From Halobacterium sp. DL1 (GTDB lineage: Archaea; Halobacteriota; Halobacteria; Halobacteriales; Halobacteriaceae): a stretch of DNA of 24,000 nt. Location: contig CP007060.1 in NCBI GenBank assembly GCA_000230955.3, forward strand, positions 2,276,216-2,300,215, written 5' to 3'. Within the stretch, counting starts at the first letter, position 1. Each line of letters starts with the position of its first letter. Under the pieces are notes generated by a model. It had not been told where the DNA came from, searched no databases, and was given only the letters and a program-made list of their open reading frames with translations. Of the stretch, positions 1 to 24,000 are shown one piece after another. The position numbers and the translations under genes are program-made.

Positions 1-2
1 CG

Positions 3-785
3 GACGCACAGGCCACCGAGGAAGCGGCAGACCCGACCCCCGCTGAGCGCGTCCGCGCCGCGGTCACGGAACGCGGGCGAAACGGGACGGCGGCCGCCGC
101 GGCCGGCGGCCTCCTCTTCGTCAGTGGCGGGCGAGCGGTCGCACGTCGGCGACGCCGGGTGGCCGCACTCCTGCTCGGCGCTGGCGCCCTGGCCGTGGCC
201 GTGCTCCAGCGCCGACGCTCGGGCGAGGACACCGAGAGCGTGGAGGGGCCCGGGTCGACCGACGCCGCGGACGGGGAGTCGACGGTGTCCGCCGAGGCGT
301 ACGCCCACCGGATGGCAGCCAGCACGATGAACCGGACCCGGGCGGGGCCCCGGGGCGTCGACGGGGAACCAGCGGTCGACACCGACACCAACCCCGACGA
401 GGGTCGCGTCCGGTTCTCGACGGGACAGGACGAGGACGTGACGCGGAAACCCCACGTCGACGACGCCGACCCGAAGGACCCGCGGTACCCCGACGAGGGC
501 GACCCCGGAGCCGAAGGCCCCGTGGACGTCAGCCTCTCGAAGACGAAGATGACCGACGAACTCGGCAAGGTGGCGGGCCCCGACGACGACCAGGCCTACC
601 CGTCCCGGGAGGGGACCGACCCCGAGCCGATGTCCGAGCGAGCGCCACCGAGGTACGGCGAGGGTGGGGCGGAGGACCCGGACGGCGAAGAGGAAACTAG
701 CGAGGCGGACGAGGGAACGGCCGGCGCGGACGAGGGGCACGCGGCCGACGACGAGTCCGCAGACGAGGACGAGGACGCGACCTGA
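3..785 (+). CDS. 5'-truncated membrane-anchored, extremely acidic low-complexity protein (hypothetical)
   Basis: The frame is open from the window edge, with no stop between nt 3 and TGA 783-785, so the GTG at 159 used by the ORF track is probably internal. Two hydrophobic stretches (AAAAAGGLLFVSGG and VAALLLGAGALAVAVL) are separated by RRRRR. A D/E/P/G-rich tail of about 190 aa follows and ends DESADEDEDAT. No family recognised. Confidence 0.55.
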   Translation, partial: DAQATEEAADPTPAERVRAAVTERGRNGTAAAAAGGLLFVSGGRAVARRRRRVAALLLGAGALAVAVLQRRRSGEDTESVEGPGSTDAADGESTVSAEAYAHRMAASTMNRTRAGPRGVDGEPAVDTDTNPDEGRVRFSTGQDEDVTRKPHVDDADPKDPRYPDEGDPGAEGPVDVSLSKTKMTDELGKVAGPDDDQAYPSREGTDPEPMSERAPPRYGEGGAEDPDGEEETSEADEGTAGADEGHAADDESADEDEDAT

Positions 786-838
786 GGAGGGACCGCTGGA
801 GCAGTTACCACGGGACGGCCACGGCCTCGCCCGAGTCC

Positions 839-1582
839 TCAGTCCGACCCCGACTCGCCGTCTGTACTTCCTGGCTCGCGCTGGACGACGAGCACTGGAC
901 CGAGGAACTGCTCGGCGACCTGCTCGGACCGCAACCCGAAGACGAACGTGGCCAGCGACGGGTCCGACTCGCCCATGACGACCGCGTCGAACTCGTCGGC
1001 AGCGTCGACGATGGCGTCCATCGGACGCTGCTTCTCCCCGAGGCGGACGTCGAGGGCGTCCTCGTCAATGCCCCGTTCCACGAGACGGGCGGTCACCCCG
1101 TCGAGCAGCGTCTCGGCGTCCTCGTCGGTCTCCCCTTCGGCGGCGACGTGGAACAACGTCACCGCGACGCCCGTGCCCGCGAACAGCCCCGCGACCAGGC
1201 GAGCCAGCCGGTCGACGCCGACGGCGCCCCGGACCGCGACGAGGACGTCCTCGGGCGGCCCGGTGGCGTTCGGGACGAGCACGGCGAGACAGTCGTGCTC
1301 GGCGATGGTCCGGTCGATGGTCTGCTGGCCGGCGTGCGTGAACACGAGGCGCGTCTCGACGGTCGCCCCCGCGTCCACGAGTATCGACTCGAGCTCGTCG
1401 AGTCGATTGGTCGCCCGGTCCTCGAACTGCAGGCGGGCCTGACCGGGTGCGGTCTGGTCGGGTACGACGTGGTAGCCCAGCAGGACCACGTGGGCGTTCG
1501 CGAGCAGTTCGGGGACGCCCTCCGGGATCGACTCCCCCTCGAGGACGCGGACTGGAACGAGTACGGTGGGTCTGTCTTGCAT
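839..1582 (-). CDS. universal stress protein family protein (two tandem USP-like domains)
   Basis: 247 aa. The N-terminal half starts TVLVPV. The C-terminal half starts VLVAVRG and ends with a USP-like G-x2-G-x9-G(S/T)-type segment (VVMGESDPSLATFVFGLRSEQVAEQ). ATG 1582 lies 2 nt after the stop (1585-1587) of the upstream permease, so the two look like an operon. Confidence 0.8.
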   Translation of the reverse strand: MQDRPTVLVPVRVLEGESIPEGVPELLANAHVVLLGYHVVPDQTAPGQARLQFEDRATNRLDELESILVDAGATVETRLVFTHAGQQTIDRTIAEHDCLAVLVPNATGPPEDVLVAVRGAVGVDRLARLVAGLFAGTGVAVTLFHVAAEGETDEDAETLLDGVTARLVERGIDEDALDVRLGEKQRPMDAIVDAADEFDAVVMGESDPSLATFVFGLRSEQVAEQFLGPVLVVQREPGSTDGESGSD

Positions 1583-1584
1583 TG

Positions 1585-3015
1585 TCAGAAGTCACCCCTC
1601 AGTTCGACGGTGCCGGCGTAGTACCGGTACCAGAGATAGGAGACGAGCATCACCGCGCCGCCGATGGCGATGGAGGCCCACTGCATGAACGCGACCAGCC
1701 CGAAACTGGCGGCCGCTCCGACGACCGGCAGGACCGGAACGCCCGGCATCCGGTAGCTGGGGTCGTACCAGTCGGGGTCGCGCCGGCGCAGGACGAGCAC
1801 CGCGACGCAGATGAGGCCGTACATGACGAGGTGGAGGAACGAGGCAACCTCCGCGAGCACCGCCACCTCGCCGGTGGCGACGAGCAGGAGAATCGGGCCG
1901 CCCGCCGCCAGCAGCGCGACGTGGGGCGTGCCGTACCGGAGGTTGATCCGGCTGGCTCGCCGGGGGAGCAGGGCGTCCCGGCTCAACGCGTACACCGTGC
2001 GGGAGGCGCTGAGTATCGACGCGTTCGCGCTGGAGAACGTCGCAAGCAGGCCGGCGAAGAGGATGGCCACCGCGCCCGGGAGGCCGAGGAAGTCCCGGGC
2101 TACCTCAACCATCGCCGTCTCGCCGAACCCCGACAGCTGGGAGGCGCCGAACGCGCTCGTCGCGACGAAGATGGTCACCACGTAGAAGACGGTGACGACG
2201 AGCACCGACCCGACCATCGCCAGCGGGAGGTTGCGGCCGGGCTGCTTGATGTCGCCGGCGACGGTGGCGACCTGCGCGAAGCCGAGGTAGGAGGTGAACA
2301 CGAGCGCGGCGGTGCTGAGGACGGGGAAGTACCCCCGCGAGAAGAACGCCTCCGGGACCGTCTGGCGGCCGAAGACGCCGAGCGCGTCGAGGGAGCCGTA
2401 GGAGAGGAACAGCGTCAACACGACCAGCAGGAGCGCCACGACGACGTTCTGGAGTTTGGCGGTGTTCTCCGTGCCGGTGACGCTCAGGGCGGTCAGGACG
2501 ACGGCGAACAGCAGGCCCATCGGAACCACCGGACTCAGCGACAGTTCGATTCCGACCTCCCCGAGGACCGCGGCGGCGTAGTGACCCAGCCCCACGAGGT
2601 AGAACGCGGAGGCGAACACCAGTCCGAGCCACAGTCCGAGGCCGACGATGGCCCCGAAGGCCGTTCCCATGCTCCGCGAGACGAAGAAGTAGCCGCCGCC
2701 GCTCCGGGGCATCGCGGTCGCCAGTTCGGAGGCCGGCAGCGCGACCAGCAGCGCGACGACGCCGCCGACGCCGAACGAGAGCGCCGCTGCGGGACCCGCG
2801 TTCCCGGCAGCCAGCCCCGGGAAGACGAAGATACCCGCGCCGATCATCGTCCCGATACCGATGGCCAACCCGCCGACGAGGCCGATGGTCCGCTCGAGTT
2901 CGACGTCCTCCTCGTGGACCGTGACCTCGTCGGAGACCGCCCGGGGCTCGGGTTCGGGTGACTCCCCCTCGAGGTTCTCCCCGGTCCCGGGAGTGGGCTT
3001 CGAGTCTGTCGTCAA
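1585..3015 (-). CDS. APC-superfamily amino acid permease
   Basis: 476 aa polytopic membrane protein. The N-terminal motif [19 protein letters not shown] is typical of APC/amino-acid-polyamine-organocation permeases, and about 12 hydrophobic segments are visible. The only in-frame start after the upstream stop (3046-3048) is TTG at 3015. The next ATG is already inside TM1. Confidence 0.85.
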
Positions 3016-3134
3016 TTCCGGCTCACGAGTAGCTGTATCGGAACGTCAGCCAATAAAACTGTACCCGGTCAGAGACCCCGTCAGGGGGTCGACGGCCGCT
3101 TCGCCGATGCTCCCGGAGGAGACCCAGTGGCGAC

Positions 3135-4502
3135 TCACTCGGTCGGTTCGGTCTCGTCCGGTTCGGTCTCGTCCGGTTCGGTCTCGTCCGGTTCCCGGAT
3201 GACGATGCTCGTGACGCGGGCGCCGTCGACGCCCTCGACGGAGAGCCGGTAGCCGTCAGCCTCCACCTCGTCGCCGACCTCCGGGGCCCGCCCCAGGCGG
3301 TCGAGGACGAGGCCGCCGAGCGTCCCGAACTCGTCGCTCTCGAGGTCGGCGTCGAGCGCCTCGTTGACCGCCGCCAGCGAGACGCCGCCGTCGACGACGT
3401 AGGTGCCGTCGGCGCGCCGGTCGATGGAGGGTTCGCCTTCGACTTCGTCGAACTGGTCCTGGATGTCGCCGACGACCACCTCCACGACGTCCTCGACGGT
3501 GGCGATGCCTTCGAGGGAGCCCCACTCGTCGATGACGGCGGCCATCTGGCTGTGGTCGCGCTGGAACTCCACCAGGAGGTCGTTGACGCGGGTGCTCTCG
3601 GGGACGACGGTCAGTTCCCGCGCGATGTCGCCGGCCGTGAGGGGTTCGCCCGTCGCGTCGACGGACTCGCTGGCCCGGAGCACGTCCTTGACGTCGACGA
3701 AGCCGACGACCTGGTCCTGGTCGTCAGCCTCGACGACCGGGTAGCGCGTGTGGCCCTCCGAGAGGACCACCGAACGGATCTCCGAGAGCGGCAGGTCCTC
3801 GGACACGCTCACGACGTCGGGTCGCGGGACCATCACCTCGCGGACGGTGATGTCGTCGAGTTCGAAGACGCGCTCGATCATCTCCACCTCCTCGCGGTCG
3901 ACGTGGCCCTGCTTGCCGGAGTGGGAGAGCACCATCAGGATCTCCTCCTCCTGGAGGGTCTCCTCGCTCTCGGAGGCGGGCTTGACGCCGATGAGGCTGG
4001 TGAAGAAGTTGGCCGTCCCGTTGAAGACGACGATGCCGGGGACGAAGAGGTAGTAGAAGAACTTCATCGGCGGCGCGAGCAGCAGCGACATCCGCTCGGC
4101 CTCCGCGATGGCGATGGTCTTCGGCGCGAGTTCCCCGAAGACGACGTGGAGGAAGGTGATGAAGCCGAAGCCGAGCGCGAACGCGACCAGGTGGACGAGG
4201 CTCTCGGGGAGAATCGTCCCCAGGAACGGTTCGATGAGCGCTGCGACCGCGGGTTCGCCGATCCAGCCGAGACCCAGCGAGGCGAGCGTGATGCCGAGCT
4301 GGGTGGCCGCGAGGTAGTCGTCGAGGTTCGTCACCGCGTCCGAGAGGGTGGCCGCTCCGGGTTCCCCCTCCTCGACGAGTCGCTCCACGGTCGTCGAGCG
4401 GATCCGGACGAGCGCGAACTCCGAGGCGACGAAGAAGCCGTTCAGCGCAACCAGGAAGAACGCAAGGAACAGCCGACCGAACGAGAACGCGGCGTTCACC
4501 AT
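3135..4502 (-). CDS. hemolysin-family / CNNM-type protein (DUF21 membrane domain + CBS pair + CorC_HlyC domain)
   Basis: 455 aa. The N-terminal region LNGFFVASEFALVRIR...TQLGITL...GELAPK is the DUF21/CNNM signature. The central part looks like a CBS pair (VREVMVPR...HTRYPV...VGFVDVKD) and the C-terminal part like CorC_HlyC (GTLGG...LGRAPEVGDEVE..GYRL.V). The C-terminal tail is EPDETEPDETEPDETEPTE. Confidence 0.88.
   Translation of the reverse strand: MVNAAFSFGRLFLAFFLVALNGFFVASEFALVRIRSTTVERLVEEGEPGAATLSDAVTNLDDYLAATQLGITLASLGLGWIGEPAVAALIEPFLGTILPESLVHLVAFALGFGFITFLHVVFGELAPKTIAIAEAERMSLLLAPPMKFFYYLFVPGIVVFNGTANFFTSLIGVKPASESEETLQEEEILMVLSHSGKQGHVDREEVEMIERVFELDDITVREVMVPRPDVVSVSEDLPLSEIRSVVLSEGHTRYPVVEADDQDQVVGFVDVKDVLRASESVDATGEPLTAGDIARELTVVPESTRVNDLLVEFQRDHSQMAAVIDEWGSLEGIATVEDVVEVVVGDIQDQFDEVEGEPSIDRRADGTYVVDGGVSLAAVNEALDADLESDEFGTLGGLVLDRLGRAPEVGDEVEADGYRLSVEGVDGARVTSIVIREPDETEPDETEPDETEPTE
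3138..3195. repeat. 15-nt tandem repeat (GGTTCGGTCTCGTCC, 3 perfect copies plus partial flanks) inside the 3' end of the CNNM gene
   Basis: Perfect copies lie at 3145-3159, 3160-3174 and 3175-3189. A partial copy GGTTCC follows at 3190-3195 and a related CTCGGTC precedes at 3138-3144. On the minus strand it encodes (EPDET)x3. Confidence 0.95.
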
Positions 4503-4670
4503 CGCTGTCCCCGTCGGTCGGACCGCTGGACTGTTGGCTCCCGTGGCGTCGACCGTGGCGGCGTCTCGAGTTTGGTGAGCGGCTCGCTCATTCGTTGTGG
4601 GAAATCCGGGTCACGTCCCTGTCAATGCTTGGATTGGTCGCCTCGGAGAGGGCCGATTCATCCCATCCTT

Positions 4671-4676
4671 TCTATA
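4671..4676 (+). promoter_or_regulatory. candidate TATA box (TCTATA) for the PiT gene
   Basis: CTTTCTATAG is centred about 25 nt upstream of ATG 4699, which fits a leaderless haloarchaeal transcript. It is the only AT-rich patch in the 196-nt divergent intergenic region. Confidence 0.35.
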
Positions 4677-4698
4677 GCTGCCCGCTGAAACGGCCTGT

Positions 4699-5901
4699 AT
4701 GAGCGTCGTCTTCTGGGCCCTCGTGGCCTTCGCGACCGTCAGCTGTCTGTTCATGGCGTGGTCGCTCGGCGCGAACAGCAACTCACCGCCGTTCGCGCCC
4801 GCCATCGGCGCGAACGCGGTGTCGACAATGCGCGCGGCGTTCCTCATCGGCATCCTCGCGGCCGCCGGCGCGCTCACGCAGGGCGGGGCCATCTCCGAGA
4901 CGGTCGGCGCGAACCTCATCCGCGGTGTCACCATCACGCCGCTGGCGGCGACGACGGGGCTGCTGGTGGCCGCGTCGTTCATGGCGTTCGGCGTCTACAG
5001 CGGCTACCCCGTCCCCGCGGCGTTCGCGACGACCGGCGCGATGGTCGGCGTGGGCCTCGGCCTCGGCGGCGCCCCGGCGTTCGAGACGTACCGGGAGATC
5101 GGGACGTTCTGGCTGCTCGTTCCGCCGATGTCCGGCGGGCTGGCCTACCTCACCGCGACCCTGCTCCGGCGCGAGGACGTCCCCGAGACCCTGTCCATCC
5201 CTTTGCTCGCGGCCGTGGTCGCCGCTATCCTCGCGAACGTCCAGCTAGGGGTGATTCCGCACCCGGAGCAAGCACAGGCCTCGGTCGCAGCGGCGGTGGC
5301 CGTCTTCGTCGGCGGACCCACCGTCCTCGGCGTCGACCTCGTCGTGGTCGTCGTCACGCTGCTGTTCGCCGTCCTCGCGTTCCGCTACATCCAGCGCCGG
5401 ACGCGGGCGTCCGTCGAGACCGGCATCCGGACGTTCCTGTTCGCGCTCGGCAGCGTGGTCGCGTTCTCCAGCGGCGGCAGCCAGGTGGGACTCGCGACCG
5501 GCCCCCTCGAGAACCTCTACGGCGTCGAACTCGGCCTCCCCGGGACCACCCTGCTCGCCATCGGCGCGACCGGCATCCTCGCCGGCGCGTGGATGGGCGC
5601 CCCCCGCCTCCTGCAGGCGACCTCCCGGGAGTACGCCCAGCTCGGCCTGCGGCGTTCCATCGCGGCGCTCGTCCCCGGGTTCGTCATCGCCCAGGTCGCC
5701 ATCGCCCTGGGCATCCCCATCTCCTTCAACAACATCATCATCTCCGGCGTCATCGGCGGCGGCCTCGCGGCGGGGACGGCGGGCGTCTCCCGCCGGAAGA
5801 TAGGCGTCACCGTCGGCTTCTGGGTCATCACGCTCGCGACCTCGATAGCCACCGGCTACGGGCTCTATCAGCTCCTCTCCGGGCTGTTCGGCATCCAGTA
5901 G
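4699..5901 (+). CDS. PiT-family inorganic phosphate (anion) transporter
   Basis: 400 aa polytopic membrane protein. The N-terminal segment MAWSLGANSNSPPFAPAIGANAV resembles the PiT/PHO4 G-A-N-D-x-x-N signature region. A second, related half-repeat (SSGGSQVGLATGPL) occurs in the C-terminal half. The signature Asp is not conserved, as I recall for archaeal PiT homologues. Confidence 0.72.
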   Translation: MSVVFWALVAFATVSCLFMAWSLGANSNSPPFAPAIGANAVSTMRAAFLIGILAAAGALTQGGAISETVGANLIRGVTITPLAATTGLLVAASFMAFGVYSGYPVPAAFATTGAMVGVGLGLGGAPAFETYREIGTFWLLVPPMSGGLAYLTATLLRREDVPETLSIPLLAAVVAAILANVQLGVIPHPEQAQASVAAAVAVFVGGPTVLGVDLVVVVVTLLFAVLAFRYIQRRTRASVETGIRTFLFALGSVVAFSSGGSQVGLATGPLENLYGVELGLPGTTLLAIGATGILAGAWMGAPRLLQATSREYAQLGLRRSIAALVPGFVIAQVAIALGIPISFNNIIISGVIGGGLAAGTAGVSRRKIGVTVGFWVITLATSIATGYGLYQLLSGLFGIQ

Positions 5902-5909
5902 CGGTCGGC

Positions 5910-6341
5910 CTACCGCACGACGGTGACGGTCACCGGCGCCTCGCTGACGACGGTCGTCGCGACGGTCCCGAGCAGTCGGCTCGTCAGGTCGCCACGCTCC
6001 CCGCCGTGGCCGCCCATCACGACGTGGTCGACGTCGTGGTCCGCGACGTACGCGAGGATGGCGTCCGCCGGGTCGCCGGTGTCGACGGCCGTCTCGACGG
6101 GGCGCTCGGCCGACGCGGCCTCGGTCTCGGCGCGCTGAATCAGCTCCGCTGCTCGCTCGCGACCGGCGTCCAGGCGCGAATCGTCGGGTTCGAGGACGCC
6201 GCTCTCGCTCATCCCCGTGTCGAGAGGCGTGACGACGTTCAGCACCGTCACGCGGCAGTCGAAGGTCGCGAGCGCGTGGCGGAGCGCCTCGTCGGCCAGC
6301 GGCGACCCGTCGAGGGGAACGAGCACGTGCGATGGGGTCAC
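5910..6341 (-). CDS. universal stress protein (UspA family)
   Basis: 143 aa. HVLVPLDGS at the N-terminus and HVVMGGHGGERGDLTSRLLGTVATTVVSEAPVTVTVV at the C-terminus form the classical USP ATP-binding motif. GTG start at 6341. The gene is convergent with PiT; 8 nt separate the two ORF ends. Confidence 0.9.
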   Translation of the reverse strand: MTPSHVLVPLDGSPLADEALRHALATFDCRVTVLNVVTPLDTGMSESGVLEPDDSRLDAGRERAAELIQRAETEAASAERPVETAVDTGDPADAILAYVADHDVDHVVMGGHGGERGDLTSRLLGTVATTVVSEAPVTVTVVR

Positions 6342-6364
6342 GTGCGTACTTCACGGACGAGACG

Positions 6365-6370
6365 TAAATA
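6365..6370 (-). promoter_or_regulatory. candidate TATA box (TATTTA on minus strand) for uspA 5910..6341
   Basis: The minus strand reads CTATTTACGTC, centred about 26 nt upstream of the GTG at 6341. This suggests a leaderless transcript. Confidence 0.4.
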
Positions 6371-6414
6371 GCGTGGCGACGCGGCTAACCGGCGCCGGGG
6401 CGTAGGCTCCGCGG

Positions 6415-6948
6415 ATGGTCAACGCGTTCTGGCTGGACCGCGACCTCGACCAGGCGGCCCGCTGGCTGGTGGACGCCCACGTCACCAGCAGCGTCTTCGA
6501 ATGCTCGATGGTGCTCACGACGGCCGTCCAGTTGCACGGCTACCCAAGCGACGACGACCTCTACTTCACGCACCCCGACCATCCGCTCACGCAGTGGGCG
6601 GCGGACGCGTACGGGAACTGGCGGACCCTCCACGCGTACACCGAGGCGGCCCACGAGGAGTGGCGCTACCGGTGGGACCACGAGCCAGCGGAGTCCCACG
6701 GCTCCTGGGCTGTCGTCGAGACGCTCGACGGCGACGCGGTGGCCGACCTCGCGTGGCCGCGCGAGACGGCGCGCGACCCCCCGCAGGTGACGGGGAAGTG
6801 GACGGCGCCCGACTACGTCGACGCCTACCGCTACTACTACGCCAACGAGAAGCGCGACCTCTTCGAGTGGTCGAAGGACCGGACGGAGCCGCCGTGGCTA
6901 GCGGAGTACACGGTCGAAGACGACCCCGTCGACGCGAGCGGTGAGTGA
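6415..6948 (+). CDS. conserved hypothetical cytoplasmic protein (family not securely identified)
   Basis: 177 aa, acidic, Trp/Tyr/His-rich, with no TM segment. The N-terminal pattern FWLDRDLDQAARWLVDAHV..S..E....L, a central THP.HP...W and the C-terminal AYRYYY..EKR....W remind me of a small phage/bacterial protein family sometimes labelled pyrimidine-dimer glycosylase-like. That link is from memory only. Confidence 0.6.
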   Translation: MVNAFWLDRDLDQAARWLVDAHVTSSVFECSMVLTTAVQLHGYPSDDDLYFTHPDHPLTQWAADAYGNWRTLHAYTEAAHEEWRYRWDHEPAESHGSWAVVETLDGDAVADLAWPRETARDPPQVTGKWTAPDYVDAYRYYYANEKRDLFEWSKDRTEPPWLAEYTVEDDPVDASGE

Positions 6949-7094
6949 CTGATGGGCGGACCGCCGAGCGTCCGGAACTACGACCGCGAACTGGGGGCGA
7001 CCGTCACCCGACTGGGCCGCCGACTCGACCGTGCGTCTCGCGGCGTCCACACCTGTAAAAACGGCTTTCCGCTGCCACGCCGCTCCCCAAGTGC

Positions 7095-8141
7095 GTGAAT
7101 CGGCTAGCTCCGGTCGAGATGGAACTCACCCGACGGCGGAAAGCCGCAGTGCTCGCTGTCGCGGTGCTCGTCGTCGGCGCCGCGGCCTACGGACTCCTCG
7201 TCTTCGACAGGCCGAGCGTCGAGTCTGTCGAAAACGAGTGGGGCACCGTCGAGGAGAATCAGAGCGAGGTCGAGACGAAAATCGCGGTCGACAATCCCTG
7301 GTTGCTCAGGCTCGCCGACAGCGCGGCGAACGTCAAATACACGGTCGCGCTCAACGACGTCGTCTTCGCCACCGAGGAGAAGAAGCGGGTGACGCTCGGC
7401 AGCGACGACACCCTCACGACGTCGACGTGGGTGAACAACGACCGGATTCCGGAGTGGTGGGTGACGCACGTGAACAACAACGAGACGACGACCGTGACCG
7501 TCGACCCCTCCGTCGTGGTCCGGTACGCCGGCCTGAAACTGCCGGCGGAGTCCCTGACCCGGAACCGGACGTTCCAGACGAACCTGCTCGAACCGCTCGA
7601 GACGGAGGAGACGCGGCGGTTCTCGGCGTTCGGCCGGGAGGTCCTCGTCGTCGACGAGACGGACGCGCAGTGGGGCCAGGCGACCGCGGAACGGACGCCC
7701 ATCGACGCGTCGGCCAGGGTGACGAACTCGCTCCCCGCCCCCATCCCCGTCACCGAGATTCAGTACACCGTCCGGATGAACGGCATCGTCGTCGGGAGCG
7801 GCCAGGCCGCCGAGCAGACGGTGCTCCCGGCCCAGAGCACGCGGACGCTGGAGGCCCGCGCGGTAATCGACAACTCGAAGCTGGACGACTGGTGGGTTAC
7901 CCACCTGCGGAACAACCAGACGACGCGGCTCACCGTCACCTTCGACGCGACGGTCCAGTACGGCGCCGTCGAGCGAACGCTCCCCCTGGAGTTCCTCTCC
8001 TACAACCGGACGTTCGAGACCGACGTGTTCGGGTCGGGGTCGGTCGGGAACCAGTCCGAGTCGCGGGGCGCACTGCCAGAGGGACCGCCGGCCCCGACGA
8101 CGAGCCACCGTTCGTCAGCGCTGGCCGGCGCCCGGGGGTAG
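7095..8141 (+). CDS. membrane-anchored LEA type 2 (LEA_2/WHy) family protein with two tandem domains
   Basis: The N-terminal signal-anchor is RRRKAAVLAVAVLVVGAAAYGLLVF. Two homologous modules follow. Module 1 reads ...IPEWWVTHVNNNETTTVTV...YAG...LTRNRTFQTNLL and module 2 reads ...LDDWWVTHLRNNQTTRLTV...YGA...LSYNRTFETDVF. The start is GTG 7095 or ATG 7119 (MELTRRRK). Confidence 0.75.
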   Translation: MNRLAPVEMELTRRRKAAVLAVAVLVVGAAAYGLLVFDRPSVESVENEWGTVEENQSEVETKIAVDNPWLLRLADSAANVKYTVALNDVVFATEEKKRVTLGSDDTLTTSTWVNNDRIPEWWVTHVNNNETTTVTVDPSVVVRYAGLKLPAESLTRNRTFQTNLLEPLETEETRRFSAFGREVLVVDETDAQWGQATAERTPIDASARVTNSLPAPIPVTEIQYTVRMNGIVVGSGQAAEQTVLPAQSTRTLEARAVIDNSKLDDWWVTHLRNNQTTRLTVTFDATVQYGAVERTLPLEFLSYNRTFETDVFGSGSVGNQSESRGALPEGPPAPTTSHRSSALAGARG

Positions 8142-8159
8142 CCAGTACGGAGCGACGGA

Positions 8160-8180
8160 CTCCGCCTCGTCACGGCGGAG
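8160..8180. terminator. hairpin between convergent genes (7-bp stem CTCCGCC/GGCGGAG, 7-nt loop)
   Basis: It sits in the 62-nt gap between the LEA_2 stop (8139-8141) and the GDPD stop (8204-8206). There is no adjacent T-run, so a terminator role is speculative. Confidence 0.2.
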
Positions 8181-8203
8181 CGGTGAGTAGCTCCGGCAGA
8201 AAT

Positions 8204-8908
8204 TCAGAGGATGTCGACCCGATCGAGCATCGCCCCGTCGACGTCCCGTGCCGCAATCGCGTCTAGCTGGTCGCGGGTTCGAATCGGCCACGCGACCACG
8301 TCCAGTTCCGCGTCGTGGGCGGCGTCCACGACGTCCGATTCGACGGCGAGGGAGTACGGAACCTCGACGAACGAACAGTCCAGCGCGACCGCGGATTCGA
8401 CCGCGTCTCGCTGTTCTGACTCGGTCACAGTACTCGGGTCCACGTCCTCGTCCTCGAAGTACGCGAACGAGACGTAGCCGGCAGCGGCGTCCCAGGAGAG
8501 AGCGGTGGCCTCGGTCAGCGCGCTCGTGTCCGTCGAGCAGAGGTAGACGTCGTGGTCGTACTGGTCGGCGACCCGTTTCACGTCGGCAGCGATTCCGTTC
8601 GTTTTCAGGTCGAGTTGTACGTCGACGTCCGGGGGAATCGTCCCGAGAGCGTCGGCCAGTGTGGGGACGTGTTCGTCGGTGTCCAGTACGGAGAGTCCAC
8701 GGAGCGTCTCGTAGTCGGTCGAATCGACCTGGTGTTCTTCGCCCGTCAGTGCCGCCGTCGTCGCGTCGTGGAAGAGAACGATCTCACCCGAACCACACTG
8801 GCGCACGTCGAGTTCCACGCGGTCGACGTGGTCGACGACCGATTCGATCGCGAGCAGCGTGTTCTCCGGGAACTGCTCCGCACAGCCCCGGTGAGCGATA
8901 GCGTCCAT
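8204..8908 (-). CDS. glycerophosphodiester phosphodiesterase (GDPD family)
   Basis: The GDPD catalytic N-terminal signature is AHRG....PENTL.A...........ELDV.....GEIVLFHD. I prefer ATG 8908 (MDAIAHRG) over the ORF-track start at 8956, because a TTATTG TATA-like element at 8933-8938 lies about 27 nt upstream of 8908. Confidence 0.82.
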   Translation of the reverse strand: MDAIAHRGCAEQFPENTLLAIESVVDHVDRVELDVRQCGSGEIVLFHDATTAALTGEEHQVDSTDYETLRGLSVLDTDEHVPTLADALGTIPPDVDVQLDLKTNGIAADVKRVADQYDHDVYLCSTDTSALTEATALSWDAAAGYVSFAYFEDEDVDPSTVTESEQRDAVESAVALDCSFVEVPYSLAVESDVVDAAHDAELDVVAWPIRTRDQLDAIAARDVDGAMLDRVDIL

Positions 8909-9229
8909 GGGCGAAAACTCACGGAGTGACGTCAATAACGTTTGGGAGTGTGTCACAGTGGCACGCGAAACGCCGGCCGCGTCGACCCACGTTCGGTCAC
9001 CGCTCCGCAGAGACCTGTGGATGGAACACTGCCTCGGCGCTCACGGCACACAATCTAGCCACCGAGAATGCGCTCGGCCGCTCGGTCGACTGCTTCCGGC
9101 CGGGGCATACGAGCAGGAGATGGGGTTCGTCGAGCGCTTCTGCACTCGATGGCGTGTCCCGCACAGCAGTATCTCTCCCCCTCGCATTCTACCACCTCGA
9201 ATGCTGGCTGAGCAGGCCGCGATGCTCGC

Positions 9230-10036
9230 TCAGATTGGGGAGTTCAGCGTCCCGAAGTACACCTGCCACGCGAGGGCGGATTTGGCGACTAGACTCAACA
9301 CGATGTACATCTTCTCTCCGAAGAGGTAGTTCTTCCACCGAGACACCTCCAGATACTGGAGGGCCATGTTCAGCGCGAAGAGGTTGAAGAAGACGAAAAT
9401 CGAGACGTAGATGTAGATGACGAACTCGGGGAACTCGCCGGCACTGGCCGTCACCGACCCGACGAACGCGACCCCGATGGTAATCCAGGGGACGATACCG
9501 GCGATAACACCCACCCAGTAGGGCGTCCAGTCCGTCTGTTCGGTCAGTTCGTTGCGCTGCTCCATCAGGAGACCGGAGAGATTCATCACCGCAACGAGGC
9601 CGAACAGCGCCACGAGCGTCCCGAGGTCCCACACGCCGGACAGCATCCCGATCACGACGATCATCAGCGAGGCGCTCACCGAGTATTCGTACCAGCGATA
9701 CGGATTCATGCCCCTGTCGAGATACCGGACGTACTTGTCGTACCAGACCGTCGCGATGGCGGTGTGAGCGAGCGCGGAGATGAAGAGGAATCCCGCGACC
9801 AGCAGCGGGAGGTTGGCGTCGACGAACGCGACCGTCTCCGGGAAGATCGACTGGCTTCCAGGGTCGAACCCGTACCTGGTGCGAGTTATCGGCCACAGGA
9901 CGGTGTCGGCCAGGAGCACCATCGCCGCCCCCTGCAGGAAGTGGAGGACAGCCATGACACTGTTCCACAGTCGGAGTCGACTGTCCCGTGCCGACTCGCG
10001 CCGTCCGGAGCTCGTCGTCGCACTGTGTGAGGACAT
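9230..10036 (-). CDS. heliorhodopsin (retinal-binding seven-TM protein, inverted topology)
   Basis: 268 aa with 7 hydrophobic helices. The sequence tracks the heliorhodopsin 48C12 sequence as I remember it along its whole length. Shared landmarks are:
- VLHFLQ (His32).
- SALAH (His91).
- RWYEYSVSASLMIVVIG (counterion-position Glu117, codon 9686-9688).
- GIVPWI.
- YIVLSLVAKSALAWQ (Schiff-base-position Lys252, codon AAA at 9281-9283).
The Arg-rich N-terminus (GRRESARDSRLR) fits a cytoplasmic N-terminus. Confidence 0.88.
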   Translation of the reverse strand: MSSHSATTSSGRRESARDSRLRLWNSVMAVLHFLQGAAMVLLADTVLWPITRTRYGFDPGSQSIFPETVAFVDANLPLLVAGFLFISALAHTAIATVWYDKYVRYLDRGMNPYRWYEYSVSASLMIVVIGMLSGVWDLGTLVALFGLVAVMNLSGLLMEQRNELTEQTDWTPYWVGVIAGIVPWITIGVAFVGSVTASAGEFPEFVIYIYVSIFVFFNLFALNMALQYLEVSRWKNYLFGEKMYIVLSLVAKSALAWQVYFGTLNSPI

Positions 10037-10064
10037 CGTACCAGTCTAATTACTCACTGGATTG

Positions 10065-10072
10065 AAATATAT
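10065..10072 (-). promoter_or_regulatory. candidate TATA box (ATATATTT on minus strand) for the heliorhodopsin gene
   Basis: The minus strand reads CCCAGATATATTTCAATCC, centred about 32 nt upstream of ATG 10036. It is a conspicuous AT-rich patch. The gene is separated from the upstream operon by 373 nt, so it probably has its own promoter. Confidence 0.35.
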
Positions 10073-10409
10073 CTGGGGGTGGCCACGACCGCGTTCACCC
10101 CCTCCCTGAAACTCCTAATCGGTGGGTCCATCGCCGTGTACCGGGTCCTGTGGGATGCCCATGGAGACACGGGCGACCCGTAAAAGACGGAGGCCTCGGC
10201 ACTCACGACTCACAAACTATCCATAGTGCCTGTGTTCAGGAGGGTTTCGAGCGCGCTCGTCTGGTTGCTGCTCGCCAGGCACGCGGGTGCCGCTTCAGGA
10301 CCGCCTCAGTCACGACGAGACTCGTCTCACGGTTGAGTTGTGGAATACACGTTCGGGCGACTTCCAGGAAACCGGTCCCGGAACCCCACTCCGGAAGCAA
10401 CCACCACAG

Positions 10410-11066
10410 TCAGAACGGCTCCCAGGCCGTCGGTCGCCGACCCAGCCCGCGGACACGGAACTCCATCTCGCCACTATCGGTATCCCGGAGTTCGATCACG
10501 CCGTCGAACTGTCCGGTGATCGTGTTGACGACCTGCTGGTCGTGGCTGTCGTTGCTGAGGGTGTAGATCCCCAGTCCCCCGGTTTCCTCGATCCGCTTGG
10601 TGTAGACGTGGAGGAATCTGAACACTTTGCTGCTGTCGAGATACTGCAACAGCGTCGATATCGAAATCAGCCCATATCGGATATCGGAGACGCCTCGATC
10701 CTCGAAGTGTCGGAACAGTTTCGCCATACTGACGCTGATACCGGTGAGATCGCCGGGCGAGGAGATTGACTCGATAGTCGCATCGAGGAGGTCCGTACCA
10801 TCTCCGCCGGAGGTGTCGACGATGCCGACGCGGTCCCGGTCCAGTGAGTCGACGTGCCGTTCGAGATCGGTGTAGACCTTCTCCGCACTTTCTGTGGAGA
10901 TGCAGAGAATACCGTCTCCGTCCTCGTATCCGGCAGCGAGCAACTCCAGGGCCAGTGCTTGCTTCCCGCTCATCGACGGGCCGACGACGACGATGTTCGT
11001 CCCCGCCGGGAGCTCGTCCAGATCGCCACCCGGCAAGGCACCGCTCACGTCGTATGCATCAGTCAT
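10410..11066 (-). CDS. KaiC/GvpD/RAD55-family RecA-superfamily protein with a degenerate P-loop
   Basis: 218 aa from ATG 11066 (MTDAYDVSG). The fold-level pattern is that of single-domain KaiC/RAD55-like proteins: G.N.vvvGp..sGK...a.e.l..g...g...l.ist.e. The Walker A reads GPSMSGKQ (Lys codon 10962-10964, Gln codon 10959-10961) rather than GK[ST]. The presumed Walker B strand reads RYGLISIS with no Asp. The ORF-track N-terminal extension to 11180 overlaps the upstream gene and is Arg/Ser/Thr-rich, so it is probably not translated. Confidence 0.75.
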   Translation of the reverse strand: MTDAYDVSGALPGGDLDELPAGTNIVVVGPSMSGKQALALELLAAGYEDGDGILCISTESAEKVYTDLERHVDSLDRDRVGIVDTSGGDGTDLLDATIESISSPGDLTGISVSMAKLFRHFEDRGVSDIRYGLISISTLLQYLDSSKVFRFLHVYTKRIEETGGLGIYTLSNDSHDQQVVNTITGQFDGVIELRDTDSGEMEFRVRGLGRRPTAWEPF

Positions 11067-11727
11067 CGCTTCCCTCGCTTGTCTCGAAGTCCCCGGTATC
11101 GGCGTCCTCGAAATTCTCCCCCTCGCCCAGTTCGACATCGTCGAAGCCCGAGTCCCCGTCTTCGACCTCGCGTACCGCACTGACGAAGTCGACCTCTGCG
11201 CCCATATTACCCAGGTTGTCGTCGACCTCGGTGCGCTGGGACTCGATACGGTCGAGTAGGTCCTGGTACACTTCGCTCTGCTCCAGTTCCGCTTCGGTTT
11301 TCTGTGCCTGCAGCGCGCCTCTGCGCGCCATCAGCGAGTGGTACTGCTGGAACGCGTCGTCGACACCGGCCCTGTCGAGCAACTGCTGGATGGTGTCGAG
11401 CAACTCCTGCCGTTCCGGGGGTTTGGTGATGTAGGCGTCGAACCCCATCTCGACCACGTCGAAATCGGGTTCGACCGCCGTCACCATCGCCACGCGACAG
11501 TCGATCGCTCGCTCGCGGATCTCCCGCAGTACCTGTTCCCCCGACAGTTCGGGCATCATCCGATCGAGTAACACGACATCGACTGTGTCGTCGACCGCAT
11601 CGAGTGCCTCCTGGCCGTCGGCTGTCAGTCTGACTTCGTACTGGTCCGAAAGCCAGAGTTCGTATCCCTCGGCGATTGTCTGCTCGTCCTCGGCGATGAG
11701 GACGACCGGTTGCTCCTGATCGGTCAT
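11059..11727 (-). CDS. response regulator, receiver domain + HalX domain
   Basis: The receiver domain reads VVLIAEDE...VDVVLLDRMMPELSG (phospho-acceptor Asp codon GAT at 11563-11565)...AMVTA...DAYITKP. A helical HalX-type region follows (FQQYHSLMARRGALQAQKTEAELEQSEVYQDLLDRIE), then an acidic tail. I prefer ATG 11727, which is preceded by an SD-like AGGTGG; GTG 11736 is the alternative. The stop at 11059-11061 overlaps the next gene's ATG. Confidence 0.88.
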   Translation of the reverse strand: MTDQEQPVVLIAEDEQTIAEGYELWLSDQYEVRLTADGQEALDAVDDTVDVVLLDRMMPELSGEQVLREIRERAIDCRVAMVTAVEPDFDVVEMGFDAYITKPPERQELLDTIQQLLDRAGVDDAFQQYHSLMARRGALQAQKTEAELEQSEVYQDLLDRIESQRTEVDDNLGNMGAEVDFVSAVREVEDGDSGFDDVELGEGENFEDADTGDFETSEGSDD

Positions 11728-11770
11728 TCTTCCCACCTACGTTCGGCCGTCCCTTTCATGAGTGTTATTG

Positions 11771-13876
11771 TCATGCATCCGCCTCGTTGGCTCTCAGTTC
11801 GATCACGAAACAGGCTCCATCAGCATCGCTGTCTTCGATTCTGACGTCACCGCCGTACTTTTCGATCATCACGTCGACAAAGAACAGCCCGAACCCGGAG
11901 CCGGTCTCCTTGGCGTGAGAACTCTCCCCGCGTCGGAAGACCGCCTCCGTTCGGTCGTCGTCGATACCCCGTCCGTTGTCTGAAATCCGTACGCTGACGG
12001 TATCTCCGTCGGTTTCGACACTCGTCTCGATCCGGAGGCCGTCGGTGTCGTTGTGTTCGATACCGTTGGTCAACACGTTGCCGAGGACCTCCGCGATCAA
12101 CTCGTCAGCCTCGACGCAGACGCCGTCCGGAATCGCTGTCTCGAAGGTTACGTCGGGATAGGCGGCCTCTAGTTCCGATATCTTCCGGTCGAGAATCGGC
12201 GAGACGTCGATCGATTCGAGTTGGTGTTCCTCCTCGGGCGTCGCGAGGGTCTCGACCACCTGTCGGACGCGCTTGGTGACCTCCGTCGTCGTGTTGCACC
12301 AGTCGACGATAGTCTGGGCGTACTGTGCCTGTTGGCCGTCGAGTTCCGCAGCGAGTAGTTCCCCGCGCATCTTGATGACGGTCATACCGTTCAGAACGTC
12401 GTGGCGCAGAATCGAGTTGAAGAACTCCATGCGTTTGCGCTGGCGCTGGAGTTCCGAAACGTCCATCGAGACGCCGATCACACTCGCCACCTCACCGTCG
12501 TCGTAGACCGGCGTATAGTGGGTTTCGAGCGTGATATCCCCGAGCGTGACGGTGTACCGGAACGACTCCCCGTCCAATGCGCGACTGGCCGCCTCGAGGA
12601 CTTCCTCGTGGTCGGCGTAGATATCGAAGATGTTCTCGCCGACCAGATCCTCGGGTTCGAGCCCCAACCGTGAGAGGATGTTGCCACGCATCTCCTGGAA
12701 GACACCGTCGCTGTCGAACCGGTAGAGGATGACCGGCGCAGCGTCGAGAATCCGACGCAGCGCCTCGCGCTGACTGGAGATGTCCGTCGAGACGGCCGCG
12801 ATGCCACCCTCGTAGGGATACGCCTGGACGTTGACCCAGTGGTCGCCGGACTCGTACTGGTACTCGAAGTTCTCCGGGTTGCCGGTCTCCATCACCCGTC
12901 GAAGTGTCCGTTCGACGACGGTCCCGCTGACTTCCGGGAACACGTCCCAGAGCAGCTCGCCCTCGATCTCCTCGACTGGCTTCCCGAAACGCTCTGCCAG
13001 TGTCTCGTTACAGAACCGAACGCGCCACTCGCTGTCGATGGTGTAGTGTGCTTGCGGGAGCCGTTCGACGAGTTGGCGGTACTGTCGTTTCTGCTGGCGA
13101 AGCGCCTCGTCGTTTCGCTTCCGGTCGGTAATATCGGTCACGATGCCGATTATCCGCCTGCCGCGGTCCCCGTCGGTGTGTACTTCTCCGCGTGCGTACA
13201 CCCACCGCTGTTCCCCGTCTGTGCGTTCGATCCGGTACTCCGTCTGGAACAGCCCGCTGCGCTCGACCGCGCGTTCGATCGCCGCCTCTACGACCGCGAG
13301 GTCCTCTGGATGGACTCGCTCGGCAAACGCTTCGAACGTTCCCTCGAACGTCCCCGGTTCGAGACCGAACAACCGCTCCATGCTCTCGGTCCAGATCACC
13401 TCGTCAGTCGTCATATCCCACTCCCAGACCCCGGTATCAGTCCCGGCCAGGGCGACTTCGAGCCGTCGCTCCGACGGGGTTGGTACGGTTTCGATCGCCT
13501 CGTCCGTAACCGGTCGGATCGTCGACAACAGCCGGGACTCGTCGTCGACGGTGATCGCATCGAGGACGAGTGTCACGCGCTGTTCGTTGCCGCTCGCATC
13601 GGTCAGCGTCGTCTCGATCTGTTCGGGGTGACTGCCGAGCGCACGGTCGATCGCCGCCTCGAGTGCCGATGCGTCCCCGGCAGCGAGGTCCGCAAGTGAC
13701 TGCCCCTCCAGTGCCGACGGATCGTCTCCGAGCACGTCGGCGTACGCCCGATTCACCGATTCGAGACGGGCCGAACCCGGTTCGTGAACTGCCATGCCCG
13801 CCGCCGCTTCCTCGAAGACTCGCTCGTGAAGTGAATCGGCCATTGCGGTGGTCTTCTCGGCACTTTCTTGCCCCAC
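11771..13876 (-). CDS. soluble multi-PAS sensor histidine kinase
   Basis: 701 aa with no TM segments and four PAS-like modules (about aa 13-125, 137-255, 262-372, 375-478). One is a PAS_3-like module reading GVWEWDMTTDEVIWTESMERLFGL...VHPEDL. The dimerisation/phospho-acceptor region is FFNSILRHDVLNGM (His492, codon CAC at 12401-12403). The HATPase_c domain has an N-box (EVLGNVLTNGIEHN), G1 (DNGRGI) and G2 (GSGFGL). The start is GTG 13876 or ATG 13843 (MADSLHERVFEE). Confidence 0.9.
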   Translation of the reverse strand: MGQESAEKTTAMADSLHERVFEEAAAGMAVHEPGSARLESVNRAYADVLGDDPSALEGQSLADLAAGDASALEAAIDRALGSHPEQIETTLTDASGNEQRVTLVLDAITVDDESRLLSTIRPVTDEAIETVPTPSERRLEVALAGTDTGVWEWDMTTDEVIWTESMERLFGLEPGTFEGTFEAFAERVHPEDLAVVEAAIERAVERSGLFQTEYRIERTDGEQRWVYARGEVHTDGDRGRRIIGIVTDITDRKRNDEALRQQKRQYRQLVERLPQAHYTIDSEWRVRFCNETLAERFGKPVEEIEGELLWDVFPEVSGTVVERTLRRVMETGNPENFEYQYESGDHWVNVQAYPYEGGIAAVSTDISSQREALRRILDAAPVILYRFDSDGVFQEMRGNILSRLGLEPEDLVGENIFDIYADHEEVLEAASRALDGESFRYTVTLGDITLETHYTPVYDDGEVASVIGVSMDVSELQRQRKRMEFFNSILRHDVLNGMTVIKMRGELLAAELDGQQAQYAQTIVDWCNTTTEVTKRVRQVVETLATPEEEHQLESIDVSPILDRKISELEAAYPDVTFETAIPDGVCVEADELIAEVLGNVLTNGIEHNDTDGLRIETSVETDGDTVSVRISDNGRGIDDDRTEAVFRRGESSHAKETGSGFGLFFVDVMIEKYGGDVRIEDSDADGACFVIELRANEADA

Positions 13877-14183
13877 AGTATAGTCGTGCCCCCAAATGCC
13901 AATACAGCAACCGTTGCTCCGGAGTACGGACCGCCGGCGTTAGTTATCCGACGCCGACGGCAGGTGATCACGTGGCCCCGTGCCGCTCGCAGAGGGTAGC
14001 AGACGCAATTCTCCGACTTCGTACACTTCTTCTCGCAAATGTATGGATAGAAAGCTGGCCTCGGCACTCATAGGGCTCGTCAGTCCGCGGGAGCCACCCC
14101 GGGTCGGCCCGGTGGCTTCGTCATCGGCCGGTCGGCAGTAGCGGCCGGACGACCAAAACGCCTCGGTCCTCCGGACGGGGCGG

Positions 14184-16130
14184 TCACTCCGTCAGCGCCG
14201 CAGAATCCCCGCTGCCGCTCTGGGAGTTCCAGAGGTCGGCGTAGATGCCGCCCGTGTCGACGAGTTCGTCGTGGGTGCCGAGTTCCACGATCTCGCCGCC
14301 GTCCATCACGACGATGCGGTCGGCGTCCTGGACCGTCGAGAGGCGGTGGGCGATGACGAACGCGGTGCGGTCGGCGGTGAGCCGCCGCAGCGACTCCTGG
14401 ATGAGCTCCTCGGTCTCCGTGTCGACGTCGCTCGTGGCCTCGTCGAGGACGATGATGGCGGGGTCGTTGAGGAGCGCGCGAGCGATGGAGAGCCGCTGGC
14501 GCTGCCCGCCCGAGAGTTTGACGCCGCGCTCGCCGATCTGGGTCTGGTAGCCCTCGGGCAGGTCGCGGACGAACTCGTGGGCCTCGGCGGCCTTCGCGGC
14601 GTCGAGCACGCGGCCGTCCACGCGGAAGTCGGTCGCCTCGTCGCGGGGCTGCTCTCCGCCGGGCGAGTCGTCGAGCGCGGAGAGGTCGCCGTACGCGATG
14701 TTCTCCTCGACGGTGCCGGAGAACAGGTAGGGGTCCTGTTCGACGACGCCGACGTGCTCCCGGAGGCCCTGGAGGCTGTACTCGCGGACGTCCGTGCCGT
14801 CGACGCGGACCGCGCCGGAGTCCACGTCGTAGAACCGCGGGACGAGTTTGACGAGCGTGCTCTTGCCCGCGCCGGTCGCGCCGACGAGGCCGACCGTCTC
14901 GCCGGGTTCGACGTCGAGGGCCACGCCCGAGAGCACCTGCTCGGTGTCGTCGTAGCCGAAGTGGACGTCGTCGAACGTGACGCGCCCGTCGACGTCGTCG
15001 GGGTCGACGGGGTTCTCGGGGCTGGTGACGGTCGGCTCGTGGCCCAGCACGCCGAAGACGCGTTCGGCGCTGGACTTCGCGCGCTGGTAGCGGTTGACCG
15101 TGACGCCGATGCGCCGCATGGGCGCGTACATCCGGCGCAGGAACAGGAAGAACATCGTGAACGTCCCCGTGGTGATGCCCGCGCCGAGGACGAGCGGGCC
15201 GGCGACGAACTCGCCGCGGATGACCATCTCGCCGCCGACGATGAGGATGCCGACGAACGCCACGCCCGTGAGCACGCGGATGGTGGCGAAGAACATGCGC
15301 CGGAGTTTGATGGCGGCGACCTTCTCGTCGTGGTAGGTCGCCGACTGGCCGGCCACGCGGTCGAGTTCGAAGTCGTAGCGGTCGAACGCCTTGATGACCT
15401 TCGCGCCGCCGATGTTGTTCTCCAGGCGGGCGTTCATGCGCGCGACGGTCTCCCGGATGCGCTTGTACCGGGGTTCGATCCACGTGAGGAAGAAGGCGCT
15501 CGACAGGCCGATGATGGGAACCGGCGCGAGCGCGATGACAGCCAGCGGCGGCGACACCCAGAACAGGACGGCGCCGATGCCGCCGACCGTCGCGACGACG
15601 CGGATTATCTGGCGTATCTCGTCGTTGAGGAACCGCTCGAGGCGGTTGATGTCGTTGTTCAGTATGGACATCATCGCGCCCGTCTGGTGGTTCGCGAAGA
15701 AGTCCAGCGAGAGGTGTTGCATGTGGTCGTACGTGTCGTTGCGGAGGTCCCGCTGTATCTTCTGGGCAGTCGACTGCAGCAAGTACCTGGAGACGAACCT
15801 CGTCACCGAGCGCACGACGTAGGCGAGCGCGGCGACGAGCGCGAGGCGGTGGAGGAGCGCGACCCGCGTCGCCTCCGACGTGACTGCCGCGCCGGGGACG
15901 AGGCCGAGCTGGGCGAGCAGCCCAGGTTCGCCCGACTGCAGGATGACGCGGTCGATGGCGGCGGCGACGACCAGCGGCGGGACGAGCCGCGAGAGCCGCG
16001 TGACGAGCGAGGACGTGATGCCGACGGAGAGGCGCGGCCAGTAGCGCCTGGCGTATCGGAGCAGGCCCACCATCGGGTGGCCCTCGACCTCCTCGCGGAC
16101 GTCCTCGAAGCCGCCGAGTTCGTCGGGCAC
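14184..16130 (-). CDS. ABC transporter, fused permease/ATP-binding protein (MsbA/type I exporter-like)
   Basis: The six-TM ABC_membrane domain is followed by Walker A (GATGAGKST), the signature ([15 protein letters not shown]), Walker B (IIVLDEATS) and an H-loop (AHRLST). The ORF-track start at 16397 overlaps the Nif3 gene in another frame and gives an Arg/Ser-rich extension. I prefer GTG 16130 ([14 protein letters not shown]), which has a CTTTTTG TATA-like element about 25 nt upstream at 16152-16158. ATG 16073 ([12 protein letters not shown]) is the alternative. Confidence 0.88.
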
Positions 16131-16212
16131 ACACGGGGTAGGCGTGGCACGCAAAAAGACCACACGGCTGCCCGGACGCTTACCGGTACGCCCCTGGGCG
16201 CCGACGGCCAGC

Positions 16213-16974
16213 TCAGATTCCGGTCGGGTGGTCGAGGAACGTCGTCTCCAGTCCCCAGTCGTCGGCGAGAGACTGGAGCGCCCGCACGCCGAACGTCTCG
16301 GTCGCGTAGTGTCCCGCGAGGACCACCGTGACGCCAGCCTCCCGGGCCTCGTGGTAGAGCTTCTGCTCGCCCTCCCCCGTGACGAAGGCGTCGACACCCG
16401 CCGCTTCGGCCTCGCGGAGCCAGTCCGCCCCAGCCCCCGTCAGCACCGCGAACTCCTCGAGTTCCTCGGGTCCGAAGTCGAGCACTCGGACGCCCTGGCC
16501 GCCCGTGTCGAGTTCTGATTCGAGCAGCCCCGCGAGTTCGTCGGCGGTGTAGGCTTCGGCGGCGGTGCCCCGCGTGCCGACAGGTTCGCCGTCCGCCTCG
16601 GCGAACGGCTGACGGTCCTCCAGGCCGACGAGGTCCGCGAGGCCGGCCGCGTTACCGAGTTCCGGGTGGCCGTCGAGGGGCAGGTGGGCCGCGTACAGCG
16701 CGCACTCGCCGTCGACGAGTGGCTGGATGCGCTCGTACTCGCGCCCCGTGACGGCGTCCAGCCCGCCCCAGACGACGCCGTGGTGGGTGACCAGCAGGTC
16801 CGCGTCCCACTCGACGGCAGCCTCGACAGTCTCGACGACGCCGTCCACGGCGAACGCCACGCGCTCCACCTCGCGCTCCCGCGGCCCGACCTGCAGGCCG
16901 TTCGTCGCGGCGTCGGTGTAGGCGTCGACGCGCAACCGGTCGTCGAACTCGGAGACGATCTCGGAGAGGTCCAT
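16213..16974 (-). CDS. Nif3-family dinuclear metal centre protein (GTP cyclohydrolase I type 2 homologue)
   Basis: The sequence DAATNGLQVG......V...AFAVDG....V..A....ADLLVTHHG..W......YAAHLPLDGHPELGN......GHY.TE is the NIF3/YbgI pattern. I prefer ATG 16974 (MDLSEIVSEF) over the track start at 16998. Confidence 0.85.
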   Translation of the reverse strand: MDLSEIVSEFDDRLRVDAYTDAATNGLQVGPREREVERVAFAVDGVVETVEAAVEWDADLLVTHHGVVWGGLDAVTGREYERIQPLVDGECALYAAHLPLDGHPELGNAAGLADLVGLEDRQPFAEADGEPVGTRGTAAEAYTADELAGLLESELDTGGQGVRVLDFGPEELEEFAVLTGAGADWLREAEAAGVDAFVTGEGEQKLYHEAREAGVTVVLAGHYATETFGVRALQSLADDWGLETTFLDHPTGI

Positions 16975-17083
16975 GTGCGGAGAGGGGAGCGCCGGCAACT
17001 TCTAGGCGTCGGCATTCCGTCCATCCGCCACCCACCTAGCTCTACCGACCAACCGACGGGGTGGGAATCCGGAAGGGGGCGTG

Positions 17084-17130
17084 GGCGGCGCGTAGCGCCG
17101 CCGAACTCGCGGACGGCTTCGCCGTCCGCG
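17084..17130. other. two adjacent perfect GC-rich hairpins/palindromes in a 297-nt non-coding gap
   Basis: Hairpin 1 spans 17084-17102 (GGCGGCGC-GTA-GCGCCGCC, 8 bp). Hairpin 2 spans 17108-17130 (CGCGGACGGC-TTC-GCCGTCCGCG, 10 bp). They lie downstream of the agmatinase stop (17272) and upstream of the Nif3 start (16974), both on the minus strand. Confidence 0.6.
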
Positions 17131-17271
17131 CAGCTCGTGAGCCGAACCGACGCAAGCACCGCAGGAACGAACGCAGTGAGTGACGAGGAGCGCAACGAGG
17201 TGCAGGCCACGAGCGACCGGGGGCTTCCGCTAACACGCCCTCAGATGTAGTGTGGTCAGAATTACCGAAGA

Positions 17272-18084
17272 CTAGCCGTCCGCGTGAGCGTGAACGAACT
17301 CCCGGACCAGTTTCGCGGCCAGAGTAGCAGCCTGCCCGTCGTCGTGGTCGTTGACCTCCACGACATCGAACCCCACAGCCTCGGGAGCCAACGCACGCAC
17401 GACGTCCCGAATCGTCGTGGAGTCGAGGCCGAACGGCTCCGGGGTGCCCGTGCCGGGGGCGAACGCTGGGTCGGCGGCGTCGACGTCCACACTGAGGTAG
17501 ACGTCGCCGTCGACGTCGGGCGTCCAGTCCGCCGCATCCTCGGGAGGAACGACGGTGACATCGCCCTCGCTGGCGCGCTCCCACTCGGCCTCGCTGCCCG
17601 AGCGCGCACCGACGACGACCGCTTCGTCGGCGACGTCGAGGGCGTGGCGGGTCACCGTCGAGTGGCTCAGCGGGTCGCCGTCGTAGGATTCGCGGAGGTC
17701 GAGGTGGGCGTCGAGTGCGACGAAGACGTCGGGGTCGGCGGCGCGAACGCCCGCGACGCTGACGGTGTGCTCGCCGCCGAGGACGACGGGGACGGCGTCG
17801 TTCCAGTGGGCGTCGGTGAGCACGCCCTCGAGGTAGTCGAGGTACTCCGCGGCGTCGTTCCACGCGTGGACGTCGCCGTAGTCGGCGACGCCGTGGTCGG
17901 AGAAGTGAGCGCCTGAGGCGTGGTGGTAGTCCTCGAAGGTGCGTGCGAACTTGCGGATGCGGTCCGGGCCGAAACGAGCGCCCGGTCGGAAGGAGGTAGA
18001 GATGTCGAGTGGTGCGCCCACGACCACGTAGTCGGCCGTGGTGCCGGCCGACTCCGGGTCGGCGTCGTGGGCGCCGGGGAACAT
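17272..18084 (-). CDS. speB: agmatinase (arginase/ureohydrolase family)
   Basis: The ureohydrolase metal-binding motifs are present: LGGEHTVS, LDAHLDLRE, SVDVDAADPAFAPGTGTPEPFG and GFDVVEV. ATG 18084 is 2 nt downstream of the aIF5A stop, so the two form an operon. Confidence 0.88.
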   Translation of the reverse strand: MFPGAHDADPESAGTTADYVVVGAPLDISTSFRPGARFGPDRIRKFARTFEDYHHASGAHFSDHGVADYGDVHAWNDAAEYLDYLEGVLTDAHWNDAVPVVLGGEHTVSVAGVRAADPDVFVALDAHLDLRESYDGDPLSHSTVTRHALDVADEAVVVGARSGSEAEWERASEGDVTVVPPEDAADWTPDVDGDVYLSVDVDAADPAFAPGTGTPEPFGLDSTTIRDVVRALAPEAVGFDVVEVNDHDDGQAATLAAKLVREFVHAHADG

Positions 18085-18086
18085 GC

Positions 18087-18470
18087 TCAGTCCTGGAGGA
18101 TCTTGCGCTGGCCCTCGAACTCGAGGTACTCGATGTTGTCGTCGGACTGCACGTCGAGGTCGGCGGGAATCTGCATCGTGACGGTCTCGTACGTGTCGAG
18201 GTCCATCACCTGCGCGACGGTGTCGGACTCCTTGGAGACGACCTGTCCCTGCTTCCGGTTGACGATGGGGATCCAGATCTTCGCGTCCACCGGCTGACTG
18301 AGGCTGCGTTTCTTCTCGTCGAAGACGCCGCGGGCCTCGATTCGTGCCTTCGCACTGCCGTGCTTGCCGGGCTTGGCGGTGCTGTAGGCGTTGATTTTGC
18401 AGGCGGCGTCCTCGATCATGACGTAGTTGCCCTCCTGCAGTTCGCGCACTTCCGTCTGCTCTTTCGCCAT
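18087..18470 (-). CDS. eif5a: translation initiation factor 5A (aIF5A)
   Basis: 127 aa from ATG 18470: [26 protein letters not shown]...[16 protein letters not shown]. The (deoxy)hypusine loop is KPGKHG. The 315-aa ORF in the track is an artefactual Arg/Ser/Pro-rich 5' extension that overlaps the aminotransferase gene. Confidence 0.93.
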
Positions 18471-18494
18471 ACGGCTGGATTCACACCTGCCGGG

Positions 18495-18500
18495 TATAAA
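18495..18500 (-). promoter_or_regulatory. TATA box (TTTATA on minus strand) of the aIF5A-agmatinase operon
   Basis: The minus strand reads CAAACGGTTTATACCCGGC, centred about 27 nt upstream of ATG 18470. It is a near-consensus haloarchaeal TATA at the spacing expected for a leaderless mRNA. Confidence 0.55.
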
Positions 18501-18540
18501 CCGTTTGGAAGCGCTCCGCCCGAAGGCGCTCGCAGACCGT

Positions 18541-19605
18541 TCAGAGCACTGTCGAGACCCGGTCGAGGCCCTCCCGGAGTTCCGCGGTCGGCAGCCCGAA
18601 CCCGACGCGGAAGTAGTCGTCGTAGGCGTCGCCGAAGCAGCGGCCCGGCGCGAGCACGACGGACGCGTCCTCGACCACGGTGCGGCAGAACGCCTCGGAG
18701 TTCTCGAAGCCCGCGGGCACGCCGAGGAACGCGTTGCAACCGACGGGGTCGGGCCAGTCGATGCCGTGTTCTCGTGCCCAGTCCGCGGTGATTTCTCGGT
18801 TCTCCCGAACGTGGTCGAGGGCGTCCTCCCGCAGTTCCGCCTCGCGGTCCGTGAGGACCTGCCGGGCGACGTGCTGGCCGAACTTGGTGGGTGAGATGGT
18901 GGTGTAGTCCTTCCAGCGCTCCGCGGCGTCGACCACCTCGCTGGGTCCGGCGAGCCAGCCGAACCGGAGGCCAGCGAGCCCGTACGTCTTCGAGAGGCCC
19001 GACGTGCTGATGGCGCGCTCGCCGAGACTCGCAACGGGTGGCAGTGGGTCCTCGGCGAGCAGGCGGTACACCTCGTCGCCGAGGAGGTAAGCGTCTGCGT
19101 CCGCAGCGAGGTCGTAGAGCGCCTGGATTGTCTCCTCGTCGTGTTGCCGCCCGGTCGGGTTGTTCGGGTTGTTCACCACCACGAGTTCCGTCTCTGGGCG
19201 AATCGCGTCCGCGACGGCGTCGACGTCCAGCGTCCACTCCGGCCTGTCGAGCGGGACGCGGGTCACGTCGCAGATGGACTCTGGAATCGCGTGGAGGCTC
19301 TGGTACGTCGGCGTGACGACGACGGCGTGGTCGCCCGGCGACAGCAGCGACTGGAAGACGAGGAAGTTCGCCTCCTGAGTCCCCACCGTGCAGACCACCT
19401 CGTCGGCAGTCCGCACGTGTTCCTCGGCAATGGCTGTCCGCACGTCCGGCGCGCCCTTCGTGGGAATCACGTACCCCAGTTCGCCGGGGTCCGTGTCGAA
19501 GTCGCTCGCCGGGAGGCTCCGGACGCCGCTCTCAGCGAGCATCACATCGGCGTCGTGTTCGTACTCCGCGAACCACCGCTCCAGTTCGAACGGCGCTACG
19601 TCCAT
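18541..19605 (-). CDS. pyridoxal-phosphate-dependent aminotransferase, class I/II
   Basis: The fold-type I motifs are present: NNPNNPTG, an Asp/Tyr pair (LLGDEVY) and the PLP-Lys motif [16 protein letters not shown]. The start is ATG 19605 ([12 protein letters not shown]) or GTG 19623. Confidence 0.85.
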
Positions 19606-19659
19606 ACGGTGGCTACGCGACACGGGGTGAAAACTCGGGCGACGGCGGCAGGCGTGGTA

Positions 19660-20430
19660 CTACACGTGGTCCCGGGGCATCAGGTCCGCGAACCGCTGGT
19701 CGTCGAGCCACTCACACAGCTGGACGAGCTGGTCGCTCGCGGCCTCGAACAGCTGTTCTCCCTTCGCCGGGGTGGCGTCGGTCTGGTCGCCGAGCACGCC
19801 GTTCTCGGTGTTGTCCGCGGCGTCGTAGTACGTCCGCGCGCCGTGGACGATTGTCTCGGCGTCCGCGACGCTCGGGACGCCGCCGTCGCGGGCCTCGGCG
19901 AGGCGGTCGTCGTGGACGAGTTCGGGTTCGAGGTACTGCAGCATCGCCGTCTCCTTGGGGCCGCCGTGGGGGCCGTTCTGGTCGAACAGGTCGTCGACCA
20001 GTTCCGGGACGCTCTCGTCCCACATCCAGTCGACGGCGTAGGCCACTTCGTCCTCGCGGAGTCGCGCTCCGACCTCGCGGAGGTGGGGGACGTTGCCGCC
20101 GTGGGCGTTCACGAACACGACGCGGTCGATGCCGTGGGATGTGAGGTTGCGCGTGAGTGATTCGACGTAGTTGCGGAAGGCGGACGGACTGACCCACATC
20201 GTGCCGTGGAACTGGCGGTGATGGCCACTGACACCGACGTTGACGGTTGGCGTGCAGAGGAAGCCGGTCTCGTCGGCGGCCGCCCGCGCGAACGCCTCCG
20301 CGATGACGTGGTCGGTGCCCTCCGGGAGGTGCGGGCCGTGCTGTTCGGTGGAGCCGAGCGGGACCAGCGCGAGGGACTCCGACTCGAAGTAGTCGCCGAG
20401 GTCCGGCCACGCTTCGTTGCCGAGATACAT
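19660..20430 (-). CDS. creatininase-family amidohydrolase (possibly ArfB-type formamide hydrolase)
   Basis: PLGSTEQHGPHLPEGTDHVIAE...VNAHGGN...H are the creatininase-family metal ligand motifs. The track start at 20457 is TTG. ATG 20430 (MYLGNEAWPDL) gives the usual spacing of about 27 aa before the EQHG motif. Confidence 0.8.
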   Translation of the reverse strand: MYLGNEAWPDLGDYFESESLALVPLGSTEQHGPHLPEGTDHVIAEAFARAAADETGFLCTPTVNVGVSGHHRQFHGTMWVSPSAFRNYVESLTRNLTSHGIDRVVFVNAHGGNVPHLREVGARLREDEVAYAVDWMWDESVPELVDDLFDQNGPHGGPKETAMLQYLEPELVHDDRLAEARDGGVPSVADAETIVHGARTYYDAADNTENGVLGDQTDATPAKGEQLFEAASDQLVQLCEWLDDQRFADLMPRDHV

Positions 20431-20559
20431 CACCGGACGAACGGCCGACACGACCAAGAGTGTAGTGGACGGAACGGGGCCCGCCGGCTTCTCCTGGCAG
20501 TGAAAATCTCACTGTGGTCTCCGGGAGTCTTATTCTCGCCCGCGGACACGTTGCACGTG

Positions 20560-21921
20560 ATGCGACGACGCCAGTTCCTCCACGCGAGTGCGGTGACAGC
20601 GCTCGCGGCCGCGACCGGCTGTCTCGGCGGCGACCCGGAAGCGGGGCGGAGCCGGGACCCCTCGACGACGCAGACGACCACAGGGACCACCCCGACCGAC
20701 GAGATACCGGAGCCGACACAGGACGGCGGCTGGCCGATGGCCGACTTCGCCGCCAGCGCAACCGGCCACAACCCGGACGCGTCCACCGCGGAACCGTCCG
20801 GGACCGAGTGGACGTTGTCGTTCCGGGAACACGAGTGGGTCAGCGACCCCGCAGTCGACGCAGAGCACGCGTTCTTCGGCGTGAAGGACTGGGCCGAGAC
20901 GCCCGCGACCAGCGAGGTTCGGGCCCACGCCCTCGCCGAGGGGAGCGAAACATGGTCGCGCTCGCTCCCCTACGGACAGGTCTTCTCACCTGCGCTCGGC
21001 GACTGCGACGGCGACGACGCCGTCTTCGTCGCCTCCGGGCAGGACAACTCGAACACCGACCACGGCCACGGCGAGGTCCGCGCCCTCTCGCGGGATTCGG
21101 GCGACCGGCTCTGGTCGCAGTCGTTCGACATCGAACTCGTCGGCCCACCGGTGTACGCCCGCGACCGGGTGTTCGTCCCCGCTGAGGGACTCGGCGAGGG
21201 TGGCGTCTACGCCCTCGACGCGGCGTCGGGCGAGGAGGACTGGTTCTTCGACGCCGCCCGCGACCCCTCGCACTCGCCGACAGTCGCCGGTGACACCGTC
21301 TACGTCAGCAGTGACCGCGACGAACTCGCCGCCCTCGACGTGGAGACCGGGGACGTCGACTGGCGCACGTCCGCGGAGGGCGACACCACCAGACCCGTCG
21401 TGAACCAGCCAGACGACCTCGTCTACGTCGGCTACCAGCACGGCCTCCAGGCGTTCGAGGCGGACACGGGCGAGTCGGCGTGGACGTTCGAGGTGACCGA
21501 CCCGTCGATTCCCCCGGAGGACTACCTCGGGGTCACGAGCGAACCGGTGCTCGCCGGCGACACGCTGTACGTCCGGACGTCGGACACCTCAGGGTTCGCG
21601 GTCGGCGACCCGGGTGAACTGCACGCCCTCGACGCTGCCTCCGGCGACAAGCGCTGGCAGCTCTCGGACGGTCACCCGGGTAGTAGGGTGGTTGGCGCGG
21701 ACGACCACGCCATCCTGTCACGTGTACCGGTCGGTGAGACGGAGGGTGGTCAGGAGAGCGACGCCGACGGTGAACTGGTCTGCGTGACCCCGGAGGGCGA
21801 GGTGAAGTGGACCGACGGCCAGTGGGAGCCGATGGCGGTGGGCAATGACTACCTGTTCTGTTTCCGCGGCTCGCGGTGGTCGGCGCCGGGCACCACTACG
21901 GTCGCCGCCAGGTCGGTGTGA
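20560..21921 (+). CDS. secreted lipoprotein with PQQ-like (BamB-type) beta-propeller repeats
   Basis: ATG 20560 gives MRRRQFLHASAVTALAAATGCLGG, which combines a twin-arginine signal with a lipobox Cys. A Thr-rich linker follows, then repeated motifs of the type D..tGe..W.f (DSGDRLWSQ, ASGEEDWFF, ETGDVDWRT, DTGESAWTF, ASGDKRWQL). The upstream 118 codons of the track ORF run antisense to the creatininase gene and are discarded. Confidence 0.8.
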   Translation: MRRRQFLHASAVTALAAATGCLGGDPEAGRSRDPSTTQTTTGTTPTDEIPEPTQDGGWPMADFAASATGHNPDASTAEPSGTEWTLSFREHEWVSDPAVDAEHAFFGVKDWAETPATSEVRAHALAEGSETWSRSLPYGQVFSPALGDCDGDDAVFVASGQDNSNTDHGHGEVRALSRDSGDRLWSQSFDIELVGPPVYARDRVFVPAEGLGEGGVYALDAASGEEDWFFDAARDPSHSPTVAGDTVYVSSDRDELAALDVETGDVDWRTSAEGDTTRPVVNQPDDLVYVGYQHGLQAFEADTGESAWTFEVTDPSIPPEDYLGVTSEPVLAGDTLYVRTSDTSGFAVGDPGELHALDAASGDKRWQLSDGHPGSRVVGADDHAILSRVPVGETEGGQESDADGELVCVTPEGEVKWTDGQWEPMAVGNDYLFCFRGSRWSAPGTTTVAARSV

Positions 21922-21924
21922 GCC

Positions 21925-23589
21925 TCAGTCCTCGCCGCGTCCGCGGAGGTTCTGCCTGGTGAACTGCGGGGTCGCGCGGATGCCCTGGCGCTTCCGGAAC
22001 GACCGGTAGAGCGCGAGCGCGACGAGCAGCGTGAAGGTGGCCGAGATGGCGGTCGCCGGGGTGAAGTTCTCGAAGGCGTACAGCAGCGCCGTCGTGGGGA
22101 CGCTCGTCGCGAGCACGAGACCGAGCACGAGGCGGCGCGCGAGGCGGTCGACGACGCCGTTGCTGTCCTCGAGGTCCGCGCGGACGTGGAGGTCCTCGCG
22201 CTCGACGCGGTTCAGCGCGTCCTCTAATTTCGGCGGGATGCGGACCGCGGACTGCGCGGAGTCACGGAACTGCTCGGCGGTCTGGGTGGCGAACTGCTTG
22301 ATGGACTCCTCGCGGTAGCCCTGCTCGGTGAGATACTCCGTCGCCACGGAGATGAAGTCGAAGTCGGGGTCGAGGGTGACACAGACTCCCTCGACGACGG
22401 TGGCGACCCGGAGCACGAGCGCGAGGTTCGACGGCAGGCGCAGCGGGAACTCGTAGATGGTGTCCTCGACCTTCCCCACGATCTGCTGGACGCGGTACGT
22501 CTCGATGGACTCCCCGCGGGCGTCCTGGATGGCGAGTTCCATCACCTCCGCCATCGTGGCGCGGTCGGCCTCCGGGGAGAGCGTCCCCATCTCGATGAGC
22601 GCGTCGAGGATTGCGTCGATGTCCTGGTTGGCGACCGCGACGTAGAAGTCCACGATCTTCTGCTGGACGAACTCGTCGACGCGACCGCTCATCCCGAAGT
22701 CGTAGAAGACGACGGTGCCATCGTCGCGCACCGCGAGATTACCCGGGTGCGGGTCGGCGTGGAAGACGCCGTCCTCGATGATCATCTGGAGGTAGGTGCG
22801 TTCGAGGGTCTCGGCGACCCGCGAGCGGTCGATGCCCTTGCGCTCGAGTTCCTCGACGTTCGATATCTTCGTGCCCGAGATGTACTGCATCGTGAGCACC
22901 CGGCTGCTGGAGTAGTCGTCGTACACCGGGGGGATGGCGACCGCCGGGTCGTCCGCGAAGTTCGCGCGGATCTCGGTGAGCATCTCGGCCTCGCGGTCGT
23001 AGTTCATCTCCTCGCGGATGGTCTTCGAGAACTCGTCGGCGAGGCTCCGGAGGCTGAACGCCCGCCCCTCACCGACGAACCGGGCCACGACCGGGAGCGT
23101 CCACCGGACGACCCGGAGGTCGGCCTCGACGAGCTCCTCGATTCCGGGGCGCCGGACCTTCACCGCGACCGGTTCGCCTTCGACCTGGGCGGTGTACACC
23201 TGGCCGAGGCTCGCGCCGCTGATGGGTTCACGGTCGAAGTCGTCGAACACGTCGTCGACGGGGCCGAGTTCCTCCTCCAGCACCACTCTGGCGTTCTCCC
23301 AGTCGGCGGGCGGCACGCGGTCCTGGAGGTCGGTGAGCACGTCGACGTACTCCGGGGGGAGGACGTCCGGTCGCGTCGAGAGCAGTTGCCCGAGTTTGAT
23401 GAACGTCGGCCCGAGCGTGAGCAGCGAGTCGAGCAGTAGTTCGGCGCGTTCGACGCGCGTCTCCGTGGTGACGGGCCGACTGCTCCCGAACAGGACGAAC
23501 CGCCGCCGGTCGCGGAGGTAGCCCCAGACGAGCGGGAGGAACTGCCACGCGACGACGACGAACCGGCGGTACGACCGGAGTACCGCCAC
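21925..23589 (-). CDS. ABC1/UbiB/AarF atypical kinase family protein
   Basis: LGPTFIKLGQLLSTRPDVLPPEYVDVLTDLQDRVPP is the ABC1 signature. It is followed by ASLGQVY...AVKVRRPG, a kinase-like HADPHPGN catalytic motif and DFG. Two C-terminal hydrophobic segments are present. Confidence 0.9.
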   Translation of the reverse strand: MAVLRSYRRFVVVAWQFLPLVWGYLRDRRRFVLFGSSRPVTTETRVERAELLLDSLLTLGPTFIKLGQLLSTRPDVLPPEYVDVLTDLQDRVPPADWENARVVLEEELGPVDDVFDDFDREPISGASLGQVYTAQVEGEPVAVKVRRPGIEELVEADLRVVRWTLPVVARFVGEGRAFSLRSLADEFSKTIREEMNYDREAEMLTEIRANFADDPAVAIPPVYDDYSSSRVLTMQYISGTKISNVEELERKGIDRSRVAETLERTYLQMIIEDGVFHADPHPGNLAVRDDGTVVFYDFGMSGRVDEFVQQKIVDFYVAVANQDIDAILDALIEMGTLSPEADRATMAEVMELAIQDARGESIETYRVQQIVGKVEDTIYEFPLRLPSNLALVLRVATVVEGVCVTLDPDFDFISVATEYLTEQGYREESIKQFATQTAEQFRDSAQSAVRIPPKLEDALNRVEREDLHVRADLEDSNGVVDRLARRLVLGLVLATSVPTTALLYAFENFTPATAISATFTLLVALALYRSFRKRQGIRATPQFTRQNLRGRGED

Positions 23590-23592
23590 CGA

Positions 23593-23943
23593 TTACCCCT
23601 CGACGGGAACCCGGTGGGCGGTCTCCCCCCGCTTCGGCAGGCGGACCTCGAGGACGCCGTGGTCGACAGACGCGGCGGAACCGTCGTCGGTGGCGTCCGG
23701 CGGCAGGGGGAGTTCGAGGTCGAGGAACAGCGAGCGCTCCTCGGTCCGGTAGCTGAATCCGCTCGGAACGGACTTCTGGCGGTGTGCGTCGACGACGAGC
23801 GTCCGGCCGTCGACGCGAACGTCGACGTCCTCGGCAGTGACGCCGGCCACGTCGACGACGAAGAGGTAGGCGTCCTCCCGTTCGAGCACGTCGACGAACA
23901 CCGAATCTGGCAGGTTCCCTAGCGCTTCGCGCAAGCGGGACAT
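23593..23943 (-). CDS. Hsp20/alpha-crystallin-domain small heat-shock protein
   Basis: 116 aa. The sequence DVLEREDAYLFVVDVAGVTAEDVDVRVDGRTLVVDAHR....Y...ER......L.LP......A....GVLEVRLPK matches the ACD pattern. Its stop is 3 nt before the ABC1 kinase start. A CTTTTTC TATA-like element lies at 23968-23974, about 28 nt upstream of ATG 23943. Confidence 0.8.
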   Translation of the reverse strand: MSRLREALGNLPDSVFVDVLEREDAYLFVVDVAGVTAEDVDVRVDGRTLVVDAHRQKSVPSGFSYRTEERSLFLDLELPLPPDATDDGSAASVDHGVLEVRLPKRGETAHRVPVEG

Positions 23944-24000
23944 AGCCGACGTTTGGAGCGCAGAGGCGAAAAAGCCGGTGGTCGAGACACTGACTCGTCT

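Follow-up and report, generated by a model that had tools for sequence, protein, structure and literature searches.

What does the heliorhodopsin (HeR) of Halobacterium sp. DL1 do, and can anything be learned about its function from the DNA that surrounds its gene? We addressed this question using the 24,000-nucleotide stretch of the DL1 genome that carries the gene (contig CP007060.1, positions 2,276,216 to 2,300,215; hereafter, the window). An initial annotation of the window had proposed the HeR gene and had described the genome as being of haloarchaeal type. The latter description is confirmed by exact matches of HeR and three neighboring window proteins to Halobacterium sp. DL1, which has been cultured and belongs, as a minor member, to the community of the Antarctic Deep Lake. 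The identical HeR protein is found in the identical gene order on five public contigs, and its GenBank entry, AHG04535.1, is still labeled 'membrane protein'. The features of the window that are relevant to the question are listed in Table 1.

Table 1. Features around the DL1 HeR gene, numbered from the first nucleotide of the window
Feature	Position	Strand	Remarks
Glycerophosphodiester phosphodiesterase (GDPD) gene	8204..8908	(-)	234 aa call; first gene past the downstream core
Downstream repeat copy	9030..9061	(-)	TGGCTAGATTGTGTGCCG + core TGAGCGCCGAGGCA; 168 nt 3' of the HeR stop
HeR CDS	9230..10036	(-)	268 aa; ATG-to-stop ORF; GenBank AHG04535.1
Promoter-like motif	10067..10078	(-)	CCCCAGATATAT (consensus CCAYAGAnnTAT); 42 nt 5' of the HeR ATG
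b-type 'left arm'	10147..10191	(-)	Directly past the upstream core; ~69% identity to the arm of locus L118 (hand alignment)
Upstream repeat copy	10192..10223	(-)	Right arm TGGATAGTTTGTGAGTCG + 14-nt core TGAGTGCCGAGGCC
Decayed PIN-domain gene 3' end and the conserved element after it	10224..10338	(-)	Remnant
Three-gene operon (kinase, regulator, DUF7504/KaiC-like)	10410..13876	(-)	Fills the first inter-core interval
DUF7504/KaiC-like protein ORF	10410-11180	(-)	218 aa by public gene call; begins near 11066
Receiver-HalX regulator	11059-11736	(-)	222 aa by public gene call; begins near 11727
PAS x3 histidine kinase	11771-13876	(-)	690 aa by public gene call
'Flank a', conserved sequence past the sR-tMet core	13972..14056	(-)	Has TCTATCCATA, inverse of TATGGATAGA in the right arm
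C/D-box sRNA gene sR-tMet	14057..14129	(-)	Rfam RF02163, 68.6 bits vs gathering score 50

The DL1 protein and the heliorhodopsin family

The assignment of the gene to the HeR family proved correct: the ORF is intact, and its product matches the family profiles over their full length. We observed a match to the Pfam model PF18761 with an E-value of 1.6e-95 and a score of 319.5 bits (cut-off, 26.7) over model positions 1-242 of 242, and a match to the NCBIfam equivalog model NF038020, 'heliorhodopsin HeR', with a score of 357.4 bits (cut-off, 100) over model positions 1-244 of 244. Among proteins of solved structure, the best match is TaHeR (6is6; E=1.8e-77, 53% identity over 245 residues), after which 48C12 ranks with 43% identity. 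The GC content at the three codon positions is 0.55, 0.42 and 0.86, like that of other real genes of this window of 60-74% GC. An alternative start at Met28, which would give the 241-aa gene calls seen in several metagenomes, is disfavored because the alignments to the profile and to TaHeR start as early as residues 16-21 and because 269-aa homologs align over 100% of the query. As the initial annotation had stated, no retinal-biosynthesis gene was detected by Pfam in the ORFs that the scan covered, 20 of the 25 that the GC3-based call gives for the window. Judged from its sequence, the DL1 ORF is an intact, functional-looking heliorhodopsin (type-3 rhodopsin).

The hallmark blocks and the two histidines, His32 and His91, that had been quoted for the protein all lie at the positions given for them. 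The helix-3 block reads R114-W-Y-E117-Y-S-V-S-A-S-L-M-I-V127, the block G180-I-V-P-W-I185 is present, and the helix-7 block reads Y244-IVLSLVAK252SALAWQ258. Likewise, alignment to TaHeR and 48C12 supports the earlier placement of Lys252 at the Schiff-base position and of Glu117 at the counterion position. The S-x3-K pair of TM7, S248 and K252, falls on S237 and K241 of 48C12 and on the corresponding Ser and Lys of TaHeR, and Glu117 aligns with E107 of 48C12 and with the TaHeR residue that the mutant entry 7clj carries as Asp (E108D). S121 aligns with S111 of 48C12, the Ser one turn past the Glu counterion. Of the 37 named structural residues of 48C12, 30 are identical in DL1 HeR, including N16, H23, H80, S76, E107, S111, E149, S237 and K241 and the whole of the Schiff-base cavity. 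The cavity residues N16, H23, H80, N101, R104, Y108 and E230 of 48C12 correspond to N25, H32, H91, N111, R114, Y118 and E241 of DL1 HeR, His32 and His91 lining the polar cavity, and the key residues show no variation across 24 haloarchaeal homologs.

The inverted, N-in topology that had been suggested from the positively charged N-terminus also stands as a prediction. A 19-residue hydropathy scan gives seven transmembrane segments, residues 1-28 hold five K/R against two D/E, and 13 K+R are found on the N-terminal side of the membrane against 2 on the opposite side, a bias that is consistent with a cytoplasmic N-terminus. An AlphaFold2 model of moderate confidence (pLDDT 72.6) includes an AB-loop beta-hairpin made up of strands 48-58 and 63-74. 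When this model was used as a Foldseek query, TaHeR was the top match (TM 0.78-0.85), 48C12 gave TM values of 0.73-0.80, and type-1 rhodopsins followed far behind with E-values of 3e-3 or worse (about 1e-2). Thus, the predicted fold matches that of TaHeR.

The likeness to TaHeR (Thermoplasmatales archaeon SG8-52-1; PDB 6IS6, 7U55, 7CLJ) extends to the Glu counterion, the Lys, the Ser-x3-Lys pattern, the two His residues and an Asn152-type pocket. DL1 HeR differs from TaHeR in its longer Ser/Thr/Arg-rich N-terminus, in an E-F loop that is 5 residues longer, and in its host, an aerobic extreme halophile; the DL1 protein is known from its sequence and a model. Compared with the pocket of 48C12 (PDB 6SU3, 6SU4, 6UH3), that of DL1 HeR carries V148 for N138, N152 for I142 and M224 for Q213. 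TaHeR shares these three residues, and such pocket variants have been described for other HeR subfamilies, archaeal ones included. The dimer-interface residue Y179 of 48C12 is Ala190 in DL1 HeR.

Closer relatives are abundant. More than 100 clusters of proteins are 70-90% identical to DL1 HeR, many of them from cultured haloarchaea, and at least 15 haloarchaeal homologs have been named 'heliorhodopsin HeR' by NCBI. The annotated haloarchaeal HeRs (Halosimplex, Salinibaculum, Halapricum, Halorubrum, Natronoarchaeum, Halobaculum and others) are equal to DL1 HeR in length and 70-90% identical to it; a kinase operon between sR-tMet and HeR sets DL1 apart from them. The HeRs of aerobic Halobacterota have been placed in cluster C12 (Bulzu et al. 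2021). Given the public sequence, the homologs named by NCBI and this 2021 listing, the occurrence of HeR in Halobacteria is already known. The novelty of a haloarchaeal HeR had therefore been overstated in the initial annotation: such proteins are routinely annotated by NCBI and were described, together with nearby kinases, in 2021. Several HeR functions have been reported since 2022, and in the literature searched we found neither a characterized haloarchaeal HeR nor a paper on a DL1 rhodopsin.

Transcription and the repeats that flank the gene

The kinase, HalX regulator and KaiC-like genes lie 0.4-3.8 kb upstream of HeR on the same strand, and the start of the DUF7504/KaiC-like gene overlaps the regulator stop by 8 nt in an operon-like manner. 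A gap of 373 nt separates the DUF7504 gene from HeR. The promoter-like consensus CCAYAGAnnTAT occurs 33-43 nt before the HeR ATG in 13 of 53 haloarchaeal loci (the window counted), all of a close clade, and if its AT-rich part acts as a TATA-like box, the transcript would start a few nt before the ATG. Because of this gap, and because the motif is common to 12 other loci, HeR is most likely transcribed on its own, probably from the motif about 40 nt before its ATG.

A 31-nt direct repeat is present in both of the intergenic regions that surround HeR, at 9031-9061 and at 10193-10223. The two copies are identical at 26 of 31 positions, where 0 such pairs would be expected by chance, and they bound an HeR-bearing unit of 1.16 kb. 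The downstream copy ends 121 nt 5' of the GDPD start. The last 13-14 nt of the repeat are the 3' end (last 14 nt) of sR-tMet, a gene that lies 4 kb upstream of HeR: one copy of the core TGAGTGCCGAGGCC is found at sR-tMet, another at 10192-10205 and a third, which has 2 mismatches, at 9030-9043. Read from sR-tMet, the window thus presents an array consisting of the sR-tMet core, 3.9 kb that hold the kinase operon and the PIN remnant, a core, the 1.16-kb HeR unit, a diverged core and the phosphodiesterase gene. The array stretch has a GC content of 0.60-0.64, against 0.66-0.74 around it. The region made up of the upstream repeat and the PIN remnant (10192-10338) shows 82% identity over 146 nt to an intact counterpart in a metagenome locus (L114), and 79% to the one in Halostella (L009). 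We found no integrase family in the ORFs of the window that were scanned, and the small PIN, vapBC and HeR units are too short to hold an integrase.

Several other interpretations of the repeat were considered and set aside. It does not behave as a structured RNA, since single-sequence folds are no better than those of shuffles (z +0.41 and -0.53) and the RNAalifold energies for 49 distinct copies are -4.0 kcal/mol on one strand and -2.3 kcal/mol on the other. Nor does it resemble a second C/D-box sRNA, a permissive Rfam scan being empty at the copies and canonical C or D' boxes being absent. Differences among copies show, by eye, no synonymous bias of the kind that a small ORF on the opposite strand would have. 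The high conservation of the repeat is better explained by the recent spread of a PIN cassette that ends in it. A HeR-specific regulatory site was rejected on the metagenome counts given below. We also considered whether the core is the tRNA-Met attachment site of SNJ2 and rejected this, given that SNJ2 takes the 3'-distal part of the tRNA and not the anticodon-arm sequence that the sR-tMet guide would complement. Finally, the idea that 'flank a' is the unique native chromosomal flank of sR-tMet was dropped, since arms of the a type are also found ahead of cassettes within arrays (L155, L009).

The sR-tMet site in other haloarchaea

We then asked where else the repeat and sR-tMet occur together with HeR. 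The 31-mer upstream of HeR is identical at 30 of 31 positions in Halostella pelagica and in Halobacterium rubrum, and the copy downstream of HeR in Halostella at 29 of 31. Of 53 haloarchaeal HeR loci, which total 882 kb, 11 have sR-tMet at a distance of less than 10 kb from HeR. Ten of these were identified by Rfam (the window at 68.6 bits, nine others at 63.6-71.9) and one, L042, by its sequence signature only. Chance would account for about 0.3 such loci, assuming a single-copy gene and a genome of about 3 Mb. In all 11, the 3' end of sR-tMet points towards HeR. The two genes adjoin in Halosimplex carlsbadense (110 nt) and Natronoarchaeum (323 nt), and in Halolamina pelagica sR-tMet is convergent with HeR at a distance of 20 nt; sR-tMet lies farther away where additional core copies mark insertions. 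In Halapricum sp. CBA1109 (L011), 4.6 kb of DNA with 43-58% GC separates sR-tMet from HeR, and this insert, which is bounded by a 15-nt core, encodes a tyrosine recombinase (PF00589, E=3.3e-25). Direct repeats of the core that bound DNA were also observed in L028, in L009 and in 33 metagenome loci, as in L011. In two loci, L004 and L008, HeR directly follows sR-tMet and no downstream core is present.

A search for exact 21-mers returned 89 stretches from hypersaline metagenomes, and HeR is missing from 79 of the 80 loci examined, indicating that the repeat element is a general one. The metagenome copies fall into classes of recombinant junctions, a long form past a PIN-domain gene and a 33-nt form past a vapC gene, either of which is joined to any of several recurring right-hand flanks. 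Where a true sR-tMet lies upstream of the element (33 metagenome loci), it is always on the same strand, at a modal distance of about 920 nt. Arrays of 3-5 cores per contig follow sR-tMet, with up to five cores in 5.3 kb. Their units measure 0.8-2.8 kb and have PIN or vapBC genes among their contents; each unit opens with a related left arm and closes with a right arm, and in two unit families the left and right arms form inverted repeats on either side of the core. We found neither HeR nor the element on viral contigs.

Taken at the level of sequence, this layout is the anatomy of putative site-specific integration at the 3' end of a small-RNA gene, and the literature searched makes no mention of sR-tMet as an integration site. 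Two known systems resemble it in part. SNJ2-type elements integrate at the 3' ends of tRNA genes by means of tyrosine integrases and 14-bp att cores, and the likeness consists in the duplication of a 14-nt core from the 3' end of a small-RNA gene around the inserted DNA and in the tyrosine recombinase of one insert (L011). In contrast to those elements, the target here is a C/D-box sRNA gene and not a tRNA gene, recombination is deduced from sequence comparison, and many of the units are 0.8-2 kb long, integrase-free and stacked in arrays. Integron cassette arrays likewise consist of small one- or two-gene units, often toxin-antitoxin pairs, that are stacked beside a fixed anchor, and between the units stands a short, conserved site whose arms are inverted. 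Unlike integron arrays, the arrays at sR-tMet did not reveal a folded site resembling attC, there being no consensus structure (alifold -4 kcal/mol).

We tentatively suggest that the 3' end of sR-tMet is a previously undescribed haloarchaeal attachment site that gathers in tandem both small cassettes lacking an integrase, PIN toxins and vapBC pairs among them, and larger integrase-bearing elements, HeR being one such cassette in DL1 and Halostella pelagica. Each insertion at this site could conceivably leave behind a core copy of 14-33 nt, and it is possible, if short of probable, that HeR sits directly at the site in several other genera. Capture of HeR as a cassette at sR-tMet would explain both its patchy distribution among haloarchaea and its lack of conserved neighbors. 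HeR is either a cassette of the array or a resident gene next to which other units insert. The right-arm-plus-core copies downstream of HeR in DL1 and Halostella favor a cassette, and the loci that have no downstream copy leave room for a resident gene. Given that no integrase was found in the window ORFs scanned and that the downstream repeat is diverged (26/31), the DL1 unit may have inserted long ago and become fixed, or HeR may be a resident gene that gained its flanking copies afterwards.

Candidate partners and the function of HeR

One account of the locus is that HeR serves as the light input to the adjacent two-component system by contacting the soluble PAS kinase, which would phosphorylate the HalX regulator, the KaiC-like protein having an accessory role. 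HeR, DUF7504, the regulator and the kinase are indeed four genes in a row on the same strand, and coupling between HeR and kinases has been proposed by Bulzu et al. (2021), whose supplementary figure places histidine kinases within 10 kb of the HeRs of Halobacteria. However, HeR is set off from DUF7504 by the intergenic gap, by a promoter-like motif of its own and by a repeat boundary of the recombination type, and orthologs of the kinase, regulator and DUF7504 are found beside HeR in none of the other loci. When 19 window proteins were compared by tblastn with 80 HeR loci, neither these three nor GDPD recurred beside HeR, and the distal creatininase/aminotransferase/agmatinase/NIF3 block was common to Halobacterium rubrum only. 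Clustering of the genes within ±5 of HeR in 49 haloarchaeal loci revealed no conserved protein neighbor, and we therefore gave up conserved synteny as a clue to function. PAS kinases do occur within 5 genes of HeR in 8 of 49 loci (the window included), where their positions and strands are scattered, but neither kinase nor receiver density rises towards HeR: matches to the kinase catalytic domain amount to 0.08, 0.14, 0.11 and 0.22 per 10 kb with rising distance, and receiver domains are nearly absent around HeR loci. An enrichment of kinases near HeR was accordingly rejected, their density being flat or lower close to the gene. Since the operon fills the previous interval of the array, it would be a neighbor by insertion and not a signaling partner. 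Its role as the output of HeR is thus unlikely, and the kinase/HalX/KaiC-like operon tells nothing reliable about HeR function.

A second local candidate is the fused ABC_membrane-ABC_tran protein encoded at 14184-16397, an exporter that HeR might modulate in the way that OcHeR modulates OmrDE. The literature counts ABC transporters among ten groups of recurrent HeR neighbors, a homologous exporter lies within 5 genes of HeR in 10 of 49 loci (the window included), and matches to the nucleotide-binding domain peak 2.5-5 kb from HeR. Against this, the exporters near other HeRs are only 40-46% identical to that of DL1 and stand at varied positions on both strands, and the DL1 exporter is 4 kb from HeR, beyond sR-tMet. 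ABC exporters of this kind are common in haloarchaea. We consider such a partnership quite improbable. The evidence of the window as a whole points to no partner of HeR and argues against the obvious local candidates. It is very improbable that DL1 HeR is instead a light-driven or light-gated ion transporter like the viral V2HeR3: proton transport has been reported for one viral HeR, but the DL1 protein belongs to the TaHeR-like archaeal group and has cavity and counterion residues as in the non-transporting 48C12 and TaHeR. The position of HeR between diverged repeats, beside the remnant of a PIN pseudogene and in a stretch of lower GC, might also mark it as a decaying, non-functional passenger of a dead mobile element. 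This is scarcely credible for an intact ORF with a host-like GC3 of 0.86, whose functional residues are all kept and are invariant among homologs, and whose protein is identical on five independent contigs.

We conclude that DL1 HeR is, with high probability, an intact retinal light sensor that is transcribed alone, that forms a 1.16-kb repeat-bounded unit at an sR-tMet hotspot, and that does not have the neighboring operon as its partner. By analogy with TaHeR and 48C12, the protein would bind all-trans retinal at Lys252 with Glu117 as the counterion, and would absorb green light and pass through a slow photocycle without pumping ions. Extrapolating from bacterial HeRs, it may act as a light sensor that alters the activity of a partner protein by direct contact. 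Its gene would be transcribed singly from the promoter-like motif and would constitute the unit between the 31-nt repeat copies, whose core derives from the sR-tMet 3' end, with sR-tMet serving as a putative hotspot for site-specific integration in haloarchaea.

As a HeR call alone, the finding adds little, given the public sequence, the equivalog model and the Halobacteria HeRs already in the literature. It is of modest but genuine practical value, since DL1 has been cultured and genetic and biochemical work is therefore feasible in a Halobacterium, a lineage with a mature retinal-protein biochemistry. A useful negative result is that the kinase/regulator/KaiC-like neighborhood should not be taken as the HeR signaling pathway. 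The unexpected result, and what looks like the new point of this analysis, is the presence of cassette arrays anchored at sR-tMet with HeR as one of their units. If this is true, archaea would have a new kind of gene-capture site in an sRNA gene that anchors repeat-bounded cassette arrays, and such arrays would show a route by which a photoreceptor gene can spread.

sR-tMet and the two heliorhodopsin groups

Of 53 haloarchaeal genomes, 11 have sR-tMet, a C/D-box sRNA gene, within 10 kb of the heliorhodopsin (HeR) gene, and in every one of these the 3' end of sR-tMet is oriented towards HeR. In three genera, sR-tMet immediately adjoins HeR. Haloarchaeal HeRs fall into one group with 72-90% identity to the DL1 protein and another with 61-70% identity, and we compared the two using loci L038-L049, L056 and L057 versus L001-L037. 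Where sR-tMet is nearby, it lies upstream and in tandem in the 72-90% group, and downstream and convergent in the 61-70% group. Halosimplex, Halovenus and Halolamina each contain both groups.

Core arrays, inserts and flanking sequences

The core TGAGTGCCGAGGCC, which equals the 3' end of sR-tMet, is arrayed in 3-5 copies downstream of this gene in hypersaline metagenome contigs (L086-L174). The units between core copies measure 0.8-2.8 kb, carry related left and right arms, and have PIN-domain proteins or VapB-VapC pairs among their products. A low-GC insert of 4.6 kb separates sR-tMet from HeR in Halapricum sp. CBA1109 (L011); it has 15-nt direct repeats of the core at both ends and contains a tyrosine recombinase gene.

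The sequence of ~85 nt directly following the sR-tMet core, which we call flank a, is kept across genera. It includes TCTATCCATA, the exact inverse of TATGGATAGA from the right arm of the direct repeat element flanking HeR. Flank a may be a recombinase arm or a promoter, or may belong to the sRNA transcript. In many metagenome contigs, intact copies of the PIN-domain gene end in ...RGIQMLDEQ* and are followed by the long form of the element. In the DL1 window, the 3' end of this gene survives as a pseudogene remnant, and a 25-codon remnant occupies the corresponding position in Halostella.

Coordinates of features in the DL1 window and in other loci
Feature	Sequence	Position	Strand	Remark
sR-tMet near HeR	window	14057-14129	-	also L004, L008, L011, L028, L038, L040, L041, L043, L057
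Flank a	window	13972-14056	-	also L008, L009, L003
PIN-gene remnant	window	10224-10338	-	
Cores	L105	864, 2085, 4231, 5142, 6174		example array; others L118, L173, L154
Low-GC insert	L011	5269-9904		
Tyrosine recombinase	L011	8399-9334	-	
HeR start region	window	9955-10036	-	
Ocean-VII RNA-like match	window	10071-10115	-	
Regulator and KaiC-like genes	window	10410-11736	-	
Acidic protein, 208 aa	window	159-785	+	
Acidic protein, 177 aa	window	6415-6948	+	

The HeR start and neighboring genes

In several metagenomes, the gene calls place the start of HeR at Met28, giving 241 aa. The 268-aa start is better supported, because alignments to profiles and to structures start as early as residues 16-21. 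Immediately upstream of the HeR promoter-like motif, a G-rich hairpin weakly matches the Rfam family Ocean-VII RNA. At 20.5 bits, this match stays below the gathering score of 53.5 and is probably due to chance.

Two acidic proteins encoded in the window have no Pfam match; their coding signal is clear. Across HeR and the kinase operon (window 9000-14000), GC content drops to 0.60-0.64, compared with 0.66-0.74 on either side, and the GC3 of the genes is 0.77-0.86, compared with 0.89-0.95 in most other genes. In this operon, the receiver-HalX regulator gene overlaps that of a DUF7504/DUF7090 KaiC-like protein by 8 nt, and a triple-PAS kinase gene precedes both. Together, these three genes are a compact archaeal signalling operon.
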